The position numbers and the translations under genes are program-made. A stretch of DNA of 56,531 nucleotides, from positions 1-56,531 of the forward strand of contig CAYTES010000003.1 of NCBI GenBank assembly GCA_964436935.1. Reading direction: 5' to 3'. Under the pieces are notes generated by a model that was not told the DNA's origin, did not search any database, and saw nothing but the letters and a program-made list of their open reading frames with translations. Shown piece after piece: positions 1 to 56,531 of this stretch. This DNA comes from an uncultured Candidatus Peribacteria bacterium (GTDB taxonomy: Bacteria; Patescibacteriota; Gracilibacteria; UBA1369; UBA12473). How positions within the stretch are numbered: position 1 is the first letter of the stretch; each line of letters begins with the position of its first letter.

Positions 1-20
1 CCTGTCAAATGAACCCTACG

Positions 21-92
21 TGACCTCACGGAGAATCGAACTCCGATTGCCGGGATGAAAACCCGGTGTCCTAACCATTAGACGATGGCGCC
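21..92 (-). tRNA. tRNA-Glu (anticodon UUC) candidate with imperfect acceptor stem
   Basis: Reverse complement reads GGCGCCA-TC-GTCT-AATGGTTA-GGAC-A-CCGGG-TTTTCAT-CCCGG-CAAT-CGGAG-TTCGATT-CTCCG-TGAGGTC-A. The D, anticodon and T arms are clean, the T loop is TTCGATT and the anticodon is TTC. The acceptor stem pairs only 5 of 7 positions (4/69 G-G and 5/68 C-A unpaired). No CCA is encoded. Confidence 0.7.
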
Positions 93-392
93 AAAAGGCA
101 ATAAAGAACGACCCCTAAGATAGTGCAAAGCTAGTATAGTGAGGATGAAAAGACTGTCAACCTCAGTTGAGTAAAAAGCATATAGAGATAAAAATCGACA
201 AAACAAAATACTATAAACAGAAAAATCAAAGGAAAAGTCAATCTAATTCCACTCGAACACCACAATCTGTTAAGAAAGCAAAGAAACTTCTTTTCTGGCG
301 TACGTCTAGGGCTAAAACCAAGAAATGGGCTTTACAGAAGCCAAACCTGTAAATTATCCTATACATTAGGTTTATTCTTAATCCACCATCTC

Positions 393-599
393 ATGGCAGC
401 ATTCAGTTACAAAAACAGCAAAGGCCAAACCTACTTCCTTCACGGCAAAATGGTGACTCTCCGAGGCGGAAGACAACAACAAATTTATTTCTTCGCCCGT
501 GAAGAAAAGAAAGATGCACTGAATCAAATTCCTGCAAGCTATGAAGTAGTAGAAAACAAACGAACTGGCTTACCCATGCTTCGAAAAGGGAAAAAATAA
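393..599 (+). CDS. small conserved hypothetical protein (68 aa)
   Basis: ORF followed by a strong intrinsic terminator. Non-low-complexity sequence (GQTYFLHGKMVTLRGGRQQQIYFF...VVENKRTGLPMLRK). No family assigned. Confidence 0.5.
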   Translation: MAAFSYKNSKGQTYFLHGKMVTLRGGRQQQIYFFAREEKKDALNQIPASYEVVENKRTGLPMLRKGKK

Positions 600-627
600 T
601 CAAAAAAAGCTCCAAGAAAACTTTTAT

Positions 628-656
628 AGCCACGAAAATATTTTCGTGGCTTTTTT
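628..656 (+). terminator. rho-independent terminator
   Basis: AGCCACGAAAA / TTTTCGTGGCT inverted repeat followed by a T run. Confidence 0.7.
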
Positions 657-710
657 AAAGATTGGCACAGAATTATGATTTTAAAATAAAATTCTGATAC
701 AATCGCAGGC

Positions 711-1241
711 ATGTTGACGAACCTCCTCCTCATTCTCATTCTTATTTTCTGCGTCCTCCTTCTGTTGACGTTCATCATCAATCTTTTCTCGGGAGCGGTG
801 TCGGTACCGAGTAATAAAGCAACCATTGAGCAAATGCTCAAAGAAGCAAAACTCGAAAAAGGAGATGTTGTTTATGATCTGGGATGCGGGGACGGGAGAC
901 TACTCATCCAGGCCGAAAAAAAATACGGCGCCATCGGGATAGGCTATGAAAATGCGCCGCTTATTTTTCTAATAGCAATCGCAAATAAATGGATTAACGG
1001 CTCGTCGGTTCAAATTCGTTTTCGGAATTTCTTCAAAGATTCGCTCTCCAATGCAAAAACAATCTTTCTGTATCTTAGTCCCGAAGTGCAAAAAAAATTA
1101 AGCCCCAAGATACAAAAAGAATGCAAAAAAAACACACTCATCGTCTCAAATACATTTCATGTGCCGGAATTAAAACTGCTAAAAAAAATAGAGAAAAATA
1201 AAACAAAAAAAATAAAAACGATTTATCTTTATAAACTTTAA
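711..1241 (+). CDS. membrane-anchored class I SAM-dependent methyltransferase (paralog 1)
   Basis: N-terminal TM helix, then SAM motif I VYDLGCGDGRLL. Collinear with the next ORF. Confidence 0.75.
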   Translation: MLTNLLLILILIFCVLLLLTFIINLFSGAVSVPSNKATIEQMLKEAKLEKGDVVYDLGCGDGRLLIQAEKKYGAIGIGYENAPLIFLIAIANKWINGSSVQIRFRNFFKDSLSNAKTIFLYLSPEVQKKLSPKIQKECKKNTLIVSNTFHVPELKLLKKIEKNKTKKIKTIYLYKL

Positions 1242-1253
1242 GCACTCCCCCCA

Positions 1254-1844
1254 ATGGAAGGCATCATTGATTTCATGAAATTATTCCCGCCCCTCAGCAC
1301 GTTTCAAACCGTACTGATCATCATTATTATTATCCCGACGCTGATTGCCCTAATCACGGGAGCTCCATGGGTACCCACCCCCAAAGATCGTGTACGAAAA
1401 ATGCTTGAACTGGCGAAGATCAAAAAAGGAGAAAAAGTGTTTGACTTGGGATGCGGAGACGGACGACTGGTCCATCTGGCCTCGATTGAACATGGAGCCA
1501 ATGCGACGGGATTTGAATTATCACCCCTCATTTTTGTGCTGGCCACCTTCCTAAGACCTTCCTATTGGCTGAAAGGATCAAGGGCCCGGATTTGCTTTAA
1601 AAATTTTTATCGTGTGGATCTCAAAGAAGCCGATGTCATTGTGACCTACCTGCTTCCCCATGCAATGAGAAGGGTCCAAAAAAAATGCGAAAAAGAACTA
1701 AAAAAAGGAGCCCGCGTTGTCTCCTATGCCTTCCCCATAACAGATTGGACACCGATTCATCGACAAAAAAGAAATCGCAAAAAACAATATGGCCCCATCT
1801 GGGTTTATGAAATGGGAAAACATCAATCGAAAAAAACGATTTAA
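1254..1844 (+). CDS. membrane-anchored class I SAM-dependent methyltransferase (paralog 2, FAM173/ATPSCKMT-like)
   Basis: TM helix, GAPWVPTP, VFDLGCGDGRLV, GFELSPLIF and GARVVSYAFPI. From memory this pattern resembles the FAM173 lysine methyltransferase family. Confidence 0.75.
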   Translation: MEGIIDFMKLFPPLSTFQTVLIIIIIIPTLIALITGAPWVPTPKDRVRKMLELAKIKKGEKVFDLGCGDGRLVHLASIEHGANATGFELSPLIFVLATFLRPSYWLKGSRARICFKNFYRVDLKEADVIVTYLLPHAMRRVQKKCEKELKKGARVVSYAFPITDWTPIHRQKRNRKKQYGPIWVYEMGKHQSKKTI

Positions 1845-3256
1845 AAATCCAAAGAAGAAAACGGCAACTCCGCGCAATAGCGGGCGACTTGAATGATCCA
1901 TTCCAGAAAAAACCATGAAATATAGGCCAAAATCACCCCCAAACCTTGCCAGAAATAAGAGAAAATCAAAGCCAAAAAACTGGTCAACATGGCCAGGGGT
2001 ATAAAAGGAGAAATAAGGGCATTTGCCAGAGGCGCAATAATGGAAAAACGATGAAAATAAATCACCAATAAAGGGAACGACAACAACTGCGCGGACAAAG
2101 TGGTCACAAAAGATTCTCGGAAAGCAAAAAAGGAAGGCAACCGCTGATAAATTGAAAGTGCTTGAAGTAATCGCTCCATGAAAGGATTAACATAAATCAA
2201 ACCACAGGTGGCGATAAAGGAAAGTTGAAATCCCACATCATCAACAAGAATAAAAGGATTCCATACTGTCATGATCAAAGCCGCAAAAACAAGCATGCGA
2301 TCAATGGTCGCGGACCGCCCCAACCCCAAAGCCCACAAGGCAATAACTCCCATCACCGAAGCGCGAATCACCGCGGATGTGGCACCAACCAAAATGACAA
2401 AAATAAAAATCGTCGCACTGGAAATCACAATTTGAACGCGTCGACTCAGTCCACGCAAAAGACTCAACATACACGCAATGATCAATGTAATGTTGTAACC
2501 TGAAATGGCAATGATATGCGTCAAGCCACTTTGATTGAAGGCATCCATCAAATCCGGCGGGATCCCGCGTCGGGAACCCAACAAAAGACCGGCGGCAAAA
2601 CTGGCATGAGGCTCTGAAAAAAGTTGATTCAATCGACTCTCAAGGTTTGATTTCAATAAAAACAAAAGCCATTTGGTATCATGAAGCGTGGCGTGCTGAA
2701 GCACCTCGACTTTTGGAGAATAAAGCACGGAATGAATCCCGTAGCGTTGAAGATAACGATCATAGGAAAAATCTTCAAAGGAGGGGGGCGAGCGAAGCGA
2801 GCCCGTAAGACGCAGGCGATCACCGTATGAATATTCCGGGTAACGCGAAAGCGTGCTCAGCAATAAACCATCCACCGTATGCATGGCAGAGAAATCGCTC
2901 GAATCACTCAAGCGATCAATCCGAAGCGTTAAACGAATTTGATTGGAACGACTATCCGGAAAATCGACAATAACCCCCTCTAGAATCATTATCGGTAAAA
3001 CATCATTATAATAAGCAAGATCGGAGGAGGTAAAAAGGGGAAGCGCGAAAAAAATTCTCAAAAATCCAAATGCAAAAGAAAAAACCATAAAAAACACCCA
3101 GCGCTTATCCCAGGAAAAACGAGAATAAAAATAAAACCACAACAATCCCAGGAAAAAGCTGCTCAACGAAAAACCACGCGCCCCAACCCAAACTCCAAGC
3201 AAAAAAACAAGCGAACTCACTATAAAATAACGATGCGGATAAGCTTCCAATTTCAT
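1841..3256 (-). CDS. comEC: ComEC/Rec2 family DNA internalization channel (no beta-lactamase domain)
   Basis: Polytopic membrane protein with a competence-domain motif GLTHIIAISGYNITLI. At 471 aa it is the short form. Confidence 0.8.
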   Translation of the reverse strand: MKLEAYPHRYFIVSSLVFLLGVWVGARGFSLSSFFLGLLWFYFYSRFSWDKRWVFFMVFSFAFGFLRIFFALPLFTSSDLAYYNDVLPIMILEGVIVDFPDSRSNQIRLTLRIDRLSDSSDFSAMHTVDGLLLSTLSRYPEYSYGDRLRLTGSLRSPPSFEDFSYDRYLQRYGIHSVLYSPKVEVLQHATLHDTKWLLFLLKSNLESRLNQLFSEPHASFAAGLLLGSRRGIPPDLMDAFNQSGLTHIIAISGYNITLIIACMLSLLRGLSRRVQIVISSATIFIFVILVGATSAVIRASVMGVIALWALGLGRSATIDRMLVFAALIMTVWNPFILVDDVGFQLSFIATCGLIYVNPFMERLLQALSIYQRLPSFFAFRESFVTTLSAQLLSFPLLVIYFHRFSIIAPLANALISPFIPLAMLTSFLALIFSYFWQGLGVILAYISWFFLEWIIQVARYCAELPFSSLDF

Positions 3257-3365
3257 AAATCCATCCTAACGAAAATGGCATGAAATAATTCTAAACAAAA
3301 GATGAAATGGACTGGCTTATGGACCATTTCTGGAGTATCGTTCCCGTCGTCATCTTTCACAATCT

Positions 3366-4880
3366 ATGGACGACTTCAAAAGTAAAAAAATCCGCAAAGG
3401 CCTGCCGCCTTCGAAGGTTCCCCCAAAACCAATACCGGTAGCCAAAGAAAAAAATACACCTCACCATCCAAACGTTTTTTTAAAGTTGATCCAAAAGCAT
3501 TTCATTTGGACAGTCATTGCTATTGTTATGCTAACTTTATTGGGGAAAGCGGGATGGAAAGTAATAACCTTGGCAGAAGAATTTTCTTTTAAAGAAGTTG
3601 TGTTATCCGCATTCAGTGAAAAAATAAAAACCGACGAAGAAAATCACACCAATATTTTATTGTTGGGAACGGGAAATGCGACTCATTCCGGAGCCAATTT
3701 AACGGATACCATGATCGTTGCAAGCATTGATCACGACCTAAAATGGGTTTCCATGCTTTCGATACCACGAGATTTTTATGTCACAATCCCTGAACTATAT
3801 GGGGGGAATCGAGTGAATAGCATTTTTGAACTCTATGCGGAACAAGCCATGTTTCAAGAAAATTTAACAGAAGAAGCGGCTTATCAAAAAGCCTACGAGG
3901 TCCTGGCAAAAAATATTTCCGAAATCACGGGAATCCCAATTCACTATTACGCACGGATCGATTTTGACGCTTTCGTTGAAGTGGTGGATTCCATTGAAGG
4001 CATAGACGTGAATATCCAAGAAGATATTGTGGACCCATTTTATCCGGCAGAAGATGGAACCCTGGGATACCAAACCTTTTCGATTAAAAAAGGACCGCAT
4101 CACCTCGATGGAAAAACCGCATTGAAATATGTGCGTAGCCGAAAAACAAGCAGTGATTTTGCCCGTGCCAATCGGCAACAGGAAGTTTTACAAGCCATAA
4201 AAGAAAAAGCACTCAGCCTCGGAGTACTGACCAATGCCTCAAAACTCAAAGATTTGTATGATGCGTTTAATTCCAACTTCGACACCAACTTAAACTGGTC
4301 TGAAATGGTCTATCTGGCAAAATTAGCCTCGAAAATGGGAAGAGAATCGGTCTCATCGTGGGTATTGAGCGACGATCCCCTTTCCGCAGGCGGATTCCTT
4401 TATACCCCGGAACGAGAACTGTACGGAGGAGCTTACGTATTGGTTCCTTATCAAAGTGATTATAAAGATATTCGCACATTTGCCGATCTCGTTTTAATGC
4501 ACCCGGAAGTCCATGGAAATGCCCTGAGTTATCAAATTTTAAACGGCACCAAGGTCAATGGCTTGGCCAATGAAGTGATGTATTACCTGCAACGTTTCGG
4601 ATTCAACATCGTTCGATTTGGCAATGCCTCAGAAAAAGGAATACAGACCACCAGCTTTATACCTCGATCGGCTCTCCTTGCCGGACAACCGGCGGAAGAA
4701 GCCATTGACCAAGAAGAATTGAACTATTTAAAAACCAACTTTCTTCCATTGGGAACCGTATTAACGCAAATCCCCTCTCCGTATCTCCCCACCGACTGGA
4801 CGACGGAAGCGGATATCATCATTGAATTGGGAGAAGATATGGCGGCTTGGGTGAAAGCCAACGCACAAAGTTTTTATTAA
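3366..4880 (+). CDS. LytR-CpsA-Psr (LCP) family cell-envelope phosphotransferase with C-terminal LytR_C-like domain
   Basis: TM anchor, LLLGTG...GANLTDTMIVASID...SIPRDFYV, and a C-terminal ILNGTKVNGLANEV...FGNA. Confidence 0.8.
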   Translation: MDDFKSKKIRKGLPPSKVPPKPIPVAKEKNTPHHPNVFLKLIQKHFIWTVIAIVMLTLLGKAGWKVITLAEEFSFKEVVLSAFSEKIKTDEENHTNILLLGTGNATHSGANLTDTMIVASIDHDLKWVSMLSIPRDFYVTIPELYGGNRVNSIFELYAEQAMFQENLTEEAAYQKAYEVLAKNISEITGIPIHYYARIDFDAFVEVVDSIEGIDVNIQEDIVDPFYPAEDGTLGYQTFSIKKGPHHLDGKTALKYVRSRKTSSDFARANRQQEVLQAIKEKALSLGVLTNASKLKDLYDAFNSNFDTNLNWSEMVYLAKLASKMGRESVSSWVLSDDPLSAGGFLYTPERELYGGAYVLVPYQSDYKDIRTFADLVLMHPEVHGNALSYQILNGTKVNGLANEVMYYLQRFGFNIVRFGNASEKGIQTTSFIPRSALLAGQPAEEAIDQEELNYLKTNFLPLGTVLTQIPSPYLPTDWTTEADIIIELGEDMAAWVKANAQSFY

Positions 4881-4899
4881 AATAATCTAAAATACTACA

Positions 4900-5601
4900 A
4901 TGCGGCTCAATAAATTTATCGCTCAATCGGGCTACTGTTCAAGGCGACATGCCGATCGGTTAATCGAGGAAGGAAAAGTCGAAATCAATGGAAAACTTCA
5001 AAAAGAATTGGGCGTATTGATTGATCCCGATCATGATGAAATTAAAGTGGACGGACAAACGCTCTCAAAACCAGAACAATTCCTTTATGTGATGATGAAT
5101 AAACCAAAAGGATATGTCACCACAAAATCAGATCCTCATGCGGAACACACCATTTTCTCATTGCTACCGGAGGCCCTTCAAAATCTTCATCCCGTAGGGC
5201 GGCTCGATAAAAACACGGAAGGACTTTTAATTCTTACGAATGACGGAAGCTTCACCTACTCCATGACCCACCCGGGCCAAAATTGTGAAAAGGTCTATTC
5301 CGCGCGGCTAAAAAAATGCCCGCTGAAACAAGAAATCCAACGATTGGAACGAGGTATTTTTATCGAAGAAGAAGTGAATGGGAAAAAAAGTTTTTATAAA
5401 ACCCAACCCTGCCGCATTGAAGTTTTTCCGGAAACTAAAAAAGTGGTTATCCATCTTAAAGAAGGCCGAAAACGACAAATCCGAAAAATGTTCCAAAAGA
5501 TCGGACACCCCGTGCTATATTTAAAACGTTTAAAAATGGGCCCCTACGAGCTCGGCGAACTAAAAACAGGTGAATGGTGCGAAATCGCACCAGCACAATA
5601 A
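4900..5601 (+). CDS. pseudouridine synthase, RsuA/RluB family
   Basis: N-terminal S4 domain (RLNKFIAQSGYCSRRHADRLIEEGKVEING) and catalytic GRLDKNTEGLLILTNDG. Confidence 0.85.
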   Translation: MRLNKFIAQSGYCSRRHADRLIEEGKVEINGKLQKELGVLIDPDHDEIKVDGQTLSKPEQFLYVMMNKPKGYVTTKSDPHAEHTIFSLLPEALQNLHPVGRLDKNTEGLLILTNDGSFTYSMTHPGQNCEKVYSARLKKCPLKQEIQRLERGIFIEEEVNGKKSFYKTQPCRIEVFPETKKVVIHLKEGRKRQIRKMFQKIGHPVLYLKRLKMGPYELGELKTGEWCEIAPAQ

Positions 5602-5626
5602 CTAATGATCTCAATACCCTCTCCTT

Positions 5627-6526
5627 ATGCTAAAAACCGTCCTCACACTGCTCCTTGCCTCCACCCTGCATTCAGGCAGCGTCGTACGCCCAACAGAGCT
5701 AACCACCAAGGCCCCTTGGGAGAATAAACCAATTTTAAGCGTTCAGCCTCTCCCGCAAAAAAATCCCGACATCCAAAATCCGGAAATAACCGCCAACTCG
5801 GCAATGGTGGTGGATCTGGATTCCGGAAAAATTCTGTATGAGAAAAACAGCACAAACCGAGTACCTATAGCCAGTTTAACCAAACTCATGACAGGAATAA
5901 TCATTGCGGAAGAAGAAACACCGCACACCATCGTGAAAGTCAGTGAAAGGGCTAGTGGGATTGAAGGATCAAAAGTATGGTTGAACAGCGGAGAAGAAAT
6001 CAGCGTCAAAAATCTCATGTATGGAATGATGATTGCCTCCGGAAATGACGCGGCGGTTGCCCTTTCGGAATTCAATGCGGGGTCACTAGAAAATTTTGTC
6101 AAAAAAATGAATGAAAAAAGCGAAAAACTAGGCCTCAAAAATACCCATTTTTCAAACCCGATGGGATTCGACGAAAATACCAACTACTCAACTGCCGAAG
6201 ACATGGCAATCTTAAGTATGCTCGTCTTAAAAAAGCCGATCCTGGTTGAGGCTTCCGAAAAAGATCGCTACAAAATACAAAGTGAAAGCGGGATTGAACA
6301 TGAGGTCGTGACGACCAATAAACTCTTAACTGAAAATCAAATCATCGGAGGATTCAAAATCGAAGGATTGAAAACGGGAACTACCCCCGAAGCGGGAGAA
6401 TGTTTGATCACTCGAGCCTTAAATCCGGAAGGCCATGAAATTCTAACGGTTGTGCTGGGAAGCAAAGATCGTTTTTCAGATACAAAAGGGTTGATCAATT
6501 GGGTGGCGGAAAGCTATAGTTGGTAA
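5627..6526 (+). CDS. D-alanyl-D-alanine carboxypeptidase (serine-type, S11/PBP5-like)
   Basis: Signal peptide plus the SxxK (SLTK), SxN (SGND) and KTG (LKTGTT) motifs. Confidence 0.85.
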   Translation: MLKTVLTLLLASTLHSGSVVRPTELTTKAPWENKPILSVQPLPQKNPDIQNPEITANSAMVVDLDSGKILYEKNSTNRVPIASLTKLMTGIIIAEEETPHTIVKVSERASGIEGSKVWLNSGEEISVKNLMYGMMIASGNDAAVALSEFNAGSLENFVKKMNEKSEKLGLKNTHFSNPMGFDENTNYSTAEDMAILSMLVLKKPILVEASEKDRYKIQSESGIEHEVVTTNKLLTENQIIGGFKIEGLKTGTTPEAGECLITRALNPEGHEILTVVLGSKDRFSDTKGLINWVAESYSW

Positions 6527-6691
6527 TAGCCTACTTACATAATAAAATTTCGTTACGAAATGAAGAAAATTTCAGCGAAAACGATAAGGCACGAGGAAGC
6601 TTTATCAGATACCGATAAAGAGACGAGTGGCGAATCGTTTGCAGCCAAATTTTCAAATTGCAGTAGAAAGGCTTATTATGTAAGTAGGCTA
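6527..6691 (+). ncRNA. candidate structured RNA / cis-regulatory element E1 (165 nt, 19-bp perfect closing stem)
   Basis: TAGCCTACTTACATAATAA (6527-6545) is the exact reverse complement of 6673-6691. Nested helices are 6565-6572/6647-6654, 6579-6585/6634-6640 and 6600-6606/6614-6620, plus a side hairpin at 6547-6561. The 3' arm ends 2 nt before the mraY ATG. Confidence 0.45.
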
Positions 6692-6693
6692 AA

Positions 6694-7761
6694 ATGAATT
6701 TCCCTTTTCCTATTACAGAAGCCGTACGGCATGCGATTCTTATTTTTTCATGCTTCGGAATAGCATTTTTTCTAGCCATAATAATGGCCAAACCCTTCAT
6801 TCAATTACTCCTCAAATATAGAATAGGGAAACAAATCAGAGAAACAGCCACGGACGGAAAATCCGCAACGTTATACCATCAATTGCACGCAAAAAAACAA
6901 GGAACTCCAACCATGGGGGGAATTCTCATTTGGGGAACCAGCTTGATCGTCGTACTACTCACTCGAGTTGGTTCTTTCTTCGGACTATTTGATCATTCCA
7001 TTTTAAATCGAAAAGAAACCTACCTTCCCCTTTTCACGCTCATTGCCGTAGGTTTACTGGGAGCATTGGACGATTATCTTAATATTAAAGGCGTGGGAAA
7101 AACAAAAGGAATGGCCGTGAAACCAAAGTTTTTATGGTTGATCTTACTTGCCGCCTTGGGGGCATTCTGGTTCTATTTTAAATTGGGGTACAATAACATT
7201 CATGTACCCGGAATCGGAGATTTTTCAATTGGAGCATGGTACATTCCACTGTTCATTTTCATCATTCTCGCCACTTCCAATGCCGTGAACATCACGGATG
7301 GACTAGACGGCTTAGCCGGAGGACTCATCGTGATTGCCTTCGCCTCATTTGGAGCCATTGCTTACATGAAAGGACTGTTGATACTAACGGCATTTTGCGG
7401 AATCATCGCAGGTGCTTCGTTAGGGTTTCTCTGGTTCAATATTCCACCGGCAAAAGTTTTTATGGGAGACACCGGATCACTGGCGCTGGGTGCCACACTG
7501 GGGGTAATTGCCATGCTCACCAACTCCGTACTGATTCTCCCTTTCATCGGGTTCATTTTTGTCATTGAAACCCTCTCGGTAATCCTTCAATTGAGTTCAA
7601 AAAAACTATTCCATCGAAAAATATTTCTTATTGCTCCGCTGCACCATCATCTCGAACAAATTGGATGGCCGGAACAGCAAGTCACCATGCGACTATGGAT
7701 GATTGGCAGCATCGTGGCGATGCTAGGGTTGATCTTGGGATTAATAGGAATGGGACTATAA
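6694..7761 (+). CDS. mraY: phospho-N-acetylmuramoyl-pentapeptide transferase
   Basis: NAVNITDGLDGLAGG, MGDTGSLALG and HHHLE motifs in a 10-TM-like profile. Confidence 0.95.
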   Translation: MNFPFPITEAVRHAILIFSCFGIAFFLAIIMAKPFIQLLLKYRIGKQIRETATDGKSATLYHQLHAKKQGTPTMGGILIWGTSLIVVLLTRVGSFFGLFDHSILNRKETYLPLFTLIAVGLLGALDDYLNIKGVGKTKGMAVKPKFLWLILLAALGAFWFYFKLGYNNIHVPGIGDFSIGAWYIPLFIFIILATSNAVNITDGLDGLAGGLIVIAFASFGAIAYMKGLLILTAFCGIIAGASLGFLWFNIPPAKVFMGDTGSLALGATLGVIAMLTNSVLILPFIGFIFVIETLSVILQLSSKKLFHRKIFLIAPLHHHLEQIGWPEQQVTMRLWMIGSIVAMLGLILGLIGMGL

Positions 7762-9780
7762 ACTTTCTCCTCCAGGAATCGGAATATCTTGAATAAGATC
7801 TTGGTCATAATTCATGGTGTTCAAAGGGGAAGATTCCGGCAAAGGATATGCCGATTCTTTCAAGATCAAAACCTCAACACGATCATCCCAATAAAAAGCT
7901 TCCAACGTATTGATCAAATCCATGACTTCAATACTCGGTTGAACATTCTTCTTTAAACGACTCAAAATCTGGAGCTGAAGCGCTTCGTCATCCTTTGCCT
8001 CCTTTAAAAAGGTGGCAAGATGCAACACGGCACGATCTTTCAAATTCAACACCAGTGTATTGAGCTGAAAAAGAGTGTCCGTCTCCAAAGACTCAAGCTG
8101 TTGCTTCATGGCTTCATTGTTTTGAATTTCAGCTTGAATCAACTTTAAAACTTGAAGGTCCTTTAGCTTTTGATCCAAAATCAAAAGCACAAATTCTTCC
8201 CGCTGCTCAGGATTCAAATGGGGAAGGGCTTCAATAACGGCATTGAACTCCACTTGGTAGTCTTCAAAAGATTTTTGTGCGAGATCGTAAGCGCCAATTT
8301 GGATCAAATCCAATGCAACCTCCAATTGATTCGAGGCATTTTGCAATTGAAGAAGCCCTTTTGTTTTATCGTCCTTGGCTAAAACAAGAAAAGTTTTATC
8401 TAAAAATTCGCGAAGCGGATGAAAGGTTTCGGCGGAAAGACCTTCCAGAAGTTTTCGATTCTCTTCAAGGACGGCATAAGCTTCTTCCGAACTCAATTCC
8501 GCAAAATCAAATAAAAGCGACTGATAATCCTCAAGCGATTCCTGTGCATGGGATAACTCTCCTCGGGCAATCAATTCGGCGGCTTCTGAAAAACGATTCT
8601 TTAAAACGACAAAAGATAAATCTTTTCGGGATTGATCATCATAAGTGAATAAAAAACGAACTTCTTCCTTCCCCCGTTTTGCAAAATACAATAATTCCCC
8701 GGGCAAAGTCCCCGCATTTTGTGCTAAATTTTGCTCATAATAATCCGCCAATTCTTGAAGATGATTTTGATCGTTCACAAGATTGGTTTGAACCCAAACA
8801 TCCGAAATACTCAAGACATCAAAATCACGAATCGGTTCCACTAAAAAAGTCGCATGTGCCTCATCAATCAACATGGATAAAGGAGGCCCGAGTCTTCCTT
8901 CACGATTCACCCCATCCTGAACCACATTAAAATCAACCAAATAATCAAACACACGAACTTCTTTTCCCTGATCGAAAGCAAAAACATCAAACGTGGCTTG
9001 ATGATCAACGGAAAAAACATCCTTTTCGGAAAAAACCGTATAGCTTGAATCGGGAAAAAGATTCACCACTTGGGACCACAGCCGCCCCCTCTCCAATTCC
9101 AAAGAAATGGAGGTTCGGAAAAGATTGGAAGGATCGGACCAAAGTTGAATCAATCGCAGCGATGAATCGGGCCCCAACGTAGCCTGCGAATCATCAACAA
9201 AAGAAACCGTAACCACACCATCTCCCTCCGTAAAAACGCGGTCCCCTTCCTCAAGACGATGGGAAGCGACATCTGTAACGGGGGAAATTACCCCTTCACG
9301 CTCAATAAAAACCGATCCGGAAAAATGATCGATGATAGTCATTTTAGATGCGGAAACCTGGGGCAGAGGGAAAAAACTTCCGACCAAAATAACCACCAAG
9401 ATCACAGGCAATAAAAAGGTTGCGAAAAAGCGACGATTCGGTGAGAAAATAGAAAAAATATCATACAGGTTCACCCGTTGCAATCGAAGTCTAAGCTTAT
9501 CCCATCCCGTTTCATGCCGTTGAAAGGAAAAAGCCTTCGTGGGTTTAACATCCAATATCAATTTTTCCAGTTGCGCCTCCAAAGAGTTGAACTCAATCGT
9601 TTCGGTTGAAATCAAATTTTCAATATGATGAAAAACACGCGACTTCAATTTACTCTTCTCTTTCAAAGAAATACCCTGCTTCTCGGAAGCAATATCCATC
9701 AATTGCTTCTCAAGCTGATCCAATCGACTGTAGTGATAAATCCAATTCCGCATAACCTTTACAACGTTAAAATAAATCAA
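7756..9780 (-). CDS. anti-sigma factor-like membrane protein with FecR domain and long helical C-terminal domain
   Basis: ATGA start/stop overlap with the upstream ECF sigma gene. Single TM near residue 125. FecR-like segment GSVFIEREGV...LEEGDRVFTEGDGVVTVSFVDDSQATLGPDSSLRL. Confidence 0.7.
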   Translation of the reverse strand: MIYFNVVKVMRNWIYHYSRLDQLEKQLMDIASEKQGISLKEKSKLKSRVFHHIENLISTETIEFNSLEAQLEKLILDVKPTKAFSFQRHETGWDKLRLRLQRVNLYDIFSIFSPNRRFFATFLLPVILVVILVGSFFPLPQVSASKMTIIDHFSGSVFIEREGVISPVTDVASHRLEEGDRVFTEGDGVVTVSFVDDSQATLGPDSSLRLIQLWSDPSNLFRTSISLELERGRLWSQVVNLFPDSSYTVFSEKDVFSVDHQATFDVFAFDQGKEVRVFDYLVDFNVVQDGVNREGRLGPPLSMLIDEAHATFLVEPIRDFDVLSISDVWVQTNLVNDQNHLQELADYYEQNLAQNAGTLPGELLYFAKRGKEEVRFLFTYDDQSRKDLSFVVLKNRFSEAAELIARGELSHAQESLEDYQSLLFDFAELSSEEAYAVLEENRKLLEGLSAETFHPLREFLDKTFLVLAKDDKTKGLLQLQNASNQLEVALDLIQIGAYDLAQKSFEDYQVEFNAVIEALPHLNPEQREEFVLLILDQKLKDLQVLKLIQAEIQNNEAMKQQLESLETDTLFQLNTLVLNLKDRAVLHLATFLKEAKDDEALQLQILSRLKKNVQPSIEVMDLINTLEAFYWDDRVEVLILKESAYPLPESSPLNTMNYDQDLIQDIPIPGGESL

Positions 9781-10379
9781 TCATTACACTGAAGGCCTCG
9801 TTCTTCAAGAATAGAGCGTAATGCTCGGAGCGCGCGATACTGCAAAATTCGAATATTGGGAAGATTCCGCTGCAGAATGACAGCAATTTCCTGATGGCTG
9901 AAACCCAATATGTATTTAAAAACCAAAACCTGTTGATAGGAATCTTTCAATTGAGCCAATGCTTCTCGAAGGTATTTTTTATTCAAACGTTGACCGGCCC
10001 ATTCCATAGGATCATTTTCTAAGCGGTCCAAGCCGGCGGGAAGCTGTTCATTGAGCGAAATATGTTTGCGATGAAACCGATAATGATCCACCACTAAATT
10101 ATGCGCGATACGAAATAGCCAGGAAGAAAAAGGATGCTGTGTCGGACGATACTTATCAATATTTTCCCATACCCTCACAAAAACAGTCTCAACCACATCT
10201 TCCACTTCTTCACGATCAATCCGATAATAAACATACCGATAGATGGAATCGATGTAGATGTCATACAATTTTCCAAATGCTTCCATATCCCCCTCCTGGC
10301 AAGCCGAAACCAAAGCCTGAATCTGCGCTTGATCAACTTTACTCGACGATGATGATGAAAAGAGTGGAGAAGCGTCCAT
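9777..10379 (-). CDS. RNA polymerase sigma factor, ECF (sigma-24) family
   Basis: Region 2 is FSSWLFRIAHNLVVDHYR. The region 4 HTH is GFSHQEIAVILQRNLPNIRILQYRALRALR. Confidence 0.85.
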   Translation of the reverse strand: MDASPLFSSSSSSKVDQAQIQALVSACQEGDMEAFGKLYDIYIDSIYRYVYYRIDREEVEDVVETVFVRVWENIDKYRPTQHPFSSWLFRIAHNLVVDHYRFHRKHISLNEQLPAGLDRLENDPMEWAGQRLNKKYLREALAQLKDSYQQVLVFKYILGFSHQEIAVILQRNLPNIRILQYRALRALRSILEERGLQCND

Positions 10380-10457
10380 AGATTTGAGCCCCTATTCTAA
10401 CACAAATTATAATAAAGGAACCCCTAAAACCTAGGTTCTCTGCAACAGGACTATTAT

Positions 10458-11366
10458 TTATTGATTCAACATTTTCTCGCATCGAAGCACCTCATCCACC
10501 GAACCGATATAGATCGGCGTGCATTGATCAAAAGATTCAATCAACTGATCCAAAATGGGTTGTTTTCCATTCGAAGCGGCCCCACCGGCCTGCTCCACAA
10601 GATAAGCCATGGGAGCGCATTCAAAAAGCAACCTTAATTTCCCTCGAGGAGCATGAGAATAACCGGGATAAGAAAAAATCCCTTTCCCTTTGATTAAGAT
10701 CTGATTAAGGTCCGGAACCATCCCTCCGGAATAACGAAGCGTATACCCTTCCTTCATCCACCAATTCACCAATTCAAGATAATCCGGCCGATCATAACTG
10801 GCCCGGAGATTGCCCGGGGAAAACATTTTACCCTCTCCGATCTTTAAATGAGATTTTGAAAGGCGCCATTCATCATCGGGAAAAAGACGGTACTCATGAG
10901 TTCCCTCCCCACGAGAAAGCACCAAGGTGGTACGGGGACCATACACACCAAAACCGGCCGCCACCATTTCGCGGGGAGTACGCCCGATCAAATTTTGAGT
11001 GGCATAAATGCCGAAAATAGTTCCCACCGATAAATTAACATCCACCAAAGAAGAACCGTCCAGCGGATCGTAACAAACCGTATAGGGGCCATCCCCGATA
11101 ATGTGGACCTCATCCAGCTCTTCGGAAATAACTTGAGAAACCAAACGGGTAGAGGTCAATTTTTCTCGAATGATCTGATCCGCCAATACATCCAATGCCA
11201 ATTGATCTTCACCAAAAATATTCTTGGTCCCGGCTTTACCCACTTCCGCAGTATGAATATGCGCCGCAATGGAATGAATGGCATCAGCCAAAGCTTCAAG
11301 CACTAAACCTAAATTGCCTTCAAAATCATTCATAGGGAACGGTGCTTTAAATAAATCAAATCCCAC
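10458..11366 (-). CDS. fbp: fructose-1,6-bisphosphatase class 1
   Basis: GEDQLALDVLAD, DPLDGSSLVD and the signature GKLRLLFECAPMA. An alternative start at 11333 (MNDFEG...) would remove the overlap with gap. Confidence 0.85.
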   Translation of the reverse strand: MGFDLFKAPFPMNDFEGNLGLVLEALADAIHSIAAHIHTAEVGKAGTKNIFGEDQLALDVLADQIIREKLTSTRLVSQVISEELDEVHIIGDGPYTVCYDPLDGSSLVDVNLSVGTIFGIYATQNLIGRTPREMVAAGFGVYGPRTTLVLSRGEGTHEYRLFPDDEWRLSKSHLKIGEGKMFSPGNLRASYDRPDYLELVNWWMKEGYTLRYSGGMVPDLNQILIKGKGIFSYPGYSHAPRGKLRLLFECAPMAYLVEQAGGAASNGKQPILDQLIESFDQCTPIYIGSVDEVLRCEKMLNQ

Positions 11367-12363
11367 GTCCCATCCAACGAATCAGATCAAGAACGCGAGC
11401 CACATAGCCCCATTCATTGTCATACCAGACCACCAACTGAAGAAATTTACCATTCAATACTTTGGTGGAAAGCAAATCCACAATGGCGGACCGTGTATCC
11501 CCTTTATAATCAATGGAGACCAAAGGCTCATCGGATGTGCCTAAGATCGCATTCATTCCCTCACCCTCCACCTTCAAAAAAAGCTCATTCACTTCATCCA
11601 CAGTCACCTCCCGTTTTAAAATCACGGTCATATCCAAAACGGAAACTGAAGGGATGGGAACCCGAAACGCCATTCCATCCACCTTTCCTTTAAGAGAGGG
11701 AATAACCTGGCTAATAGCGGTCATCGCCCCTGTAGTTGTCGGAATAATGGATTCGGTGGTGGCACGGGAACGACGAAAATCCTCAGTACTGGAATTATCC
11801 AACAAGTTTTGGGTATAAGTGAACGCATGGATCGTTGAAACCATCGCGGCATCCACTCCAAAATAGTGTTCCAACACTTTCATGGTGGGAGCCAGCGCAT
11901 TGGTGGTACAAGACGCATTGGAAATCACTTCAAAGTCAGCCGGATTAAATTCTTCATCATTCACCCCCATCACAATGGTACGCACCGCTTCGTCCTTACA
12001 AGGCGCGGTGATAAGCACCTTCTTGGCCCCTGCTTCCAAATGAGGCAAAACTTGAGCTCGGGTGGTAAACTTTCCCGTAGACTCGATCACAATATCCACG
12101 CCCAAGTCTTTCCACGGAGCGCGAGCCGGATCCGATTCCTGAAAAACCTGCACCACATTCCCGTTCACCTTTAAATCTTTCCCCTCCACCTCCACCAAAG
12201 CATCCAGAGTGCCATAAACGGAATCCCTTTTCAGAAGCAACGCATGAGAATGCGCATCCGCACGACTATTGATACCAACGACAACCACATCTTCACAAGC
12301 AAGCAACTGACGATGCAATGCGCGTCCAATACGACCATAACCATTAATGGCAATTCGAATCAT
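11356..12363 (-). CDS. gap: glyceraldehyde-3-phosphate dehydrogenase (paralog 1, in fba-gap-fbp operon)
   Basis: INGYGRIGR Rossmann motif, catalytic SNASCTTN, and WYDNEWGY. Confidence 0.9.
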   Translation of the reverse strand: MIRIAINGYGRIGRALHRQLLACEDVVVVGINSRADAHSHALLLKRDSVYGTLDALVEVEGKDLKVNGNVVQVFQESDPARAPWKDLGVDIVIESTGKFTTRAQVLPHLEAGAKKVLITAPCKDEAVRTIVMGVNDEEFNPADFEVISNASCTTNALAPTMKVLEHYFGVDAAMVSTIHAFTYTQNLLDNSSTEDFRRSRATTESIIPTTTGAMTAISQVIPSLKGKVDGMAFRVPIPSVSVLDMTVILKREVTVDEVNELFLKVEGEGMNAILGTSDEPLVSIDYKGDTRSAIVDLLSTKVLNGKFLQLVVWYDNEWGYVARVLDLIRWMGRGI

Positions 12364-12377
12364 AAAAAAATAACGTT

Positions 12378-13505
12378 TTAAAGTTGAAGAAAAGGCACGG
12401 TTTCTCGATAGTGGAGTGCCGTTTGATGGGAGCCAAACGCATGGGTCATCATGTGCATGATATGTTCCACCATCGCCTCAATGGAAGCGGTATGATCCAA
12501 CTGCTCGATATCCTCTTCAAACCATTTGAGAACTTTTCGAAGCGGCCGATTGGTGGCCTCGGCTTTTTCATTCATTTTATCCAAAAGCGGCTGAGGAAAA
12601 TGCTCAAACCAAATATTGGAAACCGAAGTGGCGTAATTGATTTTACGAGCTCCGGCTTCAATGATCTTTCGAAATTGATCGGGAGCAAGTCCACTCCCCC
12701 CATGCATAACGGGATAGGATTGATACTCTCGAATAGCCTCTGAAATTTCACGGAGTCGGTCATAACCAATACGAGGCTGCGCCTTATAAATCCCATGCTG
12801 ATTGCCTATAAAACAGGATGCACCGGTGGCTCCCGTGGAAACAATCAATTTCAAAATATCCTCAACCTTAGTGTAGTAGTTTTCAACATCCTGATAAATA
12901 TGATCCACATCGGTGGCTTCTACCGAGTGAACAAATCCTTCCTCAGCTTCGAGCGCAATTCCCAAAGGATAAATTTTGCGAATCACCTCCTGACATTTTG
13001 CAATATTCTCATCCAAAGAAAGTTTGCTCAAATCAATCAAAATCGAACTGAAACCGGCTTTGATGGAACGGTCCGTACATCCCACTACATCCTTTTGGAT
13101 ATGATCATGATGCAAACCGACAGGAACAGCATAGCCATATTTTTCAATCATTTCCTGGACAATCTCGTGAGAAACCGCCGCCAAACGATCGGTATCCATA
13201 CTGCAATATTCAATCTCACTTTCGGCAATCTCCAAAATAACGGGAGATTTCAATCTCCAAGCTGCCTCAAGCGTCGCACGAACAATCTGGGGAGAGCGTT
13301 GATTGATAGCGACAATTCCAAAACGATGCTGATCGGCAACCGTAAGCAAGGTTTTCAAATTAACCATATGGAAACCGGAAGGAAGGACCTTTAAATAAGG
13401 ATTATTCGAAGCATTCAATTCCGCCAACATAGGGATGGAATTATGGGGATGAGCCGAAAGCTCAGCCTGTGTTTTCATAAGATTATTCGTTAAGGAGTGC
13501 GTCAT
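12378..13505 (-). CDS. fba: class II fructose/ketose-bisphosphate aldolase
   Basis: VGLHHDH and VMHGGSG metal/phosphate-binding motifs. First gene of the operon on the minus strand. Confidence 0.8.
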   Translation of the reverse strand: MTHSLTNNLMKTQAELSAHPHNSIPMLAELNASNNPYLKVLPSGFHMVNLKTLLTVADQHRFGIVAINQRSPQIVRATLEAAWRLKSPVILEIAESEIEYCSMDTDRLAAVSHEIVQEMIEKYGYAVPVGLHHDHIQKDVVGCTDRSIKAGFSSILIDLSKLSLDENIAKCQEVIRKIYPLGIALEAEEGFVHSVEATDVDHIYQDVENYYTKVEDILKLIVSTGATGASCFIGNQHGIYKAQPRIGYDRLREISEAIREYQSYPVMHGGSGLAPDQFRKIIEAGARKINYATSVSNIWFEHFPQPLLDKMNEKAEATNRPLRKVLKWFEEDIEQLDHTASIEAMVEHIMHMMTHAFGSHQTALHYRETVPFLQL

Positions 13506-13629
13506 GATTTTAAATTTTTAAATTAAAAACAATTCCTTAAAAAGGATAAACGTAGAATACTGGCGGTCATAGAAAAAATCAACCAGCTTAAAGAGCAGAG
13601 GGTTTCTGTTAGGTGAACAGCTCCTAGAA

Positions 13630-13980
13630 TTATAGCGAAGGATTTTCAGCCAAACCCGTCAAACTATCCAAAAAATAAACCTGCTGTGGCTTAACCATGG
13701 TTTGAACCAGTTCACTTTCCTGAATGGAACCCAAGGAGCGGGCCTTCAAAATCAACATCGAATTGATTTCAAAATCTTCCACCAGTTGCTGGTTGTGATC
13801 TTCAAGTTCTTTAATCAAATAACCCTGAGTGGACATGGCATTCAACTGAATCAACGAAACGGTCCCCATAAGCAAAATAAGGGCCGCCATAAGAAAAACC
13901 CCCAAACGAAAGGGAATTCGAAATTGAATCAATTTGGGTTGAGAGGAGATTGGAGGGATAGAAGTAGAGGAAGGATTCAT
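13630..13980 (-). CDS. FtsL-like single-pass cell division protein
   Basis: Positioned directly downstream of rsmH as in dcw clusters. One TM helix followed by a coiled segment. There is no sequence-level signature. Confidence 0.45.
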   Translation of the reverse strand: MNPSSTSIPPISSQPKLIQFRIPFRLGVFLMAALILLMGTVSLIQLNAMSTQGYLIKELEDHNQQLVEDFEINSMLILKARSLGSIQESELVQTMVKPQQVYFLDSLTGLAENPSL

Positions 13981-14001
13981 GAATTTTTTAAACTTTAGAG
14001 G

Positions 14002-14946
14002 TCAAGAGGAAGCAAGTCTTTGAATAACTCGCAATTTGGCACTACGACTACGGGGATTGAAATGTTGTTCCGATTCGGAAGGAATAATGGGCTTTTTTGT
14101 CAAAAGACGAAACAAGGGGGTGGCACATTCGCAGCGAAGTACCTGAGGAGGACAAAAACAGTCGCGAACTGCCTCTTTAAAAATCTGCTTCACGATACGA
14201 TCTTCAAGCGAATGATAACTCATCACCGCCAGCCGCCCAGAAGGAGCCAAGAGCGATAAAAGCGAGGGTAAAGCCTCTTTCAAACGAGCCAATTCTTGAT
14301 TCACCTCAATACGGAGCGCTTGGAACAGCCGCGTGAGCAACCGGCGCCGATCCGAAAGGGACCGCATCAAAGGTTCCACAAGCTGAGCCAACTCCAATGT
14401 CGTTTTAAAAGGAGTGATCGCCCGTTGGTCCACAATGAGACGAGATAGTTTGGGGGCATAAGGTTCCTCGCCATATTCATAAAAAATCCGTCTCAAATCC
14501 TCATAGGAATAATGATTGACGACATCCGCCGCCGTGATTCCCTCGGAGCGATTGAACCGCATATCCAAGGGGGCATCGGCATGGAATGAAAATCCACGAG
14601 AAACATCGTCGACATGAGGCGAAGAAAGCCCTAAATCCAAAAGGATAGCATTGACGGAAGAAATTCCGATTTCCCGAAGCCGTTGATGACAATGAGCAAA
14701 GTTATCGTTAAAAAACACAACTTGCGGAGAAAAATCCTTAAGACGTTCTTGAGCAAGAGATAAATTGGCTTGATCAAGATCAAATCCAAAATAGCGACCC
14801 GTTGGACCAATCTGGGGAAGAATGGCATGCGCATGCCCTCCCAACCCCAAAGTTCCATCCACCACCACATCACCAGAGTGGAGGTCCAATAACGCGAGGA
14901 CTTCTTGTAAAAGAACGGGGTCGTGCTTAAGGCTTTTATTCTTCAT
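14002..14946 (-). CDS. rsmH: 16S rRNA (cytosine1402-N4)-methyltransferase
   Basis: HDPVLLQEVL, DGTLGLGGHA, APLDMRF and SYHSLEDRIVK. Confidence 0.9.
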   Translation of the reverse strand: MKNKSLKHDPVLLQEVLALLDLHSGDVVVDGTLGLGGHAHAILPQIGPTGRYFGFDLDQANLSLAQERLKDFSPQVVFFNDNFAHCHQRLREIGISSVNAILLDLGLSSPHVDDVSRGFSFHADAPLDMRFNRSEGITAADVVNHYSYEDLRRIFYEYGEEPYAPKLSRLIVDQRAITPFKTTLELAQLVEPLMRSLSDRRRLLTRLFQALRIEVNQELARLKEALPSLLSLLAPSGRLAVMSYHSLEDRIVKQIFKEAVRDCFCPPQVLRCECATPLFRLLTKKPIIPSESEQHFNPRSRSAKLRVIQRLASS

Positions 14947-15215
14947 TTATAAGATGCTGTGTTCAAAACTTGTGCACAATATGTGTATAATTTTTTTGAT
15001 CGCGATATTAACCCAATTTTTAGGCTTATCAAAAGGTATTGTCAATAAATAAATTCCGGAAAATCGATAAAAATAGGAAAAAAGGTATAACTTTTGTATA
15101 CAAAATAATGAATTTGAATCTATTAAATAACAAAAAAATAAAACCTAAAACACGAAATGCAAAAATTATTGCAAAGAAAAAATATATTTTATAAAAATAC
15201 AAAAACGCGAACGAA

Positions 15216-15836
15216 CTATGATTCCATTTCAACCCCCTCCCGACTCAAAAACTCAAAAACCGCCTCGTCCAAATCCCCGGAGCGCAAAAGATTTACGTTC
15301 TCATCATCAATTCGAATAATCGTAGAAGGCATTCTCACGGGAATATCCCCCGCATCCAAAATAAAATCCGGCTGCACGGAAATGTCCCGAACAGCGTACG
15401 GGGAAGATTTTCCGTGAAAATTAGCGCTGGTGGTTGTGACCGGGCCTCCCCAAGCCTGTAAAAGCGCGACAGAAAAAGGCTCATCAATACAACGAAGTCC
15501 AACAAAAGATTCATCGGAATTTAAGAAAAAAGGTAAAACCGATTTTCGAGGAAGAACAAGGGTCAATGCTCCGGGCCAAAATTGCTTGACCAAACGCAAT
15601 GCCAAATCAGAAAATTGGGCATACTTTTGAGCTTCTTTTAAAGAAGCGGTCAAAATACTAACCGGCTTGGAAAGATCCATCCCTTTGGTGTGATACAAAT
15701 GCAGCAACGCGGCAGGATTATGAATATCCACGGCAAGCCCATAGCAAGTATCCGTAGGATGAGCCACAATTCCCCCTTGTTTCAAAATAGAAACGGCTTG
15801 CTCAATTTGGGAAGAGGAGGGTTGCTTTTTATTCAT
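15216..15836 (-). CDS. tsaC: L-threonylcarbamoyladenylate synthase (YrdC/TsaC domain)
   Basis: GGIVAHPTDTCYGLAVD and the overall YrdC-fold length. Confidence 0.8.
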   Translation of the reverse strand: MNKKQPSSSQIEQAVSILKQGGIVAHPTDTCYGLAVDIHNPAALLHLYHTKGMDLSKPVSILTASLKEAQKYAQFSDLALRLVKQFWPGALTLVLPRKSVLPFFLNSDESFVGLRCIDEPFSVALLQAWGGPVTTTSANFHGKSSPYAVRDISVQPDFILDAGDIPVRMPSTIIRIDDENVNLLRSGDLDEAVFEFLSREGVEMES

Positions 15837-15986
15837 CGTTTAAAAATGATAACACAATAATCTAGAGAGGGTAAATTTGTTAATTTGAGCATTGAAGATT
15901 AAAACCAAGACACTTATACTCAAGGAACATTATTCTTGAAGCCCATCTCGGCTTCGTCATCTATCTCCCCTAACTCCCCCGCTCTT

Positions 15987-16994
15987 ATGAAGCCTCGTGT
16001 TGCCATCAATGGATTCGGTCGCATCGGACGAAATACCTTTCGTGCCAATCTTGAAAAAGATAGTTTCGAGGTCATTGCCATCAACGACCTCGGTGACGTC
16101 AACACCTTGGCTCATCTTCTGGAATACGATTCTCTCTACGGGAAAATAAATGGCACGGTGGAAGTATCAGGAAAGGACCTCGTGGTGAATGGAAAAAAAA
16201 TTCATGTCTATTCGGAAAAAAATCCGGCCGACTTACCCTGGAAAAATCAACAAATTGATGTCGTTTTGGAATGCACCGGCTTTTTCACCGACAGAAAAGA
16301 CGCACAAAAACATCTCGATGCAGGCGCTAAAAAAGTAATCGTGAGTGCACCGGGAAAAGAAATGGATCTCACGGTGGTCTTAGGAGTCAACGAGGACAAC
16401 TATGAAGGATCAAAACATCACATTCTCTCAAACGCCTCCTGTACCACCAACTGCTTGGCACCTGTTGCAAAAGTGCTGCATGAAAATTTCAATATCCTCA
16501 AAGGATTGATGACCACCGCTCATTCTTACACCAATGACCAACGCATCCTGGACCTGCCGCACGAAGATCTCCGCCGTGCCCGAGCCGCCAACCTTTCGAT
16601 GATTCCAACCACAACCGGTGCGGCAAAAGCCGTTGGCCTGGTGTTACCCGAACTAGAAGGCAAACTCAATGGAATGGCGATCCGAATTCCCACCCCCACG
16701 GTTTCCATCATAGATTTGGTCGTTGATGTCGAGAAATCCACCACCAAAGAAGAGGTCAATGCCTTAGTCAAAGCCGCCTCCGAAGGTGCGATGAAAGGCT
16801 ACCTCGACTACAGCGAAAAACCCCTCGTCTCGATCGACTACCGCGGAGACGCGCACTCCTCCATCGTGGATGGACTTTCCACCATGGTCATTGGAGGCAC
16901 GATGATCAAAATCATCGCCTGGTACGACAATGAATGGGGCTATTCCAACCGCTTGGTGGATTTGGTGGGGTACATGTCTAATAAAGGACTTTAG
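15987..16994 (+). CDS. gap: glyceraldehyde-3-phosphate dehydrogenase (paralog 2, monocistronic)
   Basis: MKPRVAINGFGRIGRN, SNASCTTNCLAP and WYDNEWGYS. The start is placed at the internal ATG (15987) because the 17 upstream residues of the tracked ORF are not GAPDH-like. Confidence 0.9.
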   Translation: MKPRVAINGFGRIGRNTFRANLEKDSFEVIAINDLGDVNTLAHLLEYDSLYGKINGTVEVSGKDLVVNGKKIHVYSEKNPADLPWKNQQIDVVLECTGFFTDRKDAQKHLDAGAKKVIVSAPGKEMDLTVVLGVNEDNYEGSKHHILSNASCTTNCLAPVAKVLHENFNILKGLMTTAHSYTNDQRILDLPHEDLRRARAANLSMIPTTTGAAKAVGLVLPELEGKLNGMAIRIPTPTVSIIDLVVDVEKSTTKEEVNALVKAASEGAMKGYLDYSEKPLVSIDYRGDAHSSIVDGLSTMVIGGTMIKIIAWYDNEWGYSNRLVDLVGYMSNKGL

Positions 16995-17037
16995 ACCTAA
17001 AAAATCTAACCCAATCTCTCCCTCAACAGTTCCTCAT

Positions 17038-18786
17038 CTACTGATCGGAAAGCAAGGCGATCTTTTGATTCAAAAGTTCGGCAAAATCAAGCGACTTATT
17101 CTTATCCTGTAAATCCTTACAGAACCGCAAGGCCTCTTGAAATGATGCTCCTTTTTTCTCAAGCAATAAGACATATTTTAGGATAGAGCCACTCCATACG
17201 TTAAATCGACCGATTGTAGTAGATAATTCCTGAGGGGTCACCCCACGCCGCATAAAGAAAAGGATATCCTCCAGTTGTTTGGAGAAAGGGTAACGCTCAG
17301 AGCTCATAAATTGAAGGTATTCATCCAATTCATGAGGTGAAAGAGGATAAAGTTTTTCCAAAATGGTGAGCAAATAAGAAGGGACCAACACTTTATTTGA
17401 TTCGCTCAAGTGAATATAATCCGGCTCCCTTTGATGAGAGAACAAATTAACAATCCGTTCACTGTCATAAGAACTAAAAGACATCAAATAATCGTACTTC
17501 ACTCGATCATACTGATAAAAATAGCTCAAACATTTAATCGTGTCCTCATTCAAAGAAGGAGAAGCACCTCGATGAGGATTAAATTTTGCCCACAAAATAT
17601 CCGCGGCACTCGAAACTTCAGCCATCACATCCTCGGGCAAACCATTGGAGATTTTAAGATAAGAAATCACTTGCGACGGCTTCTGATAGCGGGGAGAAAG
17701 TCGGGCGAGCTGCTCCAAAGAAGCTCGATCCTTCATATAATCAACGATCGGACTAAACCCATAACCAAATTCTTCAAAATACGAGAGCGCATACGAACCA
17801 AGAATAGCAAAAAAATCTTCCACCGAAGCGTGTGATCCCTTTTTGAAATTTCCTAAAAACCGCGCAATAAACATTTTTTTATCCTCAACCTCGTAAGGTC
17901 GACGAAAATGAGTTTCGGGATTCGGATAAAATCGACGAAAACACTGCTCAATCGCTTCCGGAGGAATTCCGGCAGCAAACAAATCCATTTTTTCATCCGT
18001 CATAGGAATCATGGCATAATTTCCATTGACTTTTACAGGATCAGCCCCCTTTAAAACGAGATGAAAAACAAGCTGCTCCATATTCAAATAGGGGGCACGT
18101 CCATCATAATGCGAATTGCTATTTACCAATTCATCCCTCAATTCGGGAGAAAGACAACCTTCCACCTCCGGACAAATTTTTTCAATATAGTCCATCCCCT
18201 GATCTCTCAACTGAATAAGGGCTGAAAGCTTTTTCAACCCAAATGGAGAAATGGTTTGGGAACGTGCTGCTTCTTCGAGTGTTTTAATCTCCGAATGAAA
18301 AATACGAAATGAGCTGTCTACTTTGCCCTCTTTTCCAAGATTAAGGCGAGAATCTTCAAATAAACTGCGATGGAAGCGTGCCGCTTCTTGTGGTGTTATC
18401 CGATAACCAAGGAATCGTTTTATATCGTTAGCCATAAAATAATCCGGATAAGAGAGGGCTAGCTCGGGAGGAATAGAAGCGGTTTTTTCCGCCCAAAATA
18501 TTTCAATGATTTCTTTAGAAGTAAAACGACCGCGATACGCACTATAAATGGTTTCATTTAAACCATTTTTCAACGCACGCATAATAGAATCCATAGAAAT
18601 CTCTTGTGCATCCCCTCTACTGGCAATAACCACTAAAATCCCGAGTTTCTGTTTGAAAAAATCTAAATTCACTCGAAGATCAAGCGGCAAAGGATCTTCA
18701 CCCAAAATTTCAGTCTTGGAAGGAGCATCTGTCTGCGCTTCTGGCTTCAATTCGGCAATCAATCGGCTCAAAATATCCAATGCCAT
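17038..18786 (-). CDS. large orphan helical-repeat protein (about 582 aa from MALDILS)
   Basis: Long ORF with at least 7 copies of an (I/V/L)(T/P/S)P(Q/E/H)E(L/A) motif spaced 35-60 aa apart (ITPQEAARF, IPPEAIEQCF, VTPQELSTTI, IPPELALSY, LSPHELDEY...). The tracked N-terminus (to 18867) runs into AT-rich promoter DNA, so the start is set at 18786. Confidence 0.6.
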   Translation of the reverse strand: MALDILSRLIAELKPEAQTDAPSKTEILGEDPLPLDLRVNLDFFKQKLGILVVIASRGDAQEISMDSIMRALKNGLNETIYSAYRGRFTSKEIIEIFWAEKTASIPPELALSYPDYFMANDIKRFLGYRITPQEAARFHRSLFEDSRLNLGKEGKVDSSFRIFHSEIKTLEEAARSQTISPFGLKKLSALIQLRDQGMDYIEKICPEVEGCLSPELRDELVNSNSHYDGRAPYLNMEQLVFHLVLKGADPVKVNGNYAMIPMTDEKMDLFAAGIPPEAIEQCFRRFYPNPETHFRRPYEVEDKKMFIARFLGNFKKGSHASVEDFFAILGSYALSYFEEFGYGFSPIVDYMKDRASLEQLARLSPRYQKPSQVISYLKISNGLPEDVMAEVSSAADILWAKFNPHRGASPSLNEDTIKCLSYFYQYDRVKYDYLMSFSSYDSERIVNLFSHQREPDYIHLSESNKVLVPSYLLTILEKLYPLSPHELDEYLQFMSSERYPFSKQLEDILFFMRRGVTPQELSTTIGRFNVWSGSILKYVLLLEKKGASFQEALRFCKDLQDKNKSLDFAELLNQKIALLSDQ

Positions 18787-18973
18787 AAAAGCAAAAATTA
18801 AAATTAAGAATATAATATAATATAAAATAAAAATAAAGTCAATACAAACCGAAGGGATATCCCGCACTGCACACTAAATTTGACTAAATATATTTTAAAT
18901 TATATAATATATTAATTTTAGACACATGTGGTGCACTTCAAACTAGATTTCGGAAACTTTTACGAAATGGAAA

Positions 18974-21247
18974 ATGAATATCAAAAATAGCCACAAAGAA
19001 AATAGCTCAGAAGAAAACAGTGCTCCACTTCAAGTCTCCGGAGCACCCGCCCAATTTGATTTATTTCAGCCGCTTGAAACCTACACACCGCGACGGGAAA
19101 GCGTTCAAGCCCAATTGAGGCATGTGGATGACGTTTTAACGATCACAGACAATGACAGATGGGGGAATACATTTAAATTCAGCCCAAAACAACCGGCCAC
19201 ATGGAGCCCTGAAGAGCAAGCACAGTATCAACAAGAAACCGCAGAGGATATAGACAGCTTGGAACTCAAACTCGAACGATTAAAAATTAAAATGCTAACG
19301 TACTATCTGGAAGGGACCTATCCCTACTCCCCCGGTTTATCTTATGAAGAAGGGAACAAAACAATTGGAGGGCAGTTTTGCGATTTAACGGCAAAACTCT
19401 TCTACCAAGAAACACCTATTACGGAAACACAAAGAAAAAAACTCCTACAAGAAACCAACAAACGAATCCCACGAGAATTCGCACTTCCTCATTCGTCGCA
19501 CTTATCAAAAGAAGATGCGGAAATACTCTATGAATTAGCCCAGAAAATGCACTATGGATCTCCTCCCGATAAAACAGAGAAACAACGATTGGAAGTTCTG
19601 ATGATTAAAATCCTTGAAATCGAGAAAGGAATCCTTGAAATCAAAAATCAGGGAGAACTTTTCCCCCAACAAGGAGAAGCATTTTGGATGGATCAAAAAA
19701 TGAGGGAATATGCCAACAAATACCGGATCCTGCTCAAAGAATTTGCCACCTATGAAGAGTCGCAGTCGTGGTTTTCACCGACTTATGGGGGCAGCGGAAA
19801 AGGGCAAAGAGGAAAACGCCAACAATCGGAGCCGTTTCGAAGTGACTATCAGCGCGTGGTTATGCCGGAAAGGGACACATTAGAAAGAAAACTACACAAA
19901 CTGATTTTTGGAGGGGACGAATCTCGCGAAGCGAAAAGTGTACTATTCGATGGAGGAATCAATGCACTTCATGGAATTTTAATGCTACTCGATAAAGAAA
20001 ATTCCAGACGACAACAAAAATCAGAAATTTTCAAAACAAGTGACATCTATTTCGAAGTGGATCAGAGAATCGAGCAACACTTTAAGGATCAAAATTTAAA
20101 ACCGGTGGTTTTTAACCCGGAAGACACGGCCGGGCTCATTGAACGGATAAAAAAAGAAATGCCGACTGCCGTATTCCTCAATCCCATGTCCAACATGTAC
20201 GACATGAAAATGACGGGAATAAATGAAATACTAGAGGCCTTAGCCGATCCAAAAGGATGGAAACCCTCTAAAAAAAGCGCATACGATGAAGAAAAAATTT
20301 ACATCATTATTGATAATTCAACCTTGGGACGTTGCGCCAACTGGAGAAATTTTAATTTCCGCAAACTCCCCCGATTTGTACGAGTGATTTCATTTGAAAG
20401 TTTAATCAAATTTGCTCAGGATGGATTGGAGCTGGCTCCGGCGGGACTCGCCACGGCCATTGGAGAATATGCGGATTCCGATTTAAAAAATAATCGTCGT
20501 CAAGGCGGATTCCACCTGCCGGAAAATTCGATTCGAAAATTGGAACTGACGATTCAAGAAGATACTCTTGAAAGAAAAATGAAGCGCCATTCCCGTAATA
20601 CGGCCTACTTGGCGGAATCCTTAGCGCAAGATCGAGCGCAAAAAACAGGAAAAAGTTTGATTTCCGAAATCATTCTTCCCCATCTTGATTCACACCCACA
20701 GCATGAACTTGCTAAAAAAGAAACATCCGGAGCGGGAGGAATTTTTAATATCGGATTGGATTTTAATTTTCTAAAATCCTACAAGGAAAAACAATTTTAT
20801 GGAAAACAAGAAAATGAATTTTATGAACAAGAAGCGACTGCGCATGAATTCAGAGAAAATTCGAAAAAAATTGCCGGTGCGTTTTTGAATCTGGTGCTTT
20901 ATTTTGCCAAAGAAGTTGGGCTGGAAATAAACAAAGGAACCAGTTATGGATTTCAAATCACCCGAATGGCCGTTTACGACAGAAACATAGAAGGAGAAAG
21001 CAACTACAACTTTCAAGAAATTCCCTACCTGCGCATTGCCCCCGGAACGGAAACCATTAAAGAAATGAAATTAATAGCGGAAATCCTCAAAAGGACAAAC
21101 GATATTTTTTCGCAGGCACTGGGAGAAAAAAGCATACTGAGTCTATCTGAAAGTATCCTAAAAAGGGAAACGGACAGAGAACTTCGCCTGGGCAACGCTT
21201 CAACCACGAAGAAACGGCTCAGAACATGGACACAAGCGGCTTTGTAA
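18974..21247 (+). CDS. orphan N-terminal domain fused to a divergent Cys/Met-metabolism-type PLP-dependent enzyme fold
   Basis: The C-terminal ~450 aa are collinear with the cystathionine gamma-synthase/lyase family. Compare VLFDGGINALHG with SGMAA, TAVFLNPMSN with ETPTNP, IIIDNSTLG with VDNTF, SFESLIKFAQDG with SATKYLGHSD, LPHLDSHPQHELAKKETSGAGGIFN with YPGLxSHPQHxLAxxQxxGxGGxxSF, and YLRIAPGTE with RLSVGIE. Confidence 0.6.
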   Translation: MNIKNSHKENSSEENSAPLQVSGAPAQFDLFQPLETYTPRRESVQAQLRHVDDVLTITDNDRWGNTFKFSPKQPATWSPEEQAQYQQETAEDIDSLELKLERLKIKMLTYYLEGTYPYSPGLSYEEGNKTIGGQFCDLTAKLFYQETPITETQRKKLLQETNKRIPREFALPHSSHLSKEDAEILYELAQKMHYGSPPDKTEKQRLEVLMIKILEIEKGILEIKNQGELFPQQGEAFWMDQKMREYANKYRILLKEFATYEESQSWFSPTYGGSGKGQRGKRQQSEPFRSDYQRVVMPERDTLERKLHKLIFGGDESREAKSVLFDGGINALHGILMLLDKENSRRQQKSEIFKTSDIYFEVDQRIEQHFKDQNLKPVVFNPEDTAGLIERIKKEMPTAVFLNPMSNMYDMKMTGINEILEALADPKGWKPSKKSAYDEEKIYIIIDNSTLGRCANWRNFNFRKLPRFVRVISFESLIKFAQDGLELAPAGLATAIGEYADSDLKNNRRQGGFHLPENSIRKLELTIQEDTLERKMKRHSRNTAYLAESLAQDRAQKTGKSLISEIILPHLDSHPQHELAKKETSGAGGIFNIGLDFNFLKSYKEKQFYGKQENEFYEQEATAHEFRENSKKIAGAFLNLVLYFAKEVGLEINKGTSYGFQITRMAVYDRNIEGESNYNFQEIPYLRIAPGTETIKEMKLIAEILKRTNDIFSQALGEKSILSLSESILKRETDRELRLGNASTTKKRLRTWTQAAL

Positions 21248-21278
21248 AAAAGAATGGAGAGCAATTGCAAAACCTGTT

Positions 21279-21305
21279 TCAGCACTCTATAATAAAAAGT
21301 GCTAA
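21279..21305 (+). promoter_or_regulatory. CIRCE operator (HrcA binding site) upstream of hrcA
   Basis: TCAGCACTC-TATAATAAA-AAGTGCTAA versus the consensus TTAGCACTC-N9-GAGTGCTAA. The spacer contains a TATAAT -10 box. Confidence 0.85.
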
Positions 21306-21355
21306 AACCTCTTTTGAATTAGGTTCCATAGACCATTTTTAAGAAAAACCTCATC

Positions 21356-22078
21356 GTGATCCCACTCGACGCCCGAAAAGGGCAAATCTTAGCCGCCATC
21401 ATTCAACAGTTCACGGAAACCGCCGAACCGGTGGGATCAAAAACCGTGCTCATCCGATACCAACTTTCCGTGAGTCCCGCCACAATCCGGAACGACATGT
21501 CGTTCCTTGAAAACGAAGGCTTGATTTATCAACCCCACACCTCGGCGGGACGAGTCCCCACCAACAAAGGGTATAGATTATATATCGATCAATTGGTTGA
21601 TTACGACAAAGCAGCAAAATTGGCCAAAGAACATCTGAAAAATGTTCGAAAAGCCGTGGCCCGCAAACAAGCGGAATATAAAGTGCACGAAGCCGTTTCA
21701 CTTTTATCCCAAGCCATTCCCCATGTCAGCTTTGCCAGTCTTCCCGACAACGAAAGAACGTTTTACCTCGGACTTTCGAACATGCTCAAACAACCCGAAT
21801 TCTTGGAACAACCCCTACAAGCCAGCCAGGTGATCGAAGTGCTCGAAGAAAAAACGCATTTTCTTAAAATCTTGGATCAACTCAATATTGACGAAGCACC
21901 CCAAATTTTCATCGGAAAAGAAAATATCTTACCCCAAATTGAAAGTTGCAGCCTTATTGTGTGCCGATATCATCACGGAGAATACAAAGGCTACCTCGGA
22001 CTTTTAGGGCCCACCCGAATGGCCTACGGTTTCAATATCGCCCTGCTCAAAGAAGTCCAAAAACTCATTCACGATTAA
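21356..22078 (+). CDS. hrcA: heat-inducible transcription repressor HrcA (short, 240 aa, GTG start)
   Basis: Winged-helix N-terminus EPVGSKTV...VSPATIRNDMSFLENEGLIYQPHTSAGRVPTNKGYRLYID. Confidence 0.85.
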   Translation: MIPLDARKGQILAAIIQQFTETAEPVGSKTVLIRYQLSVSPATIRNDMSFLENEGLIYQPHTSAGRVPTNKGYRLYIDQLVDYDKAAKLAKEHLKNVRKAVARKQAEYKVHEAVSLLSQAIPHVSFASLPDNERTFYLGLSNMLKQPEFLEQPLQASQVIEVLEEKTHFLKILDQLNIDEAPQIFIGKENILPQIESCSLIVCRYHHGEYKGYLGLLGPTRMAYGFNIALLKEVQKLIHD

Positions 22079-22096
22079 GCTTTAACCTTTCCTCTC

Positions 22097-22771
22097 ATGC
22101 CCGACAATACGACTCCACAAACACCCCAGAGCGACGAACCGCTCCCCGGAGCCAAAAGCCCTGCAGGGGCAGGCGCCTCGCAAGATGACGCCACTCAAAG
22201 CGCACAAACCTCCGACACGGGACAATCGGATAACGGTAACGCCACCTCTCCACTTTCCGCACCGGAAACCACCCTCTTGGCCATGCAAAAAGAACTAGAC
22301 GAAATGACGGAAATGGCCAAACGCGCCGTGGCAGACCTTCAAAACTTCAAACGCCGCACCGACGAAGAAAAAAGCGGCCTAATCGTGTTTGCGAACCTCA
22401 CTTTTCTACAAGCCATTTTTCCGGTGATCGACAACTTTCAGCGCGCCTTCCAACATATCCCGCAAGAATTGACCGAGAAAGAATGGATCAAAGGCATTTT
22501 CGCCATTGAAAAACAATTCATGGACACCTTGAAAACCTTAGGATTTGAAGAAATCGGCTGTGAACCCGGCACCCCCTTCGACGCCAATTTTCATGAAGTC
22601 GTCATGCAAGCCCCGGGAGAAAAAGATATGATTCTCGAATGCTTTGAAAAAGGATATCAATTCAAAGATAAAGTGATTCGACCTGCAAAAATCAAAGTCG
22701 GCGATGGAAGTGTCAACCCATCAAACTCCACATTTCCGACACAAAACACCGCTCCACCCACAAACGCTTGA
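22097..22771 (+). CDS. grpE: nucleotide exchange factor GrpE
   Basis: ADLQNFKRRTDEE coiled-coil and a C-terminal beta domain. The N-terminal region is low-complexity. Confidence 0.9.
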   Translation: MPDNTTPQTPQSDEPLPGAKSPAGAGASQDDATQSAQTSDTGQSDNGNATSPLSAPETTLLAMQKELDEMTEMAKRAVADLQNFKRRTDEEKSGLIVFANLTFLQAIFPVIDNFQRAFQHIPQELTEKEWIKGIFAIEKQFMDTLKTLGFEEIGCEPGTPFDANFHEVVMQAPGEKDMILECFEKGYQFKDKVIRPAKIKVGDGSVNPSNSTFPTQNTAPPTNA

Positions 22772-22781
22772 CCCACAAGAA

Positions 22782-22808
22782 TTGGCACTCTATAATAATG
22801 ACTGCTAA
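22782..22808 (+). promoter_or_regulatory. degenerate CIRCE-like inverted repeat upstream of dnaK
   Basis: TTGGCACTC-TATAATAAT-GACTGCTAA has the same 9-N9-9 geometry and the same TATAAT-containing spacer as the hrcA CIRCE, with 3 mismatches to consensus. Confidence 0.5.
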
Positions 22809-22861
22809 TTCATCGAATCAGTTCATTATCTCACTAAATAATACTCAATAACCACATTTTC

Positions 22862-24787
22862 ATGGGTAAAATCATTGGAATCGATCTTGGAACCACCAAC
22901 TCTTGCGTGGCCGTTATGGAAGGCGGTGAACCCACCGTGATCCCGAATGCCGAAGGACAACGCACCACCCCCTCGATCGTAGCTCAAAAAGAAAACGAAC
23001 GACTGGTCGGTATTCCCGCCAAGCGACAAGCCGTGACCAACGCTGAAAATACCATTTTTTCCGCCAAACGGTTCATTGGTCGCAACTACAGCGAAATCGA
23101 GGAAACCGCGAAACGCATGCCGTTCAAAGTCGTTAAAGGATCGAAAGGCGAAGCCGAAATCATCCTCAATGGAAAACAACACCAACCGGCTGAAATTTCC
23201 GCCATGGTGCTCCAAAAACTCAAAGCGGACGCCGAAAAATATCTCGGCGAAACGGTGACCGAAGCGGTCATCACCGTTCCCGCTTATTTCAACGATGCCC
23301 AACGCCAAGCCACCAAAGACGCCGGTAAAATTGCAGGACTCGAGGTCAAACGCATCATCAACGAACCCACCGCCGCCGCACTCGCCTATGGTCTCGACAA
23401 GAAGGGGGGGGATAAAAAAATTGCCGTCTTCGATCTCGGAGGAGGAACGTTCGATGTCTCCATCCTGGAACTCGGCGATGGGGTATTCGAAGTCCTTTCC
23501 ACAAATGGAGACACCCAACTCGGAGGAGACGATTTTGATGAAGTGATCTTGGAATGGTTGATCAGTGAATTCAAAAAAGAGTCCGGAATCGACCTCAAAA
23601 ACGACAAAATGGCACTCCAACGCCTCAAAGAAGCCGCCGAAAAAGCTAAAATTGAACTCTCTTCCACGCATGAAACCGAAATCAATCTTCCGTTCATCAC
23701 CGCGGATGCCAGCGGCCCCAAACACCTGAACATCAAACTCAGCCGCTCCAAGCTGGAAGATCTGGTCGCCGACTTGGTGCACCGTTGCGTGGAGCCTTGC
23801 CGCAAAGCCATTGAAGACGCCAAAGTGTATGTGGGTGATATTCACGAAGTCGTGCTGGTGGGAGGAATGACCCGTATGCCAGCCGTTCAAGATAAAGTCA
23901 AAGAAGTGTTCGGGAAAGAGCCCCACCGGGGAATCAACCCGGATGAAGTGGTCGCGCTCGGCGCCGCCATTCAAGGAGGAGTCCTTCAAGGGGATGTCAA
24001 AGGGGTCCTATTGCTCGATGTCACCCCCCTCACCTTGGGCATTGAAACCCTCGGTGGAGTGGCGACCCCGTTGATCGAACGGAACACCACGATTCCCACC
24101 TCGAAATCTCAAGTTTTCTCGACCGCTTCCGACAGCCAAACGTCTGTTGAAATTCACGTGGTGCAAGGAGAACGACCGCTTGCCAGCGACAATAAATCAC
24201 TCGGTAAATTCATATTGGATGGAATTCCTCCCTCCCCTCGAGGAGTGCCTCAAGTCGAAGTCACGTTCGATATCGACGCCAATGGAATTTTGAATGTGAA
24301 GGCCATGGACAAAGCCAGCAACAAAACCCAACACATCACCATCACGGGAACAAGCGGCCTTTCCGAAGAAGAAATCGAAAAGATGCGCAAAGAAGCCGAA
24401 ATCTTTGCCGAAGAGGATAAAAAGAAAAAAGACGCCATCGAAACTAAAAATCATGCCGAGATCCTTACCGCTCAAGCGGAAAGAACCTTAAAAGAGGCGG
24501 GCGACAAAGTTCCGGATGACATCCGTCGGCCGGTCGAAGATAAAATCAAAACGGTGAAAGACGTTCTCGCCAAAGAAGGCGCAACAGTCGAAGAAATCAA
24601 AACCGCAAGCGACGCGCTCTCCGAAGAAATTCAAAAAGTGGGAGCCGCCATGTACCAAAATGTCGGACAATCTCAGCCCGAGGAAGGTGTAAATGTCAAA
24701 GACATGAACGAAGAGGCTCCGGAAGGCGTAGTGGATGCCGAGGTAGTGGAGGAAGAAAAAAAAGAGGATGAAGATAAAAAAGAATAA
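22862..24787 (+). CDS. dnaK: molecular chaperone DnaK (Hsp70)
   Basis: [23 protein letters not shown] and [10 protein letters not shown]. Full-length Hsp70. Confidence 0.97.
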
Positions 24788-24795
24788 AAAAATCC

Positions 24796-25053
24796 TCACT
24801 CTCCATAATGAGTTCGAGCGCGCTTAACATAAATCCGCCTCAGCTGGGGATCGATACTATAAACAAGTCGATCCTTAATGTTGAGGCGGTAGGAATAGTT
24901 GCCTTCAAGTTCACCCACTAATTTTTTGCCCACATAAGGATCTTGGGCAATCACCTCGATCAACAATTTTTTCAATTTCTCTTTGAGCTTGGGAGAAAGT
25001 GATTGAACATCTTTAAGTGCCTGCTTCGCGAAAAAAATCTCGTAAAGTTTCAT
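24796..25053 (-). CDS. type II toxin, RelE/YoeB (Txe) superfamily
   Basis: 85 aa. YSYRLNIKDRLVYSID...RTHYGE resembles the YoeB/RelE C-terminal catalytic region. It overlaps the upstream antitoxin stop by 4 nt. Confidence 0.75.
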   Translation of the reverse strand: MKLYEIFFAKQALKDVQSLSPKLKEKLKKLLIEVIAQDPYVGKKLVGELEGNYSYRLNIKDRLVYSIDPQLRRIYVKRARTHYGE

Positions 25054-25307
25054 TCGGATTTAAACACTTGATCAAAAGAAAAAACTTCTCCGTTCTTTAT
25101 CTCTATATCCGCTTTTCGAATGGAAGCCTTAAATCCCGGGATAGACAATAATTCCGCCGTTTCCATCAAATTTTCATATTCTTCTTCTGAAATAAGGATC
25201 ACATCTCCCTCTTTGGAAGAAACGCGAATAGGATGATGCGTTTTAAGTGCCGACTTTAAAAGTGAAAAAAAGGTAGAACGAGCATCGGTCGCCGTAAGAG
25301 TTTTCAT
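25050..25307 (-). CDS. type II antitoxin, Phd/YefM family
   Basis: MKTLTATDARSTFFSLLK...PIRVSSKEGDVILISEEEYENLMETAELL is a typical YefM N-terminal fold. The start is set at ATG 25307; the tracked TTG start at 25334 lies inside the operator palindrome. Confidence 0.8.
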   Translation of the reverse strand: MKTLTATDARSTFFSLLKSALKTHHPIRVSSKEGDVILISEEEYENLMETAELLSIPGFKASIRKADIEIKNGEVFSFDQVFKSE

Positions 25308-25309
25308 AA

Positions 25310-25345
25310 ATGTACTATTTAATGTACGTACCAATTATAGTACAT
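25310..25345 (-). promoter_or_regulatory. candidate TA operator: palindrome with four GTAC cores
   Basis: In ATGTACTATTTAATGTAC|GTACCAATTATAGTACAT the outer 9 nt are perfect inverted repeats. It lies immediately upstream of the antitoxin start. The E. coli yefM-yoeB operators use TGTACA cores. Confidence 0.5.
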
Positions 25346-25640
25346 AATATTATAAGCCGCAAATAAAATCCATTTCATCTTGAAAAGCTAAAGGTCCATG
25401 TTAAGCTGAACATAAATACTTAAAATCCAAACCCAGTGAATGAAAATCCTAAACCGCATCCTTTCCCCATAAGCAGAAGCAAAGCACCGCATGATTTAGG
25501 AAGAGACGCTATACGAGAAATACTCTGCAAAATAGCAGGATTAGCCCCCGTTGTGCCCCAATTAAGACCCGGAGATCCTTATTCAGACGACGACAGAAAT
25601 TGTTTCGAAAAAAATTAATATTTAAAAATCAAACCACCTA

Positions 25641-26939
25641 ATGCTCGACCTCAACCTTTTCCGCGAAAATCCAACACTCATCACCGCCGACCTAAAAAAA
25701 CGGTTTCAAGACGACTCCATCGTCCATCAAATCATAAAATTGGATGAAGAAAACCGAACATTGCTTCAAGAAGTGGAACAGTGCCGAGCCCAAAAAAATG
25801 CGGCCTCCGACGAGATCAGTCAACTTCGCGATGAAGCCAAGCAAGCGGCCATACAAAAAATGAAAGCCATCTCCGAGCAAGAAAAAAACGCGTATGAAAA
25901 ACAACAACAACTCGAAGAACAGCTCAAAGCACTTCTTTTAACCGTCCCCAATCTAACCCACTCCTCCACTCCCCAAGGCAAAGACGAAACCGAAAGCGTG
26001 ATCGAAAAAACCCACGGCACTCCGCCCACCTTCAACTTCACCCTCAAAGACCACGTGGAACTCGGCACCGCACTCGGCATCCTCAACATTGAAGACGCGG
26101 TACGCATGTCCGGATCTCGCTTCGGTTACCTCATGGGAGAAGCGGCACTACTCGAATTTGCCCTGATTCAGTTCGTGATGCACAAACTCGTGAGTAAAGG
26201 GTTCACCCCGGTCGTTCCACCGGTACTCGTGAAAGAACAAGCCATGATCGCCACCGGATTTTTCCCTGCCGACCGCAACCAAATCTATCACGTGAATCCC
26301 AAACAACACGAAAATGACGAAGAAAACGACGATCTCTATTTAGTCGGCACCGCCGAAGTCCCGCTCACGATGCTCCATGCCGACAAAATCTTAGAAGAAC
26401 AAAAACTCCCGCTCCGCTATGTAGGATTCTCCACCTGCTTCCGACGCGAAGCAGGAACCTACGGAAAAGACTCCGGTGGCATCATCCGGGTCCATCAGTT
26501 CGATAAAATTGAAATGTTCAGCTTTTGCCATCCCGACAAATCCTGGGAAGAACACGAACTCATTCGTTCGATCGAAGAAGAGATCATGCAGGAACTCGGT
26601 TTTGCGTACCAAGTCCTCAATATCTGTTCCGGCGATCTCGGCTACCCCGCCGCAAAAAAATATGACCTCGAAGTGTGGATTCCTTCTCAACAAAAATACC
26701 GAGAGCTCACCAGCTGCTCAAACTGCACCGACTACCAATCTCGCCGGGCTAAAATCCGGTACAAAACGGAAGAAGGCAAAAATGAATTTGTTCATACCCT
26801 CAATGGAACCGCATGCGCCATCGGTCGCACCCTTGTGGCCCTAATGGAAAACTATCAACAAGAAGATGGCAGCATCAAAATCCCCACGGTATTACAGCCT
26901 TTCATGAACGGAATCACGGAGATTGTAAAAAATAAATGA
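25641..26939 (+). CDS. serS: seryl-tRNA synthetase
   Basis: N-terminal coiled-coil arm and class II motifs (FRREAGTYGKDSGGIIRVHQF, TLNGTACAIGRTLVALMENYQ). Confidence 0.95.
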   Translation: MLDLNLFRENPTLITADLKKRFQDDSIVHQIIKLDEENRTLLQEVEQCRAQKNAASDEISQLRDEAKQAAIQKMKAISEQEKNAYEKQQQLEEQLKALLLTVPNLTHSSTPQGKDETESVIEKTHGTPPTFNFTLKDHVELGTALGILNIEDAVRMSGSRFGYLMGEAALLEFALIQFVMHKLVSKGFTPVVPPVLVKEQAMIATGFFPADRNQIYHVNPKQHENDEENDDLYLVGTAEVPLTMLHADKILEEQKLPLRYVGFSTCFRREAGTYGKDSGGIIRVHQFDKIEMFSFCHPDKSWEEHELIRSIEEEIMQELGFAYQVLNICSGDLGYPAAKKYDLEVWIPSQQKYRELTSCSNCTDYQSRRAKIRYKTEEGKNEFVHTLNGTACAIGRTLVALMENYQQEDGSIKIPTVLQPFMNGITEIVKNK

Positions 26940-27070
26940 TGACGATTAGCTTTTTAGGCATTCTGGGAATAATTGCGCTCGGAGCCATCCTACTTTTTAT
27001 TTTCGGTTTTCTGCTTCTGGGCTTTTACGAAGAGAAACACACACAAAAGAAATCGAAGGAAAAACCATGA
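26936..27070 (+). CDS. possible 44-aa single-pass membrane peptide (below ORF-track cutoff)
   Basis: An ATGATGA overlap with the serS stop opens MMTISFLGILGIIALGAILLFIFGFLLLGFYEEKHTQKKSKEKP*, a hydrophobic helix followed by a basic tail. Confidence 0.35.
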   Translation: MMTISFLGILGIIALGAILLFIFGFLLLGFYEEKHTQKKSKEKP

Positions 27071-27148
27071 GCGACGGATTGCCATTTTAATAAGAAAAGT
27101 GTAAAATGTATAAGATAAAAACTACAAACTTCCTCTATCTCCTCCCCC

Positions 27149-27892
27149 ATGCTCATCGCCATCTCGACAGAATCATTGAAAGGATACGGACTCAACCGAA
27201 TTTTTGGCTTTGCCAAAGAGGCGGGCTTTGATGGCATCGATTTAGCGATGGATTCGGATGAGCACGACACCTTTGATACAGGTTACATCCGTCAACTCCG
27301 CGACGAAGCCAAATTGCCAATTCTTGCCATTCAAACGCCAAAAACAACCTCCAAAAACAATATCCAGCAAGCCGTAGATATGGCAAAGCAACTCGACACT
27401 AAAATCATTGTCATTCAACCCCCCAAGCTGTTCGACATGAAATTGGCGAAATGGATCAAAGAAGAAGTCCCCAAGATCCGTCAACGCGAAAACATTTCAA
27501 TCGCACTTGAAAATGCCCCATCCGGAACCATGTTGGGGTTTATTCCCGAACACACCATGAACAGCCTCGAAGAACTCAAAAAGTTCAAACACGCTTGTCT
27601 CGATACCTCTCGTGTGGCGCAAAAAAAAGAAGATTTGATTCGAGTCTATACCGCACTCAAAAAATACCTGGTGCATGTGCACCTTTCCAATGTGTATCAT
27701 GGCCACCCCTACTCCCCCCCGGAAATGGGAGTATTACCCATTGAAAGCTTCCTCGCAAAGCTCAAACAAGATGGATTCAAAGGAATCATCTCCATTAAAG
27801 TGAAACCCCAAAACCTTCATGTGGGCAACGAAGAAAAGCTACTCCAAAATCTAAAAAACAGTTTGGCCTATTGTCGTAAATTCCTTGGATAA
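27149..27892 (+). CDS. sugar phosphate isomerase/epimerase (xylose isomerase-like TIM barrel)
   Basis: About 250 aa with GFDGIDL, IVIQPP, ALEN and HVHLSN patterns typical of the AP endonuclease 2 / TIM barrel family. Confidence 0.65.
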   Translation: MLIAISTESLKGYGLNRIFGFAKEAGFDGIDLAMDSDEHDTFDTGYIRQLRDEAKLPILAIQTPKTTSKNNIQQAVDMAKQLDTKIIVIQPPKLFDMKLAKWIKEEVPKIRQRENISIALENAPSGTMLGFIPEHTMNSLEELKKFKHACLDTSRVAQKKEDLIRVYTALKKYLVHVHLSNVYHGHPYSPPEMGVLPIESFLAKLKQDGFKGIISIKVKPQNLHVGNEEKLLQNLKNSLAYCRKFLG

Positions 27893-27987
27893 ATAGTATT
27901 ATAAAATATTTTTACATATTTCGCATTATAAAATGACGCTTTTTGAAGTATTAATTTTGACATAGATCTTTGACGCATTAAAGTGTT

Positions 27988-28058
27988 TTGTGCGCTTTCT
28001 ATAATTACGAATGAGTTGAGGAAGCTTACGGAAAGCGCACAAAAAAGGTCTTCGGACC
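27988..28058 (+). promoter_or_regulatory. structured rpoB leader: 12-bp stem plus UUCG tetraloop hairpin
   Basis: TTGTGCGCTTTC (27988-27999) pairs perfectly with GAAAGCGCACAA (28031-28042), followed by GGTC-TTCG-GACC (28047-28058). A possible promoter is TTGACA (27957)-16-TAAAGT (27979). Confidence 0.5.
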
Positions 28059-28088
28059 GCATTCTTTTACTTCCTCATTCCTTTCTAC

Positions 28089-31000
28089 ATGAGCCCCAAA
28101 GCCTCTGTGAAGACCGAAAAGAAAGCATCAAAAAAAGCAGAGTCAACGCCAATCGAGTCGACTTCTTCCCTCCATCCCGTCATGAGATCCAGGGAATTTC
28201 TTGCCGTTCAAGAAAATTTCGAATTACCCAATTTGATTGAAGTTCAGTTGAATTCCTATAAATGGTTTTTGAATGAAGGAATTCGAGAATTATTGGAAGA
28301 AATCTCCCCCATCACCGACTTTTCGGGAAAAAAATTGGAACTTCACTTTTTGGAACATTCCATTGAAGAGCCCAAATACGATCCCGAAATCGCGCGACAA
28401 AAAAATCTCACCTACGAAGCTCCCCTCAAGGTACACGTTCAGCTCATCAATAAAGAAAGCGGAGAAATCAAAGAACAGGACGTTTTTTTAGGAGGTATTC
28501 CGCTGATGACCAATCAAGGGAGTTTCATCGTGAATGGAATTGAACGGGTGGTGGTGAGTCAAATTGTACGCTCTCCCGGCGTATTCTTTTCAAGAAATCT
28601 TGCCGCTTTGCCTTATTGCAATGCCAAAATCATTCCAAAGCGGGGGGCCTGGCTTGAAATTGAAACGGACAAAAAGGGAATCATTACGGTAAAAATCGAC
28701 CGCAAACGCAAAATCCCCATCACCAGTTTATTGCGTGTTTTTGGATTTGAAAAAGATCAAGATATTTTAAACATCTTCAAGGATGTGGTTAAAGACGAAA
28801 CATTAAACTATATTTTACTGACACTTGAAAAAGACACAGTCAAAACCGTAGATGAAGCCTACAAATCTATCTATCGCAAAATTCGTCCGGGTGATTTAGC
28901 CACACCGGAAAACGCAAAAAACCTTATTGATTCGATGTTCTTTGAATATCGAAAATACGACATGGGTGCTGTCGCTCGCTATAAAATCAACCGTCGCTTT
29001 GGATTGGACACCTCCAACACCCGTGAAAATCATGTCTTTCAGGTGGATGACCTCATTCACATTTTAAAACACCTCATCAAACTCAATAACGGAGAAATGG
29101 AGCCTGATGATATCGACCATTTGAGCAATCGACGCATTCGTCCGGTGGGTGAACTGGTTCAAAATAAATTCAGGGTTGGACTCTTACGAACCGACCGTAT
29201 CGCAAAAGACCGTATGACAGTAATGGAACTCGAAACCATCACTCCCACGCAATTGGTGAACTCCCGTCCGATTACCGCCGCACTGCGAGAATTTTTTGCA
29301 AGTTCCCAATTGTCACAGTTTATGGATCAAACCAATCCGCTCGCGGAATTGGCACACAAAAGACGCTTATCGGCCATGGGGCCCGGTGGTTTATCGCGAG
29401 AACGTGCGTCGTTTGATGTTCGTGACGTGCACTCCTCTCACTACGGCCGTATTTGTCCGATTGCAACCCCGGAAGGTCCCAATATCGGACTTGTGGTGCA
29501 TTTGGCCACCTATGCTCGCCTGAATAAATACGGATTCATTGAAACGCCTTTCCGTGCCGTAAAGCACTACGCAAGACCCCTTAAAAAAGAAATTTTGGGC
29601 CGTATTGTGGAAGAAGACGTTAAGACAAAAAAGGGAGCCGTACTGGCCAAAGCCGGAGAAGTGGTGAACGAAAAAACAGCGGAAAAAATTGAAAGCGAAA
29701 TCAAGGAGAATATTAAAGTAAAAGCGTACGCAAGTGACGAAGTGAGCTACTTTGATGCGGAAGACGAGCGCAATCTAATCATTGCGCAAGCAAACTCCGA
29801 AATGAACGACCGAAGAGAATTCGTATACGATCGCTTGGCCGCCCGCGTGAAAAATGAAGCGGTGATGGGGCACGTCAAAGATGTAACCCATATGGACATC
29901 TCCCCTCAGCAAATTATTTCGGTCACCACCTCATTGATTCCTTTCCTTGAGCATGATGACAACACCCGCGCTTCGATGGGATCTAACATGCAACGACAAG
30001 CCGTGCCATTGCTAACTCCCAACTGTCCCATGGTGGGAACCGGAATGGAAAAAGTGGCTGCAGCCAGTTCGGGGCAAGTCTTTTTGGCGGAAGGAGACGG
30101 TGTGGTTTCTTCAGTGGATGCCGACCAAATCACCATCATGTATGACAACGGAAATAAAAAAGTCTACAGCCTCACCACCTATTACCGTTCCAACCAAGCC
30201 ACCTGTTATCATCAACGAGCGAAGGCGGTAAAAGGACAAAGAGTCAAAAAGGGCGATCTGTTAGCGGATGGTGCCTCAACCGACGAAGGCGAATTGGCCT
30301 TGGGACAAAATGTCCTTGTGGCTTACATGAGCTGGGGAGGTTATAACTTTGAAGATGCGGTTATTATTTCGGAACGAATGATCCGCAAAGATAAATTCAG
30401 CTCGGTACATATCGAAACCTTCATTGTGGATGTTCGCGATACCAAGCTAGGCCCCGAGATTGTGACTCAAGATATTCCCAATGTGGGAGAAGCGAGACTC
30501 AAAGATTTGGACGAACTGGGTATTGTACGAATCGGAGCAACGGTTCGAGAAGGAGATATCCTTGTTGGTAAAATCACACCCAAAGGAGAAACCGAACTCA
30601 CTCCGGAAGAAAGACTTCTGAGAGCTATTTTCGGGGACAAGGCTCGCGACGTGAAAGACACTTCACTCCGACTCCCCGGTGGAGAAGGAGGTAAAGTGGT
30701 AAAAATGGAGATCTTCAATCGGGACAACGGAGACGAATTATCGACCGGAGTCATACAACAAATCCGTGTCAGTGTGGCACAAACGCGAAAAATTGAAGTG
30801 GGAGATAAAGTCGCTGGACGACACGGAAATAAGGGAGTCGTTTCCATCATCGTTCCGGCCGAAGATATGCCCTATCTTCCCGATGGAACCCCGGTAGACA
30901 TGGTCTTAAATCCCCTGGGTGTGACCAGTCGTATGAATATCGGACAAATCTTGGAAACCCATCTGGGTTGGGCGTGCAAAGAACTCAATATAAAAGTGGC

Positions 31001-31709
31001 CACTCCAGCATTAAATGGAGCCACCACTGAAAAAATCGAAGAAAAACTTCTAGCAGCAGGATTGCCGAAAGATGGAAAAGTCCAACTCTACGATGGATGC
31101 AATGGAGAACCGTTTGACCATAAAACAACGGTGGGAGTGGCTTACATGATGAAGCTCAATCACCTTGTTGAAGATAAAATCCACGCTCGCTCCGTAGGAC
31201 CCTACTCTCTTGTCACGCAACAACCTTTGGGAGGAAAGGCCCAACATGGAGGTCAGCGTTTCGGTGAAATGGAAGTATGGGCCTTGGAAGCCTATGGTGC
31301 CGCACATACACTGCAAGAAATGTTGACCATCAAATCGGATGATGTGTACGGAAGAGCCAAAGCATACGAGTCCATCGTAAAAGGAGAACCGATTCGAAAA
31401 CCTCGAACACCGGAATCCTTCAACGTGTTGATCAAAGAATTGGAAAGTCTATGTCTCAATGTGGATCTTATTGAAACCGATAAGCCCATTATTGAAGAAG
31501 ACGAATACATTGAAGCGATAGCGGAAGAAGAAGAGCTTGGCTTGATCACTGCGGAAAATGAAAATTTATCCGGAGAAACGGAAGTATTCGATAAATTCGA
31601 AGCGGAAAAAGAAGGAATTCAAGAATTGGATGAGTTGGACTTGGATAGTGAAAAATTAGAGGAAGAGCCACCGGAAGATTTCTTAGAAATAGAAGAAGAG
31701 CAGGCTTAA
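28089..31709 (+). CDS. rpoB: DNA-directed RNA polymerase subunit beta
   Basis: Full-length beta subunit motifs (RRLSAMGPGGLSRERA, GRHGNKGV, NPLGVTSRMNIGQ). It has a ~30 aa basic N-terminal extension and a ~100 aa acidic C-terminal tail. Confidence 0.97.
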   Translation: MSPKASVKTEKKASKKAESTPIESTSSLHPVMRSREFLAVQENFELPNLIEVQLNSYKWFLNEGIRELLEEISPITDFSGKKLELHFLEHSIEEPKYDPEIARQKNLTYEAPLKVHVQLINKESGEIKEQDVFLGGIPLMTNQGSFIVNGIERVVVSQIVRSPGVFFSRNLAALPYCNAKIIPKRGAWLEIETDKKGIITVKIDRKRKIPITSLLRVFGFEKDQDILNIFKDVVKDETLNYILLTLEKDTVKTVDEAYKSIYRKIRPGDLATPENAKNLIDSMFFEYRKYDMGAVARYKINRRFGLDTSNTRENHVFQVDDLIHILKHLIKLNNGEMEPDDIDHLSNRRIRPVGELVQNKFRVGLLRTDRIAKDRMTVMELETITPTQLVNSRPITAALREFFASSQLSQFMDQTNPLAELAHKRRLSAMGPGGLSRERASFDVRDVHSSHYGRICPIATPEGPNIGLVVHLATYARLNKYGFIETPFRAVKHYARPLKKEILGRIVEEDVKTKKGAVLAKAGEVVNEKTAEKIESEIKENIKVKAYASDEVSYFDAEDERNLIIAQANSEMNDRREFVYDRLAARVKNEAVMGHVKDVTHMDISPQQIISVTTSLIPFLEHDDNTRASMGSNMQRQAVPLLTPNCPMVGTGMEKVAAASSGQVFLAEGDGVVSSVDADQITIMYDNGNKKVYSLTTYYRSNQATCYHQRAKAVKGQRVKKGDLLADGASTDEGELALGQNVLVAYMSWGGYNFEDAVIISERMIRKDKFSSVHIETFIVDVRDTKLGPEIVTQDIPNVGEARLKDLDELGIVRIGATVREGDILVGKITPKGETELTPEERLLRAIFGDKARDVKDTSLRLPGGEGGKVVKMEIFNRDNGDELSTGVIQQIRVSVAQTRKIEVGDKVAGRHGNKGVVSIIVPAEDMPYLPDGTPVDMVLNPLGVTSRMNIGQILETHLGWACKELNIKVATPALNGATTEKIEEKLLAAGLPKDGKVQLYDGCNGEPFDHKTTVGVAYMMKLNHLVEDKIHARSVGPYSLVTQQPLGGKAQHGGQRFGEMEVWALEAYGAAHTLQEMLTIKSDDVYGRAKAYESIVKGEPIRKPRTPESFNVLIKELESLCLNVDLIETDKPIIEEDEYIEAIAEEEELGLITAENENLSGETEVFDKFEAEKEGIQELDELDLDSEKLEEEPPEDFLEIEEEQA

Positions 31710-31763
31710 GCCTTTGTATAAAACCCAATTTATACTCATTTATATATTCTAAACCCATTCATA

Positions 31764-32276
31764 ATGCGCAGTGTAAATAAAGTTATTTTACTGGGAAATG
31801 TAACACGCGATCCACAAGTACGTAGCACTCAAAGCGGCCAAATGGTTTGCACCTTCGGAATCGCCACAAATCGAGAATGGATCACGTCGGACGGACGACA
31901 ACAGGGTTCCGCCGAATACACGGAAGTGGTGGCATGGGCTAAATTGGCCGATATCTGCAAAAAATACATCCGAAAAGGAAAATTGGTGTACGTGGAAGGA
32001 TACCTAAAAACTCGAAGCTGGGACACGCCAGAAGGCATTCGTCGCTTCAAAACGGAAGTGGTCATTCAGGATATGATCATGGTGGGGCCCCGAGAAGATC
32101 GAGGTGACGAAGGATTTGAAGAAGCCGTAAGGGAGGCTCAAATGGACGAACCCATTTATGACGATATGGACAGCCCTTTACCCTCGGAAATGGACCAGGA
32201 AATGAGTGCTCCAAAAGAAGCCGCTTCTCCTGCTCCATCCTCCTCGAATCTTATTGATAAAGATTTGGGCCTTTAA
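31764..32276 (+). CDS. ssb: single-stranded DNA-binding protein
   Basis: OB fold [17 protein letters not shown]...FGIATNREW...[31 protein letters not shown]. The linker is acidic and the C-terminus is ...NLIDKDLGL. Confidence 0.85.
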
Positions 32277-32305
32277 TCACTCGATCATTAACCCCTATTT
32301 CTACT

Positions 32306-35300
32306 ATGTCTAGCGACAAACTGCCGATCGATTTTAATGGCATTGCCATTTCGGTCGCATCTCCGGAAGAAATTTTATCCTGGTCTCACGGCGAAGTAAA
32401 AAAGCCGGAAACGATCAATTACAGAACTCAAAAACCGGAACGGGATGGTTTATTTTGTGAAAAAATATTTGGTCCGACAAAAAACTGGGAATGTTATTGC
32501 GGAAAATACAAACGAATCCGTTATAAAGGAGTTATTTGTGAAAAATGTGGAGTGGAAGTCACTCGATCTATTGTACGACGAGAAAGAATGGGGCATATCA
32601 AATTGGCCGTACCGGTGACTCATATCTGGTTCCTTCGCTCCACCCCGAGTCGAATTGGTCTCTTGCTGGATCTTCCGGTAAAAACCTTGGAGCAGGTGGT
32701 ATACTTTGCGGCTTACGTCGTAACGGAAGTGAATGACAAAGCAAAGGAAGAAACCTTTGAACAGTTGAAAGAAGAATTTCAATCCTACAAGCAAAAAATC
32801 CAAAAAGAATTCAAGGAAAAATTCAGCGGAGTTAAGGATGAAAAAGAACGTCAAAAAATAGAAAAAGAAATGGCGGGAAGTGTGGAGGATCTCACCGAAC
32901 AGCACAATGTGGCAAAAGACGAACTCAATTCCATAAAAATCGGGCAAGTTTTCAGTGAATTGAATTACCGAGAAATGTCAATGAAGTTCGGACATGTGTT
33001 CAAGGCTGGAACCGGAGCGGAATCGTTACGTGATGTCATCAAAAACCTCGATCTCGCCAAACTGAAAGAAGAAATCGAAGTCACACTGAAAAAAAGCAGC
33101 GGCCAAAAGCATAAAAAAATCATCAAACGCTTGAAACTCATCGGAAGTTTCATGAAAGCCAAGATCAAGCCGGAATGGATGGTTTTAACGGTATTGCCCG
33201 TTATTCCACCCGACTTGCGCCCGATGGTTCAATTGGACGGAGGTCGTTTTGCCGCTTCGGATCTCAACGATCTGTACCGTCGCGTCATCAATCGAAACAA
33301 CCGATTGAAAAGATTGATGTCGATCGGAGCCCCTGAAGTGATCTGCCGCAATGAAAAACGTATGCTTCAAGAAGCGGTGGATGCACTTTTGAACAACAGT
33401 GCCCGTCAAAGTCGCGCTGTTTTCAATTCGGGAGATAAGCGAAAGCTCCGCTCTCTTTCCGATATGTTGAAAGGAAAACAGGGACGCTTCCGTCAAAACT
33501 TACTTGGAAAACGTGTGGACTACTCCGGTCGTTCCGTGATTGTGGTGGGACCAAAACTCCGGCTGCATCAATGCGGACTGCCAAAGACCATGGCGCTTGA
33601 GCTGTTCAAGCCCTTCGTTATTGGTCGTTTGATTGCCGAAGGCTACGCGCACAACATCAAAAATGCCGAACGATTGATCACGGGAAACAAACGAGAAGTA
33701 TGGGATATCCTTGAAGAAATCACCAAAGATCACTACGTGCTCTTGAACCGTGCGCCTACCCTTCACCGTTTGGGAATACAATCATTTCAGCCGGTATTGG
33801 TCGAGGGTAAAGCCATCATGGTTCATCCCCTGGTATGTGCCGCCTTCAATGCGGACTTCGATGGAGATCAAATGGCCGTTCACGTTCCGCTTTCTAAAAA
33901 GGCTCAAGAAGAAGCGCAAGGCCTCATGCTTTCCGCCAATAACCTTCTCAAACCTTCCGCAGGAGAACCTATTGTGAGTCCTACGCAGGACATGGTGCTG
34001 GGATGTTACTTCCTAACCCAAGTCCATGCCGGAAAAACGGGCGAAGGAATGGTTTTTTCCGACGAAAAAGAAGCTTTAACGGCGCACGAACTGGGCTATG
34101 TGCAGTTGCAAGCGATCATCAAAGTACGGGTCAATGGAGAAATCATTGAAACCTCGGTTGGGCGTTTGATCTTTAATGAAATCCTGCCGGAAGGACTCCC
34201 CTACATCAATAAAGCGGTCACCAAAAAAGTTCTCCTGGAGATCATTGAAGATTCCTACAATGCCCTCGGAACCGAAGTCACGGCCTACGCGTGCGATGCC
34301 ATCAAAAAAGTAGGATTTGAGTACGCCACCAAATCGGGAATCTCGATTGCGGCAGCAGACATGGTCATCCCCAAAGAAAAGGGGAAAATAATTGAAATTG
34401 CTTCCGAAGTGGTGAAAACGATCAACAATCAATATTGGAAAGGATTGGTCACCGAACGGGAACGATACCATCAAACCATTAAAATATGGGCGGGTGCCAA
34501 ATCGGAAATTGCCAGTTATCTGGTCAACAGTTTCTCGGAAGAAAATGATATTCTTTACTCTGTTGCCTCCGGAGCCCGTGGTAACTGGGGACAAATCACT
34601 CAGCTTTGCGGAATGAAAGGACTCGTCGCCAATCCCGCAGGAGAAACGATCGAATTGCCGATCAAATCCAACTTCAAAGAAGGATTTAGTATTCTTGAAT
34701 ACTTTATTGCAACCCATGGAGGCCGAAAAGGAAAATCGGATACCGCGCTCAAAACCGCGGAAGCCGGATACCTCACTCGCCGTTTGGTGGATGCCGTACA
34801 AGATTTGGTCATCAAGGAAAAAGATTGTGGATCCGAAGAAGAACTTTTTGTGAGCCGAGAACAAAGTGAACGCATCGGAGAAGAGTTCGGTCGACGCATT
34901 TACGGTCGTGTATTGGCACGAGATTTGATTGATTCAAGCAAAAAAGTAGTGGCCAAACGAAATACGGAAATCGAAAAAGCACTCATCCGAAAAATTGAGG
35001 AACTTAAAATCAACGAAGTGTATGTTCGTGGCGTAATGAGCTGCCGAACAAGAAACGGAATTTGTCAGATGTGTTACGGCAGAGATCTGGGAACCAACAA
35101 ACCCGTAGAACCGGGTACGGCGGTTGGAATTATTGCGGCCCAAAGTATCGGTGAACCGGGAACGCAGTTGACCATGAGAACCTTCCACATGGGAGGTGTG
35201 GCGGAAGGAAGCGACATCACTCAGGGTTTAACGCGCGTGGAAGAATTAGTGGAAGCTCGCCCCCCAAAAGCTCCCGCCATTCTGGTGAAACACAAAGGGC

Positions 35301-36121
35301 ATGCCAAAGTGGTCCGCAAAGGTAAGTTCACTGAAATCTCAATCATTAGCGATGAAGCCGTTGAAAAAGCTTACATGCTTCCGGAGGGAGCAACCGTCAA
35401 CTTTAAAGTGAAAGCTTCGTTCAAGGCAAAAGATGTATTAGCAGAAAATCCTCAAAATAAAATGACCGTCAAGGCCGAAGAAAATGGCGTCATTGTTAAG
35501 ATTGAAAAGGATAAAATCATCATTGTCAGCGATGAAGCCGTAGAGGAATTATACAAAATTCCGGCCGAACGCTCGGTCATGGTTAAAAATGATGAATTGG
35601 TTTACCCGGGACAGGGACTCAGTAGCGGCCACAAAAATTTGCGTGAATTGATGGTCTTGGTCGGAATCAACGAAACCCAACGTTACATTCTGGATGAAGT
35701 TCAAGGAATCTATGCGTCACAGGGACAAAAAATCAATGATAAACACATTGAAATTATTGTACGGCAGATGTTCTCAAAAGTACGCATTCAGGATACCAAC
35801 GATACGGAATTCCTACCGGGCGAACTGGTGGACTTGATTGTGTTCTCGGAAGCCAATGAAAAAGCGAAAAAAGCAGGTGGTAAAGAAGCCACAGGAGAGC
35901 GTTTACTGCTCGGACTGACTCGGCTCTCTCTAACCACCGATAGCTGGCTTTCCGCCGCATCGTTCCAAGAAACCATCCGTGTTCTCGTGGAAGCGGCAAC
36001 CACCAAGAAAATCGATTACCTGGAAGGATTGAAGGAAAATGTCATCATCGGAAAACTAATTCCGGCAGGTGCCACCTACCGTCGTATGCACCATATTCAG
36101 GAAGTGAATGCCGAAAACTAG
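32306..36121 (+). CDS. rpoC: DNA-directed RNA polymerase subunit beta'
   Basis: Zinc motif [23 protein letters not shown], catalytic [12 protein letters not shown], and the trigger loop region. Confidence 0.97.
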
Positions 36122-36141
36122 ACCGTATAATGAAAAAAACC

Positions 36142-36170
36142 TTGCATCTCATCTAAAAATCGATTAAATT
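36142..36170 (+). promoter_or_regulatory. candidate sigma-70 promoter for rpsL-rpsG
   Basis: TTGCAT-17 nt-TAAATT, 25 nt upstream of the rpsL ATG. Confidence 0.4.
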
Positions 36171-36194
36171 CCATCCACAACTAATTGAATATTC

Positions 36195-36611
36195 ATGCCA
36201 ACCATTAACCAACTCGTCCGAAAAAGTCGCCAAACTCCGAAGCGAAAAAGTAAATCGCCTGCACTTCAGAGAATATTCAACACTTTAAAAAATCGTTCTC
36301 TTTCATTGGGATGTCCTCAAAAAAGAGGAGTTTGTGTGAAAGTCACCACCATGACCCCTAAAAAACCGAACTCTGCGCTCCGTAAAATTGCCCGTGTTCG
36401 CCTCACCAATGGAATGGAAGTGAATGCGTACATTCCCGGTGAAGGTCACAACTTACAGGAACACTCGGTGGTATTGATCCGTGGAGGAAGAGTAAAAGAT
36501 CTTCCTGGTGTCCGCTACCATATTGTTCGGGGCACACTCGATACGCAAGGGGTGGCCAATCGCAAACAGGGAAGATCGCTTTATGGAGCTAAAACACCGA
36601 AAGCTAAATAA
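36195..36611 (+). CDS. rpsL: 30S ribosomal protein S12
   Basis: [10 protein letters not shown]...[10 protein letters not shown]... Confidence 0.97.
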
Positions 36612-36638
36612 TTTCTTTACGTCATAAATCTTACTCGC

Positions 36639-37094
36639 ATGAACCGACGCACCGCCACTCACGTACCGGAGGGATCCACTCCCCTTCAAGAAAAATTCGT
36701 AAACTACATCATGCAGCAGGGCAAAAAAAGTATTGCTCGTCGTATTTTCAAAGACACCATGATGGAGATCCAAAAGAAGGGGCATGCCAATCCTGAACTT
36801 CTTTTTGAAAAAGCCATTGAAAATGTGCAACCCACCATGGAGGTTCGGCCGAAACGAATTGGGGGAGCGGTCTATCAAATCCCAATGGAAGTAAAAACCA
36901 ATCGACGCATCATGCTTTCCTTTCGCTGGATTTTAGGTGCGGCACGCAAGGGGAAAGGAGCACCAATGTCAGTTAAATTAGCACGGGAACTCATGGAAGG
37001 AGCCGAAGGCACGGGCTACGCCATGAAGAAAAAAGAGGATACCCACAAGATGGCCGAATCCAACAAAGCATTCGCTCACTACGCACGATACTAA
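36639..37094 (+). CDS. rpsG: 30S ribosomal protein S7
   Basis: KFVNYIMQQGKKSIARRIF...VEVRPKRIGGAVYQIPMEV. Confidence 0.95.
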   Translation: MNRRTATHVPEGSTPLQEKFVNYIMQQGKKSIARRIFKDTMMEIQKKGHANPELLFEKAIENVQPTMEVRPKRIGGAVYQIPMEVKTNRRIMLSFRWILGAARKGKGAPMSVKLARELMEGAEGTGYAMKKKEDTHKMAESNKAFAHYARY

Positions 37095-37123
37095 AAAGTA
37101 TTGGAATCACAACTTGCACTACC

Positions 37124-37152
37124 AAAAGCCCACTCGAAAAAGTGGGTTTTTT
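37124..37152 (+). terminator. rho-independent terminator after rpsG
   Basis: AAAAGCCCACT-CGAAAA-AGTGGGTTTTTT. Confidence 0.75.
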
Positions 37153-37283
37153 CTAAAAAATGGTGATCCAATCGGAATTCAAATTTTAAACGGCCTATTA
37201 GGAGCTATTTTCTATGGCTTCCCTGTTAGCCAACAGCTCCCCCAAGACATTTCCCTAAATAAAAACACAATTTACAGATAATC

Positions 37284-37307
37284 AGAGGGCATTCCACCCT
37301 CTTTTTC
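37284..37307 (+). terminator. second, orphan intrinsic terminator
   Basis: AGAGGG-CATTCCA-CCCTCT followed by TTTTT. No annotated ORF lies between it and the previous terminator. Confidence 0.6.
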
Positions 37308-37387
37308 TTTGTATTGCAAGAAACATCGGTTAAAATGGATTAAATTCAAAAAAATCTTTTAGTATTTCCGATTTAACCTTCCTCTTC

Positions 37388-37915
37388 ATGTCCAAATCCA
37401 AAAATAGATTAATCCTATTAGCCTTCATCGTCGGCCTTATAAGCTTATCCTTTTTAGGATGCCTAAAAAGCGGAAAACTTTCGGAAGTGGAATACAACAA
37501 CGCCATCGTTGAAAAGCTCAATCTAACTTCGGGCGCCATTGAAGAAACCACAACAACCTACGATAATAGTATTCCCAATATTGTGACGGAAGATTCAGAG
37601 ATTGATGCCACCTCGTTACAAACAACAAGTCAATCCGCGGCAGAAAAAATTGCGTTATCGGAGGAGGTGCTTACCCTAAAAAGCAAAAATAGCGACCAAG
37701 AGGAAGCCGTAAAAAGTGAATTTCAAAACTATCTTGCGTTAGCCGAAGAATACTTGAAAGCCTATGATGAGATGCTAACCTATTACTCGGCCAACACTTT
37801 CAAAGAAAATCTGGATGATGTAGCGACCTACGACGAAAAACTTCACATCCAATACAACAAATTCATTGAATCCAACAATAAACTGGTGGATATTTTGGCC
37901 GATTACGTCGAGTAA
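37388..37915 (+). CDS. putative lipoprotein, unknown function
   Basis: Signal peptide with the lipobox-like LSFLGC. The mature part is helical and acidic. Confidence 0.6.
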   Translation: MSKSKNRLILLAFIVGLISLSFLGCLKSGKLSEVEYNNAIVEKLNLTSGAIEETTTTYDNSIPNIVTEDSEIDATSLQTTSQSAAEKIALSEEVLTLKSKNSDQEEAVKSEFQNYLALAEEYLKAYDEMLTYYSANTFKENLDDVATYDEKLHIQYNKFIESNNKLVDILADYVE

Positions 37916-37956
37916 AAGGGGTTAAATTTTCCAATGACAATAGGTCAAAAATGAAA

Positions 37957-37986
37957 AACAGGGTTCAGGCACCTGTTCCATTTTTT
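37957..37986 (+). terminator. rho-independent terminator after lipoprotein gene
   Basis: AACAGG-GTTCAGGCA-CCTGTT, then CCATTTTTT. Confidence 0.6.
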
Positions 37987-38096
37987 AGCACTCAAAAGCA
38001 TAGGTTTGGCATTTAGCGTTCGCTGGAGCATTGAAACTAGCTTTTTAAATAAGGCCTATTTCGAATTTCAAGCTCTCTCAATTCAGGGTAAGTTTA

Positions 38097-38125
38097 TTGA
38101 CCAATAATTTTATTTATGTTATTAT
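38097..38125 (+). promoter_or_regulatory. candidate promoter
   Basis: TTGACC-17 nt-TATTAT. Confidence 0.4.
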
Positions 38126-38164
38126 AATAAAATTTAGAATATTAATGATTTAATCCAAGTCATC

Positions 38165-38329
38165 ATGGCCATAAAAACTCCTGATTCAGAAGAATATCGA
38201 GATAGAAGTAAAACCCTTCCCGAAATACCTGATAACGATACCGTTAATAAAGAGCGGAAAAGATTGATTGGATACCCTCCATTGTCCCTTCCGCTGTCGT
38301 TCAAGGGATGTTTGGTGATCCTGAATTAA
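38165..38329 (+). CDS. 54-aa ORF, possibly the frameshifted N-terminus of the next gene
   Basis: This is the first sizeable ORF after the 38097 promoter (MAIKTPDSEEYRDRSKTLPEIPDND...). It overlaps the start of 38308..38928 in another frame. Confidence 0.3.
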   Translation: MAIKTPDSEEYRDRSKTLPEIPDNDTVNKERKRLIGYPPLSLPLSFKGCLVILN

Positions 38330-38928
38330 AAAAGAAAATCTATTTAAAAGGAAAAGAATGGGCGACAGGGAAAGATGATCGAAGGATTGCGCGAATCGCT
38401 GGCTGGGCCATATTAGCGGCATCGGCCAACACAGAGGAAGAAAGAGCAGAAGCGTATGGGATTGTAATGGGTAAAATGGATACTCCACACATTGATATGG
38501 CGGCCAATGTAAAAATTGCAGCGGCAATTTTAGCCAATGAAGCCCAAAAACAAGAGCTCTACCGTATGTCTTCCGAAGAACATGAAAAAACTCAGTATTG
38601 GGATATCCACGGAGGAGCTCTTATTGCAATGGCTATCACCGCTCCCACAGGAGAAGAACGATCTAAAATTTATCAAATCGCCAACGAGCGATTGAAAAAA
38701 GGATACAATCATCGATACACCAAAAAAGACATGCTTGTGATGGCATTAACGGCACAAACCGAAGAAGAAAAAAATAAAGCCTTTAAACTAGCGGAAGAAT
38801 ATAGTGATACAAAAAAATACCACAACTTCGTGAATGGATGGGCCAATATTTCATTGGGAATTTTGGGAAGCAAGGATAGAGACCTTGCCATCAAGAGCGT
38901 TGCTGCCCTCATAGAACAAAATGATTAA
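38308..38928 (+). CDS. hypothetical helical-repeat protein
   Basis: Three ~45-aa repeats carry A-x-T-E-E-E-(R/K) cores (ANTEEERAEAYG, APTGEERSKIYQ, AQTEEEKNKAFK). Confidence 0.55.
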   Translation: MFGDPELKKKIYLKGKEWATGKDDRRIARIAGWAILAASANTEEERAEAYGIVMGKMDTPHIDMAANVKIAAAILANEAQKQELYRMSSEEHEKTQYWDIHGGALIAMAITAPTGEERSKIYQIANERLKKGYNHRYTKKDMLVMALTAQTEEEKNKAFKLAEEYSDTKKYHNFVNGWANISLGILGSKDRDLAIKSVAALIEQND

Positions 38929-38981
38929 GGGCGCATTTTCCCTGCCCCTTTAACTCGCTAAAAGCTACTAGCCAAGCCGGC

Positions 38982-39009
38982 TTGACTTTGAAGTATGAGT
39001 CTCTATAAT
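38982..39009 (+). promoter_or_regulatory. near-consensus sigma-70 promoter for fusA-tuf
   Basis: TTGACT-16 nt-TATAAT. The predicted start site at ~39015-39017 coincides with the 5' arm of element E2. Confidence 0.6.
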
Positions 39010-39014
39010 TTGCC

Positions 39015-39180
39015 AGAACGTATTCGAGATCTAACAATGAGATGACTTTTGCAGGATTTTTGTGTCAGGCTAGGCGCGACGACGAAACCCTATCAATAAA
39101 ACGATAAGGTAAGGAGGCGCAACAACGCATGACGCAAAAAGACAAAAAAGCCACTCAATGGGAGATCTCGAATACGTTCT
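39015..39180 (+). ncRNA. candidate structured 5' leader RNA E2 (166 nt, 18-bp perfect closing stem)
   Basis: AGAACGTATTCGAGATCT (39015-39032) is the exact reverse complement of 39163-39180. Nested helices are 39035-39041/39154-39160 and 39046-39052/39134-39141. It contains AAAACGATAAGG (39098-39109), which is identical to 6578-6589 in E1, and AAGGAGG (39111-39117). Confidence 0.5.
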
Positions 39181-39214
39181 AAGCTTATTCCTTGAGTCAA
39201 ATAACCCACTTCAA

Positions 39215-41323
39215 ATGTCAGACGACCACATTAGCGATCTTACCAAACTACGCAATATCGGAATTTGTGCCCATATTGACGCCGGAAAAACAACGACAAC
39301 GGAACGTGTTCTTTTCTATACCGGAAAAAGTCATAAAATCGGAGAAGTACACGAAGGAGCCGCCACCATGGACTGGATGGAACAAGAACAAGAACGTGGA
39401 ATCACGATCACTTCCGCCTGCACCACATGTTACTGGACTCCAACCCATCCGGGGTCGGTGAAACATCGTATCAACATCATCGATACTCCGGGACACGTGG
39501 ACTTCACCGTTGAAGTGGAACGTTCCCTGCGCGTACTCGATGGAGCCGTGGTGCTATTTGATGGATCCCAAGGAGTGGAACCTCAATCCGAAACCGTCTG
39601 GAGACAAGCAGACAAATACAATGTGCCTCGCATCGCCTTTGCGAACAAAATGGATAAAACCGGAGGAGATTTTTACATGACCCTCACCTCGATTCATGAA
39701 CGGTTGAATAAGAATGCCGTTGCGGTGCAACTTCCGATCGGAGAAGAAAGCAACTTCAGTGGAATCATCGATATTATCGAACGCAAGGCGTATAAATTTG
39801 AAGGAAAATTCGGAGAAATCATCGTGGACATTGAAATTCCGGAAGACATGAAAGCTAAAGTGGAAGAGTACCGACACATCCTGGTGGAAAAAGTCGCGGA
39901 ACAGGACGAGCAACTCATGGAGAAATACCTCAACGAAGAAGAAATATCGATCACTGAAATTAAAAAAGTTCTTCGAAAAGCCACCATTGACGTTCGCCTT
40001 ATTCCTGTTTTTTGTGGAACCGCACTTCAAAACATGGGAGTTCAATTGGTCTTGGACGGAGTCGTGGACTACCTCCCCTCTCCTTTGGATATTGAAGCCG
40101 TGACCGGAATAAATCCCGACACCGATCAAGAAGAAAAACGAGCAGCGAAAAATGACGCCCCTTTCTCGGCACTGGCCTTTAAAATCGCCACCGACCCCTT
40201 CATTGGTAAGCTGTGTTTCTTCCGAGTTTATTCGGGAACACTCCAAGCCGGAAGCTATGTGTACAACTCGACCACGGGTGAAAAAGAACGTATCAGTCGA
40301 TTGGTTCAAATGCACGCCAACTCAAGGGAAGAAATCAAAGAAGTCCAAGCCGGAGATATTGCCGCCGCCGTGGGTTTAAAAAGAACTTTTACGGGACATA
40401 CGCTTTGCGAAGAGGGTAAACCTATCGTTTTGGAAGCGATCGAATTCCCCGAACCCGTGATCTCGATCGCCATTGAACCGAAAACAAAGGCCGATCAAGA
40501 AAAAATGGGAATCGCCCTCCAAAAACTATCCGAAGAAGATCCCACCTTCCGGGTTCATACGGATGAAGAAACCGGACAAACCATCATCGCGGGAATGGGA
40601 GAACTTCATTTGGATATCATTGTGGACCGCATGCGTCGCGAATTCAAAGTCGAAGCCAATGTCGGTAAACCTCAAGTGGCCTACCGAGAAACGATTCAAA
40701 AAGAAGTGGAAGAGGAAGAAAAGTACGCCAAACAAACCGGTGGTCGTGGTCAATTCGGACACGTTCTCATGCGTGTAGGCCCCAATGAAACCGGAAAAGG
40801 ATTCGAATTCATCAATGCGGTGGTGGGAGGTAAAATTCCTCGAGAGTTCATTCCCGCCGTTGAAAAAGGAGTTACGGAAGCACTCACCCGCGGAATCATT
40901 GCCGGATATCCGGTGGTGGACGTCAAAGTCGAACTCTACGATGGGTCGTACCATGATGTGGACTCCTCCGAAATGGCGTTCAAAATTGCAGGATCGATCT
41001 GTTTCCAAAATGCCGCTAAAAAAGCGAGTCCTATCTTGCTTGAACCCATAATGATGGTGGAATCCATTACTCCCGAAAACTACATGGGAGATGTGATGGG
41101 AGACCTCAATTCCCGCCGAGGACAAATTCAAGAAATGGGCGATCGTGGAACGGCTAAATTCGTTCGCGCCAAAGTGCCTTTGGCGGAAATGTTCGGCTAT
41201 GCCACCGACCTTCGTTCCATGACCCAAGGACGTGCCAACTACAGCATGGAGTTCGCCAGCTATGAAAAAGCACCGAACAACATCGTAGAAAAAGTCAAAG
41301 AAGAACGAGGGATAAAGAGCTAA
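39215..41323 (+). CDS. fusA: elongation factor G
   Basis: [30 protein letters not shown]..., DTPGHVDF and NKMD. The start is set at 39215 because the tracked start at 39158 lies inside the leader stem. Confidence 0.95.
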
Positions 41324-41365
41324 ATTTAAAAGGGGGAAGCCTTCCCTCTTTCTGTACTTTTTTTC

Positions 41366-41394
41366 TTGCAACGAAAAGGCAATTCATTTATAGT
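41366..41394 (+). promoter_or_regulatory. candidate internal promoter for tuf
   Basis: TTGCAA-17 nt-TATAGT, preceded by a GC hairpin (41331-41349). Confidence 0.45.
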
Positions 41395-41439
41395 CGTTGC
41401 GCGCTTATTCTAAACATTTAATATCATAACCCAACAGCA

Positions 41440-42633
41440 ATGGCAGACCTTTTCCAACGTACCAAGCCTCACGTTAATGTGGGAACCATTGGACACGTCG
41501 ACCATGGTAAGACGACTCTAACCGCCGCCATGACGATTGCCGCCAATAAACTTTTCCCAGGAGGAGTAAACAAAGCGGTCACCTACGATCAAATCGATAA
41601 CGCTCCGGAAGAACGTGCCCGTGGTATCACCATTGCCACTTCTCACCAGGAGTATGAAACCGCTAAGCGTCACTACGCTCACGTTGACTGTCCAGGTCAC
41701 GCCGATTACATCAAAAACATGATCACCGGTGCCGCTCAAATGGACGGCGCCATCCCTGTAGTTTCTGCCGCTGATGGACCTATGCCTCAAACTCGGGAAC
41801 ACATCCTCTTGGCTCGCCAAGTGATGGTCCCTTCCATCGTGGTCTTTATGAACAAAATGGATATGGCCGATCCGGATATTGCCGAACTATCCGAAATGGA
41901 AGTACGCGAATTGCTCACCAAATACGGATTCCCCGGAGACGATGTACCTATCATCAAGGGTTCCGCCCTCAAAGTGGTTGAAAACCCAGACAGCGAAGAG
42001 GCGCTCAAACCAATGCGCGAACTGTTCGAAGCACTCGACAATTACATCCCAGATCCCATTCGTGAACTCGACAAACCTTTCCTTATGCCAGTGGAAGACG
42101 TGTTCTCAATCAAAGGTCGTGGAACGGTTGCCACGGGTCGTATCGAACAAGGTGTGGTCAAAATCAACGAAGAAGTTGAAATCGTGGGAGTAAAAGACAC
42201 TCGAAAAGTGATCGTCACGGGAGTTGAAATGTTCAAAAAACAATTGGATCAAGGACAAGCCGGAGACAACGTGGGTCTCTTGCTCCGAGGAATTGAACGT
42301 GAAGAAATTGAACGTGGACAAGTTATCTGTAAACCGGGATCCATCACTCCTCATACGGAGTTCGATTCCGAGGTATACGTCTTGGCCAAAGAAGAAGGAG
42401 GACGACACACGCCTTTCTTCAAAGGGTACAAACCTCAATTCTACATCCGAACCACGGATGTAACCGGAACCATCGAACTTCCTGAAGGAGTTGAAATGGT
42501 GATGCCTGGAGACAACATCAAGATGAAAGTCATGTTGGGAGCCAGCATCGCGTTGACCGAAGGAACTCGGTTCGCCATCCGTGAAGGAGGTCGTACCGTT
42601 GGAGCCGGAGTCGTCACCAAGATCTTGAAATAG
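41440..42633 (+). CDS. tuf: elongation factor Tu
   Basis: [18 protein letters not shown] and NKMD. Full length at 397 aa. Confidence 0.97.
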
Positions 42634-42655
42634 TTCGAGCTTAAAGACAAACATT

Positions 42656-42699
42656 AAAACCGCCTTTTACCTGAAATAGGAAAGAAGGCGGTTTTTTTT
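42656..42699. terminator. bidirectional intrinsic terminator
   Basis: AAAACCGCCTT...AAGGCGGTTTTTTTT sits between the convergent tuf and 42698..43126. Confidence 0.75.
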
Positions 42700-43126
42700 A
42701 TACGACTCCATCAAATTTCCAATAAATATGAAACTCCGTAGAATGGCGAGGCCATTCCAGTAAACGACCAGAAAAAATAGAAAAATACTGTCTGCCATCA
42801 AAAAATAGCCTCACATATTGACCTTCTTGTATTCCATAAACAGAAAACGTTCCGGGATTGATTGATCTTAATCGAACGCCATTCATGAATTCGGGGGGGA
42901 AAGGTCCATTAAAAGGAACAGGTTTTACTCTAGAAATATAATCACCAAGGGTTGCTGAAACCTCCCGCACAAATTGAACCAATTCCTCGGAAGTGGAAAT
43001 CTGAGCCAACGCTTGGTCGAAACAACCTGTTTCTCTAAGAAAGTTCTCAAAAGAAACATCGCTTTCAATAGGTGAATTGACAATCATTTCTTCTAAAGAT
43101 TTTCCAGGGTCGCCATCAAGGGCCAT
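42698..43126 (-). CDS. hypothetical protein (142 aa), cargo of the tuf-proximal insertion
   Basis: Clean ORF on the strand opposite to the operon. No recognizable motif. Confidence 0.55.
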   Translation of the reverse strand: MALDGDPGKSLEEMIVNSPIESDVSFENFLRETGCFDQALAQISTSEELVQFVREVSATLGDYISRVKPVPFNGPFPPEFMNGVRLRSINPGTFSVYGIQEGQYVRLFFDGRQYFSIFSGRLLEWPRHSTEFHIYWKFDGVV

Positions 43127-43157
43127 AGGCTATGCTTAATATATGAATGACTGTAAT

Positions 43158-43217
43158 CGTGACATGCAAAGGGGTCAAGCGGTTGGAACGATGGAGTCAC
43201 CAAGATCTTAAAATAAG
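43158..43217 (+). pseudogene. relic copy of the tuf 3' end
   Basis: CGTGACATGCAAAGGGGTCAAGCGGTTGGAACGATGGAGTCACCAAGATCTTAAAATAAG aligns with tuf 42580-42633 (CGTGAAGGAGGTCGTACCGTTGGAGCCGGAGTCGTCACCAAGATCTTGAAATAG). The alignment includes an exact ACCAAGATCTT run and shared GGTC, GTTGGA and GGAGTC blocks. Confidence 0.65.
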
Positions 43218-43263
43218 ATCACATTCAAATGGATTGGCTGAGAAGAAGCTGGGCTATTTTTTT

Positions 43264-43680
43264 GAATTGAATTGGAGATTAAAAATACACCTTGCGGCTT
43301 TGTAACTCTTCAACCATAGCTCTAAAAAAGGCGGGCTTTTCGTTCCAATTCTCTTCCCTTGAGTTTCGAACCCAATCGATCAAATCTTGTGTGTCATAAT
43401 CTCGTACTTGGTCCCTCGACTTCGTGAGCGAATAAGGAGAGACACGAAGCGAGAGTATTTTTTAAAACGTGGGTGATAATAAAAATCCCGATATATCTGG
43501 CGGAAAACCCGGAGAAGAAGGCAAAGATCGAGATAAAAAAGATTGCAATACACCAAGCATTTCATCGGATTCAGGGAACTCAGGACGATCCTCTCGTTTG
43601 GTATAGGTTGGCTCAGCGTTAGGAATTTCTTCGGGCTCATCAAGACGTTTCTTGGTTCTGAAATCAATAACTTTTCCCAT
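43264..43680 (-). pseudogene. probable frameshifted gene remnant
   Basis: Protein-like translation is spread over three frames. MGKVIDFRTKKRLDEPEEIP... occupies 43462-43680, ...FRQIYRDFYYHPRFKKYS... is the 43380-43667 ORF, and ...RDYDTQDLIDWVRNSREENWNEKPAFFRAMVEELQSRKVYF* ends near 43264. Confidence 0.4.
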
Positions 43681-43791
43681 AATGCGTTAATTTATAATAA
43701 TAAAAGGTTGATTTATAAATGATAGCCGCAAAAGGGTCAAGAAAAATGCAAAAAAAATCTCGTCGCGCGGCGTAAAACGGCTCATGCTCCA

Positions 43792-43820
43792 TTGACTTTA
43801 TAAATATATTCCGCTAAAAA
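43792..43820 (+). promoter_or_regulatory. candidate promoter of rpsJ leader
   Basis: TTGACT-17 nt-TAAAAA. The block order matches the promoter at 45857. Confidence 0.45.
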
Positions 43821-44029
43821 GCTTACACAACAAAATGAATCCTTTGCTTTTAAAGTATTCCTCGCCCTTCGCCTCACCGCGTAGGAGCGGGACACCTCGA
43901 CACACAAAAAATGACACTCGGCTACTGCGAGCTGTCAGGTGATTCTCAAAAAGAATACCACCAACTGTATCGAGGCAACTCGGTCGATTTATCAATTCGC
44001 ATTCATCATTTTTTAACCTCATTTCCAAA

Positions 44030-44389
44030 ATGGCCACCAAAAAAGGAGAAGGCAAAGCCGGAAAATCCACGGCGGGCAAACAACGCATTCGCATCAAAAT
44101 CAAAGCATTCGATCATAAGGTCATCGATGACACGACTAAAATGATCATTGAAACGGCGGAACGGAGTGGGGCCATTATTTCCGGACCGATTCCCCTACCG
44201 ACTCACATCGAAAAATTCACGGTCAATAAATCCACCTTCGTTCACAAAAAATCACGTGAACAGTTCGAAATTCGAACGCACAAACGATTGATCGACATCA
44301 CCGACAGTACACCCAAAACCATCGAATCCCTCACCACGCTCAGCCTTCCAGCCGGGGTGGACATTGAAATCAAAATGATCACGGAGTAA
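44030..44389 (+). CDS. rpsJ: 30S ribosomal protein S10
   Basis: [40 protein letters not shown]... with a ~17 aa basic N-terminal extension. Confidence 0.95.
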
Positions 44390-44430
44390 AACAATGGGTG
44401 TCTACAGGTTTTAATTTTAACTTCCAGCCC

Positions 44431-44610
44431 ATGAATTCACATCTCAATAATGCGCTCAGGGAACTAAAATCAGCAGGCGCACAGGGCTTACCCAGTAGCG
44501 AGTCGGTTGAAAAAGCAACCAATGGAAAAAAATGGAGTGGGAAAAAGGCCAATGAAGAGGAATGGGAACTCGTCAAAAACAACAACGAGAGCTACAACTG
44601 CCGTTGCTAG
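44431..44610 (+). CDS. small hypothetical protein (59 aa from ATG; 70 aa from GTG 44398)
   Basis: ORF immediately after rpsJ. Hydrophilic, ending in ...ESYNCRC. Confidence 0.35.
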
Positions 44611-44705
44611 AATAAAATGATTCACAAGAGTCATAAAAATAGATCATGCTTGACATGGTCTATTTTTTATATTTAAATAAAATCCATCATTTTCTAAAAA
44701 ACACT

Positions 44706-45818
44706 ATGGCACAAACAAACGAAGAAATGAGCCAACCGGAAGTGTCGAAATTGACCGCGCACTTCTTGGAGTTAATGGATGACGACTATGCTCAGCAACA
44801 ATGGGAAAGAAGGAGTAGGAGCGAAACGGCCATGAAGGCTTTTATTCTTGAAAACCTTTGTCCGAACAGCGAAAAATTAACACATCTGTACGAACAGATG
44901 ATTGGAAATCAAATTTTATTTGAATTGAAACAAGCCCGGAAAAAAAACATACTCGAGCTATTGGAAAGAAAAACTCCTCTTGAATTGAGATCGTTGAGCA
45001 AGTCGGTCGAGCTGTTGGAGCCCTTTAGTGAAAACCCCTTCAAGGAGGATATGGCCAATCCCCTCCTTGAAGCCATCGCAAAAACACAACCCAAGCCGAA
45101 CGAATCAAAAAAGTCTAACCCCATAACGGAAAAAGAGATGAAAGAGGTGGTCGCATCAAACCTATTTTCCAGCATAGAAGAAGCAATCGCACTCTATTTT
45201 AAAATTTTACAATACCAATCCCCCAAACAATACAACCGCCTCATGCATATGGATGAAGCACAGTTGGAATGGTGGTATAAGCAAGGCGGAGTCTATCAAG
45301 AAGTGAGAATGTTGCGACTTGTAAAAGAAGAACCCCAAAAACCAAGTCAAACCCCTTCGCCCGAAGTGGAATCCCCTCAAAGGGACCGCCGCCCCCCAGC
45401 CTCCTCCGGTCAAAAAAGAAGAGAAGCACCAAAGGCGACCATGGCGGATTGGAATCGTGCATTTGAAAAAGCCTCACAAGATGCCAATCAAGAACTTGAA
45501 GCCGCGAGAAAGAGAGTAGAATCAGCAGAAAAAAATCTAGGACGAGCAATAAACGATGTGCTCCACGAATTAGAAAACGAAAAAAGACGCACAGAAGCCC
45601 TTGAAGAAAAGTTGTCTCGTGGAATAGAAGTGCTTGAGGTAGGCCTCTCGCAAGTGGAAGAACAGGTTTCCCGTGGGATGAAAGCGGCGGAAGAAGGCGT
45701 TTCGCAGGGAATTCAAATTCTCGAAAAAACCGTTGCCCCGCAACTGGAAAGAGCAGCCAGCTTAGGAAGAAAAGCACTTGGATGGCTCGAAAAAAGGGTG
45801 AATAAGCAAGGAAAATAA
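44706..45818 (+). CDS. hypothetical coiled-coil protein inserted between rpsJ and rplC
   Basis: The start is set at MAQTNEEM. There is a Pro/Ser-rich linker, then a C-terminal region with repeated (L/V)S(R/Q)G segments roughly 8-11 residues apart (LSRGIEVLEVGLSQVEEQVSRGMKAAEEGVSQGIQILEK). Confidence 0.6.
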   Translation: MAQTNEEMSQPEVSKLTAHFLELMDDDYAQQQWERRSRSETAMKAFILENLCPNSEKLTHLYEQMIGNQILFELKQARKKNILELLERKTPLELRSLSKSVELLEPFSENPFKEDMANPLLEAIAKTQPKPNESKKSNPITEKEMKEVVASNLFSSIEEAIALYFKILQYQSPKQYNRLMHMDEAQLEWWYKQGGVYQEVRMLRLVKEEPQKPSQTPSPEVESPQRDRRPPASSGQKRREAPKATMADWNRAFEKASQDANQELEAARKRVESAEKNLGRAINDVLHELENEKRRTEALEEKLSRGIEVLEVGLSQVEEQVSRGMKAAEEGVSQGIQILEKTVAPQLERAASLGRKALGWLEKRVNKQGK

Positions 45819-45856
45819 CTCACTGCAATCTGTAAATAAAAAAGAATGAAAAAGGC

Positions 45857-45885
45857 TTGACTGTGAAAAATGAAATCGCTAATCT
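45857..45885 (+). promoter_or_regulatory. candidate promoter of rplC leader (paralog of 43792 promoter)
   Basis: TTGACT-17 nt-TAATCT. It is followed by a leader hairpin GCGGAGA (45923-45929)/TCTCCGC (45956-45962) that encloses CAGGAGGAA. Confidence 0.5.
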
Positions 45886-45999
45886 AGTCGGGCTTACAAA
45901 TTTGTTATTCCACCGCGATGCGGCGGAGAAAGTCGAGGTCAGGAGGAATTCATTCTCTCCGCTACGATCAAAGCTTTCCATTATTAACCTCTTCCACCA

Positions 46000-46590
46000 A
46001 TGCCGGGAATTCTAGGCAAAAAAATTGGAATGACACGTCTCATTCAAGACGACGGTCGCGTGATCCCCTTGACGGTGGTCCAGTGTGAACCCAACCAGGT
46101 CACGCAGGTCAAAACCACTGAAAAAGACGGATATCCGGCGGTAGTCTTGGGATTTGGCTCGTTCCAAAAACCAAAAAAGACAAGACCTTTCCGTTTTCAA
46201 CGGGAATTCAAGCTCATTGACGTTAATGGAGAAATGAAAAAGGGAGACGAAGTCAAAGTCGACATCTTTGAAGACGGAGAGGAAGTAAAGGTAACCGCCT
46301 TCTCGAAGGGGAAAGGGTTTGCCGGTGTTATCAAGCGTCACCATTTCCGCAGTGGACCATCTAGTCACGGTTCTCATCACCACAGAGAGCCCGGCTCGAT
46401 CGGTATGTGTGCCAAACCGGGACGTGTATTAAAAGGAAAGCGGATGCCGGGGCACATGGGTAACGAAAAAGTAACCCTTGGTTATGCAAAAGTTGTTTAT
46501 GTGAATCTAGAAAAGAATCTTGTCGGGATCAAGGGGCCAATTCCGGGAGGGAATGGCGAACTGGTCATCATACGCAAAAAATCCAAATAA
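46000..46590 (+). CDS. rplC: 50S ribosomal protein L3
   Basis: MPGILGKKIGMTRLIQDDGRVIPLTVV... Confidence 0.95.
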   Translation: MPGILGKKIGMTRLIQDDGRVIPLTVVQCEPNQVTQVKTTEKDGYPAVVLGFGSFQKPKKTRPFRFQREFKLIDVNGEMKKGDEVKVDIFEDGEEVKVTAFSKGKGFAGVIKRHHFRSGPSSHGSHHHREPGSIGMCAKPGRVLKGKRMPGHMGNEKVTLGYAKVVYVNLEKNLVGIKGPIPGGNGELVIIRKKSK

Positions 46591-46616
46591 TCTATTTCAT
46601 TCAACGTTTCCAGATC

Positions 46617-47261
46617 ATGAAAGCTCACGTATACACTCAAACCGGTGAAGACAAAGGAGAAATAGATCTCAATCCAGAAATCTTTGGAATAAAAATGAAT
46701 AAAGGATTGGTTCACGACTACCTTCTTTTGCAGCAAGCCAACCTAAGACGCCCCATCGCTCACACCAAGACCCCGGGCGAAGTGAGTGGTACAGGAAAGA
46801 AGCCGCACAAGCAAAAGGGGACGGGGAAGGCCCGCCTCGGATCAAAGCGAAGTGTGCAACAAAGGGGTGGTGGTGTGGTTCATGGACCAAGGAGTAATCG
46901 AAATTTCTCTGTGATGATGCCTCAAAAACAACGACGAAAAGCACTATTCTGTTTGTTGTCCGACAAAGCAAGGAATACTGAAATTATCGTCCTGGAAAGT
47001 TATGACAATAAAAAAATAGGAACCAAGGACTTTGCGGAAATGCTTAAAAAGCTTCCGATTGAACGAAATTCCCTTGTGGTTATTGCGGAAAAAAATGAAA
47101 TCATTCAAAAATCATCTCGAAACTTAAGTCGTTCGAAAACCATTCTTGCCAACTACCTAAATCCAAAAGATTTACTGGGCTACAAGACCCTGGTTGTATT
47201 GAAGGACTCTCTGGAGAAAATAGAAGAAGTGTTCCTTAAGAAGAAAACTAAAGTCTCTTAA
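46617..47261 (+). CDS. rplD: 50S ribosomal protein L4
   Basis: SGTGKKPHKQKGTGKARLGSKRSVQQRGGGVVHGP. Confidence 0.95.
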   Translation: MKAHVYTQTGEDKGEIDLNPEIFGIKMNKGLVHDYLLLQQANLRRPIAHTKTPGEVSGTGKKPHKQKGTGKARLGSKRSVQQRGGGVVHGPRSNRNFSVMMPQKQRRKALFCLLSDKARNTEIIVLESYDNKKIGTKDFAEMLKKLPIERNSLVVIAEKNEIIQKSSRNLSRSKTILANYLNPKDLLGYKTLVVLKDSLEKIEEVFLKKKTKVS

Positions 47262-47272
47262 TTTATTGCCCA

Positions 47273-47566
47273 ATGAATTTCAATCATTTCATCATCAAAC
47301 CGGTTGTGACGGAAAAAAGCAGCCAAGCCTGGGAAAATGGAAAATACACCTTCGTGGTGAGTAACGATGCAAACAAGGTGGCTATCAAAAATGCCATCCG
47401 TGAAATATACGGTGTTAGAGTAGTTGATGTAAATGTTCGCCCTACGCCACAAAAAGTGCGCATCGTGGGACGAGGTCGAGAAATCGTAAAAAGAAAAGCC
47501 GTTAAGAAGGCAACGATCACTCTGGAGCCCGGTATAAAATTGGACTTCTATAAATTTCAAAAATAA
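47273..47566 (+). CDS. rplW: 50S ribosomal protein L23
   Basis: IIKPVVTEKSS...YTFVVSNDANKVAIKNAIREIYGV. Confidence 0.93.
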   Translation: MNFNHFIIKPVVTEKSSQAWENGKYTFVVSNDANKVAIKNAIREIYGVRVVDVNVRPTPQKVRIVGRGREIVKRKAVKKATITLEPGIKLDFYKFQK

Positions 47567-47593
47567 CTCAAGTAATTCTTCTATCTTAAAACC

Positions 47594-48448
47594 ATGGGAA
47601 TCAAAAAAGTTAAAGGTACAACTCCAGCGAGGCGACAAATGAGTGTTTCGACATTCGAAGAAGTGACTGCAAAAAAGCCATTGCAACGCTTATTGTTAAC
47701 AAAAAAAAGGGGTTCCGGCCGAAACAATACCGGACGCATCACGGTTCGTCATCGAGGGGGTGGGTCCAAGACTCACTACCGCATGGTGGACTTTAAGCAA
47801 ACCGACAACCTCGGTGTTGAGGGCCGTGTGGCTTCGGTTGAATATGATCCCAATCGAAATGCCTACATTATCTTAGTGAACTACAAAAATGGCGACAAGC
47901 GCTACCATCTTGCTCCAGAGAAAATCGGCGTAAATGATCATGTGATTACAGATCATAAAACGAAGATTAAAACCGGAAATCGATGTTTGATCGAAAATAT
48001 CCCCGTTGGATTTACGATCTATAATATAGAATTACAAAAAGGAAAAGGTGGTCAAATCGTAAGAAGTGCCGGAACGAGTGCCAAATTAGTTTCCCTTGAA
48101 GGGGAAATGGCCCAAGTCGAGCTCCCTTCTAAGGAAGTACGCTTTATTCCAAAGGGAAATTTTGCTTCCATTGGAGTGGTGAGTAATTCCGATTTCTCCA
48201 ATATCAAATGGGGTAAGGCCGGAAGAACTCGCCAAAGAGGACGACGCCCACAAGTTCGTGGTAAAGTAATGAACCCGGTAGACCATCCACATGGTGGAGG
48301 TGAAGGACGTAATTCAATTGGTCTTAAATATCCGAAGACGCCATGGGGATTACCTGCTCTGGGGGTGAAAACACGAAAACGAAAAGCAAGAACCAATATT
48401 TACCGCATCCGCGATCGCAAGGGGAAAAACTTTATCAAAACCACTTAG
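47594..48448 (+). CDS. rplB: 50S ribosomal protein L2
   Basis: GRNNTGRITVRHRGGG...MNPVDHPHGGGEGR. Confidence 0.97.
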   Translation: MGIKKVKGTTPARRQMSVSTFEEVTAKKPLQRLLLTKKRGSGRNNTGRITVRHRGGGSKTHYRMVDFKQTDNLGVEGRVASVEYDPNRNAYIILVNYKNGDKRYHLAPEKIGVNDHVITDHKTKIKTGNRCLIENIPVGFTIYNIELQKGKGGQIVRSAGTSAKLVSLEGEMAQVELPSKEVRFIPKGNFASIGVVSNSDFSNIKWGKAGRTRQRGRRPQVRGKVMNPVDHPHGGGEGRNSIGLKYPKTPWGLPALGVKTRKRKARTNIYRIRDRKGKNFIKTT

Positions 48449-48478
48449 TATCCCCTCTTCACATTAACCCACTTTCTA

Positions 48479-48766
48479 ATGTCTAGAAGTTCAAAAAAGG
48501 GACCGTACATCGATGAAAAGATCTTGAAAAAGGTCCGTAATCTGAATGAAACGAGTCAAAAAAGAATCATCAAGGTATGGACTCGAGCCTGTGTGATTAC
48601 GCCTGAATTCGTTGGACACACCTTCGGGGTCCATAACGGAAAGGAGCACATCCCCGTATTCGTCAACGAGCAAATGATTGGACATCGCCTGGGAGAATTT
48701 GCTCCCACTCGAAAATTCAAAGGTCATGGAGGTAAAATGGCCAAAACTCAAGGGAAATCGGCCTAA
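48479..48766 (+). CDS. rpsS: 30S ribosomal protein S19
   Basis: [18 protein letters not shown]...[23 protein letters not shown]. Confidence 0.96.
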
Positions 48767-48802
48767 ATTCCTCACTCTAAACGCTAAATCAACCCATTAC
48801 TC

Positions 48803-49198
48803 ATGATTGCTCATCTCCGAAAAATTCGAATCTCTCCCAAAAAAATGAACCTTGTTGCAGGATTGGTTCGTCAGAAAAGGGTGAAGGACGCACTGGCAAT
48901 CCTTAAGTTTACCCCCAAGAAGGCAGCACAAATATTGGGAAAAGTGGTGCAATCGGCCGGAGCCAATGCGCAAAACAACTTCAAGCAAGACATGGAAACG
49001 CTAATCGTGAAAGAAATTATCGTTAATGATGGACCGACCTACAAACGATTCCAACCGGTATCCCGTGGTCGCTCTCACCCTATCTTGAAACGAACCAGTC
49101 ACATCACGGTAAAAGTTGAAGCCGGGGCCACATTGATTGAAAAAAGATCCGCAAAGCCCAAGAAAGAAGTAAAAACCAAAAAACCAAAAGCGGAATAA
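48803..49198 (+). CDS. rplV: 50S ribosomal protein L22
   Basis: RISPKKMNLVAGLVRQKRVKDALAILKFTPKKAA. Confidence 0.94.
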   Translation: MIAHLRKIRISPKKMNLVAGLVRQKRVKDALAILKFTPKKAAQILGKVVQSAGANAQNNFKQDMETLIVKEIIVNDGPTYKRFQPVSRGRSHPILKRTSHITVKVEAGATLIEKRSAKPKKEVKTKKPKAE

Positions 49199-49231
49199 TT
49201 ACTCTTATTACTTTTCTAGCCACTCCATCGA

Positions 49232-49912
49232 ATGGGACAAAAAGTTAATCCAAAAGGACTACGCCTCGGCATCATACGAACATGGGACTCCAACTGGTTT
49301 GCACCAAAAGCCCAGTACAAAAGATTGCTGCATGAGGATATTCAAATACGAGATTTTGTCCGCAAACATTTCAAGGAGGGGTACATCGCCAAAATTGAAA
49401 TACTACGAGATGCAAATCGCACAACGCTGATCATCCATACTTCCAGGCCGGGAACTGTGATTGGTCGCCAGGGAGAAGGAATTGAAAAATTTCAGGAAAT
49501 ATTGGAAGGAATGTTCAGACAACAAAAATTCAGCATTTCAGTCAAAGAGATTAAAAACCCGGACTTGGACGCCTACATTGTGGCCGAAAGTATAACCAAG
49601 CAGATTGCCCGCCGTGTCTCGTATCGCAGAGCGGTAAAGACAGCCATTCAAAGAGGAATGGAAAACGGGGCCAAAGGAATTAAAATTGGAGTAAAGGGAC
49701 GTCTGAATGGAGTGGAAATCGCTCGCGCAGAAACCACCTCGGAAGGAAAAATCCCGCTTCACACCCTACGTGCCAATGTGGATTATGCTTACGTCCCCGC
49801 TCAGACTACCTATGGAGTGATTGGGGTTAAGGTGTGGATCTACAAAGGAGAAGTGTTCAATAAATTATCAGATATGATGGCGGCCAACGCCAAAAACCAA
49901 GCCAACGAATAA
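49232..49912 (+). CDS. rpsC: 30S ribosomal protein S3
   Basis: [24 protein letters not shown]... with a KH domain. Confidence 0.96.
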
Positions 49913-49933
49913 ACGCACCTAATATTACTCATC

Positions 49934-50353
49934 ATGTTAATACCCAAGAAGCAAAAATTTAGAAAGACATTCCGTGGGCGCAATGCGCTCAAGGGAAAGG
50001 CAACAAAAGGAACGAAGCTCAGCTTCGGCGAATACGGGCTCAAAGCGACGGATGCCGCCGAAATCACGTCTCGTCAGATTGAAGCCGCTCGTCGCGCCAT
50101 GACACGCCATGTGAAACGAGGAGGACGGATCTGGATTCGCATCTTCCCGCATGTACCTTTGACGCGAAAACCGGCGGAAGTACGCATGGGTAGCGGAAAA
50201 GGTTCGGTGGACCACTATGTGGCACGCATCAAGCCCGGCACCATTCTGTTTGAAATGGGAGGACTGGATGAGCTCACCGCTAGACAAGCTATTCGTTTAG
50301 CAGGATACAAACTCCCGGTAAAAACAAGATTTGTTTCTAGCAACACTCTATAA
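49934..50353 (+). CDS. rplP: 50S ribosomal protein L16
   Basis: [16 protein letters not shown]...[29 protein letters not shown]. Confidence 0.96.
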
Positions 50354-50364
50354 CATCCGAAATC

Positions 50365-50595
50365 ATGCTTACCCTCAATGAATTACGAAAACTAGAAATG
50401 CCCGGACTGGAAACGGAACTTAAAAAGGCAAAGATGGCCCAATTGGGCGCTGAAATGTCTCTGCGGATGAAGCAAAGCAAAGAAACGCACCTTGGAAGAA
50501 AGCAAGGAAAATACGTGGCTCGAATCCTGACGGTAAAAAATGAATTGCAAAAAGAAGATAAAAACGCTAAAAATCTTTCGCACACTAAAAACTAG
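50365..50595 (+). CDS. rpmC: 50S ribosomal protein L29
   Basis: Its position between rplP and rpsQ, plus LNELRKLEMPGLETELKK... Confidence 0.88.
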   Translation: MLTLNELRKLEMPGLETELKKAKMAQLGAEMSLRMKQSKETHLGRKQGKYVARILTVKNELQKEDKNAKNLSHTKN

Positions 50596-50619
50596 TTCAT
50601 ACACTGTAATTTAATTCTC

Positions 50620-50868
50620 ATGCGAAGCAAAAACGGAATCGTCATCAGTGCCAAAAACGACAAAACCATCGTCGTACGGGTGGATATGTATAAGGCTCAC
50701 CCTAAATACAAGAAACGATATCGTACCTCAACAAAATTCCATGCGCACGATGAAGGCAATCAATACAAAGAAGGCGATACGGTAACGATCTACGAATCAC
50801 GCCCCCTCAGCCGAATGAAGCGATGGAATGTCGAAAAACCTTCAACTTCACCCGAAACTCAATCTTAA
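50620..50868 (+). CDS. rpsQ: 30S ribosomal protein S17
   Basis: GIVISAKNDKTIVVRVDMYKAHPKYKKRYRTSTKFHAHDE. Confidence 0.94.
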   Translation: MRSKNGIVISAKNDKTIVVRVDMYKAHPKYKKRYRTSTKFHAHDEGNQYKEGDTVTIYESRPLSRMKRWNVEKPSTSPETQS

Positions 50869-50898
50869 TATCTCTTACTGTTTCTCTAGCCCAATCTC

Positions 50899-51267
50899 AT
50901 GATTCAAGTTCAAACTCGCCTGAAGGTGGCAGACAATACCGGTGCTAAAGAAGTGATGTGCATCAAAGTCCTTGGAGGCTCCAAAAGGCGCTATGCCCGA
51001 TTGGGAGATGTCATCGTGGTTTCCGTCAAAGAAGCCGCCCCTCGAGGAGTGGTGAAAAAAAAGAGCGTTCAACGTGCCGTTGTGGTACGACAAACCAAGG
51101 AGGTGGGGCGCATCGACGGAACCTATGTTCGATTCGATGAAAATGCCGTAGTGATCATTGGAAAAGACAATGTACCGAAAGGAACTCGTGTCTTCGGCCC
51201 TGTAGCCCGCGAATTACGGGATAAGGGGTTCTACAAGATTATTTCGCTCGCTCCTGATGTTATCTAA
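50899..51267 (+). CDS. rplN: 50S ribosomal protein L14
   Basis: [33 protein letters not shown]. Confidence 0.97.
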
Positions 51268-51287
51268 TTACTAATTCTGTTAACTAT

Positions 51288-51412
51288 GTTTCACTCAAAA
51301 TCTATTTAGTTCAAGACGGCAAAACATTTATCGCCGAAACGCCCGCCTGAGGCGGGCCGATGAGGCGGAAAATGGAGTAGCCAACACGGAAATAAATGAT
51401 TTTCAGTGAAAC
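51288..51412 (+). ncRNA. candidate structured RNA element, copy A (125 nt) in the rplN-rplX spacer
   Basis: GTTTCACTCAAAATC...GATTTTCAGTGAAAC terminal pairing, nested inner helices, and an apical GCCCGCC-TGA-GGCGGGC hairpin (51341-51357). About 85% identical to 54561-54681 outside the apical segment. Confidence 0.6.
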
Positions 51413-51433
51413 CACTACTAATTAAATAAAGCT

Positions 51434-51763
51434 ATGAAAGTCAAACAAGGAGATAATGTATTGGTTACTGCCGGAAAGAACAAAGGTTCAAAAGGCAAGG
51501 TCATGAAAGTTATGAAGAAAAATGACAAAATTGTTGTTGAAAAAATCAACATGCGTAAAAAACATATTAAGAAAAGCGCGTCAAAACCGGGCGAAATCAT
51601 TACCTACGAAGCTCCAATACACGTCTCAAATGTAAAAGTGGTATGTCCCGGCTGTAATAAAGGAGTTCGCGTAGGGTACACCATCCTGGAAAACGGAAAG
51701 AAACAACGGGTATGTAAAAAATGTCAACAATCGCTGGACAAGCCCGTGGAATCTAAAAAATAA
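51434..51763 (+). CDS. rplX: 50S ribosomal protein L24 with C4 zinc-ribbon insertion
   Basis: KOW motif VKQGDNVLVTAGKNKGSKGKV, plus CPGC...CKKC in the C-terminal half. Confidence 0.93.
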   Translation: MKVKQGDNVLVTAGKNKGSKGKVMKVMKKNDKIVVEKINMRKKHIKKSASKPGEIITYEAPIHVSNVKVVCPGCNKGVRVGYTILENGKKQRVCKKCQQSLDKPVESKK

Positions 51764-51787
51764 CTTCCTTACTAACTCTTCTGAATC

Positions 51788-52300
51788 ATGAAAAAAGTGG
51801 CAACAAAAGAAAATCCAATGGCAATCCCAAGAATCACAAAAGTCAGTATCAATGTGGGAATTGGAAGCTACATTCAAAAAGGTGGGGACAAAAATTTTGA
51901 TCCGGTGATTGAAAATATCAAACGATTGAGTGGTCAAAAACCCATGATAACCAAAGCTAAAAAAGCCATTTCGAACTTTAAATTAAGAGAAGGAATGCCG
52001 GTTGGAGTAGCGGTCACACTGAGAGGCCCCCGTATGAATGATTTCCTTACGCGATTGGTGCATATTGTACTGCCTCGCATCCGGGATTTCCGAGGAATTT
52101 CAGCTCGTGGATTTGATGGGAGAGGAACGTATACCCTTGGAATCAAGGAAATTACCGTTTTTCCCGAAGTGAATCCGGACAACGTAAGTCGTAATCATGG
52201 GGTGCAGATCACAATCAGCACCACAGCCGAAAAGAACACTGAAGGTTACCTCTTATTGAAAGGAATGGGCTTCCCCTTCCGAGATGAACCCAAAGCATAA
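51788..52300 (+). CDS. rplE: 50S ribosomal protein L5 (short N-terminus)
   Basis: IPRITKVSINVGIGS...MPVGVAVTLRGPRMNDFLTRL. Confidence 0.93.
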   Translation: MKKVATKENPMAIPRITKVSINVGIGSYIQKGGDKNFDPVIENIKRLSGQKPMITKAKKAISNFKLREGMPVGVAVTLRGPRMNDFLTRLVHIVLPRIRDFRGISARGFDGRGTYTLGIKEITVFPEVNPDNVSRNHGVQITISTTAEKNTEGYLLLKGMGFPFRDEPKA

Positions 52301-52316
52301 ATTATAACCCTATCCA

Positions 52317-52541
52317 ATGGCTCGTACAGCGCTCATCGTCAAATGCAAACGACTTCAAACCGAACACATGAAAGCTCTTGCGAGCGGAAAAGATCCGGTG
52401 AATCCAACTCGTGTTTACAACCGCTGTGAACGCTGTGGAAAGATTCGAGGATTCATGCGACGATTTGGACTCTGTCGTATTTGCTTCCGCAACCTTGCCG
52501 GAGAAGGCCTGATCATGGGGGTTCGAAAATCTTCATGGTAA
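52317..52541 (+). CDS. rpsN: 30S ribosomal protein S14 (zinc-binding type, 74 aa)
   Basis: [22 protein letters not shown]. Confidence 0.93.
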
Positions 52542-52583
52542 TCCATCGTCACTCACCAACCACTAAACGCTAACCGTTTCCTA

Positions 52584-52967
52584 ATGAATACCGATCCTAT
52601 CGCCGACATGTTGAACCGCATTGGAAATGCCAAAAAGGCGAGACACGAACAATTGACTCTCCCTTATTCCAAAATTAAAATGGAAATCCTTAAAGTAATG
52701 GAATCCAATCGATTCATTGAAAAAGTTTCCATCAATAAACTGGGTCAGTTTCAACATTTGGAAATCAAATTATCTTCCACGAAAGATACAATTTCTTTAA
52801 AAAGAGTATCCAAACCTGGACAACGAATTTATATAAAAGCAGATGAAATAAGATCGGTATTGAATGGATTGGGAATGACCATCCTTTCAACGCCAAAAGG
52901 AGTCATGAGTGGGAAAGATGCAAGAAAGCATAAAGTCGGAGGCGAGTTGCTCTGTGAGATCTACTAA
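52584..52967 (+). CDS. rpsH: 30S ribosomal protein S8
   Basis: DPIADMLNRIGNAKKARHEQLTLPYSKIK. Confidence 0.95.
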   Translation: MNTDPIADMLNRIGNAKKARHEQLTLPYSKIKMEILKVMESNRFIEKVSINKLGQFQHLEIKLSSTKDTISLKRVSKPGQRIYIKADEIRSVLNGLGMTILSTPKGVMSGKDARKHKVGGELLCEIY

Positions 52968-52996
52968 TCACCTATTAACTGTTAAAAACTTAAGCC

Positions 52997-53548
52997 ATGT
53001 CACGAGTAGGCAAAAAAAACATTTCAATCCCAAAGGGAGTCACGGTAACCTATGAAAACGGAGTAATTACCGTAAAAGGTCCAAAGGGAGAACTAACCTT
53101 TACGCATCACCCTCTCATGCAAGTGATACTGTATGAAGATGCCGTACAAATCAAAAGACCCGGGAATGAAAAAATTCATAAGAGCTTACACGGTCTAACA
53201 AGAAGTTTGGTCCAGAATATGGTCACCGGAGTGTCGGTTGGATTTTCCAGACGGTTGGAGGTGAATGGAGTGGGTTATCGCTTCCAAGTTCAAGGAAATA
53301 AATTGGTACTAAGCTTAGGCTATTCTCACCCCATCGAATTCATCGCTGAAAAAGGAATTGAGGTCAAAGCGGATGAAGAAAAGAAAAATGTGATCATTGT
53401 ATCAGGTATGGATAAGCAAAAAGTGGGTCAAGCAGCCGCAAAAATCCGTGAATTCAGAAAACCTGAACCTTACAAAGGGAAAGGAATTAAATACGAAGAA
53501 GAAGTGATTCAAAGAAAAGCTGGTAAAACAGCGGCTAAATCGTCTTAA
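52997..53548 (+). CDS. rplF: 50S ribosomal protein L6
   Basis: MSRVGKKNISIPKGVTVTYENGVITVKGPKGELT. Confidence 0.95.
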   Translation: MSRVGKKNISIPKGVTVTYENGVITVKGPKGELTFTHHPLMQVILYEDAVQIKRPGNEKIHKSLHGLTRSLVQNMVTGVSVGFSRRLEVNGVGYRFQVQGNKLVLSLGYSHPIEFIAEKGIEVKADEEKKNVIIVSGMDKQKVGQAAAKIREFRKPEPYKGKGIKYEEEVIQRKAGKTAAKSS

Positions 53549-53565
53549 TAACCTTTTAATTCATC

Positions 53566-53907
53566 ATGTTTAAGAAAAATATTCTCCGACAAAGACGTCA
53601 TCATAAGATTAAAACGAAGATCAAGGCGACTTCCGATCGTCCTCGATTGGTGGTATACCGTAGTCTTCAGTCAATTTATGCTCAGTTGATCGATGATGCC
53701 CAAGGAAAAACATTGGTTTCATCTTCCGATATGAAAGTCAAAAAGGGAACAAAGATGGAACGTGCCGCCCATGTTGGCAAAGAACTGGCTGAAAAGGCAA
53801 TGGCACTAAAAATTGAAACCTGCGTCTTTGATCGAAACGGATACAAATACCATGGCCGTGTAAAAGCGGTTGCAGAAGGAGCACGTGAAGGAGGATTGAA
53901 ATTCTAA
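53566..53907 (+). CDS. rplR: 50S ribosomal protein L18
   Basis: [20 protein letters not shown]...[26 protein letters not shown]. Confidence 0.95.
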
Positions 53908-53973
53908 TTATCACTAAGCTATACTTAAACTCAGGTTCACCCTTCGATCAATTTAATAACTTTACTTAGAACA

Positions 53974-54531
53974 ATGTCTTACCCCAACAATAACAATAAG
54001 AATAACAACAAGCGCGGACCACGAATGCAGGAAGTGAAAGAATTTGATGAAGAAGTCATTCAACTTGACCGCGTGACCCGTGTGGTGAAAGGGGGACGAC
54101 GTATGCGTTTTCGTGCCACGGTCGCCATTGGGAATCGAAAAGGGAAGGTGGGGATTGGAATAGGTAAATCGGCCGAAGTCGTCGGTGCAATTAAAAAAGC
54201 CGTCACCATGGCCAAGAAAAATCTAGTTAAGGTCCCTATTTATAAAGAAACCGTACCTCATCGTATTCAAGTTAAATTCAAAGCCTCAAAAATCTTGTTG
54301 ATGCCAGCGGGAGCGGGAACCGGAATCATTGCCGGAGGGGCAACGCGTAAAATCATCGAATTGAGCGGAATCAAAAATATTTTGAGCAAAAGTCTGGGAT
54401 CCTCAAATCGAGTGAACACCAGCAAGGCGACCATGAAAGCATTGATGGAATTACGACCTAAAAACGAAGTGAAAGTTCAAGAAAAAGCTAAAGTTGAAGA
54501 GTCGAAAGAAACTAAAAAAGAAGTTGAATAA
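53974..54531 (+). CDS. rpsE: 30S ribosomal protein S5
   Basis: VIQLDRVTRVVKGGRRMRFRATVAIGNRKGKVGIGIGKSAEV. Confidence 0.95.
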   Translation: MSYPNNNNKNNNKRGPRMQEVKEFDEEVIQLDRVTRVVKGGRRMRFRATVAIGNRKGKVGIGIGKSAEVVGAIKKAVTMAKKNLVKVPIYKETVPHRIQVKFKASKILLMPAGAGTGIIAGGATRKIIELSGIKNILSKSLGSSNRVNTSKATMKALMELRPKNEVKVQEKAKVEESKETKKEVE

Positions 54532-54560
54532 ATAATGGTTAATAAAAAATTTCTATATAT

Positions 54561-54681
54561 GTTTCACTCAAAATCGATATAGTTCAAGGCAGCAAGCCAT
54601 TTATCTCCGAGGCGCACAAAAGGTACGACGAGGTGAAAAATGGTGAAGCCAACACCGAAATATGTCGATTTTCAGTGAAAC
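54561..54681 (+). ncRNA. candidate structured RNA element, copy B (121 nt) in the rpsE-rplO spacer (rpmD slot)
   Basis: It has the same termini and conserved blocks as 51288-51412 (CATTTATC, AAAATGG, AGCCAACAC, GAAATA) with a different apical segment. Confidence 0.6.
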
Positions 54682-54706
54682 CCTAATAAACTAACTCTAA
54701 AAAATA

Positions 54707-55150
54707 ATGCAGCAAAACGAACTCAAATCGACTCCAGGCGCACGAAAAAGTAAAAGACGTTTGGGACGAGGAAATGGTTCAGGACGTGGAACCTACTCCG
54801 GTCGGGGGGGGAAAGGTCAAACGGCTAGGGCGGGTGGTAAATTACGCATAGGATTTGCAGGAGGTCAAACTCCCCTGATGATGCGTATGCCTAAATTGGG
54901 TGGCTTCAAAAACATCAATCGTGTGGAATATGCGGTCATCAATGTAGGACTTTTAGGAGAAAACTACAAAGAAGGAGAAATCGTCGATCGAAGCAGCTTG
55001 ATTGAAAAACGACTTTTAAAAAAGACCTCTAAGCCCATTAAAGTATTGGCAACCGGAGAAATCAAGGTCGCCTTAACCGTGAAGTTGGATAAGATCTCAG
55101 AAGCCGCAAAAGCTAAAATTATAAATGCTAAAGGCACTGTTGAATGCTAA
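54707..55150 (+). CDS. rplO: 50S ribosomal protein L15
   Basis: RRLGRGNGSGRGTYSGRGGKGQTARAG. Confidence 0.95.
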   Translation: MQQNELKSTPGARKSKRRLGRGNGSGRGTYSGRGGKGQTARAGGKLRIGFAGGQTPLMMRMPKLGGFKNINRVEYAVINVGLLGENYKEGEIVDRSSLIEKRLLKKTSKPIKVLATGEIKVALTVKLDKISEAAKAKIINAKGTVEC

Positions 55151-56442
55151 AGACTCTCACTCAAATTTGGCATGCCAAAGATTTAAGAAAAAAGATTCTT
55201 TTCACACTTGGAATTGTGGTCGTGTTTCGTTTGATGACGCACATAACACTTCCCGGGGTTAATTTGGATGCCTTAAAAGTGGTCTTTGAGCAAAATAAAC
55301 TGCTCGGCGCTTTCAGTTTATTAACCGGAGGAAGTGCTGAAAATTTCTCCATCGTATTGATGGGACTATCTCCTTACATCAATGCTTCGATCATCGTTCA
55401 ATTGATGACCGTGGTATCCACCAAACTTGAATCCATTTCAAAAGAAGGAGAAGAAGGAAGACGCAAAATCAACCGCTACACCCGTTGGCTGGCCTTACCG
55501 TTGGCGTTTTTGCAGTCGTACGGAATGATCAGTCTCATGAACGCTTCGGCTCCCATTCCCATTGTTGAAAATCTAAACGACTTGAGTGTGCTGTTGCCCT
55601 TAATGATCACTATTTCAACCGGAACAATTGTATTGATGTGGTTGGGAGAATTGATCACTGAAAAAGGAATTGGAAACGGCATCTCAATTTTGATTTTTGC
55701 CGGAATTATGGCGGGGATTCCTTCCCTTTTAGCGTCTACATTAGCCTTAACGGAACAAGATAACGCAAAATTAATTCCCCTGGTGGCCACCGTACTAATG
55801 ACCATTTTATTCGTGGTCGTTATTATTCTGATCACTGAAGGACAACGCCGTATTCCCATCACCTATGCCGGTCAAGGCAAAGGGCTAAAAGGAGGAGATT
55901 CCAATTTGCCCATTCGTATCAACCAGGCGGGAATGATACCGATCATATTTGCCGTTTCGGTGGTAACTTTCCCCTCGGTCATTGGACAATTTTTGATCAA
56001 TGCCAAATCGGAATGGGTCCAATCCGTGGGCAACTTTTTCATCACCTATTTCCAAAGCCAAAGTCTATTATACATGGTGCTGTATTTCCTTTTGATCATT
56101 GGATTCACCTTCTTCTATGTGAGCATCACATTCAATACGGATAATGTGGCTGAAAATATACAAAAACGAGGGGGCTTCATTCCCGGTATTCGTCCCGGAA
56201 AAGAAACGTCCGAATACTTAAAAAACGTCTCCAATCGCTTGAACCTATGGGGCGGGCTATTCATCGCTTTGGTCGCGGTGTCCCCCATCATCATCCAACA
56301 AGTCTTTCAAGATTTTGGAACCGGAGGGATTCCGGTAATCATCAGTGGAGCCGGATTGATCATCGTCGTAGGGGTCGTACTGGATCTTGTGCGACAGGTG
56401 AACGCCCAAATGGTTTCCCATCATTACGATCGTTTCTATTAA
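55144..56442 (+). CDS. secY: preprotein translocase subunit SecY
   Basis: 10-TM profile with ITEKGIGNGISILIFAGI. Its start overlaps the rplO stop. Confidence 0.96.
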   Translation: MLKTLTQIWHAKDLRKKILFTLGIVVVFRLMTHITLPGVNLDALKVVFEQNKLLGAFSLLTGGSAENFSIVLMGLSPYINASIIVQLMTVVSTKLESISKEGEEGRRKINRYTRWLALPLAFLQSYGMISLMNASAPIPIVENLNDLSVLLPLMITISTGTIVLMWLGELITEKGIGNGISILIFAGIMAGIPSLLASTLALTEQDNAKLIPLVATVLMTILFVVVIILITEGQRRIPITYAGQGKGLKGGDSNLPIRINQAGMIPIIFAVSVVTFPSVIGQFLINAKSEWVQSVGNFFITYFQSQSLLYMVLYFLLIIGFTFFYVSITFNTDNVAENIQKRGGFIPGIRPGKETSEYLKNVSNRLNLWGGLFIALVAVSPIIIQQVFQDFGTGGIPVIISGAGLIIVVGVVLDLVRQVNAQMVSHHYDRFY

Positions 56443-56461
56443 GAAGGTTTTTTAAACCTAT

Positions 56462-56531
56462 ATGCCCGATTTATCACAAAATTTATCTTCTTTACCGAGC
56501 GAAGCAGATGCGAAGCGAGGAAACAAAGGAG
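56462..56531 (+). CDS. 5' fragment of an unidentified ORF running off the window
   Basis: ATG at 56462 (MPDLSQNLSSLPSEADAKRGNKG...). It is too short to assign and does not look like the Adk or Map N-termini that usually follow secY. Confidence 0.25.
   Translation, partial: MPDLSQNLSSLPSEADAKRGNKG

Follow-up and report, generated by a model that had tools for sequence, protein, structure and literature searches.

Phage T7 early mRNA and the E. coli rpsO-pnp transcript carry intercistronic RNase III hairpins with internal mismatches, and cleavage at these hairpins sets the stability of the flanking mRNA segments. The rpsO-pnp site is among the known sites listed in PMC5371410. Bacterial MITE-like repeats also form long RNA stem-loops; they are co-transcribed, influence how stable the mRNA is and in some cases display compensatory changes (PMC3184786). 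ERIC elements are imperfect palindromes of ~127 bp located in transcribed intergenic regions, including those within operons; they form long RNA hairpins, can alter the stability of neighbouring mRNA, and are described with TA-flanked termini and target duplications (PMC3184786). The Correia elements of Neisseria (CREE/NEMIS) are 100–160 nt long, have terminal inverted repeats and a variable core, and are co-transcribed into an RNA hairpin that binds RNase III and is either cleaved or protected by it (PMC2649163). In the Bacillus cereus group, bcr1 is a transcribed repeat of ~155 bp whose RNA structure is upheld by compensatory changes (PMC3184786), and REPINs are palindromic, extragenic, non-coding long hairpins of ~100 nt that lack target duplications (PMC3116915). 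Regions that contain essential genes are usually poor in repeats (PMC3184786).

Here we analyse a 56,531-nt stretch of DNA (contig CAYTES010000003.1; hereafter the window) from an uncultured Candidatus Peribacteria bacterium, and describe a rod-like palindromic element that occurs in three intercistronic spacers of its ribosomal-protein (r-protein) gene cluster. Few known gene arrays are as conserved and compact as ribosomal-protein operons, and genomes of the Candidate Phyla Radiation are small and streamlined. The element fits best among the small palindromic intergenic repeats, as a new member with a low copy number, and is unusual in lying inside an r-protein gene cluster. Correia elements resemble it in size, terminal inverted repeats and variable core, but are highly abundant and carry promoter sites, IHF sites and TA duplications, none of which was found for the rods. 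Length variants of ERIC arise through internal insertion or deletion, a pattern paralleled by the variable apex of the rod and by a short form in sister species; however, there is no sequence similarity to ERIC, and whereas ERIC is dispersed in tens to hundreds of copies, the rod has three known copies in one cluster and one orientation, without duplications. Neither the 5-bp direct-repeat flanks nor the genome-wide scatter of bcr1 is seen for the rods within the ~66 kb examined. A REPIN consists of two inverted palindromic REP units, exists in hundreds of copies and is mobilised by a RAYT transposase; we rejected a REPIN/RAYT assignment because the rod arms (GTTTCACTCAAAATC) are not palindromic or self-complementary and no Y1 transposase was seen among the 30 larger non-ribosomal ORFs of the window that were scanned. 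For the way of working that we propose, the T7 and rpsO-pnp sites are the closest analogue, although these are conserved, experimentally shown and not recently duplicated, whereas for the rods we infer cleavage. Our literature search returned no paper connecting Peregrinibacteria with inverted repeats.

Two copies of a palindromic element in the window

In E. coli, the genes of the r-protein cluster form the S10, spc and alpha operons. Between rplC and secY in the window, the spacers of 166 nt at rplN|rplX (51268–51433) and 175 nt at rpsE|rplO (54532–54706) are the sole long junctions, as the original prediction had stated, and the remaining junctions measure −7 to 66 nt. Each long spacer holds one forward-strand copy of the element. 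Copy A (51288–51412), supported by its fold, a covariance model and independent assemblies, begins 20 nt past the stop codon of rplN (L14; 50899–51267, assigned by Pfam) and ends 21 nt ahead of the start codon of rplX (L24; 51434–51763). Copy B (54561–54681), supported by its fold, the covariance model and its similarity to copy A, lies 29 nt past the stop of rpsE (S5; 53974–54531) and 25 nt ahead of the start of rplO (L15; 54707–55150); rplX, rpsE and rplO, all likewise on the forward strand, follow the gene table. Copy A is flanked by a left linker (51268–51287), which is homologous to the left part of the 54–57-nt spacer of the sister species described below, and by a right linker (51413–51433), which runs up to the rplX start codon and is predicted to be mostly unpaired.

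Both copies open with the same 5′ terminal arm, GTTTCACTCAAAATC (51288–51302 in copy A, 54561–54575 in copy B), and close with the same 3′ terminal arm, GATTTTCAGTGAAAC (51398–51412 and 54667–54681). The two arms pair throughout, save for a conserved C·C mismatch (51296/51404 in copy A), and a window-wide search found no exact or one-mismatch match to these terminal 15-mers beyond copies A and B. The proposed paralogy of the two copies is borne out by their outer parts, where the 5′ 50 nt are 86% identical and the 3′ 45 nt 87% identical; their centres are unrelated. In copy A the predicted perfect apical hairpin GCCCGCC-TGA-GGCGGGC is present at 51341–51357; it is specific to this copy, the apex being where members of the family vary.

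In independent NCBI, ENA, JGI and Logan assemblies of this species, copies A and B recur with 100% identity, and they are therefore not assembly artefacts. The L6 protein of the window is also encoded on Rifle groundwater contigs of Candidatus Peregrinibacteria (GCA_000999445.1 LCJI01000039, ANAN16 scaffold_1637 and AMFJ01011042), and the closest named relatives by L6 are Peregrinibacteria. Separately, rpsE is split into ORFs of 87 and 76 aa in the NCBI same-species assembly (L122/L142, LCJI01000039), where the region equivalent to window positions 53974–54531 is 113 nt shorter than in the window and in the ENA assembly; an error of assembly or a deletion in the strain probably accounts for this.

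The cluster and its surroundings have several other features. No Shine–Dalgarno-like purine run precedes the r-protein start codons (50596–50619, 50869–50898 and other junctions of the window). The r-protein spacers contain little G, have AATCTC or AATTCTC at their ends and hardly differ between the window and its sister species, with 24/24 identical positions in the rpmC|rpsQ (L29|S17) spacer when the window is compared with sister species L136. Directly 5′ of rplC, an ORF of 390 aa without a Pfam match is followed by a 181-nt spacer (44646–45999), and no obvious rpsJ (S10) gene adjoins rplC in the window. Farther upstream, an SSB gene (31764–32276; Pfam SSB, E 1e-33) occupies an unusual position between ORFs of 1206 aa and 1271 aa, which are taken as rpoB and rpoC by size and position only, and a pair encoding a YoeB/ParE-like toxin and a Phd/YefM antitoxin (24796–25334, reverse strand) lies directly downstream of dnaK.

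A third copy in the same gene cluster

An inverted-repeat scan of locus L141, 10 kb beyond secY taken from the same genome, revealed a third copy in the 188-nt rpsD|rpoA spacer. Copy C (L141:16602–16721) has the same orientation as A and B, sits ~5.3 kb past the end of the window and is present too in LCJI01000039. Its identity to A and B is 78–84% in paired columns and 53–62% in unpaired columns, and its termini, GATTCAC...GTGAATC, carry a compensatory change from T-A to A-T at the second pair. The three copies lie at three non-homologous sites of one genome (rplN|rplX, rpsE|rplO and rpsD|rpoA), all in sense orientation. An ORF of 33 aa called across copy C (16596–16697) is almost certainly spurious.

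The original prediction had proposed a covariance-model search, which we ran with a model, R1, built from copies A, B and C over the window, L141 and the r-protein clusters of seven related contigs. R1 scored 121 bits on copy A and 137 bits on copy B on the forward strand, and 42 and 57 bits on the reverse strand; nothing was found beyond A, B and C, leaving copy C as the one new copy known. No fourth copy exists in the ~66 kb of this genome examined, and the rest of the window contains ~4.6 kb of spacer without a copy, including 17 spacers of at least 100 nt. By our own estimate from the gene tables of the window and L141, the chance of all three copies falling in the r-protein cluster would be ~0.007 if insertion scaled with spacer length and ~0.09 by junction number; local copying could explain the clustering.

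Wider searches brought no additional members. The 15-mer GTTTCACTSAAAATC is too short and unspecific a pattern for genome contigs, where it gave 120 chance matches, none with a partner arm. A pattern that combined both arms had no match in IMG/VR and, among JGI metagenome contigs, found only copy B of the same species and a chance match in a eukaryote-like tandem repeat. A distant BLAST search of spacer A against plasmids returned nothing.

Evidence that the hairpin is maintained

The nested rod described in the original prediction is the minimum-energy fold of both copy A (−48.5 kcal/mol, z −6.9) and copy B (−40.9 kcal/mol, z −6.2), with 0/200 shuffles as stable in either case. The three-copy consensus computed with RNAalifold is a single unbranched rod of 43 pairs in which 96.9% of cells are paired. 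The basal helix of every copy runs for 8 bp to a C·C mismatch, continues for 12 bp to a G·A mismatch and ends with another 3 bp. No copy departs from three single mismatches (in copy A numbering, C·C 51296/51404, G·A 51309/51392 and A·A 51330/51369), and an AGUUCAA segment is likewise invariant in all three copies. Fold prediction in context indicates that the rods fold autonomously, with the adjacent stop and start regions remaining mostly unpaired.

Differences between the copies preserve this pairing. Position 51306 T pairs with 51395 A in copy A and is matched by A and T in copy B (alignment columns 19/108), and a G in copy B at the position of 51303 is matched by an extra C on its 3′ arm (columns 16/111), both as first described. 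Copy C strengthens the view that pairing is upheld by compensatory change, adding seven pairs changed on both sides and a strong bias towards G·U on the sense strand. In the alignment, both sides have changed at 7 pairs, compared with 2.7±1.2 in column shuffles (0/500) and 0–1 when the partners are slid by 1–3 columns. Placing the substitutions randomly in paired columns leaves 29–34 intact pairs, compared with the 41–43 observed (0/20,000 simulations). Compensatory changes in a palindrome can arise without selection too, by DNA-level template switching. Sequence comparison offers good evidence that the rod hairpin has been kept intact by selection.

We also asked which strand carries the constraint. 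Copies A and B are nearly all Watson–Crick paired and about equally stable on both strands, as would suit a signal acting in the DNA, for instance a cruciform or hairpin that serves recombination, replication or site-specific recombination of the integron attC type. The most diverged copy, C, behaves differently: it has 36 Watson–Crick, 7 G·U and 0 A·C pairs, and its sense fold of −48.8 kcal/mol (z −7.7) compares with −27.8 kcal/mol (z −2.8) for the antisense, weaker by 21 kcal/mol. Summed over all copies, there are 10 G·U pairs and 1 A·C pair. The G·U excess of copy C and the gap between its sense and antisense folds indicate that the constraint acts on the sense mRNA rather than on a DNA palindrome. 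In addition, the attC core GTTRRRY / RYYYAAC is incompatible with termini that read GTTTCAC / GTGAAAC, the neighbours are r-protein genes, and no integrase or recombinase was found among the larger non-ribosomal ORFs of the window that were scanned. On the terminal motifs and the strand asymmetry we rejected attC or another DNA-level signal, which we regard as very improbable. Part of the G·U excess of copy C could be mutational, because A>G and C>T also predominate among the substitutions specific to this copy in unpaired columns (6/7 transitions). A simple A>G/C>T mutation bias of the sense strand is hard to reconcile with the four-fold sites and spacers of the r-protein cluster, which are poor in G and rich in A.

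The original prediction had offered a conserved seven-codon leader ORF as a competing reading; on this view, translation of a leader peptide, MFHSKSI, would regulate the downstream cistron. The forward-strand mini-ORF ATG TTT CAC TCA AAA TCN ATH TAG is present as described in copy A (51286–51309) and copy B (54559–54582), which encode the identical peptide with two synonymous differences. These ‘synonymous’ substitutions are, however, stem positions with matching 3′-arm changes, and are fully explained by the pairing. Copy C has TTG in place of ATG, TTG ATG rather than TCN ATH at codons 6–7 and CAG in place of the TAG stop, and its frame continues through the rod; the sister species also lack an ATG at this position. 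Because the mini-ORF is conserved neither in copy C nor in the sisters, we judged it incidental and rejected the leader-peptide reading as barely credible.

The element has no Rfam family, in agreement with the failure of the original prediction to place it in a known class. Nothing in the window reached the gathering threshold, a permissive search (E up to 10) over 50800–55200 gave only noise of 14 bits or less, and nothing was found at copy C. A 6S-like RNA was rejected, as the large central bubble is missing and there is no Rfam 6S signal. A scan for sigma-70 promoters and intrinsic terminators found nothing in or beside the rods.

The rod is absent from relatives

Six other Peregrinibacteria have the same gene order and L6 or L24 proteins 65–79% identical to those of the window, and all lack the rod. 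Their rplN|rplX junctions are 2–10 nt long and their rpsE|rplO junctions −4 to 30 nt; the rpsD|rpoA junction, from one relative, is 30 nt. In the window, no rpmD (L30) gene lies between rpsE and rplO. Other members of the Candidate Phyla Radiation likewise lack rpmD at this place. An rpmD remnant as the origin of the element at site B was rejected, because relatives that are also without L30 have the short rpsE|rplO junction.

Two sister species, L136 and L137, are much closer to the window, with L24 proteins 91% and 89% identical and 80–90% nucleotide identity across rplN, rplX and rpsQ. Their rplN|rplX spacers are 57 nt (L136) and 54 nt (L137) long, and their flanks are homologous to the flanks in the window. 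At the precise position of site A, each carries a short hairpin, GTTCCAC-GCGAATT-GTGGCAC in L136 (L136:1247–1267) and GTCCCAC-TTCG-GTGGAAC in L137 (L137:1195–1212), the latter with a cUUCGg tetraloop, which is a typical stabilising feature at the RNA level. The stem of this 18–21-nt hairpin corresponds to the rod's seven basal pairs and differs at pair 4 by a double change from T-A to C-G. Either the sister lineage lost the upper 108 nt, or the rod of the window lineage grew or was inserted in a pre-existing hairpin. The motif GTYYCAC..GTGRRAC is not repeated elsewhere in the window or in Peregrinibacteria loci L121–L138. The sister comparison covers site A: a search with the L15 protein gave a best match of 64% identity and no sister species, and the members of the S5 cluster are the same species.

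These comparisons tell against a conserved RNA class of r-protein operons, since six genomes with the same gene order have tight junctions and two sisters have only the short hairpin at site A. The original prediction had itself named a spacer not conserved in relatives that share the rplN–rplX arrangement as an outcome that would count against it, and this is largely what we observe. As the sisters do without the rod at site A and other relatives lack it, any function is recent and not essential.

In one relative, L131 (GCA_964510905.1; also L130), two paralogous spacers of 105–113 nt (L131:3023–3135 and L131:4446–4550) sit at rpsN|rpsH and rplR|rpsE of the same operon. They have in common CAGAGACGAGC..AGCGAGUCUCACCGCU...UCCCAAUCGGGAUUGGCC.AGAGGCC and form three small hairpins, with sense-strand fold z-scores of −3.0 and −4.4, against −0.8 and −1.4 for the antisense strand. 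It appears that a different repeated module has evolved in the spacers of this relative, at two other junctions.

Features of mobile elements

In common with the broad class of REP-, ERIC- and MITE-like repeats, the rod is a non-coding, strictly intergenic imperfect palindrome in the range of tens to ~200 nt, has three copies, is repeated at non-homologous sites and varies in presence and absence among relatives. Its terminal inverted repeats, with 15-nt arms complementary at 14/15 positions and the same in A and B, are of the kind expected of MITEs. The target duplication expected of MITEs was not found: no direct repeat of at least 3 nt flanks copy B or C, even with boundaries shifted by up to 3 nt, and the flanks of copy A show only a shifted ACTA direct repeat. 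Among the 30 larger non-ribosomal ORFs of the window that were scanned, none has a transposase domain. Strict membership among the MITEs is therefore not established. The original prediction held that further copies scattered at random loci, with target-site duplications and without compensatory changes, would point to a plain MITE. A further copy does exist, but copy C lies again in the r-protein cluster, has no duplication and carries compensatory changes.

It is possible, though doubtful in our view, that the rod is a MITE- or REPIN-like mobile palindrome, purely selfish or neutral and without a role for the host. Its hairpin might then persist only because copies that lose it harm an essential, highly expressed operon, or because the arms are mechanically homogenised. 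The terminal inverted repeats, variable centre and lack of coding capacity fit such an element, as do its absence from relatives and the stub in the sister species. The window also contains two other, unrelated rod-like palindromes of ~165 nt in the spacers 6527–6691 and 39015–39180, which suggests that this genome tolerates or accumulates such elements. Against this reading, target-site duplications are lacking, and the copies occupy one cluster in one orientation despite the ~4.6 kb of other spacer in the window. No copy with two intact arms occurs in JGI metagenome contigs beyond this species, and none in IMG/VR. Homogenisation at the DNA level would, moreover, leave the sense-strand G·U bias unexplained.

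The two unrelated palindromes have distinct settings. The first (6527–6691) is 165 nt long with perfect 19-nt termini (TAGCCTACTTACATAATAA), takes up the spacer that separates a D-Ala-D-Ala carboxypeptidase gene from mraY, reaching to within 2 nt of the start of the latter, and folds at −57.4 kcal/mol on the forward and −53.3 kcal/mol on the reverse strand. The second (39015–39180) is 166 nt long with 36-nt arms, lies directly 5′ of the predicted fusA start or overlaps it, and folds at ~−70 kcal/mol on either strand. Their apices are alike, CCTATC...GATAAGG in the second and CTTTATC...GATAAAG in the first.

A possible role between cistrons

Our preferred explanation, held with moderate confidence, is that the rod is a lineage-specific, low-copy palindromic repeat of ~120–125 nt that is co-transcribed and probably serves between cistrons as a hairpin for processing or stability. 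A repeat would have been copied into three intercistronic spacers of the r-protein cluster in one Peregrinibacteria species, and the rods would be transcribed within the polycistronic mRNA; co-transcription is suggested by the location of all genes on one strand, the short spacers and the lack of a promoter or terminator consensus at the rods. Each rod would fold alone into an unbranched 43-bp hairpin, leaving 20–29 nt free after the preceding stop codon and 21–44 nt free before the next start codon. The basal helix, ~25 bp long and nearly continuous, is predicted to provide the approximately two helical turns of mostly continuous double-stranded RNA expected of an RNase III site. The rod is in this sense a candidate site for a double-strand-specific RNase III-type endonuclease, a barrier to 3′-exonucleases, or both. 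Cleavage or protection of this kind would divide the transcript into segments of separate stability without blocking translation of the neighbouring genes, and may benefit the cell. By analogy, the rods may behave like Correia elements with RNase III, like ERIC in its effects on mRNA stability and like the rpsO-pnp and T7 sites. In a weaker version of this explanation, selection may only keep the insert folded and hence harmless. The base of the rod joins its two ends and so would leave the stop–start spacing almost unchanged in three dimensions, which may explain why the insert is tolerated.

The invariant features of the rod could also be seen as sites for one trans-acting protein, such as an r-protein that recognises an rRNA mimic, with autogenous translation control of the three downstream blocks. 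Three copies of one structured motif stand just 5′ of rplX, rplO and rpoA, and the three mismatches (C·C, G·A and A·A) and AGUUCAA are invariant while paired positions covary. However, no Rfam r-protein leader matches the element, the rod does not sequester start regions, and relatives encode the same proteins without it, so one species would have had to evolve the autoregulatory circuit anew. We consider such control improbable.

A bolder proposal, which we think unlikely, is that the rods form a newly evolved punctuation system of the r-protein cluster, a single module serving one trans-acting nuclease or r-protein. A transcript of ~20 kb would then be cut or regulated into four blocks, comprising the genes up to L14, those from L24 to S5, those from L15 to S4, and rpoA onward, and the short cUUCGg-capped hairpin of the sister species would be a minimal form of the same signal.

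The rod is not a broadly conserved new RNA class. Its three copies are fixed in the species and its hairpin is preserved in the sense RNA, which indicates that an r-protein operon can take up new structured RNA modules. With a full rod here, a stub in the sister species and none in other relatives, the lineage provides a natural experiment on intercistronic hairpins in polycistronic mRNA. If the rods do act as a punctuation system, Peregrinibacteria would repeatedly re-wire the most conserved operon of bacteria by means of lineage-specific RNA modules.

Follow-up and report, generated by a model that had tools for sequence, protein, structure and literature searches.

Irregular hairpins with internal loops lie between cistrons at the RNase III signals of T7 and T3, and a similar RNase III site is found between rplL and rpoB in E. 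coli. Such sites leave the downstream start codon free and are repeated along one transcript; they measure ~50-60 nt, are not dispersed in the genome, and their cleavage has been shown experimentally. Longer structures are formed by the ERIC (IRU) elements, imperfect palindromes of ~127 nt that sit in transcribed intergenic regions, in operons or untranslated regions. ERIC elements fold into long RNA hairpins and have been reported to alter the stability of the flanking mRNA segments. Structured RNA also occurs upstream of cistrons in ribosomal-protein operons, as in the S8/spc, S4/alpha, and L4/S10 mRNA leaders, which mimic rRNA, are single-copy, and keep a fixed junction across related taxa. 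The Correia elements (CREE or NEMIS) of Neisseria are intergenic units of ~100-155 nt with inverted-repeat arms, found in many contexts and often just 5' of genes, in 100-250 copies per genome and in both orientations. They insert at TA with a duplication, can create promoters, and carry IHF sites. In mRNA they form hairpins that RNase III binds and cleaves, which alters the fate of the message (PMC2649163).

A structure of this general kind was found in the DNA of an uncultured Candidatus Peribacteria bacterium. Its copies, at least four of which are present in this organism, make up a dispersed family of inserted hairpin-forming repeats between co-directional genes, and compensatory changes preserve the hairpin on the sense strand of the neighbouring genes. 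The copies are best read as a new family of intercistronic structured RNA repeats akin to the ERIC or Correia elements, the kind itself being known. The likeness to Correia elements is architectural and drawn from descriptions, and no sequence similarity is claimed; unlike them, the present element has no consistent duplication and no promoter-like hexamers, its four known copies in this genome are all sense, and the whole element forms a rod with co-varying pairs. ERIC elements belong to another host phylum, differ in sequence, are more numerous, and lie in either orientation; since only the architecture is alike, membership in that family cannot be claimed. Relative to the T7, T3, and rplL-rpoB sites, the element is longer and genome-dispersed, and its cleavage is presumed. 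In contrast with the ribosomal-protein leaders, it is absent from all relatives, lacks sequence similarity to the rRNA of E. coli, and is not confined to ribosomal-protein operons.

The ribosomes of CPR bacteria have been reported to have lost L30 (PMC10221324). The first-pass annotation of the window, i.e., the whole stretch of 56,531 nucleotides that was analysed, had described the slot of the missing L30 gene, between rpsE and rplO, as devoid of any ORF of 60 aa or more and as occupied by the second copy of a structured element. Both statements are confirmed, with no ORF of 30 aa or more on either strand of the 175-nt spacer and a hairpin at 54561-54682 (z -5.7). The two junctions that carry the element in the window comprise the following features.

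50899..51267, + strand: rplN (L14), gene 5' of copy A (window ORFs; Pfam annotation of the identical gene)
51268..51433, + strand: rplN-rplX intercistronic spacer, 166 nt (0-32 nt in relatives)
51288..51413, + strand: copy A, the same hairpin with a GC-rich apex, GCCCGCC-UGA-GGCGGGC (fold, covariance-model matches)
51434..51763, + strand: rplX (L24), gene 3' of copy A (window ORFs; Pfam annotation of the identical gene)
53974..54531, + strand: rpsE (S5), gene 5' of copy B (window ORFs; Pfam annotation of the identical gene)
54532..54706, + strand: rpsE-rplO intercistronic spacer, 175 nt (2-43 nt in L30-less relatives)
54561..54682, + strand: copy B, rod-like hairpin of ~122 nt (fold, covariance-model matches, covariation)
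54683..54691, + strand: conserved 3' tail of copy B, CCUAAUAAA (flank comparison)
54707..55150, + strand: rplO (L15), gene 3' of copy B (window ORFs; Pfam annotation of the identical gene)

From its base upward, copy B consists of helix P1 (GUUUCACU/AGUGAAAC), a conserved C·C mismatch, a P2 of 12 bp, a G·A mismatch, and P3, followed by conserved internal loops, helix P5 (CCAUUU/AAAUGG), and a variable apex. Its minimum free energy (MFE) is -41.7 kcal/mol vs. -22.6 +/- 3.3 for dinucleotide shuffles, none of 200 being equally stable, and it scored 150, 147, and 138 bits in three covariance-model scans. Copy A has an MFE of -49.3 kcal/mol (z -7.0) and scored 153, 141, and 124 bits in the three scans; the two copies are ~77% identical over aligned positions. 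A 17-mer from the basal arm occurs four times in the window at up to three mismatches, namely in both arms of A and B, while the chance expectation is 0.38 and none of 100 shuffles reaches four. No further copy was detected in the window by pattern search or by an exhaustive covariance-model scan. From the end of the hairpin to the next ATG there are 20 nt in copy A and 24 nt in copy B, much as first noted (21-25 nt), and neither of the two spacers contains a sigma-70-like promoter or an intrinsic terminator.

Copy C came to light when the contig was followed past the end of the window and scanned again with the covariance model (first match 105 bits, E 1e-22). A spurious 33-aa ORF is called over this copy, and the element was therefore translated along its mostly open frame and used as a query against protein collections, which led to copies D, E, and F. 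The four copies outside the window are located as follows, the scores of F, D, and E being those of the six-copy model R3.

L246 16600-16724: copy C, in the 188-nt rpsD-rpoA spacer, same genome, ~6 kb past the window; best score 136 bits
L257 3664-3793: copy F, between gatB and a probable membrane-protein gene, same genome (GCA_000999445.1, LCJI01000027.1); 132 bits
L253 73-225: copy D, upstream gene off the contig and a weakly MscS-like membrane-protein gene downstream, on a 552-nt contig from Hainich groundwater, Germany; 130 bits
L255 637-761: copy E, between an SPFH/Band-7 gene and an ORF with an RsmE-like N-terminus, from another organism, on an 848-nt groundwater contig; 134 bits

Copy F begins 25 nt after the gatB stop codon and had scored 98 bits with an earlier model, R2. 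The gene after copy E may encode an RsmE-like protein, to judge from its N-terminal sequence. At least four copies are thus present in this organism, at rplN-rplX, rpsE-rplO, rpsD-rpoA, and gatB-membrane-protein gene, and at least two on groundwater contigs from other samples. All six are sense to the flanking genes, D, E, and F having been found through + strand ORF calls, which represents an ascertainment bias; all have a same-strand gene downstream and five also upstream, the upstream neighbour of D being off the contig. The elements measure ~120-155 nt, and the hairpins start 20-68 nt after the upstream stop codon and end about 10-84 nt before the next start codon. In the same genome, model scans free of that bias yielded three copies within ~19 kb of the ribosomal-protein cluster, as opposed to none in a further ~56 kb. 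This distribution may reflect the density of short intercistronic junctions, high expression, or chance; with copies F, D, and E, the family extends beyond ribosomal operons.

In a control scan with the model, 665 kb of unrelated metagenome sequence, harboring the basal 15-mer in every contig, gave nothing above 18 bits. The 15-mer itself, GTTTCACTSAAAATC, is too short and returned only chance matches, 120 stretches in metagenome contigs and 91 in viral contigs, all with single matches and none with the element. Two-arm and three-block patterns gave 0 and 6 chance matches, respectively, in viral contigs, and the covariance model rejected the six; BLAST against plasmid and phage collections found no match to the element. 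Two matches of the protein search were discarded. One (P0126) is a low-complexity repeat protein, and the other (P0123) comes from an unrelated 53-nt tandem array that scores at most 6 bits with the covariance model. An array of this type, with ~14 copies of a 53-nt unit, occupies L266 3-722 (JGI Ga0451569_038074), and its translation mimics the VQGSKPF stretch of the spurious ORF of the element.

Whether the element has anything to do with the missing L30 can be judged from related loci. DNA identical to the window is present in the Rifle-aquifer assemblies AMFJ01, ANAN16-1, and GCA_000999445.1, with 'ACD_28' protein names. The closest homologues of its S5, at 59-76% identity, belong to MAGs labelled Peribacteria, Peregrinibacteria, and Gracilibacteria, and the best match to its L15 in a collection of 5.8 billion proteins is 66% identical, that collection holding no nearer relative. 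Fourteen L30-less relatives from the Peribacteria, Peregrinibacteria, Gracilibacteria, and Saccharibacteria were compared. Their S5-L15 spacers span 2-43 nt in ten relatives obtained by genome scan and 28-38 nt in four nearer ones reached via L15 homologues, vs. 175 nt here. Similarly, the L14-L24 spacer measures 0-32 nt in relatives vs. 166 nt here, and the S4-rpoA spacer 58 nt in the one relative covered vs. 188 nt here. In L30-containing loci, the S5-L15 gap of ~290 nt encloses a gene of 57-60 aa. None of three covariance models detected the element in the ribosomal-protein junctions of the relatives, no spacer in their ribosomal-protein clusters forms a comparable hairpin (no z below about -3.3), and BLASTN of the element against the first 26 related loci gave no match. 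Since the spacers of the relatives are short and free of the element, copies A and B are later insertions.

Eight L30 genes from loci that retain L30, together with an E. coli L30 sequence not taken from a database record, were combined into an L30 profile, which was searched with --max over the stop-to-stop segments of all six frames of the window. It found no match in 54532-54706, and its best match in the window (E = 2.1) lies outside the rpsE-rplO spacer; hence, L30 is absent from its canonical slot, with no recoverable frameshifted remnant. The frameshifted rpmD-like ORF that the first-pass annotation had named as a possible objection was thus searched for with the L30 HMM and is not there. 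Its suggestion that the element might be a remnant of the L30 deletion lacks support, there being no L30 coding trace in the six frames of the window, and the 14 L30-less relatives, with their 2-43-nt S5-L15 spacers devoid of the element, speak against a role as a stand-in for L30. It had also envisaged that L30-less genomes might have short spacers and the element be private to this bin, with no covariation; the spacers are short indeed, but other organisms carry the element and its pairs co-vary. The state of the slot after the loss of L30 is a plain short spacer, which is ancestral, and the rplN-rplX junction of copy A never held a gene. Because copies also sit between unrelated genes and in other groundwater bacteria, the element has no connection to the lost L30, and its place in the former L30 slot is a coincidence. 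A false lead is thereby removed: the loss of L30 in CPR bacteria neither left behind an RNA element nor led to replacement of the gene by one.

The six copies are mutually 61-77% identical, the divergence within the genome being equal to that between organisms. In a six-sequence MAFFT alignment, for which RNAalifold predicts 44 pairs, 94.7% of the cells are standard pairs, as compared with 85.3 +/- 1.3% in column shuffles (0/500 reach the observed value) and 34-42% in slid registers. As many as 16 of the 44 pairs have changed on both sides, vs. 6.7 +/- 1.8 in column shuffles and 2-5 in slid registers. The wobble cells are asymmetric, with 17 G·U vs. 3 A·C (binomial P = 0.0026). The MFE values of the RNA on the two strands (kcal/mol) are the following.

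Copy A: + strand -49.3; - strand -50.8
Copy B: + strand -41.7; - strand -42.3
Copy C: + strand -49.6 (7 G·U pairs); - strand -27.8
Copy D: + strand -70.0; - strand -65.1
Copy E: + strand -52.0; - strand -46.9
Copy F: + strand -43.8; - strand -40.7

The + strand fold is favored in C, D, E, and F, and A and B are equal on both strands. The evidence for constraint at the RNA level is unusually clean.

Across the six copies, no variation is seen in the CUCAAAAU/AUUUUCAG duplex with its central C·C mismatch, in the loop stretches CAAG...GCAAG and G.AG..AC, or in the CCAUUU/AAAUGG helix. A purine·A mismatch is present in every copy, as G·A in five and as A·A in copy E. Variation is free in the outermost helix and at the apex, and copy D has an extra small hairpin, a 24-nt insertion, in one internal loop. 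Related short tails follow all six hairpins (CCUAAUAAA, CCUAAUUAA, CCUCUA, CCACUA; consensus CCUAAUWAA or CCUCUA). A TATAAT-like box lies between copy D and its downstream gene, and that copy may therefore not be co-transcribed with the gene.

The element corresponds to no Rfam family. With Rfam 15 at gathering thresholds, the sole match in the window is a tRNA-Glu; with permissive filters and E values up to 10, the region 51200-54800 gave four chance-level matches of at most 14 bits, and the Rfam covariance models, including all known ribozyme classes and 6S RNA, leave the element unmatched. Six conserved motifs compared with the 16S, 23S, and 5S rRNA of E. coli, which stand in for the rRNA of the host itself, gave no exact match and none at one mismatch beyond chance. 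Two coding interpretations were rejected. A mini-ORF, MFHSKSI*, is shared by A and B with two synonymous differences, but in copy C the ATG is missing and the reading differs, with both changes balanced by changes in the 3' arm. A longer frame that is open in B, C, and D is interrupted in copy A and has no Pfam match in precomputed annotations.

The arms of the element form inverted repeats (e.g., GTTTCACTCAAAATC / GATTTTCAGTGAAAC), whose outermost bases co-vary rather than being fixed. A flanking direct repeat is conspicuous for copy A only (8 nt, P about 0.02), that of copy B being marginal and at a different offset, and for C, F, D, and E no repeat exceeds chance expectation; with no consistent target-site duplication, the element is not a classical MITE. 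Integron attC sites, which are strand-specific imperfect palindromes between co-directional cassettes, are delimited by R'' (RYYYAAC) and R' (GTTRRRY) core sites. In the alignment of the present elements (A10), the ends read GTTTCAC, GATTCAC, GATTCGC, GGCTTAC, and GGCGC, with complementary 3' ends; an attC site was rejected, as a conserved GTT core is lacking and no integrase gene lies in the vicinity.

As for function, a role in mRNA processing or stability, which the first-pass annotation had proposed, is probably still the best guess. We favor, with moderate confidence, the view that the element is a processing or stability module for host RNA between cistrons, in the form of a hairpin recognized in the polycistronic mRNA. 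Its position suggests that it would be transcribed as part of such an mRNA. The basal CUCAAAAU/AUUUUCAG duplex with its fixed C·C mismatch, set within a near-continuous helix of ~21 bp, might together with the internal loops constitute the recognition site. The recognizing factor could be a double-strand-specific RNase of the RNase III type or another RNA-binding protein; no RNase III gene was found among the scanned proteins of the window. By analogy with the Correia elements and the T7 sites, the recognized hairpin would then act as a module for processing or stability between the flanking cistrons. In a minimal version of this model there would be no positive function, the fold being kept so that the 125-nt insert loops out and leaves the neighboring translation signals undisturbed; selection for such 'harmless folding' would yield the same covariation.

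The chief alternative is that of a selfish element moving as single-stranded DNA. The repeats would be non-autonomous mobile DNA, either MITE-like or derived from an HUH/Y1 element of the IS200/IS605 type, and would have no function for the host; the hairpin would serve transposition of single-stranded DNA or be merely tolerated, and the orientation bias would follow the direction of replication. This possibility, which we regard as unlikely but deserving of serious attention, agrees with the scattering of copies over unrelated contexts and more than one organism, with the empty matching sites in relatives, and with arms that form an inverted repeat of invariant inner sequence. The lack of a consistent target-site duplication is as expected for insertion of the IS200/IS605 type, and a strand-specific fold is also expected of single-stranded DNA, since with DNA parameters copy C folds at -20.8 kcal/mol on the + strand vs. 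-11.3 on the - strand; movement as single-stranded DNA would account for the orientation bias as well. However, there is no transposase near any copy nor in the roughly 100 kb examined, and searches of plasmid and phage collections and of viral contigs found no match to the element. Covariation in P1, the outermost helix, is unexpected for ends bound by a transposase. Moreover, the copies within the genome are as diverged as those between organisms (61-77%), yet remain ~95% paired. So much divergence alongside intact pairs points to purifying selection that has acted on the fold over a long time, rather than to recent amplification and decay.

A bolder form of the processing hypothesis is doubtful in our view. 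The element would represent an undescribed cis-acting RNA class of uncultivated groundwater (CPR) bacteria, in which the C·C duplex and the loops form the site of a dedicated protein or a catalytic core, and it would cut the long ribosomal-protein transcript into segments of differing stability. If so, these lineages would possess a way of their own of setting the stoichiometry of ribosomal proteins, SecY, and RpoA.

It is improbable that the element is a functional RNA of a kind other than a nuclease substrate, such as a self-cleaving ribozyme, a platform or decoy for a global RNA-binding protein, or an excised small RNA. The invariance of the CAAG...GCAAG and G.AG..AC loops and of the C·C mismatch, along with the retention of the purine·A mismatch, exceeds what maintenance of a helix would need, and several copies per genome are present, all in the sense orientation. 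In contrast, no Rfam family is matched, known ribozymes and 6S RNA included, the overall shape is a simple rod, and the apex is freely variable, with a 24-nt insertion in a loop of copy D.

Finally, regulation of ribosomal-protein operons, through an autoregulatory binding site or as a successor or remnant of L30, is largely refuted and must be considered very improbable, since, although three of the four known copies in this genome lie within the S10-spc-alpha cluster (three in ~19 kb, none in ~56 kb elsewhere in unbiased scans) and each copy ends 20-43 nt short of the start codon that follows, F, D, and E are neighbors of gatB, MscS-like, and SPFH/rsmE-like genes, every ribosomal-protein junction of the relatives is free of the element, L30-less relatives have spacers of 2-43 nt, the window holds no L30 remnant, and E. 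coli rRNA shows no sequence similarity to the element. We know of no report of L24, L15, or RpoA acting as a translational repressor. The autoregulatory site common to L24 and L15 that had initially been put forward is very unlikely, given the copies at rpsD-rpoA, at gatB-membrane-protein, and beside the SPFH/rsmE-like and MscS-like genes, in part non-ribosomal genes of other organisms.

To our knowledge, almost nothing is known of regulation at the RNA level in this phylum. The present family is a structured RNA repeat new to Rfam, with covariation and strand specificity. If its members are processing sites, they would show how a bacterium with a reduced genome subdivides a ribosomal-protein transcript of ~20 kb. 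If the family is confirmed, the element may also be a marker by which these lineages can be followed through groundwater metagenomes.

Several other features of the window and its neighborhood were recorded. A near-consensus sigma-70 promoter (TTGACT-16-TATAAT, 11/12 matches) is found at 38982-39009 of the window, directly followed by a different rod hairpin of 166 nt, with 36-nt arms (39015-39050 / 39145-39180) that are 81% complementary (z -6.45). The 3' arm of this hairpin, whose sequence is unrelated to the repeat element, covers the annotated fusA start codon at 39158, and the promoter and hairpin together (38982-39180) look like a structured fusA leader. The usual gene order of the str operon is split by two ORFs of 175 and 206 aa between rpsG and fusA (37388-37915 and 38308-38928), neither with a Pfam match. 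In the S10 operon, a 390-aa ORF without Pfam match (44646-45818) lies between rpsJ (44030-44389) and rplC (46000-46590). A ssb gene (31764-32276; Pfam SSB, E 1e-33) is located between ORFs of 1206 and 1271 aa, which from their size and position are taken to be rpoB and rpoC.

Downstream of rpsI, ~8 kb past the 3' end of the window, the region L246 19147-19449 folds with an MFE of -106 kcal/mol (z -8.8). It contains a perfect 20-bp GC hairpin and an AT-rich hairpin of ~100 nt at a convergent gene junction, has no Rfam match, and probably represents bidirectional terminators. The rplQ (L17) gene appears to be split in the ENA assembly (L246 17777-18192) into a 99-aa ORF without Pfam match and a 38-aa L17 piece, and the NCBI assembly of this organism has two called ORFs in place of one for rpsE (L247 8944-9388); both could be due to frameshifts or to assembly differences between genome versions. 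Two GAPDH paralogues, ~3.5 kb apart, are encoded on opposite strands of the window (11356-12363, - strand; 15936-16994, + strand), beside FBP aldolase and FBPase genes, and they explain the presence of a 25-nt inverted repeat of 96% identity (11404-11428 / 16919-16943).
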